Part shown: positions 1-64,000 of the stretch, piece after piece
Layout of the letters: every line of letters starts with the position of its first letter
Position numbering within the stretch: position 1 is the stretch's first letter
From: Chloroflexota bacterium
GTDB lineage: Bacteria; Chloroflexota; Limnocylindria; Limnocylindrales; CSP1-4
Length of the DNA: 64,000 nt
Assembly: GCA_026004015.1 (NCBI GenBank)
Contig: BPIH01000001.1
Span: forward strand, 208,398 to 272,397
Direction: 5' to 3'
Program-made: the position numbers and the translations under genes
The notes under the pieces: model-generated
What the model was told of the DNA's origin: nothing
What the model saw: the letters and a program-made list of their open reading frames with translations, nothing else
Databases searched by the model: none

Positions 1-1387
1 GTCGAGCGTCCCCCGACGCCACTTCTTCCGGGCCCTCGCCGGCGAAGTCGCCCAGACGGCGGCAGCGGTCGCGGCCGCGGCAGCCTCCCTCCAGCGCTCC
101 TCGGCCGAGGCGGCCGCCGCGGTCCTCGGCGAGTCCGGCGACGTCGGCGCGTACGGCGGCCCGACGAGCCCGGCTGCCGGCGCTCCCCTCGGGTTCCGCT
201 CGGCCTTCCGCTGGGACGACGACCGCCTCGTCCTCGTCGACCAGCGGGCCCTCCCCGACGAACTCCGCGAGGTGACGGTCACGACCGCCACCGAAGCCGC
301 CCAGGCGATCCGGGACATGGTCGTCCGCGGCGCCCCGGCCCTCGGGCAGGTGGCGGCCATCGCCCTCGCGCTCACCGCTCGGCGGATGGCGACCGCCCGA
401 CCCTACGCCCGCCGGGCGACGATCCGGGGCTCGGCGAACGCCCTCCGGAACGCTCGGCCGACGGCCGTCAATCTCGGCTGGGCCGTCGACCGGATGCTTC
501 GCCGCTACGCCGCCGTCGGGGAGCTGAACGAGGACGGCGAGGCGGTCGCGGCGGCGCTGTGGGCCGAGGCCGAGGCCATCGTCTTCGAGGCGAGCGACGA
601 CCACGGCCGGCTCGCCGAAGCCGGCGCCGCCGAGCTCCCCGTTCCCGAGGGCCGTCCCCTCGAGATCCTCACCCACTGCAACACCGGCCCCCTCGCCTGC
701 GGCCAGTTCGGGACGGCCCTCGGCATCGTCGCCGTCGCCCACCACGCCGGGCGTCCGCTCCACGTCTGGGTCGACGAGACGCGGCCCCTCCTCCAGGGGG
801 CGCGGCTCACGGCCTGGGAGCTCGCCTCGGCCGGGGTCCCCCACACCCTCATCGCCGACGGCGCCGCCGGGCATCTCATGGCCCGCGGTCGGGTCGACAT
901 CGTCCTCGTCGGTGCCGACCGGATCGCGGCCAACGGCGACACGGCGAACAAGATCGGCACGTACAGCCTGGCCGTCCTCGCCGCCCGCCACGAGATCCCC
1001 TTCTGGGTCTGCGCCCCCTTGAGCTCGGTCGATCCCGATCTTCCCGACGGGTCGGCGATCCCCATCGAAGAGCGCTCGGCCGCCGAAGTCCTCTTCGTCC
1101 GCGGGCAGCGGATCGCGCCGGCCGTGACGACCGCCCACAACCCGGCCTTCGACGTCACCCCGGCCGAGCTCGTGACGGCGATCGTCACCGAGGAGGGCGT
1201 CCTCCGCCCGCCCTTCGGACCGGCCATCGCGGCGGCCCTCGAGCGGCGTCGACGGCGCCGAGGGGCCGCGTCCGACCACGAGCCCGGCGGGAGCGAGCGG
1301 GGCCGGCTCGAGCCGAGTGAGGCCGAACCGACGATCACCGCGACGACCGCCCGCTCGAGCGCGGACCGCACCGGAGGCGCTGCCTGA
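1..1387 (+). CDS. mtnA: S-methyl-5-thioribose-1-phosphate isomerase (eIF-2B alpha/beta/delta family); 5' end open at window edge
   Basis: Track ORF 272..1387 carries family motifs (VRGAPALG, HCNTGPLAC, VDETRPLLQGARLTAWEL, GADRIAANGDTANKIGTY, NPAFDVTPAELV). The same frame stays open back to nt 2. Nt ~190-270 already encode the family N-terminus FRWDDDRLVLVDQRALP, so the GTG at 272 is not the true start. Confidence 0.85.
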   Translation, partial: SSVPRRHFFRALAGEVAQTAAAVAAAAASLQRSSAEAAAAVLGESGDVGAYGGPTSPAAGAPLGFRSAFRWDDDRLVLVDQRALPDELREVTVTTATEAAQAIRDMVVRGAPALGQVAAIALALTARRMATARPYARRATIRGSANALRNARPTAVNLGWAVDRMLRRYAAVGELNEDGEAVAAALWAEAEAIVFEASDDHGRLAEAGAAELPVPEGRPLEILTHCNTGPLACGQFGTALGIVAVAHHAGRPLHVWVDETRPLLQGARLTAWELASAGVPHTLIADGAAGHLMARGRVDIVLVGADRIAANGDTANKIGTYSLAVLAARHEIPFWVCAPLSSVDPDLPDGSAIPIEERSAAEVLFVRGQRIAPAVTTAHNPAFDVTPAELVTAIVTEEGVLRPPFGPAIAAALERRRRRRGAASDHEPGGSERGRLEPSEAEPTITATTARSSADRTGGAA

Positions 1388-2250
1388 TGGTCAGCCTCGC
1401 GGTGGCGCGACGCGAGCGCGGCCTCGTCGTCCGGGAGACCGCCGACCGCGATCTCTTGCGGGCCTTCCTCGAGCAGGACCGCCTCTTCGCCGCCTACGCC
1501 CTCTGCGACCTCGATGACCGGGAGTTCGCGCGTTCGCGATGGGGCGTCGCCTTCGAGGGGTCGTCCCCCGTCGCCGTCGTCCTCGAGTACTCGGGCGCGA
1601 CCCCCCAGCCGCTCTTCGTCATGGGTCGGCCCGACGGCGTGAGCGCCATCCTCGAATCCCTCATCCGGCCCCGAGCCGCCTTCGTCTCCGCTCGCACCGA
1701 GCTCCTGCCGGCCATCGAGGCTCACTATCGGGTCGACCCGGGGCCGCCGATGATCCGGATGTGGGTCGATCGGGCTCGCTTCCGGCCCTACCCGGCCGAG
1801 GTCGAGCGCCTCGTCCCGGCCCAGGTCGGCGAGCTGAACCGCCTCTACGACCTCGGCTTCGCCTCCTGGCTGCCGGCGAGCGCCATCGCCGACGGCGTCT
1901 ACTACGGCCTCCGGGTCCGCGGTCGCCTCGTTTCGGCCGCCGGAACCCACGTCGTCAGCCGGACGGCTCGGCTCGCCGTCGTCGGGAACGTCTTCACCGC
2001 CGCCGAGCATCGGGGACGCGGCTACGCCACGGCCGTGACGGGCGCCGTGACGGCCGAGCTGCTCCGCTTCTGCGATCAGGTCGTCCTCAACGTCCGAGCC
2101 GACAATCCGCCGGCCATCGCCGCCTACCGCCGGCTCGGCTACGCCGAGTACGTCCGCTTCGAGGAGCGGCTCGTCCATCGCCTCGGATCCGCGCTCGCCG
2201 GCCTCACCGCGCCGCTCCGTCGCTTCCTCGTCTCCCGGGGTCCCCGCTGA
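1387..2250 (+). CDS. GNAT-family N-acetyltransferase
   Basis: C-terminal acetyl-CoA-binding core ([23 protein letters not shown] ... [15 protein letters not shown]). The ATG overlaps the mtnA TGA by 1 nt, indicating an operon. Confidence 0.7.
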
Positions 2251-2288
2251 GGGATCCGCCGGTCCAATTCGCGCCAGGAGGTCCCCTC

Positions 2289-3668
2289 GTGACCGACACG
2301 CCTCGAACCAGCGGTCCATCCTCGCCCGGCTCCGGGCCGCCCGCCGCCGGCTCCGAGCCGCCCGCCAGCGGCCAAAACGCGCCCGCGAGCGGCCCCACCG
2401 GGCCCGCGGCCGTCGCCCACGACGTCGCCGACCTCGCGCTCGCCGAGGCGGGCGTCGAGCGGATCGAATGGGCGGCCCGCGAGATGCCGGTCCTGGCGAG
2501 GATCCGAGAGCGCTTCGCCGCCGAGCGGCCCCTCGCCGGGCTCCGGATCGGAGCCTGCCTCCACGTCACCACCGAGACGGCGAACCTCGTCCGGACCCTC
2601 GCCGCCGGGGGCGCCGAGGTCGCCCTCGCCGCCTCGAATCCCCTCTCGACCCAGGATGATGTGGCGGCTGCCCTCGTCGCCCGCTACGGGATCCCGACCT
2701 TCGCCCGCCGCGGGGAGGACCGGGCCACGTACTACGCCCACCTCGCCGCCGTCGCCGACCGCCAGCCCCAGATCACCATGGACGACGGCTGCGACCTCGT
2801 CTCCCTCCTCCACAGCGAGCGGCCCGAGCAGCTGGCCACCGTCCTCGCCGGAACCGAGGAGACGACGACCGGCGTCATCCGGCTTCGGGCCATGGCCGCC
2901 GACGGGGCCCTCCGCTACCCGGTCATCGCCGTCAACGAGGCCCTCACGAAGCATCTCTTCGACAACCGCTACGGGACCGGCCAGAGCACCGTCGACGGCA
3001 TCCTCCGGGCGACGAACATCCTCCTCGCCGGCCGGAACGTCGTCGTCGCCGGCTACGGCTGGGTCGGCCGTGGGATCGCCGCCCGGATGGCCGGCATGGG
3101 CGCCCACGTCGCCGTCGTCGAGGTCGACCCGGTCCGCGCCCTCGAGGCCCTCATGGACGGCTACCGGGTCATGACGCACAGCGAGGCCGCCGCCTGGGGC
3201 GAGCTCTTCGTCACCGCCACCGGGAACCGGAACGTCTTCCGGCGCGAGCACTTCGAACGGATGCGGGACGGGGCGATCCTCGCCAACGCCGGCCACTTCG
3301 ACGTCGAGCTCGACCTCCCCGCCCTGCGCGCCATGGCCGAGGGTCACGTCCGGCGGGTCCGGCCGGGCGTGGAGGGCTTCGAGATCGGTGGCAAGGAGCT
3401 CTTCCTCGTCGCCGAGGGGCGGCTCGTCAACCTGAGCGCCGCCGAGGGGCACCCCGCGGCGGTCATGGACATGAGCTTCGCCAACCAGGCCCTCGCCGTC
3501 GAGTACGTCGCCCGCCACGCCCGGGAGCTCTCGCCCCAGGTCTACACCGTCCCCGAGGCCATCGATCGCGAGGTCGCCCGTCTCAAGCTCGAGGCCCTCG
3601 GGATCGTCCTCGAGCCGCTCACCGAGGAACAGCGCCGCTATCTCGCCGACTGGCGCCAGGGGACCTGA
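2289..3668 (+). CDS. ahcY: adenosylhomocysteinase
   Basis: C-terminal 460 aa of track ORF 1539..3668 match the family throughout ([47 protein letters not shown]). In-frame GTG at 2289 is preceded by AGGAGG at 2277-2282. The upstream part of the ORF overlaps the GNAT gene and is Arg/Pro junk. Confidence 0.95.
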
Positions 3669-4170
3669 GCGAACGAGCACGGGCGGAGGGCCGGCCGGAC
3701 CCGGTCCTGACGTCGCGGCAGCCTCACCGCCCCACTCGGCCGGGGTCGCCCCAGCCCTCGGTCCGGTCAGGTCCTGGGTCGGCTCGAGGGCGTGACTCCC
3801 AGGCACATCCTCGAGGCCGCCCCAGCCGTCGGGGCCGGTCAGCCTGTCGATTCAGGGCCTGGGACGCACACGTCCGGCAGGTCCGAGGGGGAGGAAAGGG
3901 ACGGCCCTCGGTGGCGTGCTTGGGGCGAAGCTTCGAGCCCGACCCCCGGGGGCGAAGATGTGCGTCCCGGTCACGCCGACGTCGGAAACGTGGCGCCCGG
4001 GTCACGGAACCGCCAGGGGCAGCTCGGGGCGGGCTGGAGCGGCGAGCGCCAGACTCATTGAGCAACGACATCCCCGGGGCCCGAGCCGACCCTCCGTGGT
4101 ACCCTCCCGGCGATCGGTCGTGCCGTCATCCGCCGGCCGGATGCCGGCCGGCCCACCGGAAGGGAGTGCC

Positions 4171-5403
4171 ATGTCGAGCATCGTCGACGCCGAGCAGTAC
4201 CTCTTCACCTCGGAGTCGGTGACCGAGGGTCACCCCGACAAGATGTGCGACCAGATCAGCGACGCCATCCTGGACGCCATCCTTCGGGATGATCCCGACG
4301 CCCGCGTCGCCTGCGAGACGGCGACGACGACCGGCCTCGTCATCGTCCTCGGCGAGATCACGACCTCGACCTACGTCGACTTCCAGACCGTCGTCCGGGA
4401 CACCGTCCGGGAGATCGGCTACACGCGGGCCGACTACGGCTTCGACTACCTGACCTGCGGCACCCTCGTCAGCATCAAGGAGCAGTCGCCCGACATCGCC
4501 CGGGGCGTCGATGCCGCCCTCGAGACCCGCGAAGACGGCCAGCGCGACGATCTGGCGACCCTCGGAGCCGGCGACCAGGGGATGATGTTCGGCTACGCCT
4601 GCCGCGAGACGCCCGAGCTCATGCCCCTCCCCATCGCCCTCGCCCATCGCCTCGCCCGGCGCCTGGCCGAGGTTCGCAAGTCCGGCCAGCTTCCGTACCT
4701 CCGTCCCGACGGCAAGACCCAGGTCACCGTCGAGTACCGGCGGGGCGTTCCGGTCCGGGTCCGAACCGTCGTCGTCTCGGCCCAGCACGATCCCGACGTC
4801 CGCCCCGAGCGCCTCCGGTCCGACATCGTCGAGACCGTCATCCTGCCGATCATCCCCCGGGAGCTCCGCCCCGTCGACCCGATCATGCACGTCAACCCGA
4901 CCGGCCGCTTCGTCATCGGCGGACCGATGGGCGACGCCGGGCTGACGGGCCGCAAGATCATGGTCGACACGTACGGGGGCATGGCCCGCCACGGCGGCGG
5001 CTGCTTCTCCGGCAAGGATCCGACGAAGGTCGATCGCTCGGGTGCCTACGCCGCCCGCTGGGTGGCGAAGAACGTCGTCGCCGCCGGCCTCGCCGATCGC
5101 TTCGAGATCGAGCTTGCCTACGGGATCGGCATCGCCCGGCCCCTCTCGGTGTCGGTCGAGACTTTCGGAACGGGCAAGGTCCCCGACGAACGGATCCTCG
5201 CCCTCATCGAGCGCCACTTCGACCTCCGGCCGGGCGGCATCATCGCCGCCCTCGACCTCCGAAGCCCGATCTACCGCCAGACCGCCGTCTACGGCCACTT
5301 CGGCCGGGAAGACCTCGATCTGCCCTGGGAGCGGACCGACAAGGCCGCCCTCCTCGCCGCCGAGGCCGGTCTGCCCGAACCGACCCAGATCTCCGTCGGC
5401 TGA
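4171..5403 (+). CDS. metK: S-adenosylmethionine synthetase
   Basis: [35 protein letters not shown]..., [34 protein letters not shown] at 4171 follows GGAAGGGAG. The upstream part of ORF 3916..5403 looks non-coding. Confidence 0.97.
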
Positions 5404-5468
5404 GGGGCAGGCGTCGGCCGGCTGAACGATCGGGGTCGGTCGCCGTGGCGGGCGCCCCTCGCCCTCCC

Positions 5469-5474
5469 TAGAAT
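5469..5474 (+). promoter_or_regulatory. -10-like hexamer TAGAAT 9 nt upstream of the manC-like ATG (candidate leaderless or short-leader promoter)
   Basis: cccTAGAATgggcgaccgATG, with no Shine-Dalgarno between hexamer and ATG. The same TAGAAT-N7-ATG arrangement occurs at lysC. Confidence 0.4.
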
Positions 5475-5483
5475 GGGCGACCG

Positions 5484-6564
5484 ATGTACGTCGTCGTCCT
5501 CGCCGGAGGCGGCGGAACGCGGCTCCACCCGCTCTCGACGCCCGCCCGCCCGAAGCCGTTCTTGCCCCTCCTCGGTCCGGAATCCCTCTTCGAGCGGACG
5601 GTCCGCCGGATCGTCGCCGAGCCGTTCCCCCTCTGCCGTCCCGAGGACGTCACGGTCGTCGCCGCCGCCGAGCTCGAGCCCCTCGTCCGCCGCCAGGCAC
5701 CCGACGTCGCCTTCCTCGCCGAGCCCGTCGGTCGGAACACCGGCGCCGCCATCGCCCTCGCCGCCGTCGCCATCGAGCGACCGGCGGACGAGGTCATGGT
5801 CGTCGTCCCGGCCGACCACCTCATCGGCGACGAGGTCCGGTTCCGGGAGGTCGTCCGGGCGGCCGCCGAGCTCGCCCGAGGCGCCTTCGGGGTCGCCAGC
5901 CCCCTCGTCGCCCTCGGCGTCGAGCCGACTCGGCCGGCGACCGAGTACGGCTACCTCCTGCCCTGACATCGCCCGCGTCGAGCGGCTCGGATCGATCGAG
6001 GCGGCCCCGCTCCGGGCCTTCGAGGAGAAGCCGAACCCCGAACGGGCGGCCGAGCTCGTCGAGATGCCGGGCGTCGCCTGGAACGCGGGAATGTTCCTCT
6101 GGGAACGCCGGGCGATCCTCACCGCCCTCCGGGATTACGCCCCCGACATCCTCGCCGCCGTCGAGGGCGGGCTCACCGGTGGGCCCGCCGGACTTGCGGC
6201 GGCGTACGGCGGCCTCCGTTCGACCTCGATCGACTATGCGGTCATGGAGCCGGCGGCGAACGCCGGGCGGGTCGTCATGGCGACCCTCGACGTCGGCTGG
6301 AGCGATCTCGGGAGCTGGGCGGCGCTCCTGGCGGCGCTCGGGGCCGACGGGGTGACCGGGACGGTGGTCGAGGCCGGGGCGCCGGTGTCGGCGACCGCGG
6401 CCGACCTCGTCGTCCGGCGGGTCGGCGGCCGGCTCGAGCTCCTCGTCGGCCCGGTCGAGGGTATCGTTGATCCCGACGGGCCGGTCGCCGTGCTCGCCGG
6501 GGCTCGCCCCGAGCAGGCCGTCGTGGCGGCCCTCATCGACCGGACGAGCGAGGAGGAGGGATGA
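5484..6564 (+). CDS. mannose-1-phosphate guanylyltransferase-like nucleotidyltransferase, interrupted by one frameshift near 5960
   Basis: N-terminal part is ORF 5484..5966 (VVLAGGGGTRLHPLS ... EYGYLLP*). The C-terminal part continues in the +1 frame (DIARVERLGSIEAAPLRAFEEKPNPERAAELV..GVAWNAGMFLW ... DLGSW), which is the end of ORF 5473..6564. Confidence 0.8.
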
Positions 6565-8042
6565 CGATCATCGCCGAAGCACCGACGCCGGCCCGGATCG
6601 TCTTCGGCACCGATGGCTGGCGAGCCCGGATCGCCGACGACTTCACCTTCGAGAACGTCCGCCGCTGTGCCGACGGCGTCGCCCAGGCCGTTCTGGCGGC
6701 CGGGAGTCGCGAGCGCGGCGTCGTCGTCGCCTACGACCGGCGTTTCGCCTCGGAGCACTTCGCCCAGGCTGCAGCCGAGGTCCTCCTCGCCCACGACATC
6801 CCGATCTTCTTCGCCGAGCGGGCCGTGCCGACCCAGATGTCGACCTACGAGGTCGTCGCTCGGGGGGCGGCGGCCGGGGTCGTCATCACCGCCAGCCACA
6901 ACCCGTGGACCGACAACGGCTTCAAGGTGAAGTCGCCCGAGGGGTCGGCGGCCGGCCCGGAGATGCTCGCCGTCATCGAGGCCGCCATCGCCGCGAACGC
7001 CGGGCAGCCGATCCCGCGGCGCCCCTTCGCCGAGGCCGAGGTGGCCGGGCTCGTCGAGCGCTTCGACCCGTACCCCGGCTACGAAGCCTTCCTCCGCCGG
7101 ACCCTCGACCTCGACGCCCTCCGGGCGGCCGACGTCCACGTCCTCGTCGAGCCGATGTGGGGTTCCGGGGCGGGCTGGATCCCGCGCCTCCTCTCCGGGG
7201 GGCGGATCCGGGTGACCGAGATCCACCAGGAGCGGAACCCGTACTTCGGGGGCGTGAACCCGGAGCCGATCCGACCCCACGTCGACGAGGCCCTCGGTCT
7301 CCTCGCCCGGGGCGGCTTCGATCTCGGGCTCCTCCTCGACGGCGACGCCGACCGGGCCGGCGCGGCCGACGAGCGGGGCGTCTTCATCCACCAGCTCCAG
7401 GTGACGGGGCTCCTCATGTACTACCTTGCCGAGTACCGCGGCCTTCGCGACCCGGTCGTCGTGAGCGTGAACAACACGTCCATGGCGCGCCGCCTCGGCG
7501 AGCGGTACGGGATCGCCGTCCACGAGACCCCGGTCGGCTTCAAGTACATCGGCCCGACGATGATCGAGACGGGGGCGATGATGGGCGGCGAGGAATCGGG
7601 CGGCTTCGGCTTCGGGATGCACCTCCCCGAGCGGGACGGGATCTACGCCGACCTGCTCCTCCTCGACCTCTTCCTCCGCGAGCGGGCGGCCGGCCGGTGG
7701 CCGGTCTCGCGGGCCATCGAGCACCTCCACGAGATCGCCGGGCCCTCCTTCTACCGCCGGGTCGACGTCCACGTCGAGCGCTCGGCGTACGACGGGGTGA
7801 AGGAGCGCCTCCTCGTCGGCCTCCGGGAACGGAGCCCGGCCGATCTCGACGGCCTGCCCGTCGTCCGTACTCAGCCCCTCGCGACGAACGACGGCTACAA
7901 GTTCTTCACGCCCGACGGGTCATGGCTCCTCGTGCGGACGAGCGGCACCGAGCCCCTCGTCCGGATCTACGCCGAGGCGTCCTCGGCCGAGCTTCGGGAC
8001 GCCCTCATCGCCGCCGGCGAGCGGCTCGTTCGGGGCGGCTGA
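6561..8042 (+). CDS. phosphomannomutase/phosphoglucomutase (alpha-D-phosphohexomutase family)
   Basis: Active-site loop ITASHNPWTDNGFKV, metal loop LLLDGDADR, sugar loop GGEESGGF. The start overlaps the preceding stop (ATGA). Confidence 0.9.
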   Translation: MTIIAEAPTPARIVFGTDGWRARIADDFTFENVRRCADGVAQAVLAAGSRERGVVVAYDRRFASEHFAQAAAEVLLAHDIPIFFAERAVPTQMSTYEVVARGAAAGVVITASHNPWTDNGFKVKSPEGSAAGPEMLAVIEAAIAANAGQPIPRRPFAEAEVAGLVERFDPYPGYEAFLRRTLDLDALRAADVHVLVEPMWGSGAGWIPRLLSGGRIRVTEIHQERNPYFGGVNPEPIRPHVDEALGLLARGGFDLGLLLDGDADRAGAADERGVFIHQLQVTGLLMYYLAEYRGLRDPVVVSVNNTSMARRLGERYGIAVHETPVGFKYIGPTMIETGAMMGGEESGGFGFGMHLPERDGIYADLLLLDLFLRERAAGRWPVSRAIEHLHEIAGPSFYRRVDVHVERSAYDGVKERLLVGLRERSPADLDGLPVVRTQPLATNDGYKFFTPDGSWLLVRTSGTEPLVRIYAEASSAELRDALIAAGERLVRGG

Positions 8043-8445
8043 TGGCCGGGGCGACGACGGCGGGGACCGGAGAAGCCGGCCGACCGGCCGGCACCATCGT
8101 CCCCAAGCCCTGGGGCCACGAGCTCATCTGGGCTCACACCGACCGCTACGTCGGCAAGATCCTCGTCATCGAGGCCGGCAAGCGGCTCTCCCTCCAGTAC
8201 CACGAGCGGAAGGACGAGGCGATCTACGTGATCTCGGGTCGGCTCCGGCTCCACCTCGGCGAGGAGGGCGGGGCGGTCCGGGCGGAGGAGCTCGGCCCGG
8301 GCGAGTTCCGGCACATCCCGCCGGGCGCGTCCACCGCTACGAAGCGATCGAGCGGGTCGAGCTCTGCGAGGTCTCGACGACGGAGCTCGACGACGTCGTC
8401 CGCCTCGAGGACGACTACGGCCGCGAGGGGACGAGCGCCCCGTAG
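8042..8445 (+). CDS. cupin-type mannose-6-phosphate isomerase domain protein, one frameshift near 8329
   Basis: KPWGHELIWAHTDRYVGKILVIEAGKRLSLQYHERKDEAIYVISG...FRHIPPGA, then in the -1 frame VHRYEAIERVELCEVSTTELDDVVRLEDDYGR*. ATG 8042 overlaps the TGA of the mutase gene. Confidence 0.7.
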
Positions 8446-8559
8446 GTTCTGACCCGGGGAGCGCTCCGGCGGGCAGGGCGGCGAACCGCCGCCGGCCATC
8501 ACCGATCGAGGGCCGCCGAGCGAGGCCGTCCTCGCTCGACCGGTGCGGGCAACGTCCGG

Positions 8560-8958
8560 TCAGCCGCGGTCGACGACTTCGATCGGGCAGCGAGGCCCAT
8601 CAGCCCGGGCGAGGCGCGCGTCGAGGGTGACGAGCGACGCGCCGAGCGCTTCCGCCAGGGCGACGTAGAGGGCGTCCCAGGCGCGGAGCGTCCGCCGCAA
8701 CGCCCAGGCCCGCTCGAAGAGCGGGCGGTGGTCGTATCGCTCGCCCGGCCAGGCTGCGAGGTCGACGACGGCGAGGGCGGCTGTCGTGGCGTCGATGGCA
8801 CCTCGGAGATGATCCCGGCGGATGAGGCTGAGGACCTCGGCATCGATGAGGTGGGGAGCGGCATGCTCGTCGTCGGCCGCCAGGCGTGCCCGAACCGCCT
8901 CGGCCGAGGGACCCTCGACGAGGACGTCGTACAGGCTGGAAGCGTCAACGACGAGCAT
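8560..8958 (-). CDS. vapC: PIN-domain ribonuclease toxin (VapC-like)
   Basis: MLVVDASSLYDVL...HLIDAEVLS...DALYVALAEALGASLVTLD: acidic PIN residues in the canonical order. Overlaps the upstream antitoxin gene. Confidence 0.8.
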   Translation of the reverse strand: MLVVDASSLYDVLVEGPSAEAVRARLAADDEHAAPHLIDAEVLSLIRRDHLRGAIDATTAALAVVDLAAWPGERYDHRPLFERAWALRRTLRAWDALYVALAEALGASLVTLDARLARADGPRCPIEVVDRG

Positions 8959-9190
8959 CCGGCCACGGCCCACGGATCTCGTCGAGGGCCTGCACGGCGT
9001 CGACGTCCCGGGTCGGAATCGGCCGTCGACGGGTTTGCTCGAGCCATTCCTCGATCGTCGGTCGCCTCGCCAACCGCGCAGCTTCGCGGCGCAGCAGTTC
9101 GGGGACCGTCACGCCGGCTGCAGCGGCTCGTCGGGCGAGGGCTCGATAGACGTCGTCGTCGATGTCGCGGATCTGGACCGTTCGAGGCAT
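8945..9190 (-). CDS. vapB: antitoxin, FitA/ribbon-helix-helix-like (VapB-type)
   Basis: 81 aa beginning MPRTVQIRDIDDDVYRALARRAAAAGVTVPELLRRE. Lies immediately upstream of and overlapping the PIN gene. Confidence 0.7.
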   Translation of the reverse strand: MPRTVQIRDIDDDVYRALARRAAAAGVTVPELLRREAARLARRPTIEEWLEQTRRRPIPTRDVDAVQALDEIRGPWPDARR

Positions 9191-9436
9191 GTTCGCATCG
9201 TATCAGGCACGAGCGCATGGCATGCATCATGTCCGCATGTCTCGGCTCGACCGGTCGCGACGCGGCGGAGTCCCGGCTCTTCACGCTGCCAGGTCCCTGG
9301 GCGGGCACCGACCATCGGGAGGCTGACATCGGCCCGTCGGGGGTGTAGTCTTCGCCTCAGCGGCCGCCCAGCCCGGCCGGCCAGGTCGGACGGTGGCCGA
9401 CAGTACGCCCGCCTGGGCGACGGAGGTTAGGCAGCG

Positions 9437-9712
9437 ATGCACAGCTCCCTGATCGGCAAGGTCGAGAAGGCGAATCGCTATGCGCGCGAGCTCGATCGGA
9501 TCACGATCGACCGCCTGTCGCTGACGTTCCGGGGTGACAATGACACCCACCACGTCACCCTCGACGCCGGACGCTGGCACTGCACCTGCCACTACTTCGA
9601 GAGCTGGGGTGCCTGCGTCCACCTCCTTGCCCTTCAGAAGATCCTCGGGGTCATGCTGCCGGAGGAGGCCCAGGTCTCGATCTTCTCGCCCCAGAGCCCC
9701 GTCGGAGCTTAG
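9437..9712 (+). CDS. small SWIM zinc-finger protein
   Basis: CxCx(n)CxH signature in GRWHCTCHYFESWGACVHLLAL. GGAGG lies 9 nt upstream of the ATG. Confidence 0.6.
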   Translation: MHSSLIGKVEKANRYARELDRITIDRLSLTFRGDNDTHHVTLDAGRWHCTCHYFESWGACVHLLALQKILGVMLPEEAQVSIFSPQSPVGA

Positions 9713-9733
9713 GGCGACCCCGGCCCCGTCGGG

Positions 9734-10756
9734 TCAGGGGCGCCAGGCGAGCCTGACCCGGGCGTCTTGATCGGCTCTCAGGGCCGCCCGGTCGAGTCGA
9801 CCGCCCTCGATCCAGCCGCCGGCGCCGTCGTAGACGCCGATGGCCAGGAGCGACCCATCGTCGGCCGTCCAGGCTGCGGCGAGCCATCGTCCGTCGACCG
9901 AGAAGGCGAGGTCGGTGGCGACCGCCGCGTCGGCCGCCTCGATGACCGCCGGCGGTGGGCCGCCTTGCGCCGTCAGGTCCTCGATCCGGCGGATCTCGAT
10001 GCGGGGGGCGTAGCGATCGCCGAGGGCGACAAGGCCAGCCCTCGACGCGACGGCGAGGACCCCGGCCGGCATGGGCTCGAAGGGTGTGCCGTCGCCGGCC
10101 AGCGAGACGATGATCAGGCCGCCCGACGGATCACGGACGACCGGGACGGCGATCCGCTCTCCGTCGAGCCAGGCCGGGCCGCCGTCGAGGCCGGCGTCGA
10201 CCTCGACCGAGGCCGGGACCTCGCCCGGTGAGCCGGCCGCGACCGTGAAGGGCGGCACGCCCAGCTCCCGCGCTGCCGCCCAGGCGAGCTTCCCGTCGGA
10301 GGACCAGGCGAGGCCGGTGACCAGGTGATCGCGGGGTGGCCGAAACTCCGGCACGGCTGCCCACCGGGCGTCATCGGCGAGGGCGTCGGCGATGAAGATG
10401 CCGTCTTCGGCGAGGATGGCGACCCGGCCGTCGGGTCCGATGGCGAGGTCGCGCAGACCAGGCTGCGGCGGCGGCAGCGCGATGGTCCCCCTGCCGAGCC
10501 AGGTGAGGATCTCGGGGAGGGGATGCTGGTCGACGAGGACGACGAGCCGGTCGTCGGGCGGGACGGCGAGGAGCGAGGGAGCGACGATGGGGCTCGGGCC
10601 CAGGTCCGGCGACGCGGACGCGACGGTGCCGCTCGCCGGCAGGGTCGGGGCCGGACCGCAGGCGGCGAGGGCGAAGCCGGCGCTCAGGACGAGGCCGGCG
10701 ACCACGGCGGGGAGGCGGCGCCGGCCGCATGGCCGGCGCCGCTCGTTCGTGCTCAT
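9734..10756 (-). CDS. lipoprotein with beta-propeller-like (TolB/WD40-like) repeats
   Basis: Signal peptide plus lipobox (GFALAAC). Repeated DG-x-hydrophobic strand motifs (DGRVAILAEDG, SSDGKLAWAA, SVDGRWLAAAW). 4-nt overlap with the upstream gene. Confidence 0.6.
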   Translation of the reverse strand: MSTNERRRPCGRRRLPAVVAGLVLSAGFALAACGPAPTLPASGTVASASPDLGPSPIVAPSLLAVPPDDRLVVLVDQHPLPEILTWLGRGTIALPPPQPGLRDLAIGPDGRVAILAEDGIFIADALADDARWAAVPEFRPPRDHLVTGLAWSSDGKLAWAAARELGVPPFTVAAGSPGEVPASVEVDAGLDGGPAWLDGERIAVPVVRDPSGGLIIVSLAGDGTPFEPMPAGVLAVASRAGLVALGDRYAPRIEIRRIEDLTAQGGPPPAVIEAADAAVATDLAFSVDGRWLAAAWTADDGSLLAIGVYDGAGGWIEGGRLDRAALRADQDARVRLAWRP

Positions 10757-11634
10757 TCGATCAGGTCGCCGCCGATGACGGACCCGTCAGCGGCGTCGAG
10801 CCAGAGCTCGATCTGGTGGGGCGTCACCGCATCGGGATCGCCCGGGACGCCGCTGACGAGCCAGGCCAGGCGCGCCTCCGGCGTCGGAGCGTCAGGACGC
10901 GAGGGGTCCCAGAGGTCGTTCGGCCGGACCCAGGCGAGGCTGGCCGAACGGATGGCGATGGCGTCCCGGCGACCGAACCGCTCGGCGAAGCGGGCCACGG
11001 CGATCTCCCGGGCCCGAGCCGCGTCGATGATCGTCGCCGGCCGCGGGGCCAGATCGTGTTCCCAGTGGACGATGGCGTGGAAGGAGCCGTCCTTCCAGAG
11101 GGAGACCCGAACACCGTCGCCGAGGACCGGGATGCCGTCGACCCGGCGCTCCCAGACGACCTCCCACTCCTCGGCGGTCTCGAGGATCGTCGGTGCCCCG
11201 GCGACCTGGAAGCCGGCGGCGCGGGCCTGGGCGATGGCGAGTCGGAGGGCGACGTTGCGGCCCACCGCCACGCCCTTCGCCCCACGCCAGCCGAGGGCGA
11301 TGACGAGGTGCGGGCGCCCGTTCGGCTCGAGCTCGACGAGGGCCGACGGCCCGATCTCGTCCTCGAAGGTGACCCGGTCGACGACGCGGTTCTCGAACCG
11401 ATCCTCGATCCGCTCGACGGCCACCACCCGGCCCGGCAGCCCGAGCTTGGCCCGCAGGACGTCGGCCCGGGCGCCGGCGGCCGTCGTGGCGACCCGGTCG
11501 ATGGCGAGCTGGCGGGTCGACGGTTCACCGGCGGTCCAGGGACTGCCGGCGACGGCGAAGCCGCTGCACCCGGCGAGGACCCCTCCGGCGAGGAGGAGGG
11601 CCGGCCAGCGGCGGGAATCTCGGAACCTGCGCAT
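10753..11634 (-). CDS. lipoprotein with three PepSY-like repeats
   Basis: Real start MRRFRDSRRWPALLLAGGVLAGC (lipobox LAGC) at 11634, preceded by GGGAGGGAG. The C-terminus (ARAREIAVARF...IELWLDAADGSVIGGDLIE) fits the PepSY pattern. The rest of track ORF 10753..12639 overlaps the next gene and is artefact. Confidence 0.6.
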   Translation of the reverse strand: MRRFRDSRRWPALLLAGGVLAGCSGFAVAGSPWTAGEPSTRQLAIDRVATTAAGARADVLRAKLGLPGRVVAVERIEDRFENRVVDRVTFEDEIGPSALVELEPNGRPHLVIALGWRGAKGVAVGRNVALRLAIAQARAAGFQVAGAPTILETAEEWEVVWERRVDGIPVLGDGVRVSLWKDGSFHAIVHWEHDLAPRPATIIDAARAREIAVARFAERFGRRDAIAIRSASLAWVRPNDLWDPSRPDAPTPEARLAWLVSGVPGDPDAVTPHQIELWLDAADGSVIGGDLIE

Positions 11635-11645
11635 CGCTCCCTCCC

Positions 11646-12413
11646 TCAGACGCAGTTCTGGCAGCCGCCGATGAGGCCGGCGCGGCCCGACCAGACGTAG
11701 CTGCCCCACCAGTCGGCCTGGAAGCTGGTGCTCCGGAAGGCGCCCTTGAGGGCGTAGTCGAAGGCTGCCCCCACGCCCTTGCCGTCGGCGAGGGCGCTCC
11801 AGAACCGCTGTTCGAAGATCCACTCGTCCGAGTCCCACTGGAGGCCGACGTAACCGACGTAGAACTCGGGGCCGTTCCAGGCGAGCTGGCCGGCCTTGAC
11901 TTTCTCGATGGCGAAGGCGTCGGGCATCGTCGTGTTCGCATCGGCCGAGTGGCACGTCGAAATGAAGACGAGGTTGCTCTGCCGGCCGTTGCGCTTTGCC
12001 TTGATGTCCTTGGAGTAGACGATGGACCCGGAGCACTTCCCCGCGTCCTCGCGGAAGCCGGTATACCGCTTGCCGTCCGGGTGGCGGTACAGGTCCCCGT
12101 GCGAGTGGACGTAGAAGCCCCAGTCGCTGGCGACCCGATCGAGGATTTGGGCCCGGGTGAACTGGGCACCGGTGTATCCGGTCGTCCCGTAGCCGAGGCG
12201 CTGGTAGGCGGCGACGGCCGCGTCGAGCATCTTCGGCACGATGAGGTTCGCGTCGTCGTCGCAGGGCGGGTTGAAGGCGGTCTGGTTCACGGCGACCGTC
12301 GCCTGCTCGCCCGTCGCCCCCACCGGTCCGGCCGCCACGGCCAGGCCGAGCAGGGCGAGAGCGAGGGGCGGGCCGAGGAACCGCTGCCATCGACAGGCTC
12401 CCATGAGCGTCAC
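11646..12413 (-). CDS. secreted protein with caspase-fold-like His/Cys dyad motifs (putative clan CD cysteine peptidase)
   Basis: Signal peptide (LALALLGLAVAAGPVGA). Hydrophobic strand plus SHG (GFYVHSHGD) is followed 49 aa later by hydrophobic strand plus C (NLVFISTCHS). Composition is visibly less GC-rich than the flanks. Confidence 0.5.
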   Translation of the reverse strand: MTLMGACRWQRFLGPPLALALLGLAVAAGPVGATGEQATVAVNQTAFNPPCDDDANLIVPKMLDAAVAAYQRLGYGTTGYTGAQFTRAQILDRVASDWGFYVHSHGDLYRHPDGKRYTGFREDAGKCSGSIVYSKDIKAKRNGRQSNLVFISTCHSADANTTMPDAFAIEKVKAGQLAWNGPEFYVGYVGLQWDSDEWIFEQRFWSALADGKGVGAAFDYALKGAFRSTSFQADWWGSYVWSGRAGLIGGCQNCV

Positions 12414-12659
12414 CTCCTCCGGCGGGTCGAACGGAAACGGGTGGCGGGAGGAGGGCGGTGCGCAGAGTCTGCACGAGGTCGCTTATCGGCGACTTATGCC
12501 GCCGTGCGGGCGCCGTTGGTTCTGACCGACCTGTCGACGAGACCTTACGAGCGCTGGCCGCGGGCGGTTCGGGAGTGGGGCGCCGTCGATTGCAACGACC
12601 GGATCCGCAAAGGTGCGGCGCGGCCGTCGCCGGGGGCACGGGTGTTCACCGGGCGTGAT

Positions 12660-12800
12660 ACGCTCCGCGCGTCATCTCCAAGATCGGGGCCGCTGGGTCG
12701 CGAAGCCGGTGAAAGTCCGGCACAGTCCCGCTACGGTGACCGTCGGCTCGCCGACGGAAGTCCGGTCGCCGACCCCGCGGTCGTTGCTCGAACCTTCGAG
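12660..12800 (+). promoter_or_regulatory. cobalamin (B12) riboswitch
   Basis: Conserved core GGGTCGCGAAGCCGGTGAAAGTCCGGCACAGTCCCGCTACGGTGA (B12 box) with downstream GCCGACGGAAGTCCGGTCGCC. Located in the 5' leader of a BtuF-like gene. Boundaries are approximate. Confidence 0.8.
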
Positions 12801-12957
12801 AGAAAGGGGTAGGCAAACGATGCGACCGACGAACTAGGACCCCTCGACCGTCCAGCGCGAGGGGTCGTTCCATGTCTCGGGTCGGCCCGGGCCGGCGCGC
12901 GGCGCCCTCGGGGCGGCCGTCGGGACCCCTCGCATCGCCGATCAGCAGAGGTTCCCG

Positions 12958-14094
12958 ATGTTCGACCTTCTCCGGCGGAGGCCGCGCCGGGCGAGCGGCC
13001 TTCTCGTCCTTCTCTCCCTCGCCCTCCTCGCTGCCGCCTGCACGGGTGGTGCGGCGACCCCGAACCCCCTCCCCTCGGCGGTGCCGACACCGAGCGCCCC
13101 GGCCTCCAGCACCCCGGCCACGCCCCTCCCGTCGCCGAGCCCGACGTACCCCCTCACCCTGACCGACGACGAAGGGACGAGCGTCGTCATCCCGGCCGAG
13201 CCGGCCCGCATCGTTTCCCTCACCCCGGCCACGACGGAGATCCTCTTCGCCATTGGGGCGGGCCAGCGGGTCGTCGCCACGACCGACTTCGACGACTACC
13301 CGCCCGAGGCGGTCCCCCTCCCGGACGTCGCCTCCTACACGGGCGTCGACGTCGAGAAGATCGTCGGCCTCGAAGCCGACCTCGTGATCGCCGGCGGCAA
13401 CAACTTCAACCCGCCCGAGGCGATCGCCCGGCTCCGCAGCCTCGGCATCCCCGTCCTCGTCGTCTACGCCCCCGACACCGAGACGATCCTCCGCGACATC
13501 GAGCTCGTCGGTCGGGCCGTCGGTCGGTCCGAGGCGGCGACGGCCCTCGCCGAGGCCATCCGACGAGATTTCGAGGCCGTCCGCTCGGCGACCGCCGGCC
13601 TGCCCCGACCTCGGGTCTTCTACGAGCTCGACGCGACGAACGAGATCTATGGTCCGGCCGACGACTCCTTCCTGGCCGAGATGATCGAGCTCGCCGGCGG
13701 CGAGCCGATCACGACCGGCAGCCCGACCGTCTTCTCCATCTCCCTCGAGAAGCTCGTGGCGGCCGACCCCGAGGTCATCGTCCTCGGCGATGCCGCGTAC
13801 GGGGTGACCCCCGAGGTCGTCCGTTCTCGACCGGGCTGGGGGTCGATGACGGCCGTCCGAACGGGAGCGATCCGCCCCGTGAACGACCTCCTCGTCACCC
13901 GACCGGGGCCCCGGATCGCCCTCGGTCTCCGGGAGCTCGCCCTCGCCATCCACCCCGGCCTGGCACTGCCGCCGCCGGTGAGCGCGACCCCCGCCCCGTC
14001 CAACGCCCCGTCGAGCGGTCCGTCGCCTGAGGCGTCGGTCTCCCCCGCGCCCTCCGCCTCCGCCGAGCGGCGGCTCCTCACGGCTGCCCGCTGA
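12958..14094 (+). CDS. ABC transporter substrate-binding lipoprotein, BtuF/FecB (periplasmic binding protein type 8) family
   Basis: Signal plus LLAAAC, then a Pro/Ser linker. Family core RIVSLTPATTEILFAIGAGQRVVATTDF...DLVIA...PEVIVL. Sits downstream of the B12 riboswitch. Confidence 0.85.
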   Translation: MFDLLRRRPRRASGLLVLLSLALLAAACTGGAATPNPLPSAVPTPSAPASSTPATPLPSPSPTYPLTLTDDEGTSVVIPAEPARIVSLTPATTEILFAIGAGQRVVATTDFDDYPPEAVPLPDVASYTGVDVEKIVGLEADLVIAGGNNFNPPEAIARLRSLGIPVLVVYAPDTETILRDIELVGRAVGRSEAATALAEAIRRDFEAVRSATAGLPRPRVFYELDATNEIYGPADDSFLAEMIELAGGEPITTGSPTVFSISLEKLVAADPEVIVLGDAAYGVTPEVVRSRPGWGSMTAVRTGAIRPVNDLLVTRPGPRIALGLRELALAIHPGLALPPPVSATPAPSNAPSSGPSPEASVSPAPSASAERRLLTAAR

Positions 14095-14097
14095 CCC

Positions 14098-15177
14098 ATG
14101 GCGAGTCGCGGCGAGACCCTCGCTTCGGCCGTCACCGTCGGCCGGCCGAGGACCCCTCCCCACCGGGTCGGCCTCGTGGCCGGAGCCGGTCTCGCCGCCC
14201 TCGCCGTCGCCCTCGTCGCTGGCGTCGCCCTCGGTCCGGTCGCCATCCCGCCCGCCGAGACCATCGCCGTCCTCGCCCGCCGCCTCCTCGGCCTCGACCT
14301 GCCGGTCGCCGTGGCCCCGGCCGTCGAGGCCATCGTCGTCGACCTCCGCCTGCCGCGGGTCCTGACGGCGATGGTCGTCGGGGCTGGGCTCGGCATCGCC
14401 GGGGCCACCCTCCAGGGCCTCCTCCGGAACCCCCTCGCCGACCCGTACGTCCTCGGCACCGCCTCGGGAGCGGCCCTCGGAGCGGCCATCGCCGTCCTCC
14501 TCCCGGTCCGGGTCCTCGTCCTCGAATTCGGCCTCCTCCACGGGCTCGCCTTCCTCGGCGCCCTTGGGGCCATCGCCCTCGTCTACCGGCTCGCTCGCCT
14601 GACGCCCCTGACGCCGCTCACCGGCCTCCTCCTCACCGGCTACGCCGTCGGCTCCCTCCTGGCAGCAGGGCTGGCCATGGCGATGTACCTCTCGGGGACG
14701 AGCCTCCGCCAGATCTTCGCCTACCTCCTCGGTGGGCTCGACGGGGCCTCCTGGCTCCGCCTCGCCGTCGCTGCACCCCTCGTCCTCGGGGCCGGCCTCG
14801 CCATGACGGCCCGAGCCCGAGCCCTGAACGGGCTCCTCCTCGGCGAAGAGGCGGCGACGACCCTCGGGATCGACGTTCGCCGGGAGCGGGCCCTCCTCCT
14901 CGGCCTGGCGGCCCTCGCCACGGCCGCGGCGGTGGCGGTCGCCGGGCTCGTCGGCTTCGTCGGGCTCGTCGTGCCCCACCTCGTCCGCCTCGTCGTCGGG
15001 CCGAACGCCCGCCACGTCCTCCCCCTCTCGGCCATCGCCGGCGCCCTCCTCCTCGTCGTCGCCGATCTCGGGGCCCGCCTCCTCGGCAACCTTCCGGTCG
15101 GCGTCGTGACGGCGGTTCTCGGGGCGCCCTTCTTCCTCGCTCTCCTCCGGCGGACTCGAGCGGGGTACGAGCTGTGA
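14098..15177 (+). CDS. FecCD/BtuC-family ABC permease
   Basis: Polytopic membrane protein with family motifs (RLPRVLTAMVVGAGLGIAGATLQGLLRNPLADPYVLG; GLVGFVGLVVPHLVRL). Confidence 0.9.
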   Translation: MASRGETLASAVTVGRPRTPPHRVGLVAGAGLAALAVALVAGVALGPVAIPPAETIAVLARRLLGLDLPVAVAPAVEAIVVDLRLPRVLTAMVVGAGLGIAGATLQGLLRNPLADPYVLGTASGAALGAAIAVLLPVRVLVLEFGLLHGLAFLGALGAIALVYRLARLTPLTPLTGLLLTGYAVGSLLAAGLAMAMYLSGTSLRQIFAYLLGGLDGASWLRLAVAAPLVLGAGLAMTARARALNGLLLGEEAATTLGIDVRRERALLLGLAALATAAAVAVAGLVGFVGLVVPHLVRLVVGPNARHVLPLSAIAGALLLVVADLGARLLGNLPVGVVTAVLGAPFFLALLRRTRAGYEL

Positions 15178-15974
15178 CCGTCGCGGCGGCGTCAGCAACC
15201 GCTCCACCTCCCGCCGCTGGGCGGGGAGTCCCCGTCCTCGCCCTGGAAGGCGTCGCCGCTGCCTACCGCCAGCGGGAGGTCCTCGTCGGGATCGACCTCG
15301 CCGTCGGCGCCGGGGAGCGGGTCGCCCTCGTCGGCCCGAACGGGGCCGGGAAGTCGACCCTCCTCCGGGTAGCCGCCGGCGTCCTCCTCCCGACGGCCGG
15401 GCAGGTCCGCCTCCTCGGTCGGCCCATCGGCGAGCTCGATCGGGTCGCCGTCGCCCGGCGCCTCGCCGTCGTTCCCCAGGGAGCGAGCTTGCCCTTCGCG
15501 GCTCGGGTCGAGGAGGTCGTCGCCCTCGGGCGGTTGCCCCACGAGCATCCGCTCCTCGGGCTCGGACCGGCCGATCGAGCGGCCGTGGCCGCCGCCATCG
15601 AGCGGGTCGGGATCGGCCACCTCGTCGGCCGCGACGCCCGCGAGCTCTCCCTCGGCGAGCGGCAGCTCGTCCTCCTCGCCCTCGCCGTCGCCCAGGGGTC
15701 GCCGCTCCTCGTCCTCGACGAGCCGACGGTCCACCTCGATCTCCGTCACCAGGTCGAGGTCATGGCCCTCCTGGCCGATCTCAACGATCGGGACGGGACG
15801 GCCGTCGTCGCCGTCCTCCACGACCTCCGGCTGGCGGCGCGCTTCTTCCCCCGGATCGTCGTCCTCGACCGGGGCCGGGTCGCCGCCGACGGTGCACCGG
15901 GCGAGGTCCTCGGCCCCGAGCTCGTCCGGGCCGTCTTCGGCGTCGACGTCGAGATCGCCCTCGGTACGGCCTGA
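15174..15974 (+). CDS. ABC transporter ATP-binding protein (BtuD/FecE-like)
   Basis: Walker A GPNGAGKSTLL, signature LSLGERQLV, Walker B LLVLDEP. 4-nt overlap with the permease gene. Confidence 0.9.
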   Translation: MTVAAASATAPPPAAGRGVPVLALEGVAAAYRQREVLVGIDLAVGAGERVALVGPNGAGKSTLLRVAAGVLLPTAGQVRLLGRPIGELDRVAVARRLAVVPQGASLPFAARVEEVVALGRLPHEHPLLGLGPADRAAVAAAIERVGIGHLVGRDARELSLGERQLVLLALAVAQGSPLLVLDEPTVHLDLRHQVEVMALLADLNDRDGTAVVAVLHDLRLAARFFPRIVVLDRGRVAADGAPGEVLGPELVRAVFGVDVEIALGTA

Positions 15975-16060
15975 GGGACCGGCGCCGAGGGACGGCGCCC
16001 CGGGTCGGGAGCGACGACGGGGTTGCGAGGCCCGGTTTGACCCGGCAGCGGGGGCGGGCC

Positions 16061-16066
16061 TAGGAT
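16061..16066 (+). promoter_or_regulatory. -10-like TAGGAT 6 nt upstream of GTG 16073, with TTGACC at 16036-16041 (candidate leaderless promoter)
   Basis: ggTTTGACCcggcagcgggggcgggccTAGGATgcgcccGTG. Spacer is 19 nt. Confidence 0.35.
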
Positions 16067-16072
16067 GCGCCC

Positions 16073-16789
16073 GTGACCCCCACCCGCCCCTCGCCACCGG
16101 CGCGACGGACGCTCCTGGTGGTCCTCGTCGCCGTCCCCCTCCTCGTGGCCGCCTGTGGAGCGACCCGGTCGCCCGACGGCTCAGCGCCCGCCAGTCCGCC
16201 GGTCTCCGGCCAGCCGACGCGCGAGCCTTCGCCGGCGGCGAGCCCCTCGAGCCCTCCGGTCGCCTCGCCGAGCGACGCCGCCAGTCCCGCCCCGACCCCG
16301 AGCGAGCCGGCGCCGAGCGAATCCGCGCCGAGCCTGCCAGTGACCCCGACCCCGCTTCCCAACCCCGATCCGGCGGCCGTCTGCTCGGGCTCGGACCGGA
16401 ACCGCGACTTCTACGCCGCCGTGGCCGAGGCCGTCGACTGGGACGTCTACTGCCCCGTCCTCCCGAGCGGCTGGTACGTCGATCGAGGCACGTACCGCCT
16501 CGCCTCGGGCGGCCGCCTCGAGATCGCCTACACCGGACCGGCCGAGGCGCGCCTCGAGATCCGCGAAGGGGCCTTCTGCACCGAGGCCGGCGGCTGCGTT
16601 CCCTCGGGCACGGACCGCGGCGAGGCCGCCTTCGGGGATCGGACGGGGACCCTGATCGAGCTCGACGGCGGCGGCTGGGCGATCGTCGTCGACCGCGGTG
16701 CGCGGATCAGCTGGCTCGCCGTCGGCGAGGGGCTGACCGTGACCGAGTTCGTCGACCTCGTCGCTCGCTTCGCCCTCGTCGACGCCTGA
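16073..16789 (+). CDS. lipoprotein with Pro/Ser-rich linker, unknown function
   Basis: Signal plus lipobox (LLVAAC), a ~70-aa P/S/A linker, then a Cys-containing globular domain. Confidence 0.55.
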   Translation: MTPTRPSPPARRTLLVVLVAVPLLVAACGATRSPDGSAPASPPVSGQPTREPSPAASPSSPPVASPSDAASPAPTPSEPAPSESAPSLPVTPTPLPNPDPAAVCSGSDRNRDFYAAVAEAVDWDVYCPVLPSGWYVDRGTYRLASGGRLEIAYTGPAEARLEIREGAFCTEAGGCVPSGTDRGEAAFGDRTGTLIELDGGGWAIVVDRGARISWLAVGEGLTVTEFVDLVARFALVDA

Positions 16790-16820
16790 CCGGCGGCCTC
16801 CGGCGCCGGAACGAGACCGA

Positions 16821-16881
16821 CGGCCGGGCCGACCCCGAGCGGGCCGGGCCGACCCCCGAGCGGGCCGGGCCGACCCCCGAG
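16821..16881. repeat. three tandem ~21-nt units (CGGGCCGGGCCGACCCCCGAG)
   Basis: Units read directly at 16821-16839, 16840-16860 and 16861-16881, in the convergent intergenic gap between 16789 and 16892. Confidence 0.8.
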
Positions 16882-16891
16882 CGCCCGGGGC

Positions 16892-17695
16892 TCAGGCGGC
16901 AAGATCCCGCTCGCGGAAGCGCCAGAGGGCGACGCCCCAGCCGAGGAGGGCGACCCCGGCGTGGACCGCCAGATCGCCCGGGGACAGCGCCCCCTCGTCG
17001 ACGACCGCCGTCGTGTCGAAGTGGCCGAAGAGCGAGATCGCCTTCAGCCCTTCGAGGTCCGGCTCGATCTGGGCGACGACGAAGCCGAGGTACATGGCGA
17101 GGAGGACCGCCGTCGTCACCCCGGCTGCGATCCCCCGCGACAGGGTCGCCACGGCAAGAAGCGTCGCGATCCCGGCGATCGCCCAACCGAAGAGGGTCGC
17201 CGGGACGACGACGAGGAGGAAGGGCCCCGGCTCGAAGCCGGCCCCGACGAGGACCCCGACGACGAGGACGCCGGCCACGAGGGCGAGGGCGAGGAGGAGC
17301 TGGACGATGGCCTGGCCGACGATGGAGACGAGGAGGTAGCGGCGGCGCGAGATCGGGGTCGAGATGACGATGTCGAGGAAGCCGCGCTCCAGATCGGCCG
17401 CCACGACCCGGGTCCCGCCAGCGATGGCGGCGATGGCGGCCACGATCGGCCAGAGGTAGCTGCCGAGGTAGGTCGTGAAGAAGACACCGGGTTGGCCGAG
17501 GCTGCCGCTGATCCCGAAGGCGGCGAGGAAGGCCTCGGGGAAGAGCTCGAGGTACTGCTCGAGGGCGGCCGCATTGTCCCGCATGATCGGGTAGAAGGCG
17601 GCCATCGTCCCGGCGTAGAGGAAGGTGACGACGCCGAGCCAGAGGACGAGGGACCGGTTCCGGCGGACCTCGAGCCAGGCCGCGGCCCGGATCAT
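16892..17695 (-). CDS. ABC-2 type transporter permease
   Basis: Six-TM hydrophobic profile. 4-nt overlap with the upstream ABC ATPase gene. Confidence 0.7.
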   Translation of the reverse strand: MIRAAAWLEVRRNRSLVLWLGVVTFLYAGTMAAFYPIMRDNAAALEQYLELFPEAFLAAFGISGSLGQPGVFFTTYLGSYLWPIVAAIAAIAGGTRVVAADLERGFLDIVISTPISRRRYLLVSIVGQAIVQLLLALALVAGVLVVGVLVGAGFEPGPFLLVVVPATLFGWAIAGIATLLAVATLSRGIAAGVTTAVLLAMYLGFVVAQIEPDLEGLKAISLFGHFDTTAVVDEGALSPGDLAVHAGVALLGWGVALWRFRERDLAA

Positions 17696-18690
17696 CGGTC
17701 TCCTCCCTCGGCCGGGCCGGCGCGGATTGTGCCTTCCTCCTCGGGATCCGAGGGCCCGACGGTCGCCCTCGGGCCGTCAGCGACCCCCGCCAGCTCGCTC
17801 GGCGTCGCCGCGCCGGCGTCGTAGTAGCGGAGGAAGACGTCCTCGACGTCCGGCGTCGTGATAGCGATGTCGACGACCTCGAGGCCGGCGATCCGCCGGA
17901 GGAGGGGATTGACGTCGCCCCGGACCATGAGGTGGACGTCCCGGGCGCTCGCCGTCACGACCTCGACGTTCGGCAGATCGAAAGTTCCGTTCGGCGGCGG
18001 CGCAGCGAGGACGAGGTTCACCGAACGCCAGTGCTCGGCCAGCAGGCGCTGGACCGTCGAGACGTCGACGAGACGCCCCTCCCGGATGATCCCGACCCGA
18101 TCGCAGCTCCGCTCGACCTCGGGCAGGTTGTGGGACGAGAGGAAGACGGTCCTGCCCGCGGCCCGGGTCTCGGCGACGAGGGCGAGGAACTCCCGCTGCA
18201 TGAGCGGGTCGAGGCCCGTCGTCGGCTCGTCGAGGACGAGGAGCGGCTCCTCGCCCATGAAGGCGGCGACGATGGCGATCTTCTGCCGGTTGCCGCGCGA
18301 GAGCTTGCGGATCGGGACGGCCGGATCGAGCTCGAGGCGCTCGGCGAGGGGCCGCCAGACCCCCTTCGGCAGGCCGCGGAGGGCGGCGAGGACGTCGAGC
18401 TGCTCGGCGGCCGTCAGCTCGCCGAGGAAGCCGGGCTCGCTGCCGACGTAGGCGAGCCGGCGATGGACCCCCGGGGCCTCGGCCCAGACGTCGAGGCCGA
18501 AGATCGTCGCCCGGCCGCCGGTCGGTCGGAGGAGCCCGAGGAGGAGGCGGATCGTCGTCGTCTTGCCGGCGCCGTTCGGGCCGAGGAAGCCGAAGACCTC
18601 GCCGGCCTCGACGGCGAAGTCGAGCTCGACGACGCCGCGCCGGCGGCCGTAGTACTTCGTGAGGCCGTGGGCCTCGATGACGGCGGTCAT
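17692..18690 (-). CDS. ABC transporter ATP-binding protein (ABC-2/DrrA-like)
   Basis: Internal start MTAVIEAHGLTKYYG at 18690. Walker A GPNGAGKTTT, signature LSRGNRQK, Walker B LLVLDEP. Has a ~40-aa low-complexity C-terminal tail. Confidence 0.85.
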   Translation of the reverse strand: MTAVIEAHGLTKYYGRRRGVVELDFAVEAGEVFGFLGPNGAGKTTTIRLLLGLLRPTGGRATIFGLDVWAEAPGVHRRLAYVGSEPGFLGELTAAEQLDVLAALRGLPKGVWRPLAERLELDPAVPIRKLSRGNRQKIAIVAAFMGEEPLLVLDEPTTGLDPLMQREFLALVAETRAAGRTVFLSSHNLPEVERSCDRVGIIREGRLVDVSTVQRLLAEHWRSVNLVLAAPPPNGTFDLPNVEVVTASARDVHLMVRGDVNPLLRRIAGLEVVDIAITTPDVEDVFLRYYDAGAATPSELAGVADGPRATVGPSDPEEEGTIRAGPAEGGDR

Positions 18691-18856
18691 GGCATTCGAG
18701 GGGTCTTCGGACGCGCCCGAGGTGGGCGCCTCGTGGCTACTGCCGGCAGGATACCTGCCGCCCCACCCGCCTGGCCTGGCGAGCCAAAAGGCCCCCATCC
18801 TCGGTGCCGATCGGTGCCGACGGCTCCTGAGCGTGGCTGGCCCTGGTCAGCCTGCC

Positions 18857-18965
18857 GTGTCGGGTCGGGTCTGTTCCGACCCCGTGTTCGTCTGCTCACC
18901 CCAAGCGCGGCCTGCGCGGGGGCCGAGGCGTGTCGGGTCGGGTCTGTTCCGACCCCGTGTTCGTC
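18857..18965. repeat. two perfect 36-nt direct repeats, each containing a 7-bp GC hairpin
   Basis: GTGTCGGGTCGGGTCTGTTCCGACCCCGTGTTCGTC at 18857-18892 and again at 18930-18965. Stem GGGTCGG/CCGACCC with a 7-nt loop. Confidence 0.85.
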
Positions 18966-19483
18966 GACGGTCGGGGACCGGATCGTCGCCCCCGCGGCGG
19001 TTCGCGGCGACGGAGCGCCTTCGGCCCCTCGCCTCCCGCCCCGGATGTTGGCCATGTTCCCGCACGGCGCGCGTTATCAGGGTTGCAGCGGCCTCCGAGG
19101 CCGGTTCGGACGGGGCAGTGACCCCACCCGATCGGCCGCCGAGCGCGCCGCTGCAGACCCGGGGGCGCTCCGGCTTCCACCTGGGAGGCCGTCGCGGACA
19201 GACGCTCGTGCCGCGAGCGTAAGGCCAGCGAGCAGCCCCTCGGACGCCGCCGGGTCGCGTCACATGGGGCTCCGCCTCCTCGCACCCGAGCGTGGGGCGC
19301 GCCTCGCCGACCCGTCGCCCGTCCTCCCGCCCGTGGCCGGCCCGAATAGCGCGCGCCCCGCGAGACTATGGGCAAGGTCCGAGGAACCCGCGGCCGGCAG
19401 CCCAGCGCAGGCGTCGGAGTGCTGCGCTGAGCCTGGAGGCTCGAGACGACGAGCGGAAGGAGAACCCGCGCCGTCGTGCGCCG

Positions 19484-20677
19484 CTAACGGCGCCGCCGAT
19501 CGAGGTCGAGGAAGGGGAGCGGGGTGACCGTCGCGGCGACCCGACCCCGCCGGCCCTCGACCGACCACTCGACCGCGACCCGCCGACCCGGCGTGTCGTA
19601 CTCGGCCGGGAGCGAGGCGAGGGCGATGGCAGCCTTGAGAAGCGGGCTCCAGCCGAGGGAGGTGACCCGACCGATCTGCCGGCCCCCCGGCCCGAAGACG
19701 GGGCGCGGGCTCCGGTCGACGACCGGCGAGAGGGCCGGGGCGAGGTCCTGAGCGGCGTAGGCCGCCTCGATCTCCGCCCAGTCGAGGGTGAGGCCGACGA
19801 GCCGGCGCGGTGGTCCGCCGGCCCGCTGCTCGGCGAGCAGGGCCCGCTTCCCGACGTAGTCGGCCTTGTCGAAGCGGACGAGGCGGCCGAGCCCGATCTC
19901 GAAGGGCGAATAGGCCTGCTCGGCGTTCTCGGCGCGGCGGGCGCTCGTGTAGTCGACCTCGAGGAGGATGAAGCCGGCCTCGAGCCGGGCGAGGTCGAGG
20001 GCGGCCAGGCCGACGGGTCGGAGGCCAAAGGGTTCGCCCGCCCGGACGAGTTCGTCCCAGACCGCCGTCGCCGCCTCCGCGGGGATCCAGAGCTCGTAGC
20101 CGAGGTCGCCGGTGTAGCCGGTCCGCGAGACGTCGATCTCGACACCGGCGATGACGGCCGGTCGGCGCCGGAAGTAGGCGAGGTCGGCGAAGCTCGTCCC
20201 CGTGGCCGCCTCCAGCACGGCCCGGGACCGCGGCCCCTGGAGGGCGAGGGCGGCGACGGCCTCGCTCGTGTCCTCGATGGTGACGTCGAGGCCGGCCGCG
20301 TTCAGCGTCAGCCAACGGACGTTCGGCTCGGCCGACGTCCAGCGGAACTCGGTCAGGCCGAGACGGTGGACCGTGCCGTCGTCGAGGACCTTGCCCCGCT
20401 CGTCGCACCAGGGCGTGTAGACGACCTGCCCGACGGCGATCTTCGTGGCGTCGCGGGTCACGACCCGGTCGACGAGACGCTCGGCGTCGGGTCCGGCGAC
20501 CCGGACCTTGTACAAGGGGCTGACGTCGATGAGGGCCGCCGCCTCGCGGATCGCCGTGTACTCGATGTCGTGGTGGTCGGAGTAGGCCGAGGCGGCGAGG
20601 TAGCCTGCCCACTCGCGCCACTGCTGCTTGCGGTTCCGGGGTGCGGTCCGGGGATGGAAGGGGGTGCCGATGCTCAT
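19484..20677 (-). CDS. aminomethyltransferase-family protein (GcvT/DmdA-like folate-binding)
   Basis: Full-length family similarity (IDVSPLYKVRVAGPDA, LALQGPRSRAVL, SRTGYTGDLGYELW, EAGFILLEVDY). Confidence 0.8.
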   Translation of the reverse strand: MSIGTPFHPRTAPRNRKQQWREWAGYLAASAYSDHHDIEYTAIREAAALIDVSPLYKVRVAGPDAERLVDRVVTRDATKIAVGQVVYTPWCDERGKVLDDGTVHRLGLTEFRWTSAEPNVRWLTLNAAGLDVTIEDTSEAVAALALQGPRSRAVLEAATGTSFADLAYFRRRPAVIAGVEIDVSRTGYTGDLGYELWIPAEAATAVWDELVRAGEPFGLRPVGLAALDLARLEAGFILLEVDYTSARRAENAEQAYSPFEIGLGRLVRFDKADYVGKRALLAEQRAGGPPRRLVGLTLDWAEIEAAYAAQDLAPALSPVVDRSPRPVFGPGGRQIGRVTSLGWSPLLKAAIALASLPAEYDTPGRRVAVEWSVEGRRGRVAATVTPLPFLDLDRRRR

Positions 20678-20854
20678 CTCCTCACCGCGGTCTGGAGGTC
20701 TCCGAAGCCGTCACGACGGGTCCGCCCATCGTACTCGCCGCCGCGTCGGCTCGGGCGGCCCGGCGGTCCTCGGGGCCGCTAGACTTGGTCGACGGGAGAT
20801 GAGCCCGACGGCCGGTCCCGAGCCCGGCCGGATCGTCGCACGTCGGAGGATCGG

Positions 20855-22519
20855 GTGCCCAACGGTTACGACGCCGTCGTCGTCGGCGGCGGCCACAACG
20901 GCCTCGTCGCCGCCGCCTACCTCGCCCGCGGCGGCCTGCGGACCCTCGTCCTCGAGCAGCGGCCGTTGGTCGGCGGGGCGGCGGTCACCGAGGAGGTCGT
21001 GCCGGGCTTCCGGTTCAGCGTCTTCAGCTACGTCGTCTCCCTCCTCCGACCCGAGATTATCCGCGACCTCGACCTCCCGAAGCACGGCCTCGCCATCCTG
21101 CCCCTCGATGGGACGTTCACGCCGCTCCGACCGGGCGAGGGGCCGAAGGCCGGGGGCGGGGACTACCTCTGGCGGACGAACGACCACGGCCGAACGATCC
21201 GGGAGCTCCGGCGTTGGAGCCTCACCGACGCCGAGGCCTACGAGGAATACGGGCGCCTCATGGCCGATCTCGCCCGCTTCGTCAAGCCGATCCTCTCGAT
21301 GGTCCCGCCCGACCCGACCGGTCTCGACCTCCGCGAGCTCGCCCCGCTTGCCGGTCTCGCCCGGCGCTTCCTCGAGCTCGACGAGCGCCGTCAGGCCGCC
21401 CTCGTCGGCCTCATGACCATGAGCGCCGCCGACTTCCTCGGCCAGTGGTTCGAGACCGACCCGCTCCTCGCGACGATGTCCGCCTCGGGGATCATCGGCA
21501 CCTTCCTCGGCGTCCGCTCGCCGGGCTCGGCCTACGTCCTCCTCCACCACTACATGGGCGAGATCGACGGCGCCTTCCGGGCCTGGGGGCTGCCCCGCGG
21601 CGGGACCGGCGGGATCAGCGAGGCCATCGCCTCGGCGGCCCGGGCCGCGGGCGCCGAGATCCGGACCGGGGCCCGGGTCGTCCGGATCCTGACTCGGGGC
21701 GGCCGAGCCGCCGGCGTCGTTCTGGAGGACGGGGAGGAGATCGCGGGCCGGGTCGTCCTCTCGGCCGTCGACGTCCGGCGGACGATCCTCGACCTCCTCG
21801 ACCCCGCCGAGGTCGACCCCGACTACGTCGCCGAGGTCCGCCGGTTCCGCTTCCGGGGCAGCTCCGGGAAGGTCAACCTCGCCCTCGACGGGCTCCCCGA
21901 GTTCAGCTGCCTCCCGAACCGCGACGGGGTCGAGCACCTCCGGGGCGCGATCTCGATCAGCCCCTCCCTTGACGAGATGGAGGAGGCCTACGACGACGCG
22001 AAGGCGGGCCGCTGGAGCCGGCGGCCGTACGTCGACATCGTGATCCCGAGCCTCGTCGACCCCTCGATGGCGCCGCCCGGCAAGCACGTCATGAGCTGCT
22101 TCGTCCAGTACGCCCCGTACGAGCTCGATCCCGCCCTCGGGACCTGGGACGCCAACCGCGAGGCCTTCGGCGACACCGTCGTCGAGCGGATCGCCGAGTT
22201 CGCCCCGAACCTGCCCTCGCTCATCGTCGGCCGCCAGGTCCTCACTCCCCTCGACATCGAGCGGACGACCGGCCTGACGGAGGGCAACATCTTCCAGGGC
22301 GAGCTCACCTTGGAGCAGCTCTTCTTCAACCGCCCGGTCCCCGGCTGGGCCCGCTACCGGACCCCGATCCGGGACCTCTGGCTCTGCGGCAGCTCGACGC
22401 ACCCGGGCGGCGGGATCATGGGTGCGAACGGCCGGCTTGCTGCCCTCGAGCTCCTCCGCTCCCTCGGTGGGCGGGGGTTCGGGCGGGATCCCTGGCGCGG
22501 CCGGGGAGGCGCCGCGTGA
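20855..22519 (+). CDS. FAD/NAD(P)-binding oxidoreductase, phytoene-desaturase (CrtI)-related family
   Basis: N-terminal dinucleotide fold YDAVVVGGGHNGLVAAAYLARGGLRTLVLEQR. C-terminal STHPGGGIMG motif typical of the family. Confidence 0.8.
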   Translation: MPNGYDAVVVGGGHNGLVAAAYLARGGLRTLVLEQRPLVGGAAVTEEVVPGFRFSVFSYVVSLLRPEIIRDLDLPKHGLAILPLDGTFTPLRPGEGPKAGGGDYLWRTNDHGRTIRELRRWSLTDAEAYEEYGRLMADLARFVKPILSMVPPDPTGLDLRELAPLAGLARRFLELDERRQAALVGLMTMSAADFLGQWFETDPLLATMSASGIIGTFLGVRSPGSAYVLLHHYMGEIDGAFRAWGLPRGGTGGISEAIASAARAAGAEIRTGARVVRILTRGGRAAGVVLEDGEEIAGRVVLSAVDVRRTILDLLDPAEVDPDYVAEVRRFRFRGSSGKVNLALDGLPEFSCLPNRDGVEHLRGAISISPSLDEMEEAYDDAKAGRWSRRPYVDIVIPSLVDPSMAPPGKHVMSCFVQYAPYELDPALGTWDANREAFGDTVVERIAEFAPNLPSLIVGRQVLTPLDIERTTGLTEGNIFQGELTLEQLFFNRPVPGWARYRTPIRDLWLCGSSTHPGGGIMGANGRLAALELLRSLGGRGFGRDPWRGRGGAA

Positions 22520-24171
22520 GCCGCCCGGATCGCGTCGACGCCGTCGTCGTCGGCGGCGGCCACAACGGCCTCGTCGCCGCGGGGTACCTCGCCCGCGCCG
22601 GGCTCCGGGTCCTCGTCCTCGAGCGCCGGCCGACCGTCGGCGGCACCGTCGAGACCGTCACGGTCCGGCGCGGGGTCCGGGCGCCGGCGGTCTTCCCGAC
22701 GGTCGGTCGCCTCCGCCCGTCGATCGTCCGCGACCTCCGGCTCCGGGACCACGGCCTCCGCCTCGTCGCCCCGGCCGCCTCCCTCGTCGCCCCACAGCCC
22801 GACGGGCCGGCCGTCGTCCTGGAGCGCGACCCCGAGGCGACGGCGGTCCGGCTTGGCGCCTTCTCGGCGGCCGATGCGGCGGGGTTCCTGGCGCTGGATC
22901 GGCGGGTCCGGGCCCTCGAGCGGGTCGTCGCCGCCCTCAACGGGACGATCCCGCCGGACCTGCGCGAGCCCGGCCTCGACGAGGCCCTCGCCGGCCTCCG
23001 GCTCGGGCGCGCCTTCCGGGGCCTCGGGCGGCGCGACGGCCGGGCGCTCCTCCGCTGGCTGCCGATGGCGATCGCCGATGCCCTCGTCGACGACGTCCCC
23101 TCCGAGCCCCTCCGGGCCGCCCTCGCCTGGGGCGGCCTCCGGTACGCGGCCTTCGGCCCGCGCTCGGCCGGCTCGACGGCCTGGCTCCTCACCCAGGTCG
23201 CCGGCACCGGCACCGGGCTCGTCGGCGAGACCGTCTACGCCCGCGGCGGCCCCGGCGCCGTCACCGAGGCCCTCGCCGCCGCCATTCGGGCCTTCGGCGG
23301 CGAGATCCGGACCGAGGCCGAGGTCGTCCGGGTCACCGAGGCCGACGGGCGGGTCGTCGGGGTCGTCCTCGCCTCGGGGGAGGAGATCCGGGCTCCGGTC
23401 GTCGTCTCGGCCCTCGACCCGAAGCGGACCCTCCTCGACCTTCTCGACCCCGTCGTCGTCGGCCCCGAGCTCCGCTGGCGGGCGGGCAACCTCCGGACGG
23501 CCGGCTCGACGGCGATCGTCTGCCTCGTCCTTCGGCGGCTGCCGCGCTTCCCCTCGCTCGAGGCCGCCGGGGACGCCGAACGACTCCTGCGGGGCCGGAT
23601 CCTCGTCGGGGCGCCGAGCCTCGCCGCGTTGGAGACCGCCTTCGACGCCTCGAAGTACGGCCGGGTCTCGGCCTCGCCGGTTCTCGAGGCGACGATCCCG
23701 TCCCTCGTGGATCCCTCCCTCGTCGAGGGCGCCCGGGCGGGAACCCACGTCCTCCACGCCGTCGTCCAGTGGGCGCCGCGAACGCTCCGGGCCGGGGAGT
23801 GGCGGACCGAGCGAGGGACGCTCCTCGAGGCCGTCGTCGCCCGCCTGGAAGCGGTCGCGCCGGGGATCGGCGACCTCGTCGGGGCGACCCGGGTCGTGAC
23901 GCCCGCCGACATTGAAGCGGAGTACGGCCTCACCGGCGGCCACGTCCTCCACGTCGAGCCGGGCCTCGATGCCTTCTTCCTCTGGCGGCCGCTCTTGGGC
24001 TGGGCGCGCTACCGGCTCCCCGTGGCGGGCCTCTACCTAGCCGGTCCGGGCGCCCACCCGGGCGGCGGGGTGACGGGGCTGCCGGGGCGGAACGCGGCCC
24101 GGGCCATCCTCAACGATCTCGGGCGGCGGGTGCGACCACGACTCGGACTCCTCGCCCCCGCCCGGGCCTGA
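22516..24171 (+). CDS. FAD/NAD(P)-binding oxidoreductase, CrtI-related (tandem paralog)
   Basis: VDAVVVGGGHNGLVAAGYLARAGLRVLVLERR ... GAHPGGGVTG. GTGA overlap with the preceding paralog. Confidence 0.8.
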   Translation: MSRPDRVDAVVVGGGHNGLVAAGYLARAGLRVLVLERRPTVGGTVETVTVRRGVRAPAVFPTVGRLRPSIVRDLRLRDHGLRLVAPAASLVAPQPDGPAVVLERDPEATAVRLGAFSAADAAGFLALDRRVRALERVVAALNGTIPPDLREPGLDEALAGLRLGRAFRGLGRRDGRALLRWLPMAIADALVDDVPSEPLRAALAWGGLRYAAFGPRSAGSTAWLLTQVAGTGTGLVGETVYARGGPGAVTEALAAAIRAFGGEIRTEAEVVRVTEADGRVVGVVLASGEEIRAPVVVSALDPKRTLLDLLDPVVVGPELRWRAGNLRTAGSTAIVCLVLRRLPRFPSLEAAGDAERLLRGRILVGAPSLAALETAFDASKYGRVSASPVLEATIPSLVDPSLVEGARAGTHVLHAVVQWAPRTLRAGEWRTERGTLLEAVVARLEAVAPGIGDLVGATRVVTPADIEAEYGLTGGHVLHVEPGLDAFFLWRPLLGWARYRLPVAGLYLAGPGAHPGGGVTGLPGRNAARAILNDLGRRVRPRLGLLAPARA

Positions 24172-24444
24172 GCCACCGGCATCGGGGAGCCCGCCGGCCC
24201 GGCGACGGTCCCAGGCACGTCTCCGCCGACGAGTGCGCCGCGACGTTCTCCACTGCCGAGGCCGCCGTTGGGTGCGAACCTATTGGGTCGGCGCCCAATG
24301 GGTCGGATGCTCACAGACCACCATCCGGACCGCGGGCGAACACCACGCAATCGGGTGCCGCAGCGCACCGCTTCGGCGATGTCGATCGTCGGAGAGGTGT
24401 CGCCGCCCGCTGGCGGCGCGTCCGTCTGCCCGAACGGAGGGAGC

Positions 24445-25821
24445 ATGGCGGTCGAGCACGAAGGTCCCCGCGAACCGCTCGAGGGCCAGGCGGCGGACCC
24501 CTCGGCGGAGCTCCTGGCCGCCCTTCGCGTCCGGGACCCGGCCGTTCTGCCGCGCCTCCTCGAGACGCACGGGCGCGAGCTCGGTGCCGTCGCGTCTCTG
24601 ATCCTCCGCGATCGGGCCGAGGCGGAGGACGTCGTCGTCGAGGCGCTCCTTGGCGTCCTCGAGCGCGGTGCCGGGCTGCTCGACGGCGTCGCCCTCCGAA
24701 CCCGGCTCCTCCGGATCGCAACCGACCGCGCCGTCGCCCGCCGGAGACGGCGCCCCCGGGTCGTCCCCCTCGAGGTCGTGGACACCGGAGACGGCGGTCT
24801 CGGCGATCCGAGGCACCTCGCGACTCGGGCGACGGCCCTCAACGCTGTCAACCGGCTGCCGCCGCGACGGCGGGCGGCGCTCGTCCTTCGCTCCTATGCC
24901 GGCTGCTCGGTCGGCGACGTCGCGGCGATCCTCGGTCTCGGGCGGGACGACGCGGCGGCCGAGCTCCGGACCGCCCTCACCCACCTCCGGGCCGAGATCG
25001 GTCCGGGCGGTCCACTGCCAACGGCCCCGATGGTCGGCCCCGACCGGGTCGCCGTCGATCCCCTCGAGGAGCTGCTTGAGCGCGTCCTCCGCCAGGCCGC
25101 GCTCCCGGTCGAGGTCCCGCCGGAGCGCCTCGTCGCAGCCCTCGCCGAGCGGCGTAGGCGGGCCGCCCGGCGTCGGTCGCTCGTGCTTCTCGCGGCCGCG
25201 GCCGTCCTTCTCGGCGGTCTCGGCGCCTTCCTCGGGACCCGGGGTCGCGATGCCGTCCCGACACCTGGCCCGTCCGAAGTGCCGACCTCCGTCGCCTCGG
25301 CCGCGCCCGCCTCGCCGGGGCCCTTTTCGGCCAGACCTGCTTCGGCCGTGCCGACCATCGCCGCCGTCCCGTCGCTGGCGGCCGTTCCGGCCGGTCGGGT
25401 TGACATCGACCACGCCGAAGCGGGTTCACCGACCGGCTCGGTCGCCCGGCGCTGGATCGGGGACGTGGGTCCGCGCCGGCCGCCTGGGTTTCGGCCCCGG
25501 TCCTTCGGGCGACGGCCGGCTGGCGACCGAGATCCACCCGGAGCCGGTCTACGCGTCGACCGCCGCGCCTGGCGGCCGGTGACCCGCGACCAGCGACGAC
25601 GCCGGCCGCGGGGGGCGGAGCACCGTCGACATCTTCGATCATCGACGCCGTCGGCGGCGTTCGCTTCCGCCGCCGCTAGGTCGTCCCGGTCGGCGCGGAC
25701 CCGTCCGGAGCGCGGGCCGAGGTCTCACCGACCGGTACGCGATTCGTCTTCACCTTCGCGCCCCAGTCCGCCGCTCCCTCATCTCGTGGTCGGCCGCTTG
25801 GGCGGAGGGGCTCGCCCGTAG
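24445..25821 (+). CDS. ECF sigma-70 factor with C-terminal transmembrane extension; 3' region beyond ~25400 unreliable
   Basis: ATG 24445 follows GGAGGGAG. Region 2 (AEDVVVEALLGVL...RIATDRAV) and region 4 (LPPRRRAALVLRSYAGCSVGDVAAILG). TM helix LVLLAAAAVLLGGLGAFLG. After ~25400 the frame turns Arg-rich while plausible protein appears in other frames. Confidence 0.7.
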   Translation: MAVEHEGPREPLEGQAADPSAELLAALRVRDPAVLPRLLETHGRELGAVASLILRDRAEAEDVVVEALLGVLERGAGLLDGVALRTRLLRIATDRAVARRRRRPRVVPLEVVDTGDGGLGDPRHLATRATALNAVNRLPPRRRAALVLRSYAGCSVGDVAAILGLGRDDAAAELRTALTHLRAEIGPGGPLPTAPMVGPDRVAVDPLEELLERVLRQAALPVEVPPERLVAALAERRRRAARRRSLVLLAAAAVLLGGLGAFLGTRGRDAVPTPGPSEVPTSVASAAPASPGPFSARPASAVPTIAAVPSLAAVPAGRVDIDHAEAGSPTGSVARRWIGDVGPRRPPGFRPRSFGRRPAGDRDPPGAGLRVDRRAWRPVTRDQRRRRPRGAEHRRHLRSSTPSAAFASAAARSSRSARTRPERGPRSHRPVRDSSSPSRPSPPLPHLVVGRLGGGARP

Positions 25822-25872
25822 CCGACGAGTTCCTCGCCCGGACGGCCCGGGACGATCCCGGCCGGGGTACCT

Positions 25873-26445
25873 GTGGCGGCGGCGACGGGCCGACGGGCGC
25901 GGCTTCCTCACCGCGCGGCAGGGCCGGATGGGTCGTGGACGCCAGGGATCCTGACGATCGACGGCAGGTTCCGGGCGCTGGACGGGATCGCTCCGGCGAC
26001 CTACTCGCCGACCGGCCTGCCGAGGCGGCCTCTCCATGGGGGCGAGATCGCCGCCGACTGCCCCGAGCATGCCCCCGATACCGCCTGCTCGATGCTCGTC
26101 ACCTTCGGCCCCGGCGAGGCGCCGATCCGCTGGTGGGACGGCTTCGGGATCGCCGAGTGGACGGCCGACGGGCGGGGGATCTGGATCCTCGAGGGGGCCG
26201 GCCAATTGGGGCCGTCGAGCGAGGCCCGGCTCGTCCGGGTCGCCCGGGCCGGGGAGGGGGAGCTCGTCGCCGCGTGGGTGCCGCCGATGCCGGAGGCCTT
26301 TGCGTCGTTCGCCGGGATCGCGGCGGACGACTCGGCGGTCCTCATCCGCTACACCGAGCCGCTCCCCGAGCTCCGGTGGATCGACGTCGGGGGGCAGATC
26401 GGGCGGCGGGTCCGCGGTTCGTTCGTCGGCTGGGTTCGGCCCTGA
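25873..26445 (+). CDS. hypothetical protein, possibly the frameshift-separated extracytoplasmic domain of the upstream sigma/anti-sigma ORF
   Basis: Protein-like composition (GILTIDGRFRALDGIAPATYSPTG ... WWDGFGIAEWTADGRGIWILEG). Start is uncertain. Confidence 0.4.
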   Translation: MAAATGRRARLPHRAAGPDGSWTPGILTIDGRFRALDGIAPATYSPTGLPRRPLHGGEIAADCPEHAPDTACSMLVTFGPGEAPIRWWDGFGIAEWTADGRGIWILEGAGQLGPSSEARLVRVARAGEGELVAAWVPPMPEAFASFAGIAADDSAVLIRYTEPLPELRWIDVGGQIGRRVRGSFVGWVRP

Positions 26446-26502
26446 CGGTGGCTCGTCCGTTTGCGCTTGCTCGACGGGTCGCTCCTCGCCGTGCGGGTCT
26501 GG

Positions 26503-27477
26503 TCAGGCCGAGCCCGAACCCTTCTCCGGCAGCTCGAGGGTCCAGTCCCAGGTCTTGAGGCGCCGCAGGAGCCGCCGCCCGGTGAGGTCGAGGTGGATCG
26601 GCGTCACCGCGATCCGACGGTTCACGACGGCGTGGAAGTCCGTCCCCGGAACGGCAAGCCCCGACGGCGGCGGCCCCCCGATCCAGTAGTACGGGATGCC
26701 CCGCGGGTCGAGGCGCTGGACGAGCTCGTCCTGATAGATCCGCCGACCGAGTCGGGTCACCTCGATCCCCTCGCACTCCTCGGGCCGGACCGCCGGGACG
26801 TTGACGTTGATGAGCTCGCCCCGGGCGAGCCCGTGCTCGAGGATGTTCCGGGCCACGAGCCGGGCGGCCGCCGCGGCGAGGGTGAAGTCGGGGTGCTCGT
26901 AGTACTCCTGGCTGATGGCGAAGGCCGGGCAACCATTGATGACCGCCTCCATCGCCGCGCTCACCGTCCCCGAGTACGTGATGTCGTCGCCGAGGTTCGC
27001 CCCGTAGTTGATCCCCGAGGCGACGAGGTCGAAGCCATGGTCGAAGAAGCCGAGGAAGGCGAGGCTGACGGCGTCGGTCGGGGAGCCGTCGACGGACCAG
27101 CCGAGCGACCCGTCGGCGAGGCGCCGCTCCCGGACCCGGAGCGGACGCATGAGCGTCTTCTGGTGGCCGACCGCGCTCTGGTTCGTCTCCGGTGCCACGA
27201 CGACCGTTCTGCCGATCGGGTCGAGGGCCGCTTTCAGGGCGAGGAGTCCCCGCGATTCGATGCCGTCGTCGTTCGTGACGAGGATCCAGGGCGGGCTCGA
27301 CCAGTCGCCGACCGCCCGCCCCCGGGTCCGGAGGGAGCGGCTCGCTCTGCGGAGCCCGGCCGCGGCGAGCGGTTCGCCCCGCTCCTTGTCGAGGTCGCGC
27401 CGCTCGGTCCGGGCCCGCTCGCGGGTCAGGTCGGGGGTCGCTTCCGGATCCCGGTCCTGGCCGCCCTCGGTGCTCAT
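26503..27477 (-). CDS. surE: 5'/3'-nucleotidase SurE (start uncertain; ~60-aa charged N-terminal extension in the ORF)
   Basis: ILVTNDDGIESRGL, SGINYGANLGDDITYSGTVSAAMEA. Confidence 0.85.
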   Translation of the reverse strand: MSTEGGQDRDPEATPDLTRERARTERRDLDKERGEPLAAAGLRRASRSLRTRGRAVGDWSSPPWILVTNDDGIESRGLLALKAALDPIGRTVVVAPETNQSAVGHQKTLMRPLRVRERRLADGSLGWSVDGSPTDAVSLAFLGFFDHGFDLVASGINYGANLGDDITYSGTVSAAMEAVINGCPAFAISQEYYEHPDFTLAAAAARLVARNILEHGLARGELINVNVPAVRPEECEGIEVTRLGRRIYQDELVQRLDPRGIPYYWIGGPPPSGLAVPGTDFHAVVNRRIAVTPIHLDLTGRRLLRRLKTWDWTLELPEKGSGSA

Positions 27478-28703
27478 CGCCTGCTTCCTCCGTCCGCCGC
27501 CGGCGCCGCGCTCCCGCCGCCCGCCTCCTCGACGTCGGCGTCGACGGCCGGACTCGGCTCGCGGGGCACCCGGACCGGCTGGCCCGTCCGGGCCTCGACG
27601 AGCCGGGCCGCGCGGAGGGCGACGGGGCCGTGCTCGGTCGAGCGTTGGAACCAGTGGAAGAAGAGGGCCGAGAGGACAGCCGCGATCGGGATCCCGAAGA
27701 TGACCCCGGTCGCCCCGGCGAGCTTCGCCCCGACGAGGACCGAGCCGAGGACGACGACCGGGTGGATGTTCACGGCCTCAGACAGGATCCGCGGCTGGAG
27801 GACGTTCATGACGACGAACCAGCCGATCGCCATGAGGACGACCGTCGGGACGAGGACGTCGGGCCGCAGGAGGAGGGCGACGAGGACCGGCGGGGCCCAC
27901 GAGACGAACGGCCCGAAGAAGGGGATGGCCTGGAGGATGCCCGCGGTCACCGAGGTCACCGGCAGGTAGTCGAGACCGAGGACGAAGCTCGTCGCGGCGG
28001 CGATGGCGCCGAACGTGATCCCGAGGACGAGCTGGCCTCGGAGGAAGCCGGCGAAGGAGCGGGCGACCGCCGCCTGGAGGATCCGCGTGTCCTCGGCGTA
28101 GGCCGGCGGGACGACGCGATAGACGAAGCGGACGATCTTGTCGCTGTCGATCGACATGAAGACCGAGAGCATGACGAGGATGAGGAGGTTCCCGATGAGT
28201 CCGGCGCTCGCGAGGGCGAGCTCCTGGAGGGGCCCGACGATCTCGCCGGCCCCGCGCTGGATGTTCGCCAGGACGAGATCGGCCTGGGCGATGAGGTCGA
28301 CCTGGAAGCCGAGGTCGCCGAGGCGCGCCTGGACCGGCCGGAGGAGGTTGGCGATCGCCGCCGAGAGGGTCGGCGCGTCGCGGAGGAAGTTGGCGATCGA
28401 GGTCGTCAGGGTTGCGGCGAGCAGGAGGAGGGCGGCCAGGAACCCCCCCGCGATGGCGGCGTAGACGATGACGACGGCGAGGGCCCGCGGCAGCCGGGGC
28501 AGGAGGCGGAGGATGCCGTTCACCAGCGGGGCGAGGACGAAGGAGAGGAGCCAGGCGAGGAAGAAGACGAGGATGATGTCGCCGAAGAAGGAGACGAGGC
28601 GGGCGATCTCGTACGTGAGGAGGATGGCGACGAGGGTCGTGCCGAGGACGAGGAGGGCCGAGAGCCAGCGGCGTTGCTGCGGCGTGAAGATCGTCTCGGT
28701 CAT
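27474..28703 (-). CDS. AI-2E family transporter (PerM/UPF0118)
   Basis: Eight-TM profile and family motifs (GILQAIPFFGPFVSWAPP, LQPRILSEAVNIHPVVVL, GVIFGIPIAAV). Confidence 0.85.
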   Translation of the reverse strand: MTETIFTPQQRRWLSALLVLGTTLVAILLTYEIARLVSFFGDIILVFFLAWLLSFVLAPLVNGILRLLPRLPRALAVVIVYAAIAGGFLAALLLLAATLTTSIANFLRDAPTLSAAIANLLRPVQARLGDLGFQVDLIAQADLVLANIQRGAGEIVGPLQELALASAGLIGNLLILVMLSVFMSIDSDKIVRFVYRVVPPAYAEDTRILQAAVARSFAGFLRGQLVLGITFGAIAAATSFVLGLDYLPVTSVTAGILQAIPFFGPFVSWAPPVLVALLLRPDVLVPTVVLMAIGWFVVMNVLQPRILSEAVNIHPVVVLGSVLVGAKLAGATGVIFGIPIAAVLSALFFHWFQRSTEHGPVALRAARLVEARTGQPVRVPREPSPAVDADVEEAGGGSAAPAADGGSRR

Positions 28704-28814
28704 CGCCTGCCTCGTGCGAGCGCGTCGGAGCCGGGGGCTCGTTCGATCCGCACCATCGTAGTCGACGGGGCGCGGGCCGGGACGGACGGTCCGGTTGTTC
28801 GGCGATGGTATGGT

Positions 28815-29063
28815 ATGCGCATGCTCACCGAACGAACCCAGGTCCTCCTCTCCCGCGACCAGGTCGAGCGCCTCAAGCGGATCGCGGCCCGGGACCGCCG
28901 CTCCCTCGGCTCGGTGATCCGGGAGGCGGTCGATCGGTACCTCGAGACGGTGCCGGAGCGGCGCTCCGAGGCTGCCCGCCGGATCACCGCGATGGAGCTT
29001 CCGGTCGCCGACTGGGAGACGATGAAGGCCGAGATCCTTCGCGGTCGCCTCGGCTCGGGATGA
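28815..29063 (+). CDS. vapB: ribbon-helix-helix antitoxin (VapB/CopG-like)
   Basis: MRMLTERTQVLLSRDQVERLKRIAARDRRSLGSVIREAVDRYL. The stop overlaps the ATG of the downstream PIN gene (ATGA). Confidence 0.7.
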   Translation: MRMLTERTQVLLSRDQVERLKRIAARDRRSLGSVIREAVDRYLETVPERRSEAARRITAMELPVADWETMKAEILRGRLGSG

Positions 29064-29485
29064 CGGTCTTCGTCGACACGGCGATCCTCATGTACGCGGC
29101 CGGGGCCGAGCACCCGCTGCGGGCGCCCTGCCGGGCCATCGTCCGGGCCGTCGGGGCGCGGACGATCGAGGCGGTGACGAGCACCGAGGTCGTCCAGGAG
29201 CTCCTCCATCGCTACGCCGCCATCGGTCGCCGGTCGGAGGGGACGGCCCTCGCGACGGCGACCCTCGATCTCTTCGCCCCGGTCCTGCCGATCACCCACG
29301 CCCTCATGCGCCGGGTCCCGGAGCTCCTCGAGCGGTTCCCGGCCCTTTCGGCCCGCGACGCGATCCACGTCGCGACGTGCCTCCACGAGGGGATCGCCGA
29401 GATCGTCAGCCCGGACCGGGCCTTCGACGCGGTCCCGGGCCTGCGGCGGATCGACCCGGCGGCGATGCCGCTCCCGTCGGCCTGA
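29060..29485 (+). CDS. vapC: PIN-domain toxin (VapC-like)
   Basis: MTVFVDTAILMYAAG...TSTEVVQELLH...ARDAIHVATC...IVSPDRAF. Confidence 0.8.
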   Translation: MTVFVDTAILMYAAGAEHPLRAPCRAIVRAVGARTIEAVTSTEVVQELLHRYAAIGRRSEGTALATATLDLFAPVLPITHALMRRVPELLERFPALSARDAIHVATCLHEGIAEIVSPDRAFDAVPGLRRIDPAAMPLPSA

Positions 29486-29611
29486 CGCGGCGCATCACGA
29501 CGGCCGGCGAGGACGCCGGCACCTCGGCCGGCGGCGATGGCGCTTCCGCCAGCCTGACGCGGCGCGGCCCGTCGGGTGGTTCGCCGGGTCGCGGAGGCGA
29601 TCGATCCGCGG

Positions 29612-30664
29612 TCAGCCGTTCGCCGGGTCGCGGAGCCCCATCTTCGCCCGGACCTCGGCCATCGTCGCCTCGGCGATCGGCCGGACCCGCTCGGCGCCCG
29701 CGGCGAGGATGGCGTCGACCTCGGCGGGGCGGGCCATGAGCTCGAGGTACCGTTCCGGGCCGGCGCGTAGTGGGCGATGATCCGCTCGGCGAGGAGCCGC
29801 TTCGTGTCGACGCAGCCGGTCCGGGCCGTCCGCTCGCCCTCCCAGATCGTCTCGTAGTCCGGCCCGAAGAAGCGGTGGAGCTGGCAGACGTTGCAGACCT
29901 CCGGGCGCCCGGGGTCGGTCCGCAGGATCCGCTGGGTGTCGGTGACCATCGACATGACCTGCTTTCGGATCACGTCCGGCTCGGCGAGGATGTCGATGGT
30001 GTTGCCGATGGACTTGCTCATCTTCTCGGACGCCGTCGGTCCCGAGGACGACCGGCGCCTCGGTGTAGACCGGCTGCGGCTCGGGGAACGTCTCGCCGTA
30101 GCGGGCGTGGAAGGCCCGGACGATCTCCCGCGACAGCTCCAGGTGGGCGGCCTGGTCCTTGCCGACGGGGACGAGGGAGGCCTTGTAGAGGACGATGTCG
30201 GCGGCCTGGAGGACGGGGTAGGTGAGGAGGCCGTGGTTGACGTCCTCGGGCTGGTTCTGCCGCTTCTCCTTGTACGTCGGCGTCCGCTGGAGCCAGCTCA
30301 CCGGGGTCACGGTCGCCAGGAGCCAGGCGAGCTCGGTCACCTCGGGCCGGTGGGACTGGACGAAGAGGGTGCACTTCGCCGGGTCGAGGCCGAGGGCGAG
30401 GAGGGCGGCCGCCATCTCCCGGGTCTGGCGGCGGAGGCGCTCGGGGTCGTGGACGCTCGTGAGGGCGTGGTAGTCGACGATGCAGTAGATCGCCTCGTAC
30501 TCGTCCTGGAGGCGGACGTAGTTCCGGATCGCCCCGAGGTCGTTGCCGAGGTGGGGGACGCCGGAGGGCTGGATGCCGCTGAAGATGCGGGGTCGGGGCG
30601 GCACGGCGGCGGGGGCGGGCGGCGAGGCCTGCGCGGTCGGGGACGGGGTGCCGGAGGTCGTCAT
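29612..30664 (-). CDS. trpS: tryptophan--tRNA ligase, with two compensating frameshifts (~30032 and ~29756)
   Basis: N-terminal part has IFSGIQPSGVPHLGN (HIGH-type). The middle segment, carrying KMSKSIGNTIDI, lies in another frame (ORF 29212..30021). The C-terminus ERYLELMARPAEVDAILAAGAERVR is back in the first frame. Confidence 0.9.
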   Translation of the reverse strand: MTTSGTPSPTAQASPPAPAAVPPRPRIFSGIQPSGVPHLGNDLGAIRNYVRLQDEYEAIYCIVDYHALTSVHDPERLRRQTREMAAALLALGLDPAKCTLFVQSHRPEVTELAWLLATVTPVSWLQRTPTYKEKRQNQPEDVNHGLLTYPVLQAADIVLYKASLVPVGKDQAAHLELSREIVRAFHARYGETFPEPQPVYTEAPVVLGTDGVREDEQVHRQHHRHPRRAGRDPKAGHVDGHRHPADPADRPRAPGGLQRLPAPPLLRAGLRDDLGGRADGPDRLRRHEAAPRRADHRPLRAGPERYLELMARPAEVDAILAAGAERVRPIAEATMAEVRAKMGLRDPANG

Positions 30665-30746
30665 GGGTCGGGAGTGTAGCGGCCGAGTCCTCCGGTTCGG
30701 TGGGCTGCTCGCCCATGTCGGTTGCTCTCGCGGCGGCGCCGCAGTT

Positions 30747-31814
30747 TCAGCGCTCCTTCAGGAGGGCCGCCGGCGAGCCGGCTCCGGCTAGCCATGCACC
30801 GAGCGGGCCCACGAGAACCGTGACCGCGGCCGCGAGCGTCGAAGAGCGAAGGGCAAGCCATGCCGCGTCTACACTCGGCGGCCCAGTTCGGAGCGCTCCG
30901 GCAGTGATACCCCAGAGCGATCCGACCAGCAGGGCGCCCGACACGAGCACGATCGCCTCGACCTGGTGCATGAGGAGGAGTCCGAGACGCCCGAGGCCGA
31001 AGGCCCGGTAGAGCGCAGCGTCCGCGCGGCGAAAGAGGGCGGCGAGGGCAAGCACCGTCGCCCCGACGAGCCCCACCAGGACCCATGCCCAGCGCTGCGG
31101 CCGACGCGCGAGCATCTCTCCCGGGTTGACGTCGAAAGCCCCGCGCGACACGACCGGTCGTGCCTCTACCTCGTCCGGCGCGAAGTGGGCGGGTAGCCAG
31201 CCGAGCGCAGCTGGAAGGGCATTCGGGACGAGCTCGACCCAACACTGGGCGAGGCGTCCGCTCGGGGCGACAGGATCGAGGATCACCCGGGCCGCGAGTG
31301 GATTCCTCTCAGACGGATCGGCAACGGTCACCGGTGCAGCCGGCATCCCGTCCAGCCCCAACCAAGCGCCATCTCTGAGCCCGATCTCCTGGGCTACGGC
31401 CCGGCCGACCACGTACCCAGGCCGTGAGGGACTCGATGACCGGGGATCCCAGACCCGAACGATGTCGCCCGTGATCTCCCAGAGCTCGAAAGGAACCCTG
31501 GGCGCGTTCAGCGCGCTGCGCTGACCGGCCCGTCGCCAGCCGCCCGCGCCGGAGACGAAGGGCCGCCAGCGCAGCTCCTCACAACGGTCGGCAGCGAGAC
31601 CGTCGGGGCCGTCGACGACCGCGACTCGGCCACCCGCCGCGTCGAACCGCCGAACCTGATCCTTGACGTCGGCGGCGGTCGCCAACTCGGCCGAGACCAG
31701 GCCGGCAACCATGGTGCTCAAGGCAATGCCCACTACGCCCCCGCGAATTCCGGACGCGCCGAGGTTCGCGAGCGCCTCGTGGACGATGGTGCGGAGCCGC
31801 CAACCGCTGCTCAT
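30747..31814 (-). CDS. FtsX/MacB-like ABC transporter permease
   Basis: N-terminal TM, ~200-aa extracytoplasmic domain, then three C-terminal TMs. 4-nt overlap with the ATPase gene. Confidence 0.65.
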   Translation of the reverse strand: MSSGWRLRTIVHEALANLGASGIRGGVVGIALSTMVAGLVSAELATAADVKDQVRRFDAAGGRVAVVDGPDGLAADRCEELRWRPFVSGAGGWRRAGQRSALNAPRVPFELWEITGDIVRVWDPRSSSPSRPGYVVGRAVAQEIGLRDGAWLGLDGMPAAPVTVADPSERNPLAARVILDPVAPSGRLAQCWVELVPNALPAALGWLPAHFAPDEVEARPVVSRGAFDVNPGEMLARRPQRWAWVLVGLVGATVLALAALFRRADAALYRAFGLGRLGLLLMHQVEAIVLVSGALLVGSLWGITAGALRTGPPSVDAAWLALRSSTLAAAVTVLVGPLGAWLAGAGSPAALLKER

Positions 31815-32455
31815 GACAGTGCTCTGAGCCGCCCGTCGACGAGCTCGTAGCGACGGCGACAGCGATCGGCCAGCAACGGGTCGTGGGATGCGACCACGAT
31901 TGCCGTCCCCGCCGGGCGGGCTGTGAAAAGGGCGTCGGCAACGAGCAAGGACGTGGAGCGGTCCAGCTGCCCGGTGGGTTCGTCCGTAAGGACATATCGC
32001 GGTCGCCCCACCAGGGCACGGGCCACGCCGACGCGCTGCGCCTCGCCGCCCGAAAGGGTCATCGCGGGTCGATCCTCCAATCCCCTCAACCCGACCGTCT
32101 CCAGCATGGTCCGAGCACGCTCCCGCGCCTCGTCAACGCTGTAGCCCAAGGCGAGGAGGCCGAGTGCCACGTTGTCGAGGGCCGTCCGCCGGCCGAGCAG
32201 GTTGATGGTCTGGAAGATCCAACTCAAGGAGCCGGAGGGCAGTTCTTCGCGTCCCACGACGAAGCCGTCCAGGACGACTTCACCCTCGGTCGGTTGAAGC
32301 AAGCCACCCATGATGCTGAGGAGGGTCGTCTTGCCGGAACCCGACGGACCAACGATGGCGAGCGTGTCGTCTGCCTCGACCTCCAGGTCGACGTCGACGA
32401 GCACTATTGGTCCGTTGCCGTATCGGTGCGCGACTCCGCTCACCCTGAGGGACAT
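31811..32455 (-). CDS. ABC transporter ATP-binding protein (MacB/LolD-like)
   Basis: Walker A GPSGSGKTTLL, signature LSGGEAQRV, Walker B YVLTDEPTGQLD. Confidence 0.9.
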   Translation of the reverse strand: MSLRVSGVAHRYGNGPIVLVDVDLEVEADDTLAIVGPSGSGKTTLLSIMGGLLQPTEGEVVLDGFVVGREELPSGSLSWIFQTINLLGRRTALDNVALGLLALGYSVDEARERARTMLETVGLRGLEDRPAMTLSGGEAQRVGVARALVGRPRYVLTDEPTGQLDRSTSLLVADALFTARPAGTAIVVASHDPLLADRCRRRYELVDGRLRALS

Positions 32456-33534
32456 GCCGGTTCGTCCAGAATGTCCGCTGGATTCTCGAGAACGGCGGCC
32501 GAGGTCGCCGCGGGCCGGACAAATGTGACGCCCGCCCGGCCGCCCACGACCTCGACGGTCGTCGGCTCGTATGTCCCTCCGCGCTCGACCCAGACGCAGA
32601 GTCGTCCGTCCGCCCCCGACATCACGGCGCTCGCCGGCAGGGCCCAGACGGCGAGTGGCTGCGCCAGCCGAACAGAGCCCGAGGCGCTATCCGTGGCTGG
32701 CGCGAGGATGCGCGATAGGCTTGCGAGGCCGTTTCCGTCGAGTCCGCCCGTCGTCCCATCCAGGGGGAGCGCGGCGTCTCCGATCTGGAGGATGTAACGA
32801 ACTCCTGGTTCCAACGTGAGCGGCCCGCCGTCGACCCGCTCGAGGTCGACCGAAGCGAGCTCAGGAGCCCCTGCCGCTATCGCCGTCCCGGCCGGCGGGG
32901 CCGGCGTCCCGGGCCGGAGCGCCACCGTGGCCACCTCGAGCTGCTCCGTCGGCAGCCACACGAACCAGGCCGGATCGAAGACATCGACCGGCTCCAGGAG
33001 GCCGAGGTCCGCGGTGAGCGCAGCGATCGCGCGCCTCGTCACCGGGCCAACGCGGTCGTTCTCTTCCGGTCCCGCCGCGAGATAGCCGAGCCTGACGAGG
33101 GCGTCCTGGAGCCAGCCCACGTCGGGCCCACGATCGCCGCTCGACAAGGCGCGGAAGAACGGCTGCGGGGTGTGGACGGCGAGTCGTACCACGCCGTCGA
33201 GCGAGGCTACACGGTCTCCGCTGCGTATCGTGCCGCCTGGCTCCAGCCAGACCGCGCCGACCATGCCCGACCAAGTTGGGGCGTAGAGGGTGGGGCCATC
33301 CTGCCATCGCAGCTTGGCGACCACCCCTGTGCGGTCGTCGAACTCTACCAATCGGGCGGGCTGGACGAACGGCGCGGGCTCGCCGCCGACGTCGTCGAGC
33401 CGTTCCGCAGCGAGCAGCAGGCCGATGAGCGCGCCGGCCGGCACGCCGATGAAGAGCGCTGCGGCGGCCATCCAACTCAGCGGAGCGAGGTGTCTTCTAA
33501 CCCGGGCCAGGCGTTGGGGCATGGGTCGGTCCAC
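32440..33534 (-). CDS. membrane-anchored periplasmic-adaptor-like protein with peptidoglycan-binding domain
   Basis: N-terminal TM. PG_binding_1-like segment GDRGPDVGWLQDALVRLGYLAAGPEENDRVGPVTRRAIAAL. C-terminal beta-rich HlyD-like region. Overlaps the ATPase gene by 16 nt. Confidence 0.6.
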   Translation of the reverse strand: MDRPMPQRLARVRRHLAPLSWMAAAALFIGVPAGALIGLLLAAERLDDVGGEPAPFVQPARLVEFDDRTGVVAKLRWQDGPTLYAPTWSGMVGAVWLEPGGTIRSGDRVASLDGVVRLAVHTPQPFFRALSSGDRGPDVGWLQDALVRLGYLAAGPEENDRVGPVTRRAIAALTADLGLLEPVDVFDPAWFVWLPTEQLEVATVALRPGTPAPPAGTAIAAGAPELASVDLERVDGGPLTLEPGVRYILQIGDAALPLDGTTGGLDGNGLASLSRILAPATDSASGSVRLAQPLAVWALPASAVMSGADGRLCVWVERGGTYEPTTVEVVGGRAGVTFVRPAATSAAVLENPADILDEPACPSG

Positions 33535-33591
33535 GGCGGATGCTCCTCCGAAGATGTGCTGGGGGAACGGACTGGGGGCCAGCGCTCGTCC

Positions 33592-34179
33592 TCAGTCTCC
33601 CTCCCACGGCTCACACGGCGGAACCGCGTTGACGGCCTCCTCCACCGTTGGCGGGTCGGAGACGGGCAGACCGTGCTCTCGCGCGCACTCCCACGCCCGT
33701 TCGAGCCACTCCTGGATCTCCGCCTCCGTCGGAGCGAACTGATGGAGGAAGACCCACTCCACGGCGTAGGACCATTGGGCCTGGCAGCGGGCGTTCACCT
33801 CGCCGAAGCGATCCTCGGCATCGTTGCCTACGTGGGCGTTCAAGGTCAGCTTTAATCGCGGATCGAAACCCGGCAGGACGAGGACGTACCCGTCCGGGTA
33901 GCGCAGCGGCCCCTCGACATCGAAGCCCTCGTCGCGCATGCACTGGATGGCCGCCGAGAAGGCCCGCTCGTACTCGTCGAAGGTCACCTTCCCGTCGGCG
34001 AAGATGGCTTCCTGGAGCGCTCGGCCACCGACGTCCGGTCCGGGATCGGCAGGCAGTCGCCCACGGAAGACGATCGGCGTCGCGCTCGGGGACGGCACCT
34101 GCGAGCAGCCGATGCAGAGGGCTGCGACGGCGCCCAGAAGCGCGCGTCCGATTACGCGCCGCCGGTAGCAGCTCACCAT
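33592..34179 (-). CDS. probable secreted protein/lipoprotein, unknown function, Cys-rich
   Basis: Signal-like N-terminus ending ALCIGCS. Protein-like composition, lower-GC codon usage. Confidence 0.55.
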   Translation of the reverse strand: MVSCYRRRVIGRALLGAVAALCIGCSQVPSPSATPIVFRGRLPADPGPDVGGRALQEAIFADGKVTFDEYERAFSAAIQCMRDEGFDVEGPLRYPDGYVLVLPGFDPRLKLTLNAHVGNDAEDRFGEVNARCQAQWSYAVEWVFLHQFAPTEAEIQEWLERAWECAREHGLPVSDPPTVEEAVNAVPPCEPWEGD

Positions 34180-34203
34180 TACTGATGCCCGGGCAGTGGG
34201 CGC

Positions 34204-34614
34204 TTACCAGGCGTGCGGTTGCTGGGTCGGTGACCAGGAGTTCCACCAACTTTCCATGGCTCTGTGCTGACTTGCCACCGCCGTCGAACCGACGAGGTTG
34301 CGGAACACCCTGAAGTTCGCCGGGAAGTCGGGGACTCCGACTGCGTCGGACCAGAACCAGCCAGAATCTAGAGGGCCGGGATTCGATTTCAGGCGGACAG
34401 CGAGGTGCCTACATGCCCCGTTATAGTTCGTGGTCCGCCCGAAGGCCATGTTGTTCTCGGCCCCATGGTCCCCAGAGAACAGGCACGTGGTGTACTGGTT
34501 GGCGTAGCTCCATGGGCCTCCTGCACTGACAGCTCCGCCGAGCGCGATCCCATGCAGGATGAGACTCATCACGACACCGACCGACAGGGGACGGAAGGGA
34601 TGCAGCGCCGACAT
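34204..34614 (-). CDS. small secreted protein (mature ~105 aa, two Cys, Trp-rich), unknown function
   Basis: Signal peptide VVMSLILHGIALGGAVSAGG, then PWSYANQY.... Lower-GC region. First gene of a five-gene same-strand cluster. Confidence 0.55.
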   Translation of the reverse strand: MSALHPFRPLSVGVVMSLILHGIALGGAVSAGGPWSYANQYTTCLFSGDHGAENNMAFGRTTNYNGACRHLAVRLKSNPGPLDSGWFWSDAVGVPDFPANFRVFRNLVGSTAVASQHRAMESWWNSWSPTQQPHAW

Positions 34615-34744
34615 TCACCCACCTCCCGACAGGTCAACGCAGCCAGCCGACCGGTCAGCCCGTCATGATCCGTACTCACATGTCGAGCCGATACACTGAT
34701 TATCCCGTGGCTGTCAATACCAACCCTCCGGAGCTGATTGATCC

Positions 34745-36160
34745 GTGGCTCCGGCGGACGTGTCAGCGGGCGCGAGTATCCGCCATCCTTGGACGAGCGG
34801 CCCGGTGAGGCGCTGGCGCTCAGGTCCTTGGGGCGGCACGACGCATGCCGATGACGATCGCCCCGGGCGGGGGTCGCTCCAGTACCATTCGGCCGATGAT
34901 GGCGACCCCCGACCTGATCGACCCCGCGCCGCCCGCCGCGGAGCCGGCGCCCTGCCCGGAGCCGGTGCCCTCCCCGGAGCCGGTGCCCGACTGGCGCCCG
35001 CCAAGGGCACCCCCGGCGAGGCTCCCTCGACGACCGCGCCCGTCGACGCTCCCGAGCGTGCCCCCGCCCGTGCCGCCCGGCTCCGTCCCGCGCGCCGGCC
35101 GCTCCGGGTCGCCGTCCTCGGGGCCGGGACCGTCGGCCGCCCCGTCATCGAGGCGCTCCTCGCCCAAAGCACCCGCCTCACCGACCACGACGGGGCGCCC
35201 CTCGAGCTCGTCGGCGTCGCCGTCCGCGATCTCGACGGGGCCCGGGCGGCCGGCATCCCCGAGGACCTGCTCACCGACGCCCCGGCCCACCTCGTCGCCG
35301 ACCCCGGAACCGACCTCGTCGTCGAGCTCATCGGCGGCGACGAGCCGGCGCGAACCCTCATCGTCGCCGCCCTCACGGCCGGCAAGGCCGTCGTCACGGC
35401 GAACAAGCACGTGATCGCTCACCACGGACCGGACCTGGAGCGCCTGGCCCGGGCGTCCGGGGCGCCGCTCCGCTTCGAGGCCGCCGTCGGGGGCGGGATC
35501 CCGATCCTCGGGCCGCTGGCCGCCGACCTCGCCGCGAACGAGATCAGCCGGGTCCGGGGGATCGTGAACGGGACGACGAACTTCATCCTCACCGAGATGG
35601 CGACCGCCGGCCGCGACTACGCCGCCGCCCTGGCCGAGGCCCAGGCGGCGGGGTACGCCGAGGCCGATCCCTCGGGCGATGTCGAGGGCTTCGACGCCCG
35701 GAACAAGCTCGTCATCCTCGCCCGCCTCGCCTTCGGCGTCTGGCTCGAGCCGCGGAGCGTCGTCCGGCGGGGGATCGTCGGGATCGACGCGGCCGACCTG
35801 CGACGGGCCGCCGCCGAGGGCTACGCCATCCGGCTCGTGGCTCGGGCCGAGGGGACACCCGAGGGGGTCGCCGCCGCCGTCGAGCCGTGCGCGGTCCCGC
35901 TCGATTCGCCCCTCGGCCGAACCGACGGCGTCCTGAATCGGATCGAGATCGAGGGCCGCCCGGTCGGCCGGGTCGCCTTCGAGGGTCCGGGCGCCGGCGG
36001 GGCCGCGACGAGCAGCGCCGTCCTCGGCGACTGCCTCGCCGTCGCCCGAGGCGCCGGGAGCACGTGGGCGGGTCTCCCGCCGGCCGGCTGGGCCGAAGCG
36101 GTCGCGGCACCGACCTCGGCGGGCTGCTTCGCCGACCGTTACCCGATCCTCGAGCCGTGA
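34745..36160 (+). CDS. hom: homoserine dehydrogenase (core from ~35099; true start uncertain)
   Basis: [51 protein letters not shown]. No convincing in-frame start lies close to the core. An alternative ATG (34896) is in another frame. Confidence 0.85.
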
Positions 36161-37257
36161 TCGGCCGTCCCCCCGCCGCTGCAACGGCCGGCCGGGCCGG
36201 CGGGCGCCCGAGCCTCGTCGAGCGCTACCGGGCCTTCCTGCCGATCACCGAGGCGACCCCCGTCGTCTCTCTCGGAGAAGGCTTCACGCCCCTCGTCCAC
36301 GCCCGCCGCCTCGGCGCGGCGCTCGGCCTCGCGAACCTCTACCTGAAGCTCGAGGGCCTGAACCCCACCGGCTCGTTCAAGGACCGCGGCATGGTCGTCG
36401 CCGTCGCCAAGGCCCTGGAAGCCGGTGCGGAGGCGATCGTCTGTGCCTCGACCGGCAACACCTCGGCCTCGGCGGCGGCCTACGGGGCGGCGGCGGGCCT
36501 CCGGGTCGTCGTCGTCCTGCCGAAGGGTCAGATCGCCCTCGGCAAGCTCCTCCAGGCCCTCGCCGCCGGGGCGACGGTCATCGCCGTCGACGGGAACTTC
36601 GATGCCGCCCTTCGGATCGTCCGGGCCCTCGCCGAGGAGGAGCCGGGGCGGGTGACCCTGGTGAACTCCGTGAACCCGCACCGCCTCGAGGGCCAGAAGA
36701 CCGGCGCCTTCGAGGTCTGCGACGATCTCGGCCGGGCCCCGGACGTCCTTGCCATCCCGGTCGGCAACGCCGGCAACATCAGCGCCTACTGGGCGGGCTT
36801 CCGGGCCTACGCCGGTGCCGGGAGGATCGCGGCCCTCCCTCGGATGTGGGGCTTCCAGGCCGCCGGGGCGGCCCCGATCGTCCGAGGGGCACCGGTCGAG
36901 CGCCCCGAGACGATCGCGACGGCGATCCGGATCGGGAATCCGGCCTCCTGGGCGAAGGCCGTCGCCGCCCGCGACGAATCGGGCGGTCGGATCGACGCCG
37001 TCACCGACGACGAGATCCTCGCAGCCTACCGGGACCTCGCCCGGCTCGAGGGGATCTTCTGCGAGCCCTCGTCGGCGGCGAGCGTCGCCGGGGTCGCGAA
37101 GGCCGCCCAGGCCGGGGCGCTCGATCCGGAGGCCCTCGTCGTCTGCGTCCTGACCGGGAACGGTCTCAAGGACCCGGTGACGGCCGAGCGGATCGTCGGC
37201 CCGGTCGTCGAGACGGCGGCGACCCTCGAGGCGGTCCGGGAGGCGCTCGGGTGGTAG
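36157..37257 (+). CDS. thrC: threonine synthase
   Basis: GTG 36157 overlaps the hom [16 protein letters not shown]-lysine motif, STGNTSAS, and full-length family similarity. Confidence 0.92.
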
Positions 37258-37385
37258 GTGCGGGCGAGGTCGGCCCGGGCTGCTGTCCACCGTCGGCGGA
37301 CACGTCGGCGCCCTTGCCGCGACCTCGCGTCCGCCGTCCGGCGTTGCCGGCCGCGCCGGCCTGATCCGGTTCCGAGGAGGTCCCC

Positions 37386-38351
37386 ATGCACTGGATCGCC
37401 GAGCTCGACGGCCGCCGGATCACGGTCGAGGTCCCCGCCAGCAGCGCGAACCTCGGGGCCGGCTACGACTGCCTCGCCCTCGCCCTTAGCATCCCGCTCC
37501 GGGCCGAGATCGAGGTCATCGGCTGGAGCAAGGGCGAGTCGAGCTGACGGTCAGCGGGGAAGGGGAGGGCGAGCTGCCGGCCGACCGCCAGAACCGGATC
37601 GTCCGGGGCCTCGCTGGCCGCCATCGAGAGCGGCCCGCGGTCCCGGTGCCCGATCGGGTCGGCTGGCGGATCGGCGTCCGGAGCGAGATCCCCCTCGCCC
37701 GGGGCCTCGGCTCGTCGGCCGCGGCGACCGTCGCCGGCCTCGTCGCCGGCAACGTCCTCGCTGGCGAGGGCCTGACGACGACCGACCTCCTCCGCCTCGC
37801 GACCGAGATCGAGGGCCACCCCGACAACGCCGCCGCGGCGCTCCTCGGCGGGTTCGTCGTCGTCGGGCCCGCCCCGGACGGGGACCGGCTCGAGGCGATC
37901 CGCTTCGACGCGCCCCGGGATCTCCGGGCGATCCTCTTCATCCCCGAGCGACGCCTGGCGACCGAGGAGATGCGGCGGATCCTGCCGGCCTCGGTCCCCC
38001 TCGTCGACGCCGTCGCGAACCTCGGGCGGGTCGGCCTCGGGGTCGCCGGCCTCTCGGTCGGGCGGACCGACCTGCTCCGGGTCCTCACCGAGGACCGGCT
38101 CCACGAGCCGTACCGCGCGGCGGTCTTCCCGGAGCTGCCGCGGCTCACGGCCGCCGCCCGGGCGGCCGGGGCCCTCGGGGCGTGCCTCTCGGGTGCCGGC
38201 TCGACGGTCGTCGCCTTCGCCGACAGCGTCGCTTCGATCACCCGGGTCGAGGCCGCTCTGGCGGCCGCCGGCCGCCGATCTCGACCTCCCGGGCCGGATC
38301 GCGGTCGTCGCGCCCCGGAACGCCGGGGCGACGGTGGTAGGCCGCGGCTGA
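37386..38351 (+). CDS. thrB: homoserine kinase, with two frameshifts (~37537 and ~38268)
   Basis: [28 protein letters not shown] (frame 0). VELTVSGEG...[17 protein letters not shown]...[13 protein letters not shown]...LSGAGSTV (frame 2). [23 protein letters not shown] (frame 0 again). Confidence 0.88.
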
Positions 38352-38373
38352 GCCGCTCGCCCGCCCGTCGGGG

Positions 38374-38559
38374 TCAGCGCTTCGCGAGGAGCCAGGCGAG
38401 CGAGGCGAGCCCGACGAAGGCCACGACGGCGAGGAGCGGCCCCGGGACCGTCAGGAGGAGCTGGTTCCAGGCGCCGCGGAGGGCGGCCCCGACCGCCTCG
38501 AAGGCGTTCGCCCAGAGCCCGACGAGTCCGTCGCCGACGGCGCGCGCCAGTCCGTCCAT
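38374..38559 (-). CDS. small hydrophobic protein (61 aa)
   Basis: Two hydrophobic helices. No antisense conserved gene explains the ORF. Weak RBS. Confidence 0.35.
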   Translation of the reverse strand: MDGLARAVGDGLVGLWANAFEAVGAALRGAWNQLLLTVPGPLLAVVAFVGLASLAWLLAKR

Positions 38560-38695
38560 CCGCTCCAGTGTCCCCCAGCTGTCAAGGGGCGTCCGGTCGT
38601 CGCCGGGGCCCGGCGTCGCGGCCCGGCTCGTCGGGGTCGCCGGCCCGCGGCTCCGTGGCCCGGCGTCGCGGTCCTCGGGGCCCGAAGCGCGCCGC

Positions 38696-39475
38696 TCAGC
38701 CCCCCGGTCCGCCGGCGTGGCGTCGGACGAAGTCGAGGACCTCCTGCCAGGCCGCCTCGGACGTCTTCGCGTAGGCGTCGGCCCGCCGGTCGAAGAAGCT
38801 GTGCGGGGCGCCGGGGTACGTGACGATCCGGTGCTCGACGCCGGCCCGGGTCAGGGCCGCTTCGAAGGCCTCGACCGCCGAGGCCGGGATCCCCTCGTCG
38901 GCCCCGCCGAAGATCCCGAGGACCGGCGCCCGCATCCGATCGGCGACGTCGGCCGGGGCCGGCGTGTCGTTCCGGGAGGCCCCGACCGGCCAGCCGTAGA
39001 AGCCGATGACGCCGGCGAGGCCGAGGTCGAGGGTCGCAGCGAGGAACGAGAGCCGGCCGCCGAAGCAGAAGCCGATCGTGAAGAGGGACCGGACGGCCCC
39101 GCCCTCCTTCGAGCGGAGGAAGTCGGCCGCCGCGGCGACGTCGGCGCTCAGGCCGGCGAAGGTGGTCCGAGGGACGTGGGCCGCGTAGTCGAAGCTCGGC
39201 CCGCGGCGCCCGAGCCCGGCCGTCCGGCCGAAGTAGTCGATGGCGACGGCGTCGATGCCGTGTTCGGCAAAGCGGAGGGCGAGGTCCTCGTAGTAGGGGT
39301 GGAGGCCGCGCACGTCGGGCAGGACGATCATTCCTGCCCCGGTCGGCTCGGCGGCGCGGGCGGCGAAGGCGGTGAAGCGGTTGCCGTCGCGGGCGTGGAG
39401 GGTGAGCTCGGTCGTCTCGAGCGCCCCGCCGGCGATGGGCGGGATGGGTGGTCGGGCGTCGTGGTCGAAGCACAT
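38696..39475 (-). CDS. dienelactone hydrolase family protein
   Basis: Start MCFDHD at 39475 after GGGAGGAGG. Nucleophile elbow IGFCFGG; GAPHSFF near the C-terminus. Confidence 0.8.
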   Translation of the reverse strand: MCFDHDARPPIPPIAGGALETTELTLHARDGNRFTAFAARAAEPTGAGMIVLPDVRGLHPYYEDLALRFAEHGIDAVAIDYFGRTAGLGRRGPSFDYAAHVPRTTFAGLSADVAAAADFLRSKEGGAVRSLFTIGFCFGGRLSFLAATLDLGLAGVIGFYGWPVGASRNDTPAPADVADRMRAPVLGIFGGADEGIPASAVEAFEAALTRAGVEHRIVTYPGAPHSFFDRRADAYAKTSEAAWQEVLDFVRRHAGGPGG

Positions 39476-39529
39476 GGTCAGCCTCCTCCCGTGCTGCTCG
39501 GGCGCATCGTACCTGGGCCCGCTCGCCAG

Positions 39530-39569
39530 AGTGGCCGACACGTACCACAAAGTGGCCGGTACGTGCCAC
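39530..39569. promoter_or_regulatory. two tandem 19-nt operator-like repeats, 21-bp period, upstream of the HTH gene
   Basis: AGTGGCCGACACGTACCAC (39530-39548) and AGTGGCCGGTACGTGCCAC (39551-39569). Each has inverted GTGGC...GCCAC-type arms. They lie 17 nt upstream of ATG 39586. Confidence 0.45.
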
Positions 39570-39585
39570 GCTCGAGACTGGCGCC

Positions 39586-40379
39586 ATGACGGGGCCATCG
39601 AAGCTCGTGCCTCCGCGCGAGGGCTGGATCCGGGTCGGACGCTCGATCCGCGCACTCCGGCTCCGGCGGCGACTCCGCCAGGCCGACCTCGGAGCGCTGG
39701 CCGGCGTGTCACGGAGCACGATCAGTCGGATCGAGCGCGGCGACCTCGGCGGGGTAACGATCGCCAGCCTGGCCGGGACGGTGAGTGCCCTCGAGGCGAC
39801 GCTCGGCCTGTCCGTGCGCTGGCACGGCGAGGCCCTCGACCGACTCCTCGACGAGGGCACGCGTCCCTGGTGGACGTCGTCGTGCGGCTGCTCGGAGCGG
39901 TCGGTTGGGAGGTCGAGGTCGAGGTCAGTTTCGCCACCGGCGGCGAGCGGGGCTCCATCGACGTCCTCGGCTACCATCCGGCCACGGCCTCGCTCGTGGT
40001 CGGAGAGGTGAAGTCGGTCGTGCCGGATGCCCAGGCCACGGTCTTCCTTCTCGATCGAAAGGCGAGGGTGGCACCGGAGCTCGCCCGGCGGCGGGGGCTC
40101 CACGTCCGGAGGGTGTCGCGGGTCCTCTTCGTCGGCGACGACAAGACGGCCCGCCGGCGGATCGCCCGGCACGCCGCGCTCTGGGCGGCGGCCCTGCCGG
40201 TCCGGGGACGCAGCGTGACGGCCTGGCTCCGGAACCCCGGGGACCCGCCGATCTCCGGGCTGCTCTTCCTTCCCCGGCCGTCGGGTGCGGCGAGCTGGGA
40301 TGCCGTCCGGGTCCGCCGGGTGCGGGCCCGCGCGACGCGACGACGCGGCCCCTCGACCGAGCGGGACGGCTCGCCGTGA
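39586..40379 (+). CDS. XRE-family HTH protein fused to a PD-(D/E)xK nuclease-like domain, one frameshift near 39852
   Basis: HTH LRQADLGALAGVSRSTISRIERGD in the frame of ORF 39448. The C-terminal part, in the frame of ORF 39372, has GSIDVLGY...LVVGEVKS (D...ExK). Confidence 0.6.
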
Positions 40380-40918
40380 GGGGCGACGTCGGCGAGAGGC
40401 GGCGGCTCGCGGCCGTGGCCCTCGACGCAGCGGACGTTGGTCATCTTCTCGCCAGCTGAGCCCAAAGCGGTCGTTTGGGCCCCGCGTCGACGGCCGGACC
40501 GGACGACCGTGCCTCAGCGCCGCTCTCCCACGCTCGTCGCGCCACCCGGTCGGTCCCATGCCCCGTCTCGAAGCCGCCCGACGCCGGCCGGTGACGGACA
40601 TACGCCCACGGCATGAGCGTATGTCCGCGCGGCAGCCGAAGCCCGTCCTCCCATCGGCCGCCGGGACTCCGCGTTCTCGTCTGACGAGAACGCGCGCCGC
40701 TGCGGCGTCCGCCGTGCCCACGCCACGAGCGTTCCGGCCGGCACACAGTCGGTCGGGGACGCCTGCGCCGCCGCCGCCCGTCTCGGCGACCGGATACCGC
40801 CCGTGCCACGGGAAGATGTCCAAGGTCGGCGGAGAGAGGTCCGGGATCAAAGGCCGATGAGCGAAGACGCGTCTTGGCTTGCTCGAACCATGACAGCGGC
40901 CCCGATCCCCGCTCGCGC

Positions 40919-40924
40919 TAGAAT
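40919..40924 (+). promoter_or_regulatory. -10-like TAGAAT 7 nt upstream of the lysC ATG (candidate leaderless promoter)
   Basis: gcgcTAGAATcccgccgATG, with no SD sequence. Confidence 0.4.
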
Positions 40925-40931
40925 CCCGCCG

Positions 40932-42372
40932 ATGTCCACCCCCCTCGTCGTCCAGAAGTTCGGCGGCTCGTCCGTGGCGACCGCCGACCGCATCAAGCGC
41001 GTCGCCCGCCGGATCGCCGCCGAGCGGGCCCGTGGCTCCGACCTCGTCGTCGTCGTTTCCGCCATGGGCGACACGACCGACGAGCTCCTCGGCCTCGCCG
41101 CCGCCATCACCGACGACCCCGATCCCGCGGGAGCTCGACATGCTCCTCGCCACCGGCGAGCACCAGAGCGCGACCCTCGTCTCCATGGCCCTCCATGCCC
41201 TCGGCGTCCCGGCGATCAGCCTGACCGGTGCCCAGGCCGGGATCACGACCGACGGCCGCTACGGCAAGGCCCGCATCGCCAACGTCGACCCCCGTCGGAT
41301 CCGGGCCGAGCTCGCCGCCGGCAAGGTCGTCATCGTCGCCGGCTTCCAGGGCGTCAGCGAGGCCCGCCTGCCCGCGCCGCCAGAGACAGGCGAACCCGCC
41401 GCCCCGGCACCCGCCATCCCGGCACCCGCCATCCCGGCACCCGCCGCCCCGGCCCCCGCCGCCGGCCGCGACGGCCCGGCCGCCGCCTCCAGCCTCCCGC
41501 CGACCATCGTCGCCGAGATGACGACCCTCGGCCGCGGCGGCTCCGACACGACCGCCGTCGCCCTCGCCGCCCGGCTCCACGCCGACCGCTGCCAGATCTT
41601 CACCGACGTCCGCGGGATCTATACCGCCGACCCCCGGATCGTGCCCGAGGCCCGCCAGCTTCGGGTCATCGGCTACGAGGAGATGCTCGAGCTCGCCCAC
41701 CAGGGTGCCCAGGTCATGCAGACCCGGGCCGTCGAACTCGGCTGGGTGAACAACGTCGTCATCGAGGTCCTCAGCAGCTTCGAGGACGCCCCGGGCACGC
41801 TCATCAAGGAGGACCCATTCGTGGAACAGCGGAACAAGGTCCGCGGCCTCGCCCACGATCGAAACGTCGCCAAGGTGACCCTCGTCGAGGTGCCCGACCG
41901 ACCCGGGGTCGCGGCGGCCGTCTTCGAGCCCCTGGCCGAGGCCGGGATCAGCGTCGACATGATCGTCCAGAACGTCGGCCACCACGGCACGACGGACCTC
42001 TCCTTCACCGTGTCCCGTGCCGACCTCGCCCGGGCCAAGCGCATCCTCGAGCCCGTCGTTCGCGAACTCGGCTTCCGCGAGATGACGACCGACTCGTCGG
42101 TGGCGAAGGTGTCCATCGTCGGAGCGGGGATCCAGAACGCGCCCGGGTACGCGGCCCGCATGTTCCGAACCCTCGCCGACGCCGGGGTGAACATCGAAAT
42201 GATCTCGACCTCGGAGATCCGGATCACCTGCATGATCGCCGAGGACATGGTCGAGCCGGCCGTCCGGGCCCTCCACGCCGCCTTCGAGCTCGAACGACCG
42301 GACGACATCGAGACGCCGGCCTCGGAGGCGGAGGGAGCGGCGGGAGCGGCGGGCCGAAGCGCCGCCGGGTGA
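40932..42372 (+). CDS. lysC: aspartate kinase, one frameshift near 41125, with a ~48-aa Pro/Ala-rich insertion
   Basis: [16 protein letters not shown]...[15 protein letters not shown] (frame 0). [14 protein letters not shown]...[16 protein letters not shown]...two ACT domains (frame 1, ORF 41032..42372). Confidence 0.9.
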
Positions 42373-43301
42373 CCGACCACACGGTCGAGCCCGGTTCGGT
42401 CGCCTCACCGTACACCCGGCTCGAGCGCTTCGTCGTCGTCGGCTCCACGAACGACGTCGTCCGAGCCTGGCTCGCCGAGGGCACTCCCGAGATCTGCGTC
42501 GCCGCCGCCGACGAGCAGACGGCCGGTCGCGGGCGAGCCGGACGACGCTGGATCGCGCCGCCCGGCGCTGCCCTCCTCGTCTCCCTCGGTTTTCGACCGA
42601 CGTGGCTGCCGGCCGACCGCGCCTGGCGCATCCCGGCCGTCGCCAGTCTCGCCATGGCCGACGCGGCCGAGGACGTCGCCGGCCTCCCCGAGCGAACGAT
42701 CAGACTCAAGTGGCCGAACGATCTCGTCGTCGTCACCAAGGGACCGGACGCCCTCCTCGTCGGAGAGGTGGACGCGACGGCGGCACGGGAGCGGTTGACC
42801 GCGCCGCTCGAATACCGGAAGCTCGGGGGCGTGCTCGGAGAAACCGAGGGCCTCGGCTCGGCCGACCCGCGGCTCGTCGTCGGCATCGGGGTGAACGCCG
42901 ACTGGCCGGCGACCGCCTTTCCGCCCGACCTCGCCGCCACGATGACGAGCCTCCGGGAGGCGTCGGGCGGTCGACCGATCGACCGGGGAGCCCTCCTCGA
43001 CGCCTTCCTCGATCGCCTCGCCGCCCGGATCGAAGCCCTCCGCGGCGGCTGGTTCCCCGTCGACGATTGGATGGCCCGCCAGCTGACGAGCGGTCGGCTC
43101 GTCGACCTGGAGACGGACGCCGGTCTCGTCGAGACGGTGCTCGCCGTCGGCCTCGATCCGCAGAGCGGCGCCCTCCTCGTCCGCGATCCGGCCCGGCCCG
43201 AGGCGCCCGAGCGAGCCGTCCACGTCGGCGAGGTGCGCCACGTTCGGCTCGCCCTGGCGCGCGGTGGCGGCGAGCGGTCCCGACCGCCCGAGGGGGTGTA
43301 A
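42369..43301 (+). CDS. birA: biotin--[acetyl-CoA-carboxylase] ligase (no N-terminal HTH)
   Basis: GTG 42369 overlaps the lys[16 protein letters not shown] signature, KWPNDL, GIGVN. Confidence 0.85.
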
Positions 43302-43305
43302 CAGC

Positions 43306-44928
43306 ATGGTCGGTCCGGTGTTTCGGAAGCTGGAGAGCGGAAGCGCGAGGGAGGGCGAACGCCCGAAGCCGCTCGACCCGAACCGGCGACCGCCCCGACC
43401 TCCCGATGCCCCTCGACGGTCCGGCCGGTCGGCGGACGCTCCCAGCGCTCCGCGGGTCGCCTACCTCGACCAGGATCGCCAGCTCGTGGAGGCGGCCCGC
43501 CGCGACCCCCGGGCCTTCGAGGCCCTCTATCGGAAGTACGTCGCCCAGGTGTACAGCTTCGCCTACTACGAGCTCGGAGACCAGGCCGCAGCCGAGGACG
43601 CGACCGCCCGAACGTTCCTCTCGGCCCTCCGCGCCCTGCCCGGCTTCGACGAGCGTGCCACACCCTCGGACGGCGAGGGCGCCTCGACCTTCCGGGTCTG
43701 GCTCTTCCGGATCGCCCGGAACACCATCGCCAACGAGTGGCGAGCCCGGCGACGACGGCCGATCGTCGAGCTCGAGGCGGCCGCCGCCCTGCCCGACCCG
43801 GCGCCCGGCCACGACCCGACCACCGCCGCGATCCGGCGGGCGGAAGCGGCCGCCGTCTGGGACGCCGTGGCTGCCCTGCCCGCGGACCGGCGGCGGGCGA
43901 TCGTTCTCCGCTTCGTCGAAGAGATGTCCATCGCCGAGATCGCCGGCGTCCTCGGCCGCTCGGAGGGCGCCGTCCGAGTCCTCCTCCATCGCGCCGTTCG
44001 GGCGGTCGGCGAGCGTCTGGCGGCTGAGGAGACCGAGCGAAGGCCCGACCGCCCGAGGCGAGGACGGTGCTCCGGACGGTCGTCGTCCAGCCCGCCGTCG
44101 GGGGGACGAGTGATGACGCCGCCTCAGCCCGGCCTCGACCGGTGGTCGAGGGATCAAGCAACGGCGGCCATCGACGTCGACCCGGCGCTCGATCGCCGGA
44201 CCATAGAGCGCCTCAGCCGCGCCCTCGTCCGCGTCCACCCCTCGTTCCGTTTCGAGGAGCGCCTCGCCCGCGAGCTCGCCGAGCTCGCCGCGTCCCTCCC
44301 CGGGGGCACCGAACGCGCGCCGGCCGCCGTGCCCACCCGACCCACGCCGAAGCCCGCGCTCCCCGCGGAGCCGGAACCGACCGCTGCGACGTCGACCCGG
44401 AGCGCTGTGCCTCCCTCGGTCCCGGAGGCCGCGCACCTGCCAGGATCCCCGGACGGCCACGACGGCGCGGCCCAAGGAGCCGGTGACCGCCATCGGCGCG
44501 CCCGGCCCTCCGTCCCGGCCCCCCTCCGCCATCCCCTCGTCCTCGGCGGCGCCATCACCTCGGCCGCCATCTCCATCGCCGGTGTCGCCTTCCTCGCCTG
44601 GCGCCGCAGCCACCCGTCTCGCCATCCCATGGCCCGGGCCGTCCGCCTCGCCCACGGCGGCCTCGCCCACGGCGGCCTCGCCCACGGCCTCGCCCACAGC
44701 GGGCCGGCCCGAGGCGTCGCCCACGCCCTCGCCAGTGGCGGCCTCTCCCACGACGGCCTCGCTGCGGCCGGCCTCGGCCTCGCCCCCTCGCGCTCCCGGC
44801 GCCGGGGCCGGTCCCTCGCCGCTCGCGGTCCGGCCCTCCTGGCGAACCTGGCGATCCGCGCGGCCGAACGAACCGGCCATCCCGGGCCGGCCGGCACGAC
44901 CGAGTCCACGAACGCGAGGCCCGGCTGA
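43306..44928 (+). CDS. ECF sigma factor continuous with a membrane-spanning C-terminal (anti-sigma-like) region
   Basis: Region 2 (FEALYRKYVAQVYSFAYYELGDQAAAEDATARTF...RIARNTIANEWR) and region 4 (LPADRRRAIVLRFVEEMSIAEIAGVLGRSEGAVRVLLHRA). The same ORF continues to a TM helix LVLGGAITSAAISIAGVAFLAW and LAHGG repeats. Confidence 0.75.
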   Translation: MVGPVFRKLESGSAREGERPKPLDPNRRPPRPPDAPRRSGRSADAPSAPRVAYLDQDRQLVEAARRDPRAFEALYRKYVAQVYSFAYYELGDQAAAEDATARTFLSALRALPGFDERATPSDGEGASTFRVWLFRIARNTIANEWRARRRRPIVELEAAAALPDPAPGHDPTTAAIRRAEAAAVWDAVAALPADRRRAIVLRFVEEMSIAEIAGVLGRSEGAVRVLLHRAVRAVGERLAAEETERRPDRPRRGRCSGRSSSSPPSGGRVMTPPQPGLDRWSRDQATAAIDVDPALDRRTIERLSRALVRVHPSFRFEERLARELAELAASLPGGTERAPAAVPTRPTPKPALPAEPEPTAATSTRSAVPPSVPEAAHLPGSPDGHDGAAQGAGDRHRRARPSVPAPLRHPLVLGGAITSAAISIAGVAFLAWRRSHPSRHPMARAVRLAHGGLAHGGLAHGLAHSGPARGVAHALASGGLSHDGLAAAGLGLAPSRSRRRGRSLAARGPALLANLAIRAAERTGHPGPAGTTESTNARPG

Positions 44929-44931
44929 GCG

Positions 44932-47050
44932 ATGCCGATCAAGTTCCCCTCCTTCCGACCCCGCCGAGACGCCTACCCGGCCGACCTCTGGACGAAGTGC
45001 CCCTCCTGCTCGGAGATGCTCTTCAACCGGCAGCTCCAGAAGTCCTTCCGGGTCTGCCCGAACTGCGGCCACCACTTCCGGATGGCGGCCGCCGAGCGGC
45101 TCGCCCTCCTCCTCGACCCGGGCTCCTTCGAGGAGCGCGACGCGAACCTCCAATCCCTCGATCCGCTCGGCTTCGTCGACCAGAAGCCGTATCCCGATCG
45201 CCTGACGGCGGCCCAGCTGGCGACGGGGCTCCGCGACGCCGCCGTCTGGGGCTTCGGCCGGATCCAGGGGGAGCGGGTCGCCATCTGCGTCATGGACTTC
45301 GGCTTCATGGGCGGCTCGATGGGCTCGGTCGTCGGCGAGAAGGTCGCCCGGGCTGCCGAAGCCGCCCTGGCCGAGCGGGTCCCCCTCGTCATCGTCTCGG
45401 CCTCCGGCGGGGCCCGGATGCAGGAGGGGACCCTCGCCCTCATGCAGCTGGCGAAGACCCTGGCCGCCATCGAGCGCCTCCGGGCGGCCCGGATTCCCTA
45501 CGTCTCGATCCTCACCGACCCGACGACGGGCGGCGTCTACGCCTCCTTCGCCGCCGTCGGCGACGTCAACCTCGCCGAACCGAATGCCCTCATCGGCTTC
45601 GCCGGGGCGCGGGTCTCGGCCGGGACCATCGCGGCCGAGCTGCCGGCCGGGTTCCAGCGGGCCGAGTTCCTCTTCCGCCACGGCTTCGTCGATCGGGTCG
45701 TGCCGCGGGCCGCCCTTCGGGACGAGCTCGCCCTCGTCCTCCGCTATCTCCGTCCGGCGCCCGCTGCGAACGAGCCCGGTGAGGGCGAGCCGGAAGCGAC
45801 CCTCGGTCTGCCGGCCTTCCGGCCGCTGTCCTTCATCAGCGAGCTCGCCGACCGGGTCCTGGCCGACGGTCGGCGCGACGACGAGGAGACCGCCGCCCCG
45901 AGCGGGACCGCCTCGCCGAACGTGAGCGCCTCCCCGAGCGGAACCGCCTCGTCGACCAGCTCAGGCCACCCTCAGGGCAACGGCAACGGACCCGTTCTCC
46001 CGCCCGACCAGGCCGCCGTCTGGGAGCGCGTCCAGCTCGCCCGGAACATCCGCCGTCCGCGGACCCTCGAGCTCGTCACCCACCTCGCCGACGAATGGCT
46101 CGAGCTCCACGGCGACCGCCTCTTCGGCGACGACGACGCGATCGTCGCCGGGCTCGCCCGGATCGACGGACGGCGCGTCGTCGTCGTCGGCCACCAGAAG
46201 GGGGCCGAGACCGAGGAGAACATCCGCCGGAACTTCGGGATGCCCCACCCCGAGGGCTACCGCAAGGCGATCCGCTGCTTCGAGCTCGCCGAGCGCTTCG
46301 GTCTCCCCGTCCTGACCATCGTCGACACGCCCGGGCGCCTACCCCGGCCCGGCCGCCGAGGAGCGCGGGGTCGCCGAAGCCATCGCTCGGGCCATCGCCT
46401 GCATGACCCGCCTCCGAACCCCCATCGTGACCGTCATCGCCGGCGAGGGCGGCTCGGGCGGCGCCCTCGCCATCGCCGCCGGCGACGTCGTCCTCGCCCT
46501 CGAGAACGCCGTCTACTCCGTCATCAGCCCCGAGGGCTGCGCCTCGATCCTCTGGCGAACGGCCGATCGGGCGCCCGAAGCCGCCGTGGCGATGCGGATG
46601 ACGGCCGCCGAGCAGCTCGCCCTCGGGGTGGTCGACGCCGTCATCGAAGAGCCCCCGGGCGGTGCGCACGCCGATCACGCCGAAACGGCCCGCCGCCTCC
46701 GGCCGGCCATCCTCGCCCAGTTCGACGCCCTCGCCGCCCTGCCGGTGGAGGACCTCGTCGAGCGACGCTACCGCCGCTATCGAGCCATGGGCGCCTTCAC
46801 CGAGGTGGCCGTCGAGGCCGTTGCCCCGGGCCGACCGGGTCTCGCCGAGCGGATCCGCAGCCTCCTCGAGGCGGGTCGGCAATCCCTCGCGGCACCGACG
46901 CGGGTCCTGCCCGGCCGGCCGGCCGGGAGCCGATCGGCCCCCGAACCCAGGGCCGACGCTGCGGGCCGACCCGTACCCGAGCCCCGCCTCGACGCGGCCG
47001 ATCGACCCGAAGAGGGCGGCGGCCGCCCGCCTGACGAGCCGAGCCGATGA
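44932..47050 (+). CDS. acetyl-CoA carboxylase carboxyltransferase, fused beta (AccD) and alpha (AccA) subunits, one frameshift near 46336
   Basis: AccD zinc ribbon CPSCSEMLF...CPNCGHH and [11 protein letters not shown]...GGARMQEG. A low-complexity linker follows. AccA part [33 protein letters not shown]...PHPEGYRKA...VDTPG, then in another frame [11 protein letters not shown]...[10 protein letters not shown]. Confidence 0.88.
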
Positions 47051-47815
47051 CGCCGAACGACCGCCCGCACGAGGCGCCGACCACGGCCGAGCCGGCAGCG
47101 GCAGCCCTATCCGCCTCGTGCCTCCTCGCCTCCCGCCGCTCCCGCCCGCAGCGACCACGCCGCCATCGAGCGACTCGTCGAGGGGCTCCTGCCGGCCCTC
47201 GCCGCCCGCCTCCGGGTCGGCGACCTCGACGAGATCGAAGTTCGCGAGGGCGGCTGGCGCGTCCGGCTCCGACGGCCCGGGGCCGGCGCTCCGCCGTCGA
47301 CCTCCGAACCGGCGCCACACCCCGAGCAGCGCGGCGCCGCCTCCCGAGCAGCCCCATCCTCTCCGGCCGGGCGTGCTTCGCCGTCGGGGCGGGCCGCCGG
47401 GCCGGCGCCCCGATCGTCGACCTCCAGCCTCGTCGGCATCGGGCCGGCGGCGGGGGGGCCCGGCTCCGAACGAGCGACGGCGGGCGGTCGGCCACGGCGG
47501 CCCGTCACCTCGCCCGCCGTCGGCCTCTTCCGACCCACCCCGGGGTTCGCCGTCGGTCGGCGGGTCCGGTCCGGCGACCGGATCGGGGTCGTCGACGTCC
47601 TCGGGGTGCCCCACGACGTCGTCGCCCCGACGGACGGCCTCGTGACCGAGGTCGCCGTCGAGGCCGGGCAGCCCGTCGAGTACGGCCAGGAGCTCGGGTC
47701 GATCGAGACCGTCGGGCCAAGAGGCGACGGGGCCCGCCGCCCTCGGCAGCGGCTGCCCCCGGTCACCCGGCTGCCCCCGGCACGCCCAGCCCCCGATATC
47801 GCAGGAGGGAGCTGA
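47047..47815 (+). CDS. BCCP-like biotinyl/lipoyl-domain protein lacking the biotinyl-lysine (at least one frameshift ~47100-47160)
   Basis: ATG 47047 overlaps the accDA TGA. BCCP-type N-domain IERLVEGLLPALAARLRVGDLDEIEVREGGWRVRLRR. C-domain TSPAVGLFRP..VRSGDRIGVVDVLGVPHDVVAPTDGLVTEVAVEAGQPVEYGQELGSIE has LGVPH where EAMKM is expected. Confidence 0.65.
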
Positions 47816-49188
47816 GTGTTCGGCCGCATCCTCATCGCCAACCGCGGCGAGATCGCCCTCCGCGTCCTCCGGGCCTGCCGGACCCTCGGCATCGAGGCCG
47901 TCGTCGCCTACAGCGAAGCCGACCGCGACAGCCTCGCCGTCCAGCTCGCCGACGAGGCGATCTGCATCGGCCCGCCGACGCTCGCCGCTCGTACCTGTCG
48001 GCCCCCGCCCTCATCTCGGCCGCCATCATCACCGGCTGCGAGGCGATCCACCCGGGCTACGGCTTCCTGTCCGAGGACGAGGGCTTCGCCGAGGCCGTCC
48101 GCGCCCACGGTCTGACGTTCATCGGGCCGCCGGCGGAGGTCCTCGAGCGCTTCGCCTCGAAGGAGGGGACGCGGCGCCTCCTCGCCGCCCACGGCCTGCC
48201 GACGATCCCCGGCTCGAACGGGATGCTCCGCGACGACGCCCACGCCCTCGAGGAGGCCGAGCGGATCGGCTATCCCGTCCTCATCAAGCCCTCGGCCGGT
48301 GGCGGCGGCAAGGGGATGCGGATGGTCCGGACGCCCCGCGAGCTCCAGGCCGCGCTCCCGGTCTGTCGCTCCGAGGCGAAGGCCGCCTTCGGCGACGACA
48401 GCCTCTACCTCGAGCGCTGGCTCGACGAAAACCGCCACGTCGAGGTTCAGATCGCCGTCGACCGCTACGGCAACGGCGTCCACATCGGCGAGCGCGACTG
48501 CTCGGTCCAGCGCCGCCACCAGAAGATCGTCGAGGAGGCGCCGTCGCCGGCCCTCGACGACGCGACCCGGGCCGAGCTCTGCGACCGGGCGATCCGGGCG
48601 ATCGTGGCCGCCGGCTACGAGAACGTCGGGACCCTGGAGTTCCTCCTCGACCGGGACGGCAACTTCTACTTCATCGAGATCAACTGCCGGATCCAGGTCG
48701 AGCACCCGGTCACCGAGCTCCTGAGCGGGATCGACATCGTCGAGCTCCAGCTCCGGATTGCCGCCGGCGAGCCGCTCCCGTTCCGGCAGGAGGAGATCGC
48801 CCTCCACGGCCACGCCATCGAGTTCCGGGTCGCCGCCGAGGACCCGGAACACGAGTTCCGACCCGCGGCCGGCGTCGTCGAGGCCTTCCGGGCGCCCGGC
48901 GGGCCGTGGGTCCGTCTCGACTCCCACCTCTACGCCGGCTACGAGGTCCCGCCGTACTACGACTCCCTCCTCGGCAAGCTCATCGTCTGGGGGCAGACCC
49001 GCGAGGAGGCGATCGCCCGGGGCCGGGTCGCCCTCGAGGAGCTCGTCGTCGAGGGGATCCCGACGAACGTCGGGCTCCTTCGGGCGCTCCTCCGGAACCC
49101 GGTCTTCCTCGAGGGCCGGATGACGACGAACCTCCTCGACCGGGTCGGCGCCTCGGCCTTCCTCGCGGCGGCGGCGCGGGCGGGGTAG
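47816..49188 (+). CDS. accC: acetyl-CoA carboxylase biotin carboxylase subunit, one frameshift near 47975
   Basis: GTG 47816 follows immediately after the preceding [23 protein letters not shown], then in another frame [31 protein letters not shown]. Confidence 0.92.
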
Positions 49189-49259
49189 CGGACGGCGTGG
49201 AACGCGTGCCCCCTCGACGGTTCGTGCATGGCTGCACCGAAGCCGAGCGGAGGAGCTCG

Positions 49260-49799
49260 GTGATCGGTGAGACTACGAAGACCCGTACGGACTCGGAGGC
49301 GACGGTGACCGAGGCACCCGATGCGACCGTCGAGCGCTCCGCGCGCCCGGCGGTCGTCCACACGACCCGCGAGATCGAGGGGCTCATTCCCCACCGCTGG
49401 CCGTTCCTGTTGGTCGACCGGATCGTCGAGTACGACCCCGAGGCGCGGCGGATCGTCGGCGAGAAGGCGGTGACGGCGACCGAGTGGTTCTTCGGTGGCC
49501 ACTTCCCGGGCCTGCCCGTCATGCCCGGCGTCCTCCAGGTCGAAGCCCTCGCCCAGACGATGGCCGTCTACGTCGCCAAGCAGCCCGGCTTCGGCGACCG
49601 GATCGGTCTCTTCGCCGGGATCGACGAGTGCCGCTTCAAGCGGGTCGTCGTCCCCGGCGACGTCCTTCGGCTTGAGGTGACCATGGAGAAGCTCGGGTCC
49701 CGCTTCGGCCGAGGCCGGGGCGTGGCGAGCGTCGCGGGTGAGGTCGCCTGCGAGGCGACGCTCAGCTTCATCATTCCGCCCGAGGGGGTCCTTCGGTGA
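49260..49799 (+). CDS. fabZ: 3-hydroxyacyl-ACP dehydratase
   Basis: LIPHRWPFLLVDRI, FFGGHFPGLPVMPGVLQVEALAQ. GTG 49260 follows GGAGGA. Confidence 0.88.
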   Translation: MIGETTKTRTDSEATVTEAPDATVERSARPAVVHTTREIEGLIPHRWPFLLVDRIVEYDPEARRIVGEKAVTATEWFFGGHFPGLPVMPGVLQVEALAQTMAVYVAKQPGFGDRIGLFAGIDECRFKRVVVPGDVLRLEVTMEKLGSRFGRGRGVASVAGEVACEATLSFIIPPEGVLR

Positions 49800-49830
49800 G
49801 CCGCCGGTCGTTCCGGCAGAATCGGTGCCC

Positions 49831-50577
49831 ATGACCACGAAACTCGCCGTCCTCTCCGACATCCACGGCAACATCCTCGCCCTCGAGGCCGTCCGCAAGG
49901 CTCTCGCCGCCGAGGCGCCGGATGCCATCCTCCTCGCCGGCGACTACGTCCTCAACGGCCCCCGGCCGGCGGCGACCGTCGACGCCGTCCGCGAGCTCGA
50001 GGCGCAGGGCGCCCTCGTCATCCAGGGCAACACCGACATCGCCGTCGCCGACTTCGACTTCGCGGCCGCCTTCCCCTGGTTCACCGACGGCGTCCCCGAG
50101 TCCTTCCGGATCGCCGCCGAGTGGGCCCACGACGAGCTCGGCGAGGAGCGCCTCGAATGGCTCCGCCGCCTCCCGGCCGAACGCCGGCTCCGGGTCGACG
50201 ACGCCCTCGTCCTCCTCTGCCACGCCTCGCCCGGCTCCCAGACCGCCGGCCTCGGGGCCGACCTCGACGCGGCAGCCATCCTCGACCGGATCAGCCGGAC
50301 CGACGCCCGGGTCATCTGCTGCGGCCACACCCACGTCCCCGAGGTCCGCGACTTCGGCTGGCGCTGGATCGTGAACGACGGCTCGGCGGGCTACGTCTTC
50401 GACGGCAACCCGACCGCCTCCTACGCCATCGTCACCGTCGACGGCGACGAGGTCCGGGCCGAGATCAAGCGGGCCGAGTTCGACGTCATGGCCGTCGCCA
50501 ACGAGATCTCCGCCCGCGGTCTGCCGGGCGACGTCTACCGGGCGGCGACGGTTCGGACCGGGAAGCTCGTCCGCTGA
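49831..50577 (+). CDS. metallophosphoesterase (calcineurin-like, YfcE/MJ0936-type)
   Basis: LAVLSDIHGN, LLAGDYV, GNTD, CCGHTHVP. Confidence 0.8.
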   Translation: MTTKLAVLSDIHGNILALEAVRKALAAEAPDAILLAGDYVLNGPRPAATVDAVRELEAQGALVIQGNTDIAVADFDFAAAFPWFTDGVPESFRIAAEWAHDELGEERLEWLRRLPAERRLRVDDALVLLCHASPGSQTAGLGADLDAAAILDRISRTDARVICCGHTHVPEVRDFGWRWIVNDGSAGYVFDGNPTASYAIVTVDGDEVRAEIKRAEFDVMAVANEISARGLPGDVYRAATVRTGKLVR

Positions 50578-50609
50578 CGCAGGATCGCGACGGAGGATCG
50601 ACGAGACCG

Positions 50610-51892
50610 ATGCCTGACCACCAGTCCGGGGGGAGCCGGCCGAACGGCCGCCGCGTCGTCGTCACCGGGATGGGTGCCGTCACCGCCCTCGGACAGGGGG
50701 TCGGACCGACCTGGGCGGGGCTCGTCGCCGGGCGCTCCGGGGATCCGTCGAATCGCGAGCTTCGACTCCGTCGCGGCTGCCATCCCAGATCGCCGCCGAG
50801 GTCCTCGACTTCGACCCCTCCGCCGTCCTCGACCGCAAGGAGATCCGGCGGATGGACCGCTACATCCAGTTCGGTCTCGTCGCGGCCCGCGAAGCCCTCG
50901 ACCAGGCCGGGCTGCCGCCGCGGCTCGACGGCCGCCTCGCGGAGCGGACCGGGGTCTTCCTCGGCTCCGGACTCGGCGGCGTCGGCACGATCGTCGAGAA
51001 CCTCCTCACCTTCGCCGCCCGCGGCCCCGACCGGCTCAGCCCCTTCTTCATCCCGATGGGGATCGCCAACGTCGGGTCGGGCCAGATCGCGATCAGCTTC
51101 GGGCCGCTCGGGCCGAACTTCGCGACGGTCTCGGCCTGCGCGACCGGCGGCCACGCCATCGGCGAGGCGTGGGAGACGATCCGTCGTGGCGACGCCGACG
51201 TCATGCTCGCCGGCGGCTCGGAGGCCGGGATCTTCGAGCCCCTCGTCGGGGCCTTCTGCGCGATGCGGGCCCTCTCGACCCGGAACGACGATCCACCGGC
51301 GGCGTCCCGGCCCTTCGACCGCGACCGCGACGGCTTCGTCATGGGCGAGGGGGCGGGGGTCCTCGTCCTCGAAGCCCTCGAGCATGCCGAGGCCCGCGGC
51401 GCCGAACCCCTCGCCGAGCTCGTCGGCTACGGCGCCACCGCCGACGCCTCCCACATCACCCTCCCCGCCCCGGGCGGGATCGGTGCCGTCCGGGCCGCTC
51501 GCCGGGCCCTCGAGAAGGCGGGCCTGCCGCCCGACGCGGTCGACCACGTGAACGCCCACGCCACCTCGACCCCGGAGGGCGACCCGGCCGAGCTCCAGGC
51601 GATCCGGACGATCTTCGGCGACCACGCCCCGAAGGTCGCCATCACGGCCAACAAGTCGATGCTCGGCCACACCCTCGGGGCGGCCGGGGCGATCGAGGCG
51701 ATCGCCACCATCCGCACCCTCCAGACCGGGCTCATCCCGCCGATCCTCAACCTCGAGGTACCCGACGAGGCGGGGATCGGGCTCGATCTCGTCGCCGGTC
51801 GAGCGGTCGAGCGGCCGGTGCGGGTCGCCATCTCGAACTCCTTCGGCTTCGGGGGCCAGAACACGGCCCTCGTCTTCCGGCGCTGGGAGTGA
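50610..51892 (+). CDS. fabF: 3-oxoacyl-ACP synthase II, two frameshifts (~50738 and ~50768)
   Basis: RRVVVTGMGAVTALG (frame 0), IRRIASFD (frame 1), then LPSQIAAEVLDFDP...SACATGGHAIG...HATSTPEGD...GHTLGAAG (frame 2, ORF 50852..51892). Confidence 0.9.
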
Positions 51893-51972
51893 GCCGTGGC
51901 GACGGATCGGGAGCCGGCGGTGGCCGTCGTGAGCGGCAGGCGGAGCGGCGCGTCGGGCCCGCGCTGGTCGAC

Positions 51973-52550
51973 GTGCCGAGGCGCCCGCTGAGGGCTCGGT
52001 GCCTGGTCTCGAGCCCGGACGTCGACGCCCTCCTCGGCCTCGTCGACCGCCTGGCCGACGTCCTGGCGGCGAGCGAGCTCGAGGAGCTCGAGGTCGAGGC
52101 CGGGGGGACGACCCTTCGGGTCCGGCGGACCGTCGCCGACCCGCAGCCGCCGACGATGGTTGAGCCAGAGCCCCCGGGCGGCGCTTCGGTCTGCGGCGAC
52201 CCGGTCCGAGGCCGGCACACCACTGGGGGAGGCCGAGGCGACCCCGCCCGATGGGGGCGCCGACACCGCCAGCCGCTGCCGGAGCCGCCGAAGCGCCGGA
52301 GGCCCCGCCGCGACCGTTCGTCAAGGCGCCCCTCACCGGGATCTGGTACGCCTCCCCGGCCCCCGGGACCGCCCCCTTCGTCCAGGTCGGCGGCGAGGTG
52401 GCCGTCGGCCAGGTCATCGGGCTCATCGAGGCGATGAAGCTCTTCAACGAGATCAAGTCCGATCTCGCCGGGCGGGTCGTCCGGATCTGCGTCGAGAACG
52501 GCCAGCTCGTGAAGGCAAAGCAGCCGCTCATCGAGGTCGAGCCGCTCTGA
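51973..52550 (+). CDS. accB: acetyl-CoA carboxylase biotin carboxyl carrier protein, frameshift(s) in the Pro/Ala linker (~52170-52250); start approximate
   Basis: N-domain VDALLGLVDRLADVLAASELEELEVEAGGTTLRVRR in one frame. C-domain FVKAPLTGIWYASPAPG...VIGLIEAMKLFNEIKSDLAGRVV (ORF 52251..52550) has the biotinyl-lysine motif. Confidence 0.8.
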
Positions 52551-52599
52551 TGGAACCCCGGATCGTCCCGTCCCCTGCGCAGCCCGAGGTGGATCGTCG

Positions 52600-53862
52600 A
52601 TGAAGCTCGTCGCCCGCGACGCCGCCCGCGCGCCGCCCACATCACCGGTTGGGGCTACTACGCGCCGGCCGCCGTCCTGACGAACCATGATCTCGAGCGG
52701 CTCGTCGACACCTCCGACGAATGGATCGTCACCCGGACCGGGATCCGCGAGCGGCGGGTCGCGGCGGCCGGGGAGACGACGGCCTCCATGGGCGCCATCG
52801 CCGGGCGGCGGGCGATCGCCGTCGCCGGCCTCGACCCCGACGACATCGACATCATCCTCGTCGCCACCCTCACCCCCGACTACTGGATGCCGTCGACGGC
52901 TGCCCTCGTGAAGGAGGCGATCGGGAACACGACGGCGGCGGCGATGGACGTGGCGGCGGCCTGCTCGGGCTTCGTCTATGCCTTCGCGACCGCCCAGGCG
53001 TACGTGACGGCGGGCCTCGCCCGGCACGTCCTCGTCGTCGGCTCGGAGCTCCTCACCCGCTTCCTCGACTACACCGACCGGAGCACCTGCATCCTCTTCG
53101 GCGACGGGGCCGGGGCGGTCGTCGTCTCGGGCTCGGACGAGCCCGGTGGGGCGCTCGGGATCGAGCTGACGACGGAACCCTCGGGGGCGTACATGATCTG
53201 GCTCCCGGCCGGCGGGGCCGCCGCGCCACCGTCGCACGAGACCGTCGACCGACGCCAGCACTTCATCCGGATGGAGGGCCGCGAGACGTACCGCTTCGCG
53301 ACCCGGACCCTCGCCGCCTCGGCCCTCGCCGCCATCGAGCGGGCCGGCTGGCGCCCCGAGGACATCGACCTCTTCATCCCCCACCAGGCGAACATCCGGA
53401 TCATCGAGTCGGTGGCGAAGGGGCTCGGGCTGCCGATGGAGAAGATGTTCGTCAACCTCGACCGCTACGGGAACACCTCGGCCGCCTCGGTCCCGATCGC
53501 TCTCGCCGAGGCGGTCGATGCCGGGCCGGGTGAAGGTCGGCGACCGGCTCGTCTTCGTCGCCTTCGGGGCGGGCTTCACGTCGGGGGCAGTCGCCCTCGA
53601 GTGGACGGCCGACCCGACGCGGGGGCGGTTGGCGGCGACGATCCGCCCCGAGGACGTCCGGGTCCGGCCGCCGACCGACTGGGATGCCGTCGACCCGATC
53701 CCGCCGGCGTTGGCCGAGGTCCTCGCCCGACCGGGACCGGTGCCGCTCGCTCTCGAGGCGGTCGTGCCCGACGTCGCCCCGGACGACGCCCCCGGCGCCT
53801 CCGATGCGGTGCCCGACGCCGCCCCCGACGAGGTGGGCTCGGGCGCGTCGCGGAGGCCGTAG
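52600..53862 (+). CDS. fabH: 3-oxoacyl-ACP synthase III, two frameshifts (~52630 and ~53520), with ~85-aa Pro/Asp/Ala-rich C-terminal tail
   Basis: MKLVARDAARA (frame 1). AHITGWGYYAP...DTSDEWIVTRTGIRER...AAACSGF...HQANIRI...GNTSAASVP (frame 0). VKVGDRLVFVAFGAGFTSGAVALEW (frame 1). Confidence 0.9.
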
Positions 53863-54013
53863 GGCCGCAGGCGGTCGCGTCCTCATTCGTTCCTCTCGCG
53901 GTCGCCGACGGGCTCGCCCAGCCGCGCGCCCGGATAACTCGGCGATGAGCGGCCGTGCCTATCGTCCCGCCGAGGCAGTCGTGATGCGTGGGAGCGAGTG
54001 CACGAGGTGATCC

Positions 54014-54439
54014 TTGGGAACCGGCCCGCCCGGCGCCCGCGGTACTGGGCACCGTGCCCGTCCTCGCCGGACCGGGCGCTCGGCAGCGTTCGCCGACGAG
54101 GACGTTGTCGTGCGCTTGGGCTACTCGCGCCCGGGTGCGATCCAGCGGAGCGCTCGGAACCACCACCGCGTGTTTGGGTTCTATGGCGTCTCGGTGTATT
54201 GTCTTCCGGGCATGAGCGCCGAGGCGATTGCGGCCAGCCTGAGGCAACCGCACGATGTCTTTCGGGCATCGATGGTCGGCCGCCTCCGGCAGGCCGGGTT
54301 CGAGCTCACGGACCCGGAACCCGATGGGCATTGCCTCGTCATTCTGGAGGACGACGCGGAGGAGACCTGCCGCCGACTCGAGGGCGTGTTCGACGCGCCG
54401 CGTCCGCGACGGGCCAAGGAGATGGACCATGGGGATTGA
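54014..54439 (+). CDS. hypothetical protein A (alternative start GTG 54110)
   Basis: Protein-like sequence RLGYSRPGAIQRSARNHHRVFGFYGVSVYCLPGMSAEAIAASL...GHCLVILEDDAEETCRRLEGVF in a lower-GC segment. No family recognised. Confidence 0.45.
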   Translation: MGTGPPGARGTGHRARPRRTGRSAAFADEDVVVRLGYSRPGAIQRSARNHHRVFGFYGVSVYCLPGMSAEAIAASLRQPHDVFRASMVGRLRQAGFELTDPEPDGHCLVILEDDAEETCRRLEGVFDAPRPRRAKEMDHGD

Positions 54440-54827
54440 CCGACACCGTAGCCGCCGGGGGTCTCGAGGGGTCGTGACCGCGGAGCCTCCGCGTGCGCTC
54501 GTCGACTTCAATGACCTCCACGGGGGCCGGCTGATCGTCTCGCTCGCGGACCTCACGGGCATGCTGCCGGGTCCCGGCGACCCGATCGTCCTCACCGACG
54601 ACGACGGCAACCTGTGTATCGGTCGCGTCGACGAGACCGAGGAGGCGTATCTCCTCGTCCGTCCCTTGTGGGAGACCTGGCGCTCGACCTCGCCCAAACT
54701 GACATCCGCCTGGGCAGAGACCGAGCGTCCGTCGGTGCTCATCCTTGCTGGCGACGCCGCAGGGACGCAGCCCGCCGGCGAGGTCAGAACCCGGGTCAGG
54801 GACTGGTCGAGCCGATGGGCGAGTTGA
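54429..54827 (+). CDS. hypothetical protein B (alternative start GTG 54474)
   Basis: ATG 54429 overlaps the end of gene A by 11 nt. LVDFNDLHGGRLIVSLADLTGMLPGPGDPIVLTDDDGNLCIGRVDETEEAYLLVRPLWETW looks like a small beta-barrel domain. No family recognised. Confidence 0.45.
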   Translation: MGIDRHRSRRGSRGVVTAEPPRALVDFNDLHGGRLIVSLADLTGMLPGPGDPIVLTDDDGNLCIGRVDETEEAYLLVRPLWETWRSTSPKLTSAWAETERPSVLILAGDAAGTQPAGEVRTRVRDWSSRWAS

Positions 54828-55234
54828 AGGTCACGGCTCTCCTGTGCGACGCGGCTCAGGTCGCCGAGGGAAAGCTGTATGTCCTCGGAGGCGGTTGGTC
54901 GATCTATCGCTCGCCCGGCCGGGTATCGATGGCAGTCGCGATCAAGATCGACGTCCCGTGGACCGATGCCAATCGGAAGATCCCGTTTCGGGCCGAATTG
55001 GTCACCGAAGACGGGGTAGCGGTGACGGACCCGGATGGGCGACCGGTCCGCCTGGAAGCGACGCTGGAAGTCGGGCGACCGCCTGGTCTGCCTGCTGGAA
55101 CCCCGCTCGACCTCCCGCTCGCCTTTCGGATCGATATACCGTTAGGTGGCGGGGGCTACCGTTGGGACTTCTTCATCGATGACAGAAAAGCGACCGAGAT
55201 CTCATTCCTGGTTCTCGGGGTTCAGGGCGCCTGA
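54815..55234 (+). CDS. hypothetical protein C (139 aa, beta-rich)
   Basis: ATG 54815 overlaps the end of gene B by 13 nt. MGELKVTALLCDAAQVAEGKLYVLGGGWSIYRSPGRVSMAVAIKIDVPW.... No family recognised with certainty. Confidence 0.55.
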   Translation: MGELKVTALLCDAAQVAEGKLYVLGGGWSIYRSPGRVSMAVAIKIDVPWTDANRKIPFRAELVTEDGVAVTDPDGRPVRLEATLEVGRPPGLPAGTPLDLPLAFRIDIPLGGGGYRWDFFIDDRKATEISFLVLGVQGA

Positions 55235-55256
55235 CCTCGGCGAGGGTGGGCGCCCG

Positions 55257-55457
55257 GTGGTTGATCCCATCGCCGCGGCGGAGGGCGCGCTCGCTGATCT
55301 GCTTCTGCCGACCACGCCAACCGAGTCCACCGGTGAGGAGGCAGCCGGGACCCGCGTGGCGTTCGACATCGACGCCCTGCGCCGGGAGGCACGCGAGTCG
55401 GAGCGCCTGGCGGAGGAGCGACGCTGGGGCGACAAAGAGCGGCAAGGGGGGCGGTGA
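55257..55457 (+). CDS. possible small charged protein D (66 aa)
   Basis: GTG 55257 follows GAGGGTGGG. C-terminal half is a charged helix (ALRREARESERLAEERRWGDKERQ). Weak call. Confidence 0.3.
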   Translation: MVDPIAAAEGALADLLLPTTPTESTGEEAAGTRVAFDIDALRREARESERLAEERRWGDKERQGGR

Positions 55458-55604
55458 CCTCTTCCGGGCGCTGCCTTCTGCCCGAAGGCGGCCGGCTCCG
55501 CGGTTCGATCCCCCTCGTGAAGGAAGCGGCGGCCGCCGGATGGTAGTCCGTCAAGCGGCGCAGCGCGGGTTCCCGTCACGAGCGATCGGTGCGCCCGCGC
55601 TCCG

Positions 55605-57966
55605 ATGACCGCCCTCGCTGCCGTTTGGGCGACGTTCGTTGCCGTCTTCGTCTTCTTCGTCGGGGGGACGTACGGCGGGAACTCGGTCGTCTGGGCGCAG
55701 GCGGTCACCTGGGTCGGTGCAGCGACCGTGCTGGGGGGCTGGCTCGTCGTCGCCGTCCGGCGGCCCGAGCTGCGACCGACGGGACCGCTCCCGATGGCGA
55801 TCCTCGTCGCGAGCGGCGCCTTCGCCCTCTCCGGCCTTGCCTCGGTCCGACGCGCGGCTCTCCTTCGAGCCGATGCTCATCGGCCTGGCAACCGCGCTCT
55901 GCTTCCTCGCCCTCCTCGGGCTCCTCCGGGTCCCCGGGGCGCGGCGGCGGGCGGGCTCGCTCGTCATCGTCCTCGCCGTCGCGGTGGCCGTCGGCTACCT
56001 CGGCCAGGTCCTCGTCGAATGGGCGAACTGGTGGCTCCTCGTCGGGCGGGTGACGCAACCGCCGCTCCGGCCGAACTGGGCGGGCCTCACTTTCGGCTCG
56101 CCGAACCTCGTCGCCACCGTGCTCCTCCTCCTCGGGCCGCTGGCCACGGTCCTCATCGCCGGACGGGCCGGTCGGGCCGCCGCCGTCGGGCTTGCCGTCG
56201 CCGCCGGTCTCGCCATCTTCCTGACCGGGTCGCGGGGTGGGTACATCGGGGCGGCGGCGGCGCTCGTCGTCGGTCTCGGGCTCGTCGCGGTCCGGACTGG
56301 TCGGTCTGAGGCTTCGACCCGGGGTGCGGCGGTCACCGGATCGGGCCGCGGGCTGCGTGCCGTGCTCGGAAGCGTGCCCCGCTGGGCGATCGCCGTCGTC
56401 GGTGCGACGGGCGTCCTCGGTGCCCTGGCGGCCGGCCCGGCCCTCCTCGCTCGGTTCGCCGTCGGCGGGGCCGACGACCGCCTCGGGTTCTGGCGGACGG
56501 CGATCGCGACGTTCCTCGACCATCCGTGGACCGGCGGGGGACCGGGGACGTGGGCCCAGCTCCGCTACGCCTACCTCGGCCCCGACGACCCGACGTACGC
56601 GGTTCCCCACACCCACAATCTCTACGTCCAGGTCCCCGCCGAGCTCGGCCTCCTCGGGACGGCCGCGCTCGGGCTCGCCGTCGCGGTCTTCGGGCGGGTC
56701 TGGTGGCGCCGCTGGAGGGGTGTCCGCGGGCCGAGGGACGCTGGCCAAGCCGCCCCGCTCGAGGCCGCCGCCGTCCTGGCGGGCCTCGCCGGCCTCGCCG
56801 GGCAGTCCCTCGTCGACAACCTCGTGAACCTGCCCGGGATCTCCCTCGCCGTCGCCCTCCTCGTTGCCTGGGTCGGGGCGGGGGACGACGGCGTGGGCTT
56901 GAGGGCGGGGACTTCGCGACTCGGCCGAGCCCTCGCCGACGGGCGGCTCGCGACCGCGGGAGCCGGCGTCCTCGCCGCCATCCTCCTCGCCGCTGCCCCG
57001 ACGCTCGTTCGGGCGCAGCTCGCTGCCGTCCGGGCCGAGGGCGGGAACGCCGCGGCGAACGCCGGCGACTGGCAGGCGGCCCTCGCCTCGTACGAGGCCG
57101 CCCTCGCCCTCGACCCCGATTTCACCCTCTACCAGCTCGAGCGAGGTGTCGCCCTCGCCCACCTCGGCCGCCTGGCCGAAGCCCGCGAGGCGTACGCGCT
57201 GGCCGCCCCGGTCGACCTTGTGCCCGAGAACGTCATCGCCCTCGCCACGCTCGAATGGCGGCTTGGCAACCTCGACGCCGCCGTCACGGCGGCCGAGGAC
57301 GCCTTGCGGCGCGGCGCCCGATCGGCCCTCGTCGCCCTGAATGCTGGTCGGATCTTCGAGGCGGCCGGCTTGCTCGGGCAGGCGGCCGACGCCTACGCCG
57401 CGGCCCTGGCCGACGAACCGGCCCTCGGCCGATCGACGTACTGGCGGGCTGCCGTCCGTCGCCTCGACCTCGTCGATCTCGCCTTCCGGGCCCGCGACGT
57501 CGTCCTCCGCCGTGAGCCGACCGACCACGGTCGCGCCGCCCTCGTCTTCGCCTACGCCGGGCTGGCGCGCGAGGCGATGGACGAGACGGACGCGGTCGCG
57601 GATCCGGAGGAGCGAGCCTTCCTCCGGCTCGTCGTCGCGGGCATCGACGGCGATGCGGCGGCCGTTGCGGAGATTCGCCGCCGTGCCGTCGCCGACCCGC
57701 TCGACTTCGAGGCGGTCGGCTGGGCGGCACGGTTCGCCGGTGTCGCCGGCGACCCCGACGCCGCTCGCCTCCGGACGTGGGCGGCCATCGTCCGGAACGA
57801 TGCCGCCGACGGCCTCGTCTTCGAGCGCTCGGTCGTCCCGGCGCCCGATCCGCAGCGGGTCTTCGGGATCGTGACGAACTACCCGTTCGCCATCTACCAG
57901 CGGCCGCCGCCCCTCGATCTGCTTCCGCCCGAGGTCCTCGTCATCGGCGCCCGCCTCAGGAGCTGA
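55605..57966 (+). CDS. O-antigen ligase/polymerase-like (Wzy_C) membrane protein with C-terminal TPR-like region, one frameshift near 55848
   Basis: Multiple TMs. FLTGSRGGYIG and VPHTHNLYVQVPAELGLLG family motifs. The C-terminal ~330 aa is Ala-rich and helical-repeat-like (GDWQAALASYEAALALDPDF...). Confidence 0.8.
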
Positions 57967-58014
57967 GCCGGCGGCGTCGAGGGGCCGTCGGCGGCGCGGC
58001 CGGCCGGGGCGGCG

Positions 58015-58350
58015 TCAGTCGGCGATGAGGAACTCGCCCTGCGGGTTGAGCGAGAGCGGATGGTACGACCAGGAGGCCCCGTCGAAGCCGAGGATCATCG
58101 CGCCGAGCGAGGAGGTCGACCGAACCCGCGGTAGCGAGGCCTCGGTCATCGTTGCGAAGATCGGGCCGGAGCCGAAGAAGCGGTAGTCAGTCCGGATCGT
58201 GCCCCCCTCGGTCCCGGTCGTCTCCTCGATGATCCCTGCCGGAACGCCCTCGATGACGGCGTTCCGGAAGCAGCCCAGGACCTCCTTCGGGTTCCCCCAG
58301 ACCGCGCTGCTCCTCGCGCCGGTGCTCCCGGCACCCGCGGCCGGGCCCAT
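58015..58350 (-). CDS. hypothetical protein (111 aa); its ATG lies at the left edge of repeat copy A
   Basis: Protein-like, lower-GC ORF (FRNAVIEGVPAGIIEETTGTEGGTIRTDYRFFGSGPIFATMTEASL...). No family recognised. Confidence 0.4.
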   Translation of the reverse strand: MGPAAGAGSTGARSSAVWGNPKEVLGCFRNAVIEGVPAGIIEETTGTEGGTIRTDYRFFGSGPIFATMTEASLPRVRSTSSLGAMILGFDGASWSYHPLSLNPQGEFLIAD

Positions 58351-58740
58351 CCATTCGCCCGGCGAATGCCACCGAGGGGTGCTTCAACGGCCGGCACCAG
58401 ACATTCGTGCGCTGGATCGTATGCCCGGCCACCCGGCTGCCGCGGCGCCATCCATGCCCCCCACGAATGGTGGACCCGGTCGGTGGCGAGATCGTCGGGC
58501 GACCATTCACCGGGCGCATGACCGACCGCCGCGCGCCCGGGTGACCGCCTCGCTCGGCCTGCTCCCGCCCGCCGAGTCGGCGACCCGAGCCGTTCCCCGC
58601 CGACGGGACCCCGTCGGGCCATTCACCCGGTGCATGGCTGCACGGGCCGACCGGCGGCGCGGGCCGACCGGCGGCACCGGCGGACCTGACCCGGCGGCGC
58701 GGGCCGACCCGACGGGCCGACGGCGACGGCCGCGGTCGCG
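58335..58740. repeat. copy A of an unclassified ~326-nt interspersed repeat plus degenerate tandem-repeat tail
   Basis: Core 58335-58660 aligns by eye base-for-base with 61901-62226. Contains palindromic 17-mers at 58352-58368, 58504-58520 and 58620-58636. The tail 58650-58740 consists of CGGGCCGACC-type units. Confidence 0.85.
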
Positions 58741-58809
58741 CTGGAGCGGCGGGTCCACCAATCGCCGGAGCGGCGTGAAGCACGACAGCTTCCGTATGCG
58801 CCCCGATGA

Positions 58810-59061
58810 CGATGGCCTCCCGGTCGAGCGACGTCGGGTCGCGAGGTCGTCCGCTCCATCGCCGCGCTGGCCGGCGCGCTCGAGCTCGACGTCGTCGCCG
58901 AGGGGGTCGAAACGGGCGAGCAGGTGACGATCCTCCGCGAGCTCGGGGTCGGCCGCGCCCAGGGCTTCCTTTTCGCCCGGCCGATGCCGGCGGCGGCGCT
59001 GGAGGTCTGGGCGGACGCGACCGCCACACCTCGGTCGAGGGTGGCGCCGGCGCGAGCGTAG
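58810..59061 (+). pseudogene. 3'-terminal fragment of an EAL-domain (c-di-GMP phosphodiesterase) gene
   Basis: Frame with no start codon translates to ...[55 protein letters not shown], which is the conserved EAL C-terminal block. An in-frame TGA at 58807 follows right after repeat copy A. Confidence 0.7.
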
Positions 59062-59140
59062 GGGTAGGGGCGCGCCAGGGCCCCCGGGAGCCGCCCACGA
59101 AGGGACCAGCGTCCGTCCCAGAGCGAGGTCGACCCAGGAA

Positions 59141-59176
59141 GTTATAAGTGCGCGAATAGTAGGGCGACTTATAACA
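59141..59176. promoter_or_regulatory. AT-rich inverted repeat GTTATAAGT-N18-ACTTATAAC upstream of the decayed ATPase gene
   Basis: Perfect 9-bp arms at 59141-59149 and 59168-59176, 42 nt upstream of ATG 59218 (RBS GAAGGAGG). A related TTATCATAAGCGCC motif precedes the second ATPase gene. Confidence 0.45.
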
Positions 59177-59217
59177 AGGCGCCGAGGGTTTCGCCACGAA
59201 GACCCGAGAAGGAGGCC

Positions 59218-60353
59218 ATGGACGCCCGCCAGGTACCCGCGCCGCCAGCGCCCACCGACCTCTTCGACCGAGAACAGGAGTGGGCGGACCTCACCAACTT
59301 CGCGCCGCGCCTCTTGATGGACCGCGCCTCGGTCTCGTGTACGGGCGCAGGCGGCACGGCAAGACCTACCTCCTCGAGCACGTCGCCTCGGCGAGCGAGG
59401 GGTTCTACTACCAACCGATCGAAGAAGAGCGCCACCCCACCCTGGAACGGTTCGCCGCCGCGGTGGCCGCCTTCGCCGGAGCGCCCGCCTGGGCCGGCGC
59501 CCGCTTCCCGGACTGGGCGGCCGCCCTCCGGGTCCTCGCCGAGGCGGCGGCCGGTCGGCTCCTCGCATCGACGAGTTCCCGTCCCTCCTCCGCGGCTCGC
59601 CCGAGCTCCCTTCGATCATCCAGGCTGCCTTCGACGCCGCTCGGGCCGGCCGTCACCCCGCCTTCCGGCTCGTCCTCTGCGGATCCGCCCTCTCGGTGAT
59701 GACGGAGCTCCTGACCGGCCAGCGGGCCCTCCGTGGGCGAGCGAGCCTCGACCTCGCCCTCGAGCCGTTCGACTATCGTCAGGCGCGCTCGTACTGGCGC
59801 ATCGGGGACCATCGGACGGCGTTCCTCGTCGATGCCGTCGTCGGCGGCGCCCCGGGCTATCGCGACCTCCTCGATGGCCGGGTTCCGGCCGGGCCGGGCG
59901 AGTTCGCCGACTGGCTCGCGGCCGGCGTTCTGAACCCCTCTCACGCGCTCTTCCGGGAGGCCGACGACCTCCTCGCCGAGGAACCCGGCCTCGTCGACCG
60001 GTCCCTCTATCGCTCGATCGTCGGCGCCGTCGCGGAAGGGAGCCGCACGATCCGTAACGTGGCCCGAGCCGTCGGTCGCCCCGAGACCGCTCTCGGCCAC
60101 CCGCTCGGCCAGCTCATGCGCAGCCGCTTCCTCGTCCGGCACGACGACGTGTTCCGCCCGCGCCGGCCCCTCCTCAGCGTCGCCGACCCGCTCCTCCGGT
60201 TCTTCTTCTCCGTCGTTCGCCCCGACCTGCCCCGTTTTGAGGCGCGACCTCCTCTTCGGGCTCGCTGGCTTCGAGGCGACGCTCCGCCGGGCGGCGCGAG
60301 GCCGCACCGATGTGGAGCTCGTCGACCTGGAGCGATGCTACGAGGGCGAGTGA
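59218..60353 (+). pseudogene. decayed Arch-ATPase/DUF234-family gene (at least 3 frameshifts plus loss of the nuclease core)
   Basis: Segments in three frames: MDARQVPAPPAPTDLFDREQEWADL / LGLVYGRRRHGKTYLL (Walker A) / IDEFPSLL..LVLCGSALSVMTELL...RFFFSVVRPDLPRFEA / RDLLFGLAGFEATLRRAARGRTDVELVDLERCYEGE*. Colinear with the downstream intact paralog except for ~110 aa. Confidence 0.7.
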
Positions 60354-60370
60354 CGGCCGACGTGTCTCTC

Positions 60371-60405
60371 TAGATAAGGGCCGTTATCATAAGCGCCGTT
60401 ATTTA
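60371..60405. promoter_or_regulatory. AT-rich operator/promoter-like element with two ATAA-N6-TTAT inverted repeats
   Basis: TAGATAAGGGCCGTTATCATAAGCGCCGTTATTTA lies ~40 nt upstream of ATG 60444. It is one of the few AT-rich patches in the window. Confidence 0.4.
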
Positions 60406-60443
60406 CCCGAACCGACCGAGAAGGACAGACCGGGAAGGGTAGG

Positions 60444-61883
60444 ATGCCGTTCATCGATCGAGAGCGCGAGCTCGAGGCGCTGGAAGAGCGCTGGGGGTTG
60501 GAGCCCCAGCTCATCCTGCTCTGGGGACGGCGCAGAATCGGCAAGACGACCCTCATCCAGCGGTTCGCCGTTGCCAAGCCGGGCATCGTCTACCAGGCGA
60601 TCCAGGGCACGGCCGCGGAGCAGCTCACCCTCCTCACCGATCGGATCCTCGCCTATCGGCCGGATCCCGCCCTCGCCGCGTCGCCCCTTCAGAACTGGCC
60701 CCAGGCGCTGGCGTACCTGACGAACCTCGCCCGCCTGGCCGCGGCGCGCCGCGAGCCGCTCCTCGTCGTCATCGACGAGTTCCCGTATCTCGTCGCCTCG
60801 ACGCCGGCCCTGCCGTCGATGCTCCAAGCCACGCTTGAGGAGGTGCGTCGGGACGGGCTCCCGCTGTTCCTCGTCATCGCCGGGAGCCAGGTGGCGATGT
60901 TCGAGCGGCACGTCCTCCATGGGCCCCTCTTCGGGCGGCGGACCTGGGGCGAGCAGCTCCCGCCCCTCGACCACCGCCAGGCGCGCGGGTTCTTCCCCGA
61001 CTGGACCGCGGCGGACGCACTGCGGGCCTGGGCGGTCCTCGGTGGCGTCCCGTACTACCTGGAGCAGTTCGACCCGGGACGGTCACTGGCCTGGAACCTT
61101 GAGAACCGGATCCTCCGAAAGGGCGAGGTCCTCTACTCCGAAGCCGAGCTGGTCGTCTCCGAGGAGCTCGGCCCCGACGCCCGGACGTACCTCTCGATCC
61201 TCGCCGCCGTCGCATCGGGTGCGAGCCGCCAGAACGAGATCGCGACCCGCGTCGGCATCCCGGGGCATGCCGTGCCCCCGTACCTGGCGACGCTGCGGCG
61301 GCTCCACCTCCTCGAGCACGATCGGCCGACCGGAGGCGGGAAGGGGGGCCGGGCCGGGGTCTGGCGACTCGGCGACCCCTACCTGCGGTTCTGGTTCCGC
61401 TTCGTCCGACCAAACCTGGCCGACCTCGAGGCGCGGCGGCATCGCGAGGTCTTCCGACAACGGGTTGCCCCCGAGCTCGACCGGTTCGTCTCCAAGCCCG
61501 CCTTCGAGGAGGCGTGCCGCTCGTACGTTCGACTGGCCATGGGCCGGGACGCAGCGCTGCCCGAGCGAGGGGTCGTCGGCGCTTGGTGGGGGCAGGTGCC
61601 GGACGAACGGCGATCGGGGGGTCGACGGACGCGAAAGGGCGAGGTCGATGTCGTCGTCTACGACGGCGAGCGTCTGCTCCTCGCCGGCGAGGCGAAGTGG
61701 TCCGCCGGTGAGGTCGACGTCGATGCCCTCGGTCAGCTCGAAGCCACGGCTCGCCACCTGCCAGGCTTCGGCCCCGAGACGCGGCTTCTGCTCGTGGGCC
61801 GGGAAGGGTTCAGTGCCCGCCTGCGGCAGATCGAAGAGGCCGGGCGGGTCATCCTCCGTACGGTCGACGACCTCTACCGCTGA
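60444..61883 (+). CDS. ATP-binding protein, Arch-ATPase (AAA-like) domain plus DUF234/PD-(D/E)xK nuclease-like C-terminal domain
   Basis: FIDRERELEAL, Walker A GRRRIGKTTL, Walker B LLVVIDEFPY, wHTH-like middle (YLSILAAVASGASRQNEIA), C-terminal EVDVVVYDGERLLLAGEAKWS (D...ExK). Confidence 0.85.
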   Translation: MPFIDRERELEALEERWGLEPQLILLWGRRRIGKTTLIQRFAVAKPGIVYQAIQGTAAEQLTLLTDRILAYRPDPALAASPLQNWPQALAYLTNLARLAAARREPLLVVIDEFPYLVASTPALPSMLQATLEEVRRDGLPLFLVIAGSQVAMFERHVLHGPLFGRRTWGEQLPPLDHRQARGFFPDWTAADALRAWAVLGGVPYYLEQFDPGRSLAWNLENRILRKGEVLYSEAELVVSEELGPDARTYLSILAAVASGASRQNEIATRVGIPGHAVPPYLATLRRLHLLEHDRPTGGGKGGRAGVWRLGDPYLRFWFRFVRPNLADLEARRHREVFRQRVAPELDRFVSKPAFEEACRSYVRLAMGRDAALPERGVVGAWWGQVPDERRSGGRRTRKGEVDVVVYDGERLLLAGEAKWSAGEVDVDALGQLEATARHLPGFGPETRLLLVGREGFSARLRQIEEAGRVILRTVDDLYR

Positions 61884-61900
61884 CCCGGCCCGGGGCGCCG

Positions 61901-62290
61901 CCGCGGCCGGGCCGCATCCATTCGCCCGGCGAATGCTACCGGGGGGTGCTTCACCGGCCCGCACCGGATATTCGTGGGCTGGATCGTACGCCCGGCGAGC
62001 CGGCAGCCGCGGCGCCATCCATGCCCCCCACGAATGGTGGACTCGGCCCGTGCCGAGATCGCCGGGCGAGCATTCAGCGTGTGCATGACCGACCGTCCCG
62101 CGCCCTCGTGACCGCCTCGCGCGGCCCGCTCCCGCCCGCGGACCCGGTAACCCGAGCCCCGCCCCGCTGGCAGGACCCGGTCGGGCCATTCGCCCGGTGC
62201 ATGGCTGCACGGGCCGACCCGGCGGCTCGGGTCGACCGCCGCGGCACGGGCCGATCGCCGCGGCACGGGCCGATCGCCGCGGCACGACGG
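61901..62290. repeat. copy B of the ~326-nt interspersed repeat plus 19-nt tandem-repeat tail
   Basis: Core 61901-62226 has the same orientation as copy A. Palindromic 17-mers at 61919-61935, 62071-62087 and 62187-62203. Tail GCCGCGGCACGGGCCGATC x2.6 at 62238-62287. Confidence 0.85.
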
Positions 62291-62651
62291 CGAGGACCTT
62301 GGGCGGGGAACAGCGAGCGGGCGCCCACGAAAGCGTTCTCCGCCACCCCAGGAGCGTCTTCGCAGCTCAACCCGGGACGAAGCCCTGCGGCGAGGGACAT
62401 CTGCCTTGACCGACGTGTCGATGACGATCACGACTCGCCGAAACCGGTCTCGCGGAGGTGGCGATCGACGTCGTCGGCGACGTCTCCAGACTTCCCGGCA
62501 CAACGAGGCCCCGCTTCCCCCCGGCGAGGCCTCGCTCCTTCAGCTTGTCGGCTCCGGGAGCAGTTGGGTCAGGGAGCGCAGCCGCAGCAGCGGGCGGGAC
62601 TCGAACTTGTCGAGTGCCGTGTCCGTTGGGGCGGGAGCACCATCGCATCAC

Positions 62652-62659
62652 GATAATAT
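62652..62659 (+). promoter_or_regulatory. -10-like GATAATAT 9-11 nt upstream of ATG 62669 (candidate leaderless promoter of the RHH/PIN pair)
   Basis: cacGATAATATgatgtagttATG. AT-rich patch with no SD sequence. Confidence 0.4.
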
Positions 62660-62668
62660 GATGTAGTT

Positions 62669-62914
62669 ATGAAGACGCGGACGACGGTGACCCTCGACGA
62701 GGAGGTCCTGCGGGCTGTGAAGGTGCGAGCGGCGCGGACCGGGAAGCGCGAGAGTCAGGTCATCGAGGAGGCACTCCGGCGCGATCTGGGCCTGGACCTC
62801 CTGGCGGGGCTCTGGGAACGGAACCGGATGTCGGAGGACGAGGCGATGGCCCTCGCCCTCGAGGCCCAGCGGGAGGCGCGCCGCGCGACCGAGCGGCGTT
62901 CGGATCTGGGTTAG
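62669..62914 (+). CDS. ribbon-helix-helix (CopG-like) antitoxin
   Basis: MKTRTTVTLDEEVLRAVKVRAARTGKRESQVIEEALRR. Lies 3 nt upstream of the PIN gene. Confidence 0.75.
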   Translation: MKTRTTVTLDEEVLRAVKVRAARTGKRESQVIEEALRRDLGLDLLAGLWERNRMSEDEAMALALEAQREARRATERRSDLG

Positions 62915-62917
62915 GCC

Positions 62918-63346
62918 GTGCGGGCGGTCCTGGACGTGAACGTCTTGGTTGCCGCCCTCCTCTCGGCCGGATGCGCTCCCGCTCGATTGCTCACCAACTG
63001 GCTCGACGGGGGCTTCGAGCTGGTCGTTTCAGCGGAGCTCCTGACCGAGCTCGAGCGCGCGCTCTCGTACCCGAAGGTTTGCGCCTGCGTCTCCGCCGAC
63101 GAGGCCAGGCGCCTGGTCGTCCTCCTGGAGACCGGGGCGCTGCTGCTTCGGGATCCGCCCGACGAACCGCCCGTAGAGCCGGCAGATCCGGACGACCGTT
63201 ACCTCGTCGCCCTGGCTGCAGCCGCCGAGGCCGTCCTCGTGACCGGCGACGCAGGGCTGCTCGCCCTCCGCGACCGTGGCCTTCCCGTGCTGCGTCCGGC
63301 CGAGTTCCTCCTCGAGGTGGAGCGTCGGCCGCCGCCTGCCGGGTAG
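62918..63346 (+). CDS. PIN-domain toxin (PIN_3/TIGR00305-like)
   Basis: VLDVNVLVAALLS...ELLTELERAL...PDDRYLVALAAAAEAVLVTGD. Confidence 0.75.
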   Translation: MRAVLDVNVLVAALLSAGCAPARLLTNWLDGGFELVVSAELLTELERALSYPKVCACVSADEARRLVVLLETGALLLRDPPDEPPVEPADPDDRYLVALAAAAEAVLVTGDAGLLALRDRGLPVLRPAEFLLEVERRPPPAG

Positions 63347-63609
63347 CGTGCTCGCGGCCGCTCTCCGTGCGGGCGAGGGTCGGGGCCCGGGCGAGCGTCG
63401 GGCCGTGGTGCGGGCCACCGGGCGGCGCTCGATGCCGCCGGACGTGCAGGCCGTCCCGGACGACGAGCCCATCGGTCACGCCTCGCCGTCCGCGCCCGGG
63501 CTACCCGGACCGTGGCGCCCCGAGCTCACCGCCGACGCCCACTGTCGAGGCGATCGCCCGGGTCGCGACCGTCCTCCTTTCGAGCCGCTGAGCGGGAGCC
63601 AAGCGGACG

Positions 63610-64000
63610 CTATGACCCGGCCGCCAGGGCCGCCTGCCGCTCGATCGTCTCGACCCGCTCGAGGGTCATCGATCGGAGGCGCGCCGACCGGATCCGAGCG
63701 ACCCAGGCCCGTGCCTCGGCGCCACGGTACCCGTCGTCGAGGCGGAGTTCCGGCAGGTGACGGAACCGCCGCCCATGGGTCGCCCCGAGGTAGGCGAGGT
63801 CGAAGACGGCCTTCGCCGGCCTCGCGAGCGCGATCCCCGAGGGCAAGACCTCGAACCCTCCGAAGACTTCTGGGGCGAGCTGATGGACAACGACGACGCC
63901 GAGCGGCGTCGAGATCCGCCGCGAGCGCCCGAGTGAGACGGCGTGGGTCTCCCGCGGGATCTGCGACAGCATCCCGTGGGCGTGGAGCGCCGACCAGAGC
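63610..64000 (-). CDS. AbiEi-like antitoxin/transcriptional-regulator domain protein; 5' end beyond window
   Basis: Frame is open to the window edge: ..LWSALHAHGMLSQIPRETHAVSLGRSRRISTPLGVVVVHQLAPEVFGGFEVLPSGIALARPAKAVFDLAYL fits the AbiEi C-terminal domain pattern. Confidence 0.5.
   Translation of the reverse strand, partial: LWSALHAHGMLSQIPRETHAVSLGRSRRISTPLGVVVVHQLAPEVFGGFEVLPSGIALARPAKAVFDLAYLGATHGRRFRHLPELRLDDGYRGAEARAWVARIRSARLRSMTLERVETIERQAALAAGS

Follow-up and report, generated by a model that had tools for sequence, protein, structure and literature searches.

A five-gene cassette of an uncultured Chloroflexota bacterium that may join a secreted antibacterial protein, a lipoprotein and a MacB-like pump

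The locus and its insertion between trpS and hom

The window analyzed here is a 64,000-nt stretch of contig BPIH01000001.1 (GCA_026004015.1; 208,398 to 272,397) from a Chloroflexota bacterium, and all coordinates are positions in this window. Five packed genes (g1 to g5) occupy 30747-34614 of the minus strand, with gaps between successive genes of 24, 57, -16 and -4 nt. The initial annotation had described such a same-strand block with small gaps or overlaps between trpS and hom, and the open reading frames and gene coordinates agree with both statements. The host MAG has indel problems elsewhere (trpS), and there is therefore some risk on fine details of the open reading frames. The features are as follows:

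29212-30664, minus strand: trpS, neighbour on one side of the five-gene block
30685-34874, minus strand: whole inserted cassette, 4,190 bp, consisting of the five genes and 260 bp of its own upstream DNA
30747-31814, minus strand: g5, 355-aa divergent 4-TM permease of FtsX/MacB type
31811-32455, minus strand: g4, 214-aa ABC ATPase of the LolD/FtsE/MacB (type VII) clade
32440-33534, minus strand: g3, 364-aa membrane-anchored MFP-like adaptor
33592-34179, minus strand: g2, 195-aa lipoprotein with one hydrophobic N-terminal segment
34204-34614, minus strand: g1, 136-aa precursor of a small secreted beta-sandwich, with Sec signal
34615-34874, minus strand: upstream region specific to the cassette, in whose sequence a Shine-Dalgarno site and a TTGACA...GGGATAATCA motif were read
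about 35099-36160, plus strand: hom, neighbour on the other side

In all eight relatives compared, a same-genus genome included, trpS and hom are direct divergent neighbours and the cassette is absent. When the window was searched by blastn against the same-genus genome (G419:C79), homology was found solely at 29614-30684 and 34875-37299, and 405 bp stand there in place of the 4,190 bp of the cassette. No repeats of note flank the cassette. The g1 family was found in one of 401 phylum genomes, and full-length relatives of the g5 family in two of 401. The five-gene block recurs in Chloroflexota and Acidimicrobiia MAGs with flanks that differ among L002, L005/L009, L008, L022, L023 and L027; it exists in three sequence types, and the genome of the window holds a second cassette. 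From the insertion, the rarity, the differing flanks and the low G+C, in a sample of loci that is small and entirely metagenomic, we infer that the cassette is accessory, mobile and horizontally acquired. The host is an uncultured monoderm (single-membrane) bacterium: among 21 genomes of its family, none had Omp85 and two had OEP, the genome of the window not being one of these two; diderm controls were positive.

The two 5' genes and their upstream region had been noted as AT-rich. This is real, though modest, for g1 (G+C 0.62) and its upstream 130 nt (0.585) in a window of 0.735, and when windows of equal size are compared across the 1.37-Mb genome, g1 with its upstream region ranks in the lowest 0.4%. 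The block as a whole (0.691) ranks in the lowest 4.8%. GC3 of g1-g5 is 0.75-0.84, which spreads over the 3rd to 29th percentile of a crude ORF set, and g1 is therefore the sole clear outlier among the five. A Shine-Dalgarno sequence, GGGAGGTG, sits 6 nt ahead of the g1 ATG, and the TTGACA...GGGATAATCA motif reads as a candidate promoter. A consensus sigma-70 scan of this region found no site; TTGACA-like and GAT(A/G)AT-like motifs also occur upstream of g1 in L027 and L008.

The encoded proteins

Mature g1 comprises about 105 aa (11.7 kDa, pI 8.1) with seven Trp and two Cys, and most members of its family are basic. In the precursor, the conserved VSAGGPW comes after a single hydrophobic N-terminal segment (12-30), and Gly is the first residue of the mature N-terminus. 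The AF2 model is all-beta (pLDDT 83, about 92 for the mature part). The family is small, with 30 clusters only among 1.84 billion representatives, and W35, G48, H50, T61, S115, H117 and H134 are invariant. There was no Pfam or NCBIfam match, no PDB or BFVD match at E<=1e-3, no PDB sequence match to the g1 profile and no significant Foldseek match of the model in PDB, where weak, non-significant neighbours include carbohydrate-binding and FN3-type sandwiches. Thus, no known bacteriocin or toxin resembling g1 appeared in the Pfam, NCBIfam, PDB and BFVD comparisons. A match to a known non-toxic family, which the initial annotation had said would speak against its proposal, did not appear in Pfam, NCBIfam or PDB either. 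Type A g1 is strongly conserved (57-76% identity, many invariant residues) and evolves no faster than g3 or g5, which suits a conserved structural or binding role equally well as a toxin. The three invariant His and the Ser/Thr of type A g1 could belong to a metal or catalytic site that has no part in killing.

The lipoprotein g2 has the lipobox ...CIGC|S and, in addition to the lipobox Cys (C25), which at least 90% of 46 homologues share, four further conserved Cys. Invariant among the 46 homologues are D62, E69, C80, G85, C132, C165 and P177. At least 50 clusters make up the family, every one of them annotated 'hypothetical protein', and neither a PDB sequence match nor a Pfam or NCBIfam match was found. 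The AF2 model is alpha/beta and confident (pLDDT 91, pTM 0.80); its best Foldseek match in PDB had E=3 and a TM of about 0.2. The mature protein, about 171 aa and 19 kDa, is acidic (pI 4.4). The charges of mature g2 and mature g1 are complementary (pI 4.4 vs 8.1), which was counted for the reading of the two as toxin and immunity protein.

The adaptor g3 consists of an N-terminal TM (23-41), a lipoyl-like half, a PG_binding_1 domain (about 116-173) and a CusB-like beta-barrel, with PG_binding_1 in the position usually occupied by the alpha-hairpin. This domain is above the Pfam cut-off (E 2.2e-5) and present in five of six family members. Searched against PDB, the family profile matched CusB (E 4e-4, positions 286-339), biotinyl/lipoyl domains (E 0.02-0.04, 73-103) and a PG-binding domain (E 0.039, 116-168), and a type B orthologue gave weak RND-MFP_C/CzcB_C matches. 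The ATPase g4 matches Pfam ABC_tran (4e-31) and has all catalytic motifs intact: Walker A GPSGSGKT, Q-loop, LSGGEAQR, Walker B VLTDEP and H-loop ASHD. Its top NCBIfam matches are LolD (7e-46), FtsE (2e-45), YbbA and DevA, none of which reaches its equivalog cut-off. For g5, hydropathy gives TM1 (27-45), an extracytoplasmic domain of ~197 aa and TM2-4 (243-345). The g5 of the window has no significant Pfam FtsX match (E 1.9, region 244-342); at E<=10, FtsX is matched by five of five family members (best 3.1e-5). The top PDB sequence matches of the g5 family profile are the S. pneumoniae MacB-like permease 5XU1_M (E 0.15, TM2-4) and MacB 5GKO (E 2.8), and g3 and g5 are no more than marginally similar in sequence to solved members. 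Together, the domain and TM calls bear out the gene order first proposed, i.e., secreted protein, lipoprotein, PG-binding HlyD/MFP-like adaptor, ATPase and FtsX-like permease.

Linkage, arrays and decay

Loci without the first two genes, which had been named as evidence against the initial proposal, were not found: all loci with sufficient flank keep g1+g2, and the pair adjoins the pump in three of three permease-seeded loci. Most loci were seeded with g1 or g2, and the co-occurrence counts are therefore biased, with only these three being unbiased. In G373, g1+g2 is convergent to the pump instead of upstream of it, and still adjoining.

The pair is multiplied in some loci. L025 has three tandem g1+g2 pairs around a single pump, and at least four extra g2-like genes without g1, one of them inverted and one frameshifted. 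In L026, a g1 remnant with g2 is followed by the pump and then by another g1+g2. The paired copies co-diverge, with 54-71% identity for g1 and 66-74% for g2 in identical rank order. Arrays that behave in this way are typical of toxin/immunity pairs. Between cassette types, g1 is the most divergent and barely detectable (hhalign probability 41%, hmmsearch per-sequence E 1e-5 to 1e-7), followed by g2 (23-26% identity), and the pump is the least divergent (g3/g5 32-38%, g4 49-51% identity).

In L002/L003, a stop codon interrupts Walker A of the ATPase and the permease is shortened, with g1, g2 and g3 intact. These loci keep g1 and have lost the pump, which shows that carriers can do without it and counts against the preferred reading given below. 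The decay pattern is nevertheless compatible with g2 as the main immunity factor.

A possible competition cassette and its alternatives

Our preferred reading, to which we give a probability of roughly 0.45, is that the cassette combines an antibacterial protein that is secreted, a lipoprotein that gives immunity to it and a MacB-like pump for export and protection that is adapted to the monoderm wall. It would be a new module of protein bacteriocin, immunity and export. The constant linkage of g1+g2 to the pump, the order of divergence between cassette types and the monoderm host were counted for this reading. The initial bacteriocin proposal gained indirect support from the insertion, the g1+g2 duplication, the extra g2 and the basic g1 and acidic g2, while the antibacterial role of g1, i.e., its toxicity, as well as its binding by g2 and its being the pump substrate, are what we infer. 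In the proposed mechanism, g1 would leave the cytoplasm by its Sec signal peptide and become an 11.7-kDa basic, Trp-rich, disulfide-containing beta-sandwich outside the cytoplasmic membrane, where it might act against the envelope of related cells; the membrane or a cell-wall precursor as its target is a guess. The acidic g2, tethered to the outer face of the producer membrane, would be the cognate immunity protein and neutralize g1 by binding. Together, g4 and g5 would form a MacB-type (type VII, mechanotransmission) ABC machine; machines of this type expel their substrate from the membrane surface and do not carry it across. The pump adaptor would be g3, in which the TolC-docking alpha-hairpin may have been swapped for a peptidoglycan-binding domain in this monoderm lineage, so that the assembly would be fixed in the wall. 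By driving g1 off the producer membrane and through the wall, the pump might provide both export and a second layer of self-protection.

Both activities have precedents. MacB-type pumps with adaptors guard Gram-positive producers from Sec-dependent or secreted peptides of their own making, as in YknXYZ/SDP and AS-48EFGH, and other such pumps export proteins delivered by Sec, up to a size of about 10 kDa, as in Aat/dispersin and MacAB/STII (PMC5985334). Like the cassette, YknWXYZ of Bacillus is built from a separate ATPase (YknY), a permease of 4-TM FtsX/MacB type (YknZ) and an MFP adaptor anchored in the membrane (YknX), and its host has no outer membrane; YknX binds peptidoglycan in vitro, and the system works from the outer side of the membrane on SDP, a Sec-dependent cannibalism peptide with disulfide bonding that the cell itself secretes (PMC5985334). 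However, the toxin gene is outside the ykn operon, no lipoprotein accompanies the pump, the alpha-hairpin is retained in YknX, which has no PG_binding_1, and YknW is without counterpart in the cassette. In Enterococcus faecalis, the AS-48EFGH genes are clustered with a secreted bacteriocin and a separate immunity gene, and this MacB-type transporter with adaptor is required for full self-protection (PMC5985334). In contrast to g1, AS-48 is circular, has 70 aa and comes with dedicated maturation genes; immunity to it is due to a small membrane protein and not to a lipoprotein, and there is no PG-binding adaptor. Aat/dispersin (Aap, CexE) of E. coli and MacAB-TolC/STII share with the cassette a type VII ABC machine. 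In these systems, it exports a folded protein that Sec has brought to the outer face of the inner membrane; this cargo measures about 10 kDa and is encoded by a gene linked to those of the pump, and dispersin consists of two three-stranded sheets (PMC5985334). These systems differ in being diderm with a TolC-like duct, in a cargo that is not toxic to bacteria, in having neither lipoprotein partner nor PG-binding domain and, for Aat, in requiring an acyltransferase. In LanI/LanFEG immunity of producers to their own nisin and subtilin, the lantibiotic is bound by a surface lipoprotein and removed from the membrane by an ABC pump. The two-layer logic of lipoprotein and ABC pump would be the same in the cassette, but LanFEG is of ABC-2 and not MacB type, the product is a modified peptide, and g2 resembles no solved protein in sequence or fold.

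The dispersin precedent also invites an alternative in which g1 is a non-toxic wall or surface protein, e.g., a glycan- or peptidoglycan-binding beta-sandwich that alters the surface; once exported by Sec, it would be placed by the pump within or outside the wall, as Aat does with dispersin, with g2 as an extracytoplasmic holdase or assembly factor. It would be in line with a Trp-rich beta-sandwich of dispersin size (10 kDa) whose mature N-terminus begins with Gly, the known MacB-type export of Sec-delivered dispersin (PMC5985334), the weak, non-significant Foldseek neighbours, the conservation of type A g1 and the PG-binding domain on g3. We consider it unlikely, as it leaves the extra g2 without g1, the duplicated g1+g2 and the decayed copies without explanation, and no AatD-like acyltransferase is present. 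Rarity (1-2 of 401 genomes) and insertion at a housekeeping site point, not decisively, to a dispensable conflict-type trait instead. The persistence of g1, g2 and g3 beside the inactivated pump of L002/L003 would be odd if the pump were the functional core, i.e., if g3-g5 were a resistance or envelope-stress pump like MacAB, YknXYZ or the BceAB type that rids the membrane surface of an external antimicrobial such as a peptide or lipid II binder, with g1 and g2 as accessory extracytoplasmic binders or sensors. Gram-positive MacAB-like pumps are known chiefly as resistance devices (PMC5985334), and the clade of g4, the FtsX topology of g5 and the MFP-like g3 would fit. Nevertheless, this is quite unlikely: no pump without g1+g2 was found among the loci examined, no two-component sensor consistently adjoins the cassette, whose flanks are unlike in every locus, and several g1+g2 pairs are unexpected of accessory sensors.

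Very unlikely, in our estimate, is that the pump substrate is g2 or a g1-g2 complex, with LolCDE-like extraction by g4/g5 and passage through the wall to the surface or medium along the PG-anchored adaptor. LolD is the top NCBIfam match of g4, below cut-off, but FtsE scores equal it and equivalog cut-offs are unreached. The 4-TM LolC/E-MacB topology of g5 with its ~197-aa extracytoplasmic domain and the constant presence of the lipoprotein also favour such a release, as does the 2021 eLife work on Aat/CexE, in which Aat is said to export a lipidated protein. However, there is no LolA/LolB-like carrier, g1 being a small sandwich without LolA match, and no reason is offered for multiple g2 paralogues per pump, or for g1.

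Lactococcin 972 loci (lclA with ABC and membrane protein genes), to which the initial annotation had likened the block, resemble it in three parts: their secreted protein depends on Sec and is unmodified, their ABC ATPase belongs to the same broad clade, and their membrane protein is related to FtsX. They differ in having neither adaptor nor lipoprotein, and their large multi-TM membrane protein is of other architecture. The likeness did not survive the Pfam, NCBIfam, PDB-profile and Foldseek tests. None of 12 g1 family members matched Lactococcin_972 (PF09683) at E<=10, TIGR01653/TIGR01654 gave no match, and the g1 profile found no PDB sequence and the g1 model no significant Foldseek match even though Lcn972 is in PDB. 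The match of g4 to TIGR03608 (1.9e-41) amounts to 141.8 bits against a cut-off of 254.85, under its LolD/FtsE scores. Hence, a distant homology of g1 to Lcn972, with lipid II as its ligand and the ABC genes dedicated to its export and immunity, is scarcely credible. The likeness of g1 and Lcn972 is superficial: each is secreted by way of Sec, unmodified and rich in beta structure, and the mature g1 N-terminus G-G-P-W-x-Y and aromatic C-terminus are presumably reminiscent of Lcn972.

The cassette, its insertion site and its distribution

The five-gene cassette is an insertion at 30685-34874, between trpS and hom. In all eight same-family relatives, one of which is a same-genus genome with a 94% identical TrpS, trpS and hom-thrC lie divergently side by side, and none of g1 to g5 is between them. 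A blastn comparison of the window with the same-genus contig gave homology up to 30684 which resumes at 34875, and the 4,190 bp in between are replaced there by 405 bp. Transposon-like borders were rejected, since the only repeats flanking 30685-34874, direct or inverted, are imperfect GC-rich matches attributable to chance. No tRNA or integrase was seen within the block.

Genes of the cassette
g1: 34204-34614, minus strand, ORF of 136 aa, candidate secreted protein
g2: 33592-34179, minus strand, ORF of 195 aa, predicted lipoprotein
g3: 32440-33534, minus strand, ORF of 364 aa, predicted MFP-like adaptor
g4: 31811-32455, minus strand, ORF of 214 aa, predicted ABC ATPase
g5: 30747-31814, minus strand, ORF of 355 aa, predicted FtsX-type permease

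The five ORFs lie head-to-tail (30747-34614, minus strand) with successive spacings of 24, 57, -16 and -4 nt. This confirms the short gaps and overlaps described in the initial annotation, and g1 to g5 can therefore be treated as one operon-like unit. A good Shine-Dalgarno site (GGGAGGTG) is found upstream of g1. A consensus scan gave no sigma-70 promoter, and the search for an intrinsic terminator gave a single terminator-like site, on the wrong strand. Three of five loci (the window at 34700-34730 and the homologous loci L027 and L008) have a TTGACA-like hexamer ahead of g1 and, 7-9 nt further on, GGGATAATCA, TATGATCA or GGGATATCCA. With such short spacing, the motif pair does not make a standard sigma-70 promoter; it may instead serve as an operator or as a promoter for an alternative sigma factor.

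Contig C1, which contains the window, comes from a 1.37 Mb MAG (55% complete, 73% G+C). The lower G+C initially ascribed to the locus, and most visibly to its two 5' genes and their upstream region, is real but moderate in size. While g1 and its upstream region have a G+C of 0.61, among the lowest 0.4% of same-size genome windows, the whole block has 0.69 (lowest 4.8%). Measured against a crude ORF set, GC3 is 0.75-0.84 across the cassette genes versus a median of 0.88, and the values of g2 to g5 are low yet inside the 10th-29th percentile. A strong compositional anomaly of the whole block is thus rejected, the clear outliers being g1 and its upstream region only. Composition alone is therefore no proof of foreign origin; the empty site in the relatives proves it.

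The same five genes in unchanged order are found in differing neighbourhoods in the homologous loci L002/L003, L005/L006/L009, L008, L022 and L027. Together with the empty site in the relatives, this answers the earlier question of conservation and mobility: the cassette is a conserved, mobile unit. The loci are all metagenomic, and most came from searches seeded with g1 or g2; a profile scan of metagenome contigs with a 12-sequence g1 alignment gave only two short loci. Homologue names place the hosts in both Chloroflexota and Acidimicrobiia. The cassette is rare: among 401 genomes sampled from the phylum, the g1 family occurs in one and full-length g5-type permeases in two, both adjoining a g1+g2 pair.

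The window cassette belongs to sequence type A. Type B includes L023/L024 and a second copy in this genome (G000:C3:156048-159881; L018 6049-9882), which encodes a 130-aa secreted 4-Cys protein, a 181-aa lipoprotein, an adaptor, an ATPase and a permease, and whose G+C is also low (0.684). The relationship of type-B to type-A g1 is marginal, with an hhalign probability of 41% over the C-x-F/W-x-x-H...A..T...C..V.LR core and hmmsearch per-sequence E values of 1e-5 to 1e-7. The homology of type C, which comes from an Acidimicrobiia MAG, is clear (E 1e-19).

The host MAG has indel problems, as seen in trpS (29612-30664, minus strand), where the reading frame changes twice, at about 30022-30025 and at about 29750. 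One frame holds residues 1-213 and the final ~47, and another the ~90 residues between them, with the KMSKS motif. The N-terminal part is separated from the KMSKS segment by 3 nt, in frame, in the relatives and by 4 nt here. The shifts are either a pair of assembly indels or the mark of a pseudogene. Downstream of trpS (28805-29485, plus strand, and the 28860-29063 region), an '...LSRDQVERLKRIAARDRRSLGSVIREAVDRYL...' ORF and a PIN-like 'MTVFVDTAILMYAAGAEHPL...' ORF look, to judge by their translations alone, like a small RHH-antitoxin/PIN-toxin (VapBC-like) pair.

The predicted pump and the host envelope

Sequence comparisons indicate that g3 to g5 form a tripartite set of the MacAB-like (type VII ABC) kind, though a divergent one. 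The best NCBIfam matches of g4 are LolD, FtsE, YbbA, DevA and MacB (1e-46 to 1e-32), and no equivalog cut-off is reached, hence no specific orthology is assigned. The catalytic motifs, read straight from the sequence, are all intact, and g4 is an ABC ATPase of the MacB/LolD/FtsE clade of the type VII superfamily. An anti-phage defence system was rejected, as a PADLOC scan returned generic ATPase matches for g4 only.

The g5 protein has transmembrane segments at 27-45, 243-261, 279-305 and 327-345 (1+3) and an external loop of ~197 aa, a layout that agrees with a type VII permease whose last three segments make up the FtsX domain. PF02687 (FtsX) is matched by all five g5 family members (best 3.1e-5), the window copy being under the cut-off with an E of 1.9. 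The g5 profile gave weak PDB matches to the pneumococcal MacB-like permease 5XU1_M (E 0.15) and MacB 5GKO (E 2.8). A MacB_PCD domain was not recovered, since PF12704 has no match at E<=10 in g5 or four relatives; the extracytoplasmic domain is either too divergent for this model or of another kind.

The g3 protein has a single N-terminal transmembrane helix (23-41) and a PG_binding_1 match above the Pfam cut-off (135-173). Its family profile matched CusB (E 4e-4, 286-339), biotinyl/lipoyl domains (E 0.02-0.04, 73-103) and a PG-binding domain (116-168) in the PDB. Additionally, one family member matches Biotin_lipoyl_2 at 7e-4 and a type-B orthologue has weak RND-MFP_C/CzcB_C matches. These weak but mutually consistent signals suggest that g3 is an MFP/periplasmic adaptor with a membrane anchor, a split lipoyl (barrel-sandwich) domain and a beta-barrel. 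No TolC-docking alpha-hairpin was recognised in g3, as no coiled-coil or HlyD hairpin model matched it. Judging from the positions of the lipoyl (73-103) and CusB (286-339) matches, the PG-binding domain (~116-173) probably sits between the lipoyl halves, at the usual place of the alpha-hairpin. Similar PG_binding_1/HlyD architectures are annotated in actinobacterial genomes. Literature searches returned nothing specific on PG-binding MFPs or on this combination of genes, nor an adaptor that has PG_binding_1 in place of the hairpin and is linked to a cognate secreted protein.

Omp85/BamA is absent from all 21 genomes of the family, and OEP/TolC from this genome and from 19 of the 21, while the same searches were positive in seven of seven diderm controls. 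It follows that the lineage is monoderm. Here, a hairpin for docking to TolC would leave the adaptor without a partner, and a wall-binding domain would make sense.

The g1 and g2 families

Both g1 and g2 are unannotated families. The N-terminus of g1 has a hydrophobic segment followed by a conserved VSAGGPW, and the mature protein (~105 aa, 11.7 kDa, pI 8.1) has 7 Trp and two conserved Cys. AlphaFold2 gave a confident all-beta sandwich (pLDDT ~92 for the mature part). Foldseek matched this model to no PDB entry at E<=1e-3, an FN3 domain (E 0.066) being the closest. No Pfam or PDB sequence match was found, nor any NCBIfam match at E<=1. A profile search of 1.84 billion representative proteins recovered only 30 clusters, and W35, G48, H50, T61, S115, H117 and H134 are invariant across 33 members. 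A viral or phage origin was rejected, as Foldseek against BFVD had no match at E<=1e-3.

The locus had been likened to those of lactococcin 972 (Lcn972), a comparison that did not hold. PF09683 is absent from g1 and all 12 homologues at E<=10, TIGR01653 is unmatched, and a 33-sequence g1 profile, searched against PDB sequences at E<=10, brought up no relative of Lcn972. The Lcn972 fold (PDB 2LGN) is absent among the best 50 of 471 weak Foldseek matches of the g1 model. Since g5 has no NCBIfam match, it has none to TIGR01654, the multi-TM companion of Lcn972 loci. On TIGR03608, g4 scores 141.8 bits (cut-off 254.85), below its scores for LolD (156.5) and FtsE (154.9). With Pfam, NCBIfam, PDB sequence-profile and Foldseek searches all negative, membership of g1 in the lactococcin 972 family was rejected.

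The hydrophobic segment of g2 (9-27) ends in ...CIGC|S, a lipobox whose Cys is kept in at least 90% of 46 homologues; C80, C132 and C165 are invariant. The lipoboxes of the type-B and type-C copies are of the classical form (L-A-A-C / L-A-G-C), and g2 is predicted to be a bacterial lipoprotein with a signal peptide and lipobox Cys. The mature protein is acidic (19 kDa, pI 4.4), and its alpha/beta model is very confident (pLDDT 91, pTM 0.80). The best PDB match of this model has an E of 3 and a TM of ~0.2, i.e., g2 has no known fold relative in that library. All database names of its homologues are 'hypothetical protein'.

Proposed role of the cassette

In the permease-seeded locus of genome G373, the g1+g2 pair lies downstream of the pump and convergent to it. 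The pair and the pump are still adjacent despite this rearrangement, and are therefore linked as two sub-modules. L025 (Acidimicrobiia MAG JBBDWO010000026.1, 275-9883) has three tandem g1+g2 pairs, of which one precedes and two follow a single pump, and at least four further g2-like genes without g1. Its copies are 54-71% identical for g1 and 66-74% for the g2 partners, in the same rank order of divergence. L026 has a 42-aa g1 remnant with g2, then the pump, then a full g1+g2. The pump is dead in L002 (10082-11595) and L003, which come from two samples: a stop codon interrupts the Walker A motif of the ATPase (GPSG*KST), and the permease ends after residue 163. Their g1, g2 and g3 are intact.

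g2-like copies in L025
8365-9169: frameshifted
7913-8554: inverted
275-1231: upstream, on the other strand

MacB-type systems that act on Sec-delivered products at the external side of the membrane include YknXYZ against SDP, AS-48EFGH against AS-48, Aat for dispersin and MacAB-TolC for STII (PMC5985334). The anatomy of the cassette fits the logic of these four systems. A basic secreted protein that always comes with an acidic lipoprotein, duplication of this pair, extra g2 copies and a scattered occurrence as an insertion are hallmarks of toxin/immunity systems. Taken together, anatomy and hallmarks favour a reading, to which we assign a probability of about 0.45, in which g1 would be a secreted antibacterial protein and g2 its lipoprotein immunity factor. 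In this reading, g3-g5 would be a wall-anchored pump that drives g1 off the membrane surface of the producer and through the wall.

The likeness to Aat/dispersin would also suit an export system for a dispersin-like surface protein, which is unlikely given the toxin/immunity hallmarks. The same hallmarks speak against a resistance pump with g1 and g2 as accessory proteins, a still less likely reading to which the MacAB-like character of g3 to g5 would be suited. That the cassette is a monoderm counterpart of Lol/Aat is improbable: the g4/g5 motor would pull g2, with or without bound g1, out of the cytoplasmic membrane and pass it via a PG-anchored adaptor ring to the surface or medium. The LolD matches of g4 and the lipobox of g2 are consistent with such a release. 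If true, g1/g2 would be a released two-component effector, not a toxin checked by a resident immunity protein, and the pathway would be the first dedicated to lipoprotein release across a Gram-positive-type wall. A true Lcn972 relative would share the pairing of a secreted protein with an ABC pump, but as the family tests failed, this is very improbable.

Chloroflexota and Acidimicrobiia are abundant bacteria of soil and water, most of them uncultured. Should g1 prove antibacterial, it would found a new class of ~12 kDa Sec-dependent protein bacteriocins, with an immunity lipoprotein whose fold has no PDB match, and the cassette would be one of the first systems of this sort to be proposed in these two groups. 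As a class, it would be a MacB-type export/immunity module, a kind already known. MacAB-like pumps of the Gram-positive type with adaptors are common, few have a known substrate, and what the adaptor is for where there is no outer membrane is still an open question (PMC5985334). In the cassette, pump and likely substrate share one mobile unit, and the adaptor would be an explicit solution to the monoderm wall, with a peptidoglycan-binding domain at the usual site of the TolC-docking hairpin. The cassette comes in three types, with duplicated pairs, lone g2 copies and loci with a dead pump among its natural variants, and so lends itself well to tests of how folded proteins are handled by type VII ABC machines.

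In L008 (1970-4569), a type-A cassette lies directly 3' of genes for an RHS-repeat/YD-shell protein and an Abi_C-domain protein; this neighbourhood thus holds other genes of inter-bacterial conflict.

Follow-up and report, generated by a model that had tools for sequence, protein, structure and literature searches.

Polymorphic toxins follow a template in which a C-terminal toxin is accompanied by an adjacent immunity gene, and some of their domains are common to toxin-antitoxin (TA) systems (PMC3482391). The segment past the core end of Rhs and TcC proteins is toxic cargo, always paired with an immunity gene, and some toxin domains, e.g. Tox-RES and Ntox24, also occur in free-standing two-gene modules (PMC3482391). 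Toxin-first type II TA systems (HicAB, HigBA, MqsRA) consist of two small, co-directional, coupled genes. Most type II antitoxins contain a recognisable DNA-binding domain. In TAC systems, such as HigB1-HigA1-SecB(TA) of M. tuberculosis, a toxin gene, the gene of an antitoxin with a C-terminal extension and a third gene form one operon (PMC5105189, PMC6377645).

The locus described here contains three small genes (A, B and C) located 3′ of fabH in the window (the whole analysed stretch of Chloroflexota DNA, 64,000 nt). On the basis of the sequence comparisons presented below, it probably constitutes a mobile three-gene toxin-immunity cassette, comprised of a small intracellular toxin (A), its cognate immunity protein (B) and a linked DUF6941 partner (C).

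Organization and conservation of the locus

Genes A (54014-54439; 141 aa, a putative free-standing toxin-domain protein), B (54429-54827; 132 aa, an immunity/antitoxin candidate) and C (54815-55234; 139 aa) are all encoded on the forward strand. The ORF coordinates confirmed the layout proposed in an earlier, sequence-only reading of this DNA, including the overlaps of 11 nt between A and B (ATG of B at 54429, end of A at 54439; ATGGGGATTGA) and 13 nt between B and C (ATG of C at 54815, end of B at 54827). The translation start of A is a TTG codon (54014), located 4 nt downstream of a Shine-Dalgarno sequence (CGAGGTG; 54003-54009), and both are unchanged in the relatives. The approximate size of 110-140 aa previously given for A is corrected to 141 aa by the invariant Shine-Dalgarno sequence and start codon; the family-wide motif D-E-D-V-V-V-R sits 5′ of the alternative GTG (54110). 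Gene B is preceded by a strong Shine-Dalgarno sequence (AAGGAG), placed within A, 7 nt 5′ of the ATG. The intergenic leader between fabH and A (53863-54013, forward strand) is for the most part variable in an alignment of five related loci, with an invariant 3′ end (GGGAGCG...CGAGGTG). Neither a sigma-70 consensus promoter nor an intrinsic terminator was found in the leader, and a search of the cassette boundaries for promoter and terminator consensus sequences and flanking repeats was also negative.

The same three genes, of the same sizes and tightly packed, are located 3′ of fabH in four related assemblies (L003, L009, L010 and L014). Alignment of the region 53924-55852 of the window with L010 revealed zero indels. 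The flanking fabH and Wzy-like genes, which had been described as core genes, contain one extra nucleotide apiece in comparison with L010 (at 53521 and 55852, respectively). The codon-position G+C content of A, B and C follows the normal coding pattern, with the lowest value at position 2. The dN/dS ratios are 0.13-0.31 for A and 0.09-0.19 for C; in B, the ratio is 0.15-0.28 over the N-domain and rises to 0.6-1.75 in the tail. As indicated by the coding statistics, the kept sizes and overlaps and the dN/dS values, A, B and C are real genes under purifying selection.

The G+C content across positions 54000-55200 is 0.64-0.70, compared with 0.73-0.78 in the flanks, and the GC3 of the A, B and C frames (0.75-0.85) is below that of fabH (0.92-1.00; 0.96 in the fab genes), which bears out the earlier claim of an AT-richer segment. 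An empty site was identified in a genome of the same genus (G003); the indel that distinguishes L009 from this site contains A-B-C-D only. The distribution is patchy, as the genes are present in three of the four genomes of the genus and in approximately 3% of the sampled Chloroflexota and Actinomycetota. The lower G+C content, the empty site and the patchy distribution support the horizontal acquisition that had been suggested for this segment, and the interpretation of A-B-C as a real, apparently mobile cassette in a variable, TA-rich island 3′ of fabH is likewise supported.

A tblastn search of plasmid and phage collections with the A-family proteins yielded no match, and a PADLOC run (PADLOC-DB 2.0) assigned no defence model to A-D or to 73 A-family members. 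Some A-family members adjoin genes which, by eye, resemble those of tyrosine recombinases.

ORF D (55257-55457, forward strand; 66 aa) had been considered a possible fourth gene of the operon. Its product is similar to residues 47-83 of an 85-aa protein of L003 (48% identity, E 3e-8; C-terminal ~40 aa only). The L003 protein shows sub-threshold similarity to MazE_antitoxin (E 9e-4; 19.6 bits, cut-off 24.7), and its gene is followed by a PIN gene, which scores above the Pfam cut-off. In VapBC pairs, a PIN toxin gene adjoins that of an antitoxin whose N-terminal domain is of the AbrB/MazE type; in D the N-terminal DNA-binding half is missing, and no PIN gene is present 3′ of it. Synteny breaks at position 55294. 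By this similarity, D is the C-terminal, presumably toxin-binding, remnant of a VapB (MazE/AbrB-type) antitoxin and lies outside the A-B-C cassette, i.e. it is the leftover of an adjoining VapBC pair whose PIN partner survives in L003.

Gene A is related to the tips of Rhs and Tc proteins

Protein A is composed of an Arg/Gly-rich N-terminal part (25 aa) and a domain of ~105 aa. It has zero matches in Pfam, NCBIfam, PADLOC and PHROGs. Word-indexed searches (four matches each) had presented A and B as genus-restricted orphans; for A, this was overturned by an exhaustive profile search, which delimited a family of 488 clusters (at 50% identity) with hundreds of free-standing members of ~100-140 aa. 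In other bacteria, cocoon proteins of the Rhs/YD and TcB/TcC-like types end in an A domain, which is the last domain past the core end and is followed by a B-like gene. These proteins include (i) an orphan Rhs fragment (YD repeats and core-end motif) encoded 3′ of a large YD-repeat gene and ending in an A-like domain (L161), (ii) a protein of at least 1775 aa, matching TcdB2-TccC3 (E 2.5e-118), with an A-like domain past the Rhs core end (L171), and (iii) additional fusions (L168 and L169). A-like domains were found at the post-core-end position in four architectures.

The similarity of A of the window to the Rhs/Tc-linked tips is significant (HMM E 1e-10; hhalign probability 98.5%, E 1.7e-15). 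A retains the family-invariant residues R34 (VVVRLG), S60 (GVSVY) and H106 (DGHC), and this Arg, Ser and His are invariant both in the free-standing family and in the Rhs/Tc-linked tips; further conserved residues are R84 and R92. In the clade of the window, PRPRR takes the place of the C-terminal PNP motif of the family. The Arg/Ser/His/Arg set might, with low certainty, indicate an attack on a phosphate-bearing substrate, e.g. RNA or a nucleotide. An AF2 model of A, built from a shallow alignment (7 rows), was of poor quality (pLDDT 66), Foldseek found no matching fold for it, and comparison of the A and B profiles with PDB sequences produced matches at chance level only.

Since the A domain forms the tip of Rhs and Tc proteins and a B-like gene is present in every such locus, A is identified by homology as a predicted toxin domain of an unnamed family, common to Rhs/YD and TcB/TcC-type warheads, and B as the probable immunity protein or antitoxin. 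The window form differs from polymorphic toxins in several respects. Rhs repeats, a trafficking domain and a pre-toxin motif are all absent from A, which is therefore not itself a polymorphic toxin; the toxin domain is C-terminal-most in a multidomain protein in L161, L168, L169 and L171, whereas A is a stand-alone protein of 141 aa. No Pfam model of the Ntox, Tox or Imm type is matched by A or B, and the free-standing A-B form often has a third gene. The placement of B directly 3′ of the toxin domain, which it overlaps by 11 nt, is as in the Rhs-type loci, and, like Tox-RES and Ntox24, the A domain is used in both settings.

Gene B as the putative immunity partner

Residues ~22-86 of B, from the VDFN motif to WETW, are predicted to form a small beta-barrel with weak similarity to PUA_4, KOW and RsmE-PUA, in agreement with the beta-barrel-like N-domain noticed previously; they are followed by a poorly conserved 46-aa tail (residues 87-132). 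A DNA-binding domain of the HTH, RHH or AbrB type was not detected in the protein. A B-like gene is located directly 3′ of the A-family gene in 20+ loci: in every polymorphic-toxin locus, where each A-like fusion is followed by a gene for a protein of 76-93 aa (IRIYADFN...DW.T), and in most of the free-standing loci. B and the Rhs-linked immunity proteins are matched by hhalign with a probability of 96.8%. Conserved gene order and homology thus show B to be the putative cognate immunity protein or antitoxin of A, and one A-B fusion protein (P0189) supports a physical partnership of the two. The occurrence of the A domain on Rhs/Tc tips, each followed by a B-like gene, also supports the toxin-immunity function guessed in the sequence-only reading.

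The A-B pair shares with toxin-first type II TA systems its two small, adjacent, co-directional genes (architecture and coupling are kept in >20 loci), its location in a TA-rich variable island, its patchy distribution and a fast-evolving, predicted unstructured part of the antitoxin. It differs in that A and B show no relationship to the named TA families, and in that no DNA-binding domain could be recognised in B.

Gene C encodes a DUF6941 protein linked to A-B

Gene C, for which no family could previously be named, encodes a member of DUF6941 (PF22091; 49.5 bits, cut-off 27, E 7e-13, model positions 3-124 of 125). It carries all conserved motifs of this family, including LLCDAAQ..GKLYVLGGGW and EVGRPPG, and has 397 homologues. 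The AF2 model (pLDDT 93.8) is an all-beta, eight-stranded Ig-like sandwich, as anticipated from the beta-rich sequence. Foldseek comparison with the PDB gave generic Ig-like/RhoGDI-like matches only (TM <= 0.54), with no SecB chain among the 50 best PDB matches listed; TM values of 0.67-0.70 were obtained for uncharacterised phage proteins. DUF6941 is without mention in the literature searched.

A search for the A-B-C order in other genomes was successful: C is located 3′ of free-standing A-B in at least nine independent lineages of Chloroflexota and Actinomycetota (the genus of the window, L106, L024, L087, L017, L128, L131 and L150 among the loci), with overlaps of 4-13 nt (often 4 nt) or gaps of 0-70 nt. 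About half of the free-standing A-B pairs are without C. B partnered with C has ~30 additional C-terminal residues; its median length from the DFN motif to the end is 105 aa, versus 77 aa for B from loci that lack a third gene (Mann-Whitney p = 3e-4), a correlation confounded by subfamily, as short B proteins are mostly those of the Rhs-like subgroup. C is thus a linked component, for which we infer a functional role as the third partner.

The family itself is not generally linked to TA systems, because the same-strand neighbours of 80 DUF6941 loci are mostly unrelated housekeeping genes; most DUF6941 genes adjoin no toxin pair, and a general association was rejected. Pfam did not bear out the HicA, BrnT and Gp49-like toxins that had been called by eye 5′ of certain DUF6941 genes, the sole confirmed TA-type neighbour among these calls being a HicB-like DUF1902 match. 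Descent of the A-B-linked DUF6941 proteins from one ancestor was not supported by a tree, in which they do not form one clade and are placed on long branches. The genome of the window contains a second, compositionally native DUF6941 copy.

In its organization, A-B-C resembles TAC systems: a putative toxin, a putative antitoxin with a C-terminal tail and a third gene form one operon, the tail (46 aa in B, dN/dS 0.6-1.75), which may correspond to the TAC extension, goes with the third gene (subject to the subfamily confounder), and the family of the third gene also has solitary copies, as most DUF6941 members are. The third protein differs, C being an Ig-like beta-sandwich and not a SecB homologue.

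Proposed mechanism and alternative interpretations

In the proposed toxin-immunity cassette, A would act as a small intracellular toxin, and B, translated by coupling from within A, would presumably bind and block it through its PUA/KOW-like barrel. C would most likely bind or stabilise B via the extra, fast-evolving C-terminal tail, so that C and this tail may be SecB-free analogues of two TAC components, the SecB-like chaperone and the ChAD tail. Since neither a secretion nor a trafficking domain is present in the free-standing cassette, it would act inside the cell, as a type II TA-like module serving addiction or abortive defence. Counted against this reading were (i) the loss of the PNP motif in the window clade and the lack of C in about half of the A-B pairs, (ii) the lack of a recognised DNA-binding domain in B, the low pLDDT (66) of the A model and the negative PADLOC, phage and plasmid searches, and (iii) the location of most DUF6941 genes away from toxin pairs, the polyphyly of the linked ones and the tail-length confounder.

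It is unlikely that A and B alone form the functional unit, with DUF6941 as a frequent, independent 3′ neighbour, e.g. a stress or envelope protein beside which TA pairs insert. The housekeeping neighbourhood of most DUF6941 genes, the native second copy, the A-B pairs without C and the mixed ancestry of the linked C proteins would fit such an arrangement; nevertheless, the A-B-C order recurs in nine independent lineages of two phyla with tight spacing, the L009 indel is confined to A-B-C-D, the long-tailed B accompanies C, and the C-linked DUF6941 proteins lie on long branches. Rather improbable is the view of the locus as a displaced "orphan" polymorphic-toxin tip with its immunity gene, derived from an old rhs locus, in which only B matters (against the Rhs toxins of neighbours), A is silent or inactive and C is a passenger. 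Orphan Rhs-CT/immunity modules do exist (L161, L168), Rhs proteins bear the A domain, and the PNP motif has been lost from the window clade. Against this, no remnant of an Rhs core end is present 5′ of A, which has its own invariant Shine-Dalgarno sequence and start codon, is under purifying selection with the R, S and H residues kept, and belongs to a family with hundreds of free-standing members. Moreover, gene A is the sole A-family match in the assembly of the window (55% complete), and hence no Rhs gene with an A-like tip was found in it.

We regard as highly improbable a third alternative, in which A, B and C form a complex that binds RNA or has a regulatory role but is not toxic, and the Rhs fusions put a harmless binding domain to a second use. 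The weak PUA_4, KOW and RsmE-PUA similarities of B, the A-B fusion protein and the lack of a recognised toxin fold in A are compatible with it; the post-core-end slot of Rhs/TcC proteins, however, holds toxic cargo with an immunity gene (PMC3482391), A-like domains fill this slot in four architectures, and the distribution of the triad is patchy and island-like.

Beyond the toxin-immunity cassette itself, we tentatively suggest that toxin-first modules of unrelated kinds could have taken up DUF6941 as a "third partner" that is independent of SecB, the module being a polymorphic-toxin-derived pair in this locus and a HicB-like pair elsewhere. The DUF6941 beta-sandwich might capture the disordered tail of the immunity protein or antitoxin, controlling its stability or acting as a sensor of the trigger.

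Two unnamed families are defined by this analysis, a putative toxin (488 clusters at 50% identity) and its beta-barrel immunity partner, which link the warheads of Rhs and Tc-type cocoon toxins to chromosomal modules that stand alone in Chloroflexota and Actinomycetota. A is a tractable small protein for learning what such a warhead does, and the triad offers an independent, well-controlled case for the widespread DUF6941 domain as a possible helper of toxin modules. In this Chloroflexota genus of hot springs, a hypervariable island is located 3′ of fabH, and an empty-site comparator is available for it. If DUF6941 is such a third partner, the triad would be a new class of tripartite TA or abortive-defence system, and would tie intracellular TA biology to Rhs/Tc warheads.

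Gene layout, composition and selection

The source MAG comprises 1.37 Mb at 55% completeness, with a GC content of 73.5%. In the window, an accC-fabZ-fabF-accB-fabH block lies 5′ of four small ORFs, all on the + strand: gene A (54014-54439; 141 aa), gene B (54429-54827; 132 aa), gene C (54815-55234; 139 aa) and ORF D (55257-55457). As had been noticed from the sequence alone, A, B and C overlap, with 11 nt shared by A and B and 13 nt by B and C; the fabH-A-B-C order, the sizes of 141/132/139 aa and the tight packing are kept in four related assemblies. The lower GC content ascribed to the segment was also confirmed: it is 0.64-0.70 across 54000-55200 vs 0.73-0.78 in the flanks, and GC3 is 0.75-0.85 in the frames of A, B and C vs 0.92-1.00 in fabH, with a codon-position pattern of normal coding DNA. 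Gene A starts at TTG 54014, where an invariant CGAGGTG and the start codon are conserved and the rest of the leader is variable; the family-wide DEDVVVR, placed before the invariant Arg of A, sits 5′ of an alternative GTG (54110).

A, B and C are real genes under selection, as judged from their conserved sizes and packing, the absence of indels between the window and L010 (a comparison assembly, 90% identical) across 53924-55852, and the dN/dS values obtained against relatives, i.e. 0.13-0.31 for A, 0.15-0.28 for residues 1-86 of B and 0.09-0.19 for C. Residues 87-132 of B gave 0.6-1.75, and this tail evolves near-neutrally in the window. Relative to L010, single-nucleotide insertions split fabH (frame change at GCCGGGCCGGG, 53521) and the Wzy_C+TPR gene (55852), and further 1-nt indels occur in fabF and at the fabH start (50739/50773, 52607/52625). 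L010 has intact copies of both split genes (412 and 790 aa, respectively), and the insertions are probably errors of MAG assembly rather than signs of pseudogenes.

Gene A encodes a putative toxin domain

A word-indexed search with A returned only 4 near relatives; an exhaustive HMM search returned 488 clusters (E ≤ 1e-3), of which the best 150 are nearly all 86-205 aa in length. No model in Pfam, NCBIfam or PADLOC (73 family members scanned with the latter) matched the family. Its conserved positions, numbered from the Arg of VVVR, are R2, G4, S28, R52, R60, G63, H74, F94 and a C-terminal PNP, and the clade of the window keeps all of them except PNP. From the Arg/Ser/His/Arg set we infer only a hint of a phosphate-bearing substrate. 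The AF2 model of A, built on a shallow alignment in which the first strand was missing, was poor and yielded no fold match.

The A-like domain is also fused to polymorphic-toxin scaffolds. In another chloroflexotal genome (G557, locus L161), a 625-aa ORF with YD repeats and an Rhs core-end motif (Pfam RHS_repeat, 21.8 bits vs a cut-off of 22) ends in an A-like domain and sits 3′ of a large YD-repeat gene, in the classic arrangement of an orphan tip. The metagenomic ORF L171 (at least 1775 aa) matches the TcdB2-TccC3 cocoon over residues 7-1503 (E 2.5e-118) and continues through a Pro-rich linker into an A-like domain. In L168 an Rhs core-end fragment carries an A-like tip, and L169 is a 933-aa protein combining such a tip with a weak HtrA/DegP-like serine-protease match (E 2e-4). 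The link between these Rhs/Tc tips and the window A is direct and not merely transitive: an HMM of the Rhs-linked subgroup detects A with an E of 1e-10, the reverse HMM gives the L171 tip 55 bits, and hhalign aligns the tips with A over 106 columns (probability 98.5%, E 1.7e-15).

Polymorphic toxins carry the toxin as their C-terminal-most domain, with immunity encoded by the gene that follows, and some of their toxin domains are common to toxin-antitoxin (TA) systems (PMC3482391). Domain architecture and gene order show A to be a predicted toxin domain.

Gene B encodes the putative immunity partner

Behind each A-like tip lies a gene for a 76-93-aa protein that starts with IRIYADFN and ends with DW.T. 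The same gene type lies 3′ of free-standing A genes in L024, L087, L106, L126-L129, L131, L132, L150-L156, L158 and L159, and the profile of the Rhs-linked immunity proteins aligns with residues 22-89 of the window B (hhalign probability 96.8%). The barrel of B is weakly similar to PUA_4, KOW and the RsmE PUA domain, and one family member exceeds the Pfam cut-off for PUA_4. Architecture and gene order likewise show B to be the predicted immunity partner of A. The toxin-immunity module proposed in the sequence-only reading therefore gains comparative support from the A-like Rhs/Tc tips and the B-like gene behind each of them. One protein from the exhaustive search, P0189 (253 aa), has A and B fused (VRGG...GHYSL...LLVDFNDIRQGRV...DWRTW), known as a protein sequence only and possibly a read-through artefact; this Rosetta-stone arrangement hints at a physical interaction between A and B.

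Gene C and its facultative linkage to A-B

Gene C, for which no family could initially be named, belongs to Pfam DUF6941 (49.5 bits vs a cut-off of 27). Its predicted beta-rich nature and 139-aa length held true, the AF2 model (pLDDT 93.8) being an eight-stranded beta-sandwich. Only generic matches (TM ≤ 0.54) were found in the PDB, to RhoGDI/PDE6delta/UNC119, the WzmWzt carbohydrate-binding domain and PA1606; a viral structure library gave uncharacterised 134-165-aa phage proteins (TM 0.67-0.70). A word-indexed search found about 400 homologues of C, and in species-representative genomes DUF6941 occupies at least 555 loci, the listed ones being mainly from Actinomycetota, and also from Chloroflexota, Vulcanimicrobiota/Eremiobacterota and Methylomirabilota. 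We found no mention of DUF6941 in the literature searched. The window's genome carries a second copy (G000:C2:244328-244702; L096 4787-5215, minus strand) with a Pfam score of 90.5 bits, above that of C, and native composition (GC3 0.93). This copy is solitary, at a contig end, adjoined by a UvrD-like helicase gene (assigned by eye) that also reads in several frames.

C lies directly 3′ of free-standing A-B, overlapping it by 4-13 nt or separated by a short gap, and the A-B-C order recurs in further lineages of Chloroflexota and Actinomycetota: besides the window's genus, it occurs in another genus of that family (L106), in Gaiellales (L024), Solirubrobacteraceae (L087) and Anaerolineaceae (L017, with A on an abutting contig end), and in L128, L131 and L150. 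DUF6941 genes at large have unrelated housekeeping neighbours and C is absent from about half of the A-B pairs, so the association is specific but facultative. The C-linked DUF6941 proteins are not monophyletic, although 12 of 15 fall in one 28-member clade; they are placed on long branches.

In toxin-antitoxin-chaperone (TAC) systems, the gene behind a toxin-first TA pair encodes a SecB-like chaperone, whose binding site is a C-terminal extension of the antitoxin (PMC5105189). The cassette similarly has a putative toxin-first pair and a third gene, and the tail of B may correspond to the extension; C is no SecB homologue. Measured from the DFN motif to the end, B has a median length of 105 aa where C follows vs 77 aa in pairs without a third gene or Rhs-linked (p = 3e-4), a test confounded by subfamily, and long B proteins also occur in pairs with a different third gene. 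C would have a helper role by analogy with TAC systems. A-B(-C) would act intracellularly in a TA-like manner.

In L064 and L007, DUF6941 also lies 3′ of a HicB-like (DUF1902) gene. In two actinomycetotal A-B pairs without DUF6941, a convergent gene of 144-161 aa, conserved between the two, overlaps a long-tailed B at its 3′ end (L127 2225-2659 and L132 2210-2695, both minus strand) and may be an alternative third component. In L129 (2397-2879), an unrelated 160-aa gene replaces DUF6941, with a 4-nt overlap after a 155-aa B. A 56-60-aa ORF follows several actinomycetotal DUF6941 genes, overlapping them or at a distance of no more than 10 nt (L087 4432-4602; L043 4402-4575; L064 4411-4581; L007 5412-5594); it is of one of two sequence types, SEF..F...VPKAEID and HTEA(D/E)F...L(D/E)KAT, and may be a fourth small component at those loci. 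These ORFs are unrelated to ORF D.

D itself had been considered a possible fourth cassette gene, a view that the comparison with L003 did not uphold. There, C is followed by a gene whose 85-aa product resembles MazE/AbrB-type antitoxins weakly and below threshold (19.6 bits vs a cut-off of 24.7), and then by a PIN toxin gene. D matches only the C-terminal ~40 residues of this protein (48% identity, E 3e-8) and window/L003 synteny breaks at 55294; D is thus the remnant of a neighboring VapBC pair and not a module member. Given its dN/dS of 0.16-0.37, it may retain a residual function.

Mobility of the cassette

In G003, a genome of the same genus (L107), fabH is followed after 218 nt by an ATPase_2/DUF234 gene, which in the window lies 6.6 kb further on. 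In L009 this gap is occupied by A-B-C-D alone. L003 has A-B-C there, together with an intact antitoxin-like gene next to PIN (vapBC-type) and what remains of a Wzy gene; the window and L010 have a full Wzy-like gene and additional genes. The stretch from fabH to the intact ATPase_2/DUF234 gene (window 53797-60444) is a hypervariable island, empty in G003. Of the 4 genomes of the genus, 3 have B, as does 1 of 33 other genera in the family; samples of 401 Chloroflexota and 301 Actinomycetota yielded A-family genes in 12 and 9, respectively. DNA identity to L003 is 74% for A-B-C and 88% for the flanking fab genes. The earlier suggestion of horizontal acquisition is borne out as regards mobility by the empty site, the patchy distribution and the deviant composition. 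A tblastn search found no A-family copies in known plasmids or phages.

Tyrosine recombinase/integrase-like genes (recognized by eye) lie directly 5′ of free-standing A-family genes in two actinomycetotal genomes (L126 1-1527; L133 163-1395), which would be consistent with carriage on integrative elements. An AT-rich palindrome, GATAAGAAGCGTTATCATAACGACGCTTATC, conserved across the genus, is located just 5′ of the ATPase_2/DUF234 gene (L107 1549-1581; L009 7085-7117; window homologue ~60373-60402).

A-B-C is a real, conserved and mobile cassette, assigned as a toxin-immunity module by domain architecture and gene order, in which DUF6941 is a facultative third gene and A and B are two undescribed families.

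Follow-up and report, generated by a model that had tools for sequence, protein, structure and literature searches.

A two-copy palindromic repeat of no known family at gene-breaking junctions within a toxin-antitoxin/defence island of a Chloroflexota bacterium from a hot spring

The locus

The DNA analysed here, a 64-kb stretch of a hot-spring Chloroflexota genome that we refer to as the window, contains a toxin-antitoxin/defence island in which two copies of a repeat, R, lie among intact and broken genes (Table 1). The window extends 1.7 kb past the second copy. Between the copies, an AAA+ ATPase gene is intact and its product has a match in PADLOC, the candidate defence family PDC-S27; it is preceded by a degraded paralogue, which tblastn aligns with the intact ATPase over residues 21-54 in frame 1 and 110-331 in frame 3 at 36% identity. 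Beyond the second copy lies an RHH-PIN toxin-antitoxin pair that shares 79% nucleotide identity with the same region of the relative L010 and has a conserved promoter palindrome, CATCACGATAATATGATG, at 62646-62663. The ORFs screened between 54 and 64 kb encode DUF6941, Wzy_C/TPR, ATPase_2, RHH and PIN proteins and an AbiEi fragment, and no transposase, recombinase, integrase, Rep, Par or reverse transcriptase (RT) gene was recognised among them.

Table 1. Features at and around the two copies of R, in window coordinates
Feature	Position	Strand	Remarks
111-aa ORF, 5'-truncated gene	58015..58350	-	homology to 155-aa relative stops at 58310
Orphan filler	58311..58334		24 nt between truncated gene and copy A; homologous to neither L018 nor copy B
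R copy A core	58335..58642	+	86% identical to 61901-62206; GC flat by codon phase
Imperfect palindrome, copy A	58352..58520		169 bp; dyads 58352-58368, 58453-58469, 58504-58520
Dyad 4, copy A	58620-58636		outside the 169-bp palindrome
R copy A tail	58643..58735	+	tandem repeats of short units; loosely homologous to copy B as far as ~58735
EAL-domain C-terminal remnant	58837..59061	+	begins ~100 nt beyond copy A tail
Degraded ATPase_2 paralogue	59218..60353	+	two reading frames; DUF234 part absent
Intact AAA+ ATPase (ATPase_2 + DUF234)	60444..61883	+
R copy B core	61901..62206	+	86% identical to copy A core
Imperfect palindrome, copy B	61919..62087		169 bp; dyads 61919-61935, 62020-62036, 62071-62087 (degenerate)
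Dyad 4, copy B	62187-62203		outside the 169-bp palindrome
R copy B tail	62207..62300	+	19-nt unit GCACGGGCCGACCGCCGCG x4.3
DNA lacking in relative L010	62301..62645	-	possibly decayed antitoxin and PIN start
RHH-PIN toxin-antitoxin pair	62646..63346	+	RHH 62669-62914, PIN 62918-63346

Extent and identity of the repeat

R is a genuine repeat that matches no known family. Its unit is roughly 340-400 nt long and occurs twice within the window, as copy A (58335 to about 58735) and copy B (61901 to about 62300), which lie about 3.5 kb apart in direct orientation and are 86% identical. Alignment returns an ungapped match of 300 nt at 86% and an extended one of 365 nt at 86.0% (E 8e-104), with a single 1-nt indel between the copies, so the direct repeat at 58335 and 61901 claimed in the preliminary description is real. 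Its hand count of about 45 differences and 85% identity was also about right, the computed alignment differing at 40 of the 317 columns of the core.

The left edge is sharp in both copies (CCGCGGCCGGGCC at 58335 and 61901). The bases before it differ, GGCAC preceding CCGCGG in copy A and GCCG preceding it in copy B, and the true end may fall within the shared sequence. Copy B begins 18 nt beyond the stop codon of the ATPase gene. On the right the copies have no clear edge, and different short tandem repeats take over in each, giving the variable tails already described: in copy A a 17-nt unit, CGGGCCGACCGGCGGCG, is repeated 3.6 times over 58643-58709 with overlapping periods of 9, 13 and 23 nt (TRF), and in copy B the 19-nt unit spans 62207-62286 with 88% matches (TRF).

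Dyads and palindrome

Each copy carries four 17-bp dyads of the loose consensus CATKC-N7-GMATG, at spacings of 101, 51 and 116 nt that are identical in A and B. Dyad 1 begins 17 nt from the left edge of R, and dyad 4 stops 6 nt short of the tail in copy A and 3 nt short of it in copy B. All eight exact dyads in the window fall inside the copies, and a scan of both strands allowing one mismatch gives 17 matches where 1.6 are expected. The motif scan recovers the perfect CATTCGCCCGGCGAATG previously noted at 58352 (copy A) and 61919 (copy B). The three strict 17-mer palindromes reported per copy are found in copy A; copy B has two, its middle one (62071, CATTCAGCGTGTGCATG) being degenerate, and under the looser consensus a fourth dyad appears in each copy, at 58453 in A and 62020 in B. 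An 8-bp inverted pair 52 nt apart is likewise present as reported in copy A, as CATTCGTG (58402) and CACGAATG (58462); in copy B the first arm reads TATTCGTG.

Dyads 1-3 of each copy are nested within a 169-bp imperfect palindrome whose self-reverse-complement score is 44 in copy A (shuffles -5.3 +/- 8.5) and 34 in copy B (shuffles -4.7 +/- 7.8), corresponding to a z of about 5-6. It comprises 58 Watson-Crick dyad pairs in A and 51 in B; relative to A, six pairs of copy B are broken, three gained and one compensated. Both the palindrome and dyad 3 of copy B are decaying.

Search for further copies and known kinds

No third copy, inverted or partial, rises above shuffles in the flanks; of the source genome, the search covered the 64 kb of the window. 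The genome, metagenome and viral collections were searched for R by exact-seed scans. A 19-mer core seed gave eight chance matches in the genome collection, in unrelated low-GC taxa and each only 19-28 nt long; palindrome 1 with ATTCGTG turned up a single chance match in the metagenome collection, at 43% GC; and four R patterns gave chance matches or none in the viral collection. Plasmids and phages searched with blastn yielded only 40-90-nt GC-rich noise. Related loci (L009-L014, L018 and L019, about 59.6 kb in total) were fetched via homologues of the ATPase and the 111-aa ORF, and nhmmer and blastn found nothing of R in them; the exact dyad occurs 0 times in these loci and 0 times in the approximately 60 kb of the window outside R. 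The preliminary description had set against its own reading the case of two sole copies made by a local duplication that takes flanking genes along. Half of this case holds: the collections searched contain no further copy, but the duplication excludes the flanking genes.

An inverted-repeat scan and end-to-end local alignments reveal no terminal inverted repeats above shuffles, only the self-palindromic CCGCGG recurring, and the flanks of A and B share no short direct repeat of the kind expected from a target-site duplication. By motif and covariance-model tests R is neither an integron attC nor a CRISPR, neither of which the preliminary description had recognised in it, nor an Rfam family. 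Integron attC sites (57-141 nt, RYYYAAC...GTTRRRY) are shorter than R, which exceeds 300 nt and has neither core motif in or around its copies, and a gene cassette with intI is rejected, there being no integrase among the ORFs screened between 54 and 64 kb. An iteron-type replication origin does not fit a sequence that never drops below 0.58 GC in any 40 nt and has neither a DnaA box nor a rep gene. Diversity-generating retroelement TR/VR pairs are rejected as well: A>N changes account for only 5 of 39, the spectrum extends over all base pairs and there is no RT gene. Covariance models of Rfam RNAs, including omega-RNA/HEARO, group II introns and retron RNA, give no match.

Junctions, relatives and age

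Both copies of R lie at gene-breaking rearrangement junctions, as first proposed. Copy A has a truncated ORF on its left and an EAL stump on its right. The 111-aa ORF is 89% identical to relative L018 at the nucleotide level over 58015-58310; its first 14 codons and ATG are supplied by the junction and copy A, and the N-terminus missing from its gene is not found elsewhere in the window. Where a relative has the 5' part of a gene encoding 155 aa, the source genome has copy A. That the left edge of copy A coincides with the start of a minus-strand ORF had been seen before, and the ATG (58350) indeed lies within the copy: the annotation KatS3mg065_0251, given to this 111-aa ORF, stands for a truncated gene, and R supplies its start codon. 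On the other side, the EAL fragment lacking its 5' part is equally real and retains only the last 50 or so profile positions (187-236 of the 236 in the Pfam EAL profile, E 1.4e-12), its NCBIfam matches being c-di-GMP phosphodiesterase C-termini. The truncated PIN start reported after copy B was not confirmed: it comes down to the peptide VIVIDTSV on the minus strand (62431-62408) and no HMM supports it.

The orthologous ATPase of the three closest relatives (L010, L009 and L019) has no R downstream. In L010 it stands directly before RHH-PIN, separated by 129 nt, which makes the ATPase and RHH-PIN old neighbours; here the spacer measures 785 nt and holds copy B and about 350 nt of further DNA. 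This arrangement in L010 does not bear out the earlier suggestion that the R copies are the boundaries of one ATPase cassette. Each copy instead marks a separate junction of its own.

Divergence at four-fold sites is 35% between the source genome and L009 and 46% between it and L010. The copies of R differ by 14%, well below this neutral divergence, so they are lineage-specific and fairly recent. At the same 35-46%, the intergenic DNA of the relatives would be unalignable anyway, so the main evidence that they lack R is the length of the spacer and the break in coding sequence at 58310.

Origin of the repeat

R has only two copies and no relatives in the collections searched; most likely it is selfish or duplicated DNA in decay. 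Our leading reading, held tentatively, is that of a lineage-specific, decaying, non-autonomous insertion element with a role, present or former, at the level of DNA, and such mobility is plausible. A transposase or recombinase encoded elsewhere would recognise the dyads or hairpins of R and would have put it at two nearby sites in the island; these insertions would have been accompanied by adjacent deletions that truncated the neighbouring genes, and both copies would now be in neutral decay. The element would be designed around four dyad-symmetric 17-bp sites, three of them spanned by the palindrome, and a slippage-prone tandem-repeat tail. R is a discrete, non-coding unit with a common sharp left edge and an anatomy that is built rather than random, it is missing behind the orthologous ATPase of L010, L009 and L019, copy A replaces real sequence, and the copies are recent and copy B decaying, all of which argues for an insertion element. 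Counting against it are the lack of terminal inverted repeats and target-site duplications, the blurred right end, the absence of a recognised transposase or recombinase gene among the ORFs screened between 54 and 64 kb and of any further copy in the collections searched by exact seeds, and the presence of just two close direct copies, which local duplication explains equally well. Should R be multi-copy in its lineage, the Limnocylindria-like Chloroflexota, which have been little studied, would gain a first described family of small palindromic or MITE-like repeats, and with it a marker for genome plasticity and for the scrambling of defence and toxin-antitoxin islands.

Nearly as likely, though doubtful taken by itself, is a local duplication of an original copy B that involved no transposition. 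The DNA would have broken, or a fork stalled, somewhere between the EAL gene and the small gene, and template switching would have repaired the damage, with about 400 nt copied from 3.5 kb downstream and the intervening DNA deleted; a tandem duplication of about 3.5 kb followed by deletion would have the same outcome. Palindrome-rich sequence would favour stalling and switching, and the truncated genes on both flanks of copy A together with the orphan filler make a typical repair-junction pattern. The number, closeness and orientation of the copies, the lack of terminal repeats, target-site duplications and further copies in the collections searched, and an age younger than the split from the relatives all suit this explanation. 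It is silent, however, on what R originally was and on why one dyad occurs four times, and since R at site B is missing in the relatives, at least one insertion is still needed. If local duplication is all that lies behind R, the locus is an ordinary scar, yet a clean palindrome-associated rearrangement with datable copies.

It is unlikely that R is a functional protein-binding array, left over from a plasmid-like element that integrated here or put to use by the island itself. It might then act in recombination as a res- or multimer-resolution-type site, in partition, or, in the manner of iterons, as an origin or in incompatibility. Such an array would accord with four dyads at fixed spacings in both copies, with their direct orientation, which would permit excision of the ATPase segment, with tandem units of 17-19 nt that are iteron-like, and with surroundings rich in toxin-antitoxin and candidate defence genes, including RHH and an AAA+/wHTH-type ATPase. 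Against it stand the lack of a recombinase, Rep or Par gene among the ORFs screened between 54 and 64 kb, of any AT-rich stretch and of a DnaA box, the decay of dyad 3 and the palindrome in copy B, the retention of the ATPase without R in relatives, and a tail period that is not helically phased. Improbable, too, is that R, with its four dyads and iteron-like tail, serves as a module of a kind not yet described, bound by protein in recombination or replication, through which an unlinked recombinase or the adjacent AAA+/winged-helix ATPase (ATPase_2-DUF234, PDC-S27) would excise or shuffle the ATPase segment lying between the direct copies; if true, this would be a new way to move defence-island cassettes in Chloroflexota.

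A structured non-coding RNA on the plus strand is highly improbable. One-sided hairpin changes retain G-U on that strand (WC<->GT versus WC<->AC 5:1) and one A-T to G-C change is compensatory, but the asymmetry is not significant (binomial estimate, p about 0.1) and the broken and gained pairs of copy B count against it. Against Rfam, R has no match at the gathering score; with the E limit relaxed to 10, the sole match is an irrelevant lncRNA model located outside R. Single-sequence fold z-scores, from both strands and copies folded, are -1.6, +0.3 and -1.0; the consensus fold (RNAalifold, column shuffles) has a z of +0.02 on the plus and -0.56 on the minus strand; and promoter and terminator scans find no site in or adjoining the copies. 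The Rfam result and the consensus-fold scores near 0 uphold the prior view that R is probably no tightly structured RNA.

R is non-coding DNA, and here too the earlier reading stands. Its GC content is flat across the codon phases (0.72/0.75/0.81), unlike that of the ATPase gene (0.77/0.49/0.88), and its translations are rich in Arg, Pro and Ala. Six-frame translation finds no match among 5.8 billion clustered proteins, and exhaustive HMMER of the open plus-strand frame against 1.84 billion representatives gives one weak low-complexity match (E 3e-4, 32% over 47 aa). The least credible explanation of all makes R either a fragment of coding sequence or an artefact of metagenome assembly that merges two strain variants: long open frames run across both copies, a single codon phase takes 20 of the 39 substitutions and the source is a metagenome-assembled genome, but that phase is not the GC-richest, no credible homologue exists among the proteins searched, and a chimeric join is expected to switch within one copy, not to yield two copies 14% apart with distinct flanks, as found here.

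Comparison with known systems

Like the res and multimer-resolution sites of serine and Xer recombinases, R is non-coding, has several dyad subsites (four per copy, at spacings identical in both) and occurs as direct copies flanking a segment. Unlike them, it is about three times longer, has no recombinase gene nearby (54-64 kb) and has subsites that are decaying in copy B. The IS200/IS605-derived palindrome-associated elements (PATEs), which we take to lack terminal inverted repeats and target-site duplications and to carry similar hairpins near both ends, also resemble R, but the four bases to the left of the apparent ends of its copies differ (GCAC, GCCG), neither tnpA nor tnpB is visible here and no omega-RNA/HEARO model matches.

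MITEs and the pneumococcal BOX elements share with R a small, non-autonomous and non-coding nature and absence at orthologous sites. R differs from MITEs in being without terminal inverted repeats or target-site duplications, and from BOX (boxA-boxB(n)-boxC) in the position of its variable-number tandem subunits, which are internal there and at one end in R. ERIC/IRU and REPIN-type elements number tens to hundreds of copies per genome, against two copies of R in the window, and R has an additional 200 nt or so and a tandem-repeat tail. Like R, they are non-coding and intergenic, are built as imperfect palindromes of about 130-170 bp from inverted sub-repeats and require no terminal-repeat or target-site signature, and the hairpin that characterises REP, REPIN and ERIC sequences has its counterpart in the 169-bp self-complementary segment of R.

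Two diverged copies of a palindromic repeat

R, a palindrome-rich non-coding repeat of about 340 nt, is a discrete, constructed-looking DNA module that arrived recently in this lineage and lies at two junctions. The two direct, colinear copies reported previously are confirmed: a repeat search of the window aligns 58343-58642 with 61910-62209 at 86% identity (300 nt, ungapped, direct orientation), and blastn gives 86.0% over 365 nt (E 8e-104). By MAFFT, homology begins abruptly at CCGCGGCCGGGCC (58335/61901), runs with one 1-nt indel and fades beyond ~58735/62300, where the copies end in differing short tandem arrays. Neither the repeat search nor blastn finds a third copy in the 64-kb window. 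Identity is uneven (91% over 58348-58475 versus 83% over 58476-58640), and the substitutions comprise 19 transitions and 20 transversions.

The palindromic 17-mers noted earlier are present in both copies, with five sites of the original consensus against none expected. A looser consensus, CATKC-N7-GMATG, defines four dyads (17-bp palindromic sites) per copy, identically spaced at 101, 51 and 116 nt. All 8 exact dyads of the window fall within the R copies and none occurs in 59.6 kb of related loci; with up to one mismatch on both strands there are 17 matches versus 1.6 expected. The 8-bp inverted pair CATTCGTG/CACGAATG, its arms 52 nt apart as reported, forms with dyads 1-3 a single 169-bp imperfect palindrome. 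Scored against its own reverse complement, it reaches 44 for copy A and 34 for copy B, compared with -5 +/- 8 for shuffles.

This palindrome has 58 Watson-Crick pairs in copy A and 51 in copy B. Among the 18 pairs that differ, one is compensated (A-T to G-C), five exchange Watson-Crick with G-T and one with A-C; six are Watson-Crick in copy A and mismatched in copy B, three the reverse, and the last two lack pairing in copy B, being G-T or likewise unpaired in copy A. These changes look like decay rather than maintenance.

Features of the window, in positional order
Feature	Position	Strand	Remarks
AdoCbl (cobalamin) riboswitch	12675-12818	+	67 bits vs gathering score 50
Paralogous gene 1	20855-22519	+	~550 aa
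Paralogous gene 2	22516-24171	+	~550 aa
DUF6941 + Wzy_C/TPR gene			before the 111-aa ORF
111-aa ORF (KatS3mg065_0251)	58015-58350	-	before copy A
Copy A dyads	58352, 58453, 58504, 58620		CATKC-N7-GMATG match
Copy A right end			17-nt unit x3.6
EAL stump			after copy A; profile positions 187-236 of 236
AT-rich repeat	59141-59175		just 5' of ATPase_2 paralogue
ATPase_2 paralogue, pseudogene	59218-60353	+	two frames, without DUF234; 36% identical to neighbouring ATPase
AT-rich repeat	60374-60402		just 5' of ATPase
ATPase (intact ATPase_2+DUF234 gene)	60444-61883	+	PADLOC candidate PDC-S27 match
Copy B dyads	61919, 62020, 62071, 62187		CATKC-N7-GMATG match
Copy B right end			19-nt unit x4.3
~350-nt stretch			after copy B; no more than traces of a TA pair on the minus strand
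CATCACGATAATATGATG palindrome	62646-62663		5 nt 5' of RHH start codon
RHH-PIN toxin-antitoxin pair	62646-63346	+	includes promoter palindrome
AbiEi C-terminal fragment, 120-aa ORF	63610-63972	-	profile positions 84-188 of 199 only

Broken genes and the surrounding island

Housekeeping genes, among them those for acetyl-CoA carboxylase and fatty-acid synthesis, occupy the window up to ~54 kb; from 54 kb on lies an island whose genes are accessory or broken. In the window's first half, the riboswitch lies 5' of + strand genes beginning near 12958, and the two adjacent paralogues share patches of 75-91% nucleotide identity (offset 1646-1667 nt) that look like a tandem gene duplication.

Both genes flanking copy A are demonstrably broken. 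To its right, the EAL-domain fragment indeed lacks its 5' part. To its left, the minus-strand ORF said to start at the copy's edge takes its ATG from R-A itself. DNA homology (89%) between this 111-aa ORF and its sole homologue, of 155 aa, ends within coding sequence at 58310, leaving a 24-nt orphan stretch before copy A; 14 unrelated codons replace the homologue's first 58 N-terminal residues, which are found nowhere else in the window. By this comparison KatS3mg065_0251 is a 5'-truncated form of the 155-aa protein and, since its start codon lies within copy A, it is probably a pseudogene or fusion.

Further along, the ATPase_2 paralogue is the first gene of a tandem ATPase_2 pair, and homologues of the intact ATPase carry the name Candidatus Limnocylindrales; the intact ATPase itself matches a protein from a Chloroflexota MAG at 100% identity. 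The AbiEi fragment is a further broken TA component of the island, because it retains the C-terminal half only and the interval up to the PIN gene shows no AbiEii partner. Against a 72% GC background, one of the AT-rich repeats is an inverted repeat, GTTATAAGT...ACTTATAAC, and the other is ATAAGCGCCGTTATC x1.9. The latter motif is kept 5' of the ATPase orthologue in the related locus L019 (~150-185) as GTTATGATAAGCGCCGTTATC, and this conservation makes a promoter or operator role in the ATPase family probable. The CATCACGATAATATGATG palindrome has a counterpart in L010 (~1636-1653), CATCACGATGCTATGATG, and is probably the operator by which the RHH-PIN pair regulates its own expression.

Related loci and the age of the copies

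The preliminary description saw the copies as bracketing an ATPase/nuclease cassette. That they are the two ends of such a cassette is not borne out, the ATPase-RHH-PIN order being shared with L010. ATPase orthologues lie on three contigs (amino acid identity: L009 90%, L019 88%, L010 84%), and none of the three has R 3' of the ATPase stop codon. In L010 an orthologous RHH-PIN pair (79% nucleotide identity), its promoter palindrome kept, comes 129 nt after the ATPase, versus 785 nt in the window. This arrangement marks the two as old neighbours, now with R-B and ~350 nt between them. More distant ATPase homologues have no R and unrelated gene surroundings. The sequence right after the stop codon differs in all four related genomes (window from 61884 onward, L009, L010, L019), and this 3' flank appears to be a variation hot spot.

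At four-fold-degenerate sites the ATPase differs from L009 by 35% and from L010 by 46%, whereas the R copies are 14% apart (9% in one half, 17% in the other). Under neutral drift of R, the copies would thus have split well after the lineage parted from its nearest sampled relatives. Their young age agrees with the absence of R in those relatives, an absence read from spacer length and the coding breakpoint at 58310, since at 35-46% neutral divergence intergenic DNA would be unalignable anyway.

Origin of the repeat

We tentatively prefer to read R as a non-autonomous insertion element, which would have inserted through recognition in trans of its dyads or hairpins and whose two copies would since have been decaying. 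Nearly as likely, R began as one copy and a second arose 3.5 kb from it, through template-switch repair or through a tandem duplication with later deletion. Such a local duplication accounts for the proximity and direct orientation of the copies, the truncated genes that flank copy A, the 24-nt filler, and the missing TIR and TSD, neither of which was found at the R copies, but leaves the original nature of R unexplained. A less likely possibility is that R serves as a binding array of res-like, partition-like or iteron-like function: there is no partner gene among the ORFs screened at 54-64 kb, no AT-rich element and no DnaA boxes, and R is eroding in copy B.

The significant Rfam match named beforehand as contrary evidence was looked for and not found, either at gathering thresholds or, within R, with E relaxed to 10. 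Folding of single sequences gives z-scores of -1.6, +0.3 and -1.0, RNAalifold consensus energies do not improve on those of column-shuffled alignments (z +0.02 plus strand, -0.56 minus strand), and no promoter-like or terminator-like sites occur in or adjoining the copies. The Rfam, folding and shuffling results uphold the view that R is no tightly structured RNA, and a structured RNA of any kind is very improbable. A coding sequence or artefact is likewise very improbable. Across the three codon phases GC runs 0.72/0.73/0.81 for copy A and 0.71/0.77/0.81 for copy B, compared with 0.77/0.49/0.88 in the ATPase gene, and substitutions are mildly phase-biased (20/12/7), the favoured phase not being the GC-richest one. 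For the concatenated six-frame translation, 5.8 billion protein clusters yield no relative, and exhaustive HMMER with the open + frame gives one weak match (E 3e-4, 32% over 47 aa) in 1.84 billion representatives; with codon-phase GC, these searches agree with the earlier judgement that R is non-coding.

Comparison with known repeats

Exact seeds returned 8 matches to the 19-mer core in a genome collection, all chance, one chance match (43% GC) to palindrome 1 + ATTCGTG in a metagenome collection, and nothing or chance matches for four patterns in a viral collection, in scans that copies ~15% diverged could escape; blastn with the 366-nt copy A against plasmids and phages gave GC-rich noise alone. 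R is neither an attC site nor a CRISPR array, it is no DGR repeat, and it belongs to no Rfam family; the preliminary description likewise did not recognise it as an attC or a CRISPR leader. Its closest likeness is to imperfect palindromes of the ERIC/REPIN type, to MITEs or to modular repeats resembling BOX, but by the features that define these (copy number, TIR, TSD) it fails or cannot be judged. Among small non-coding palindromic repeats, taken as a broad kind, we count R as a new and unclassified member.
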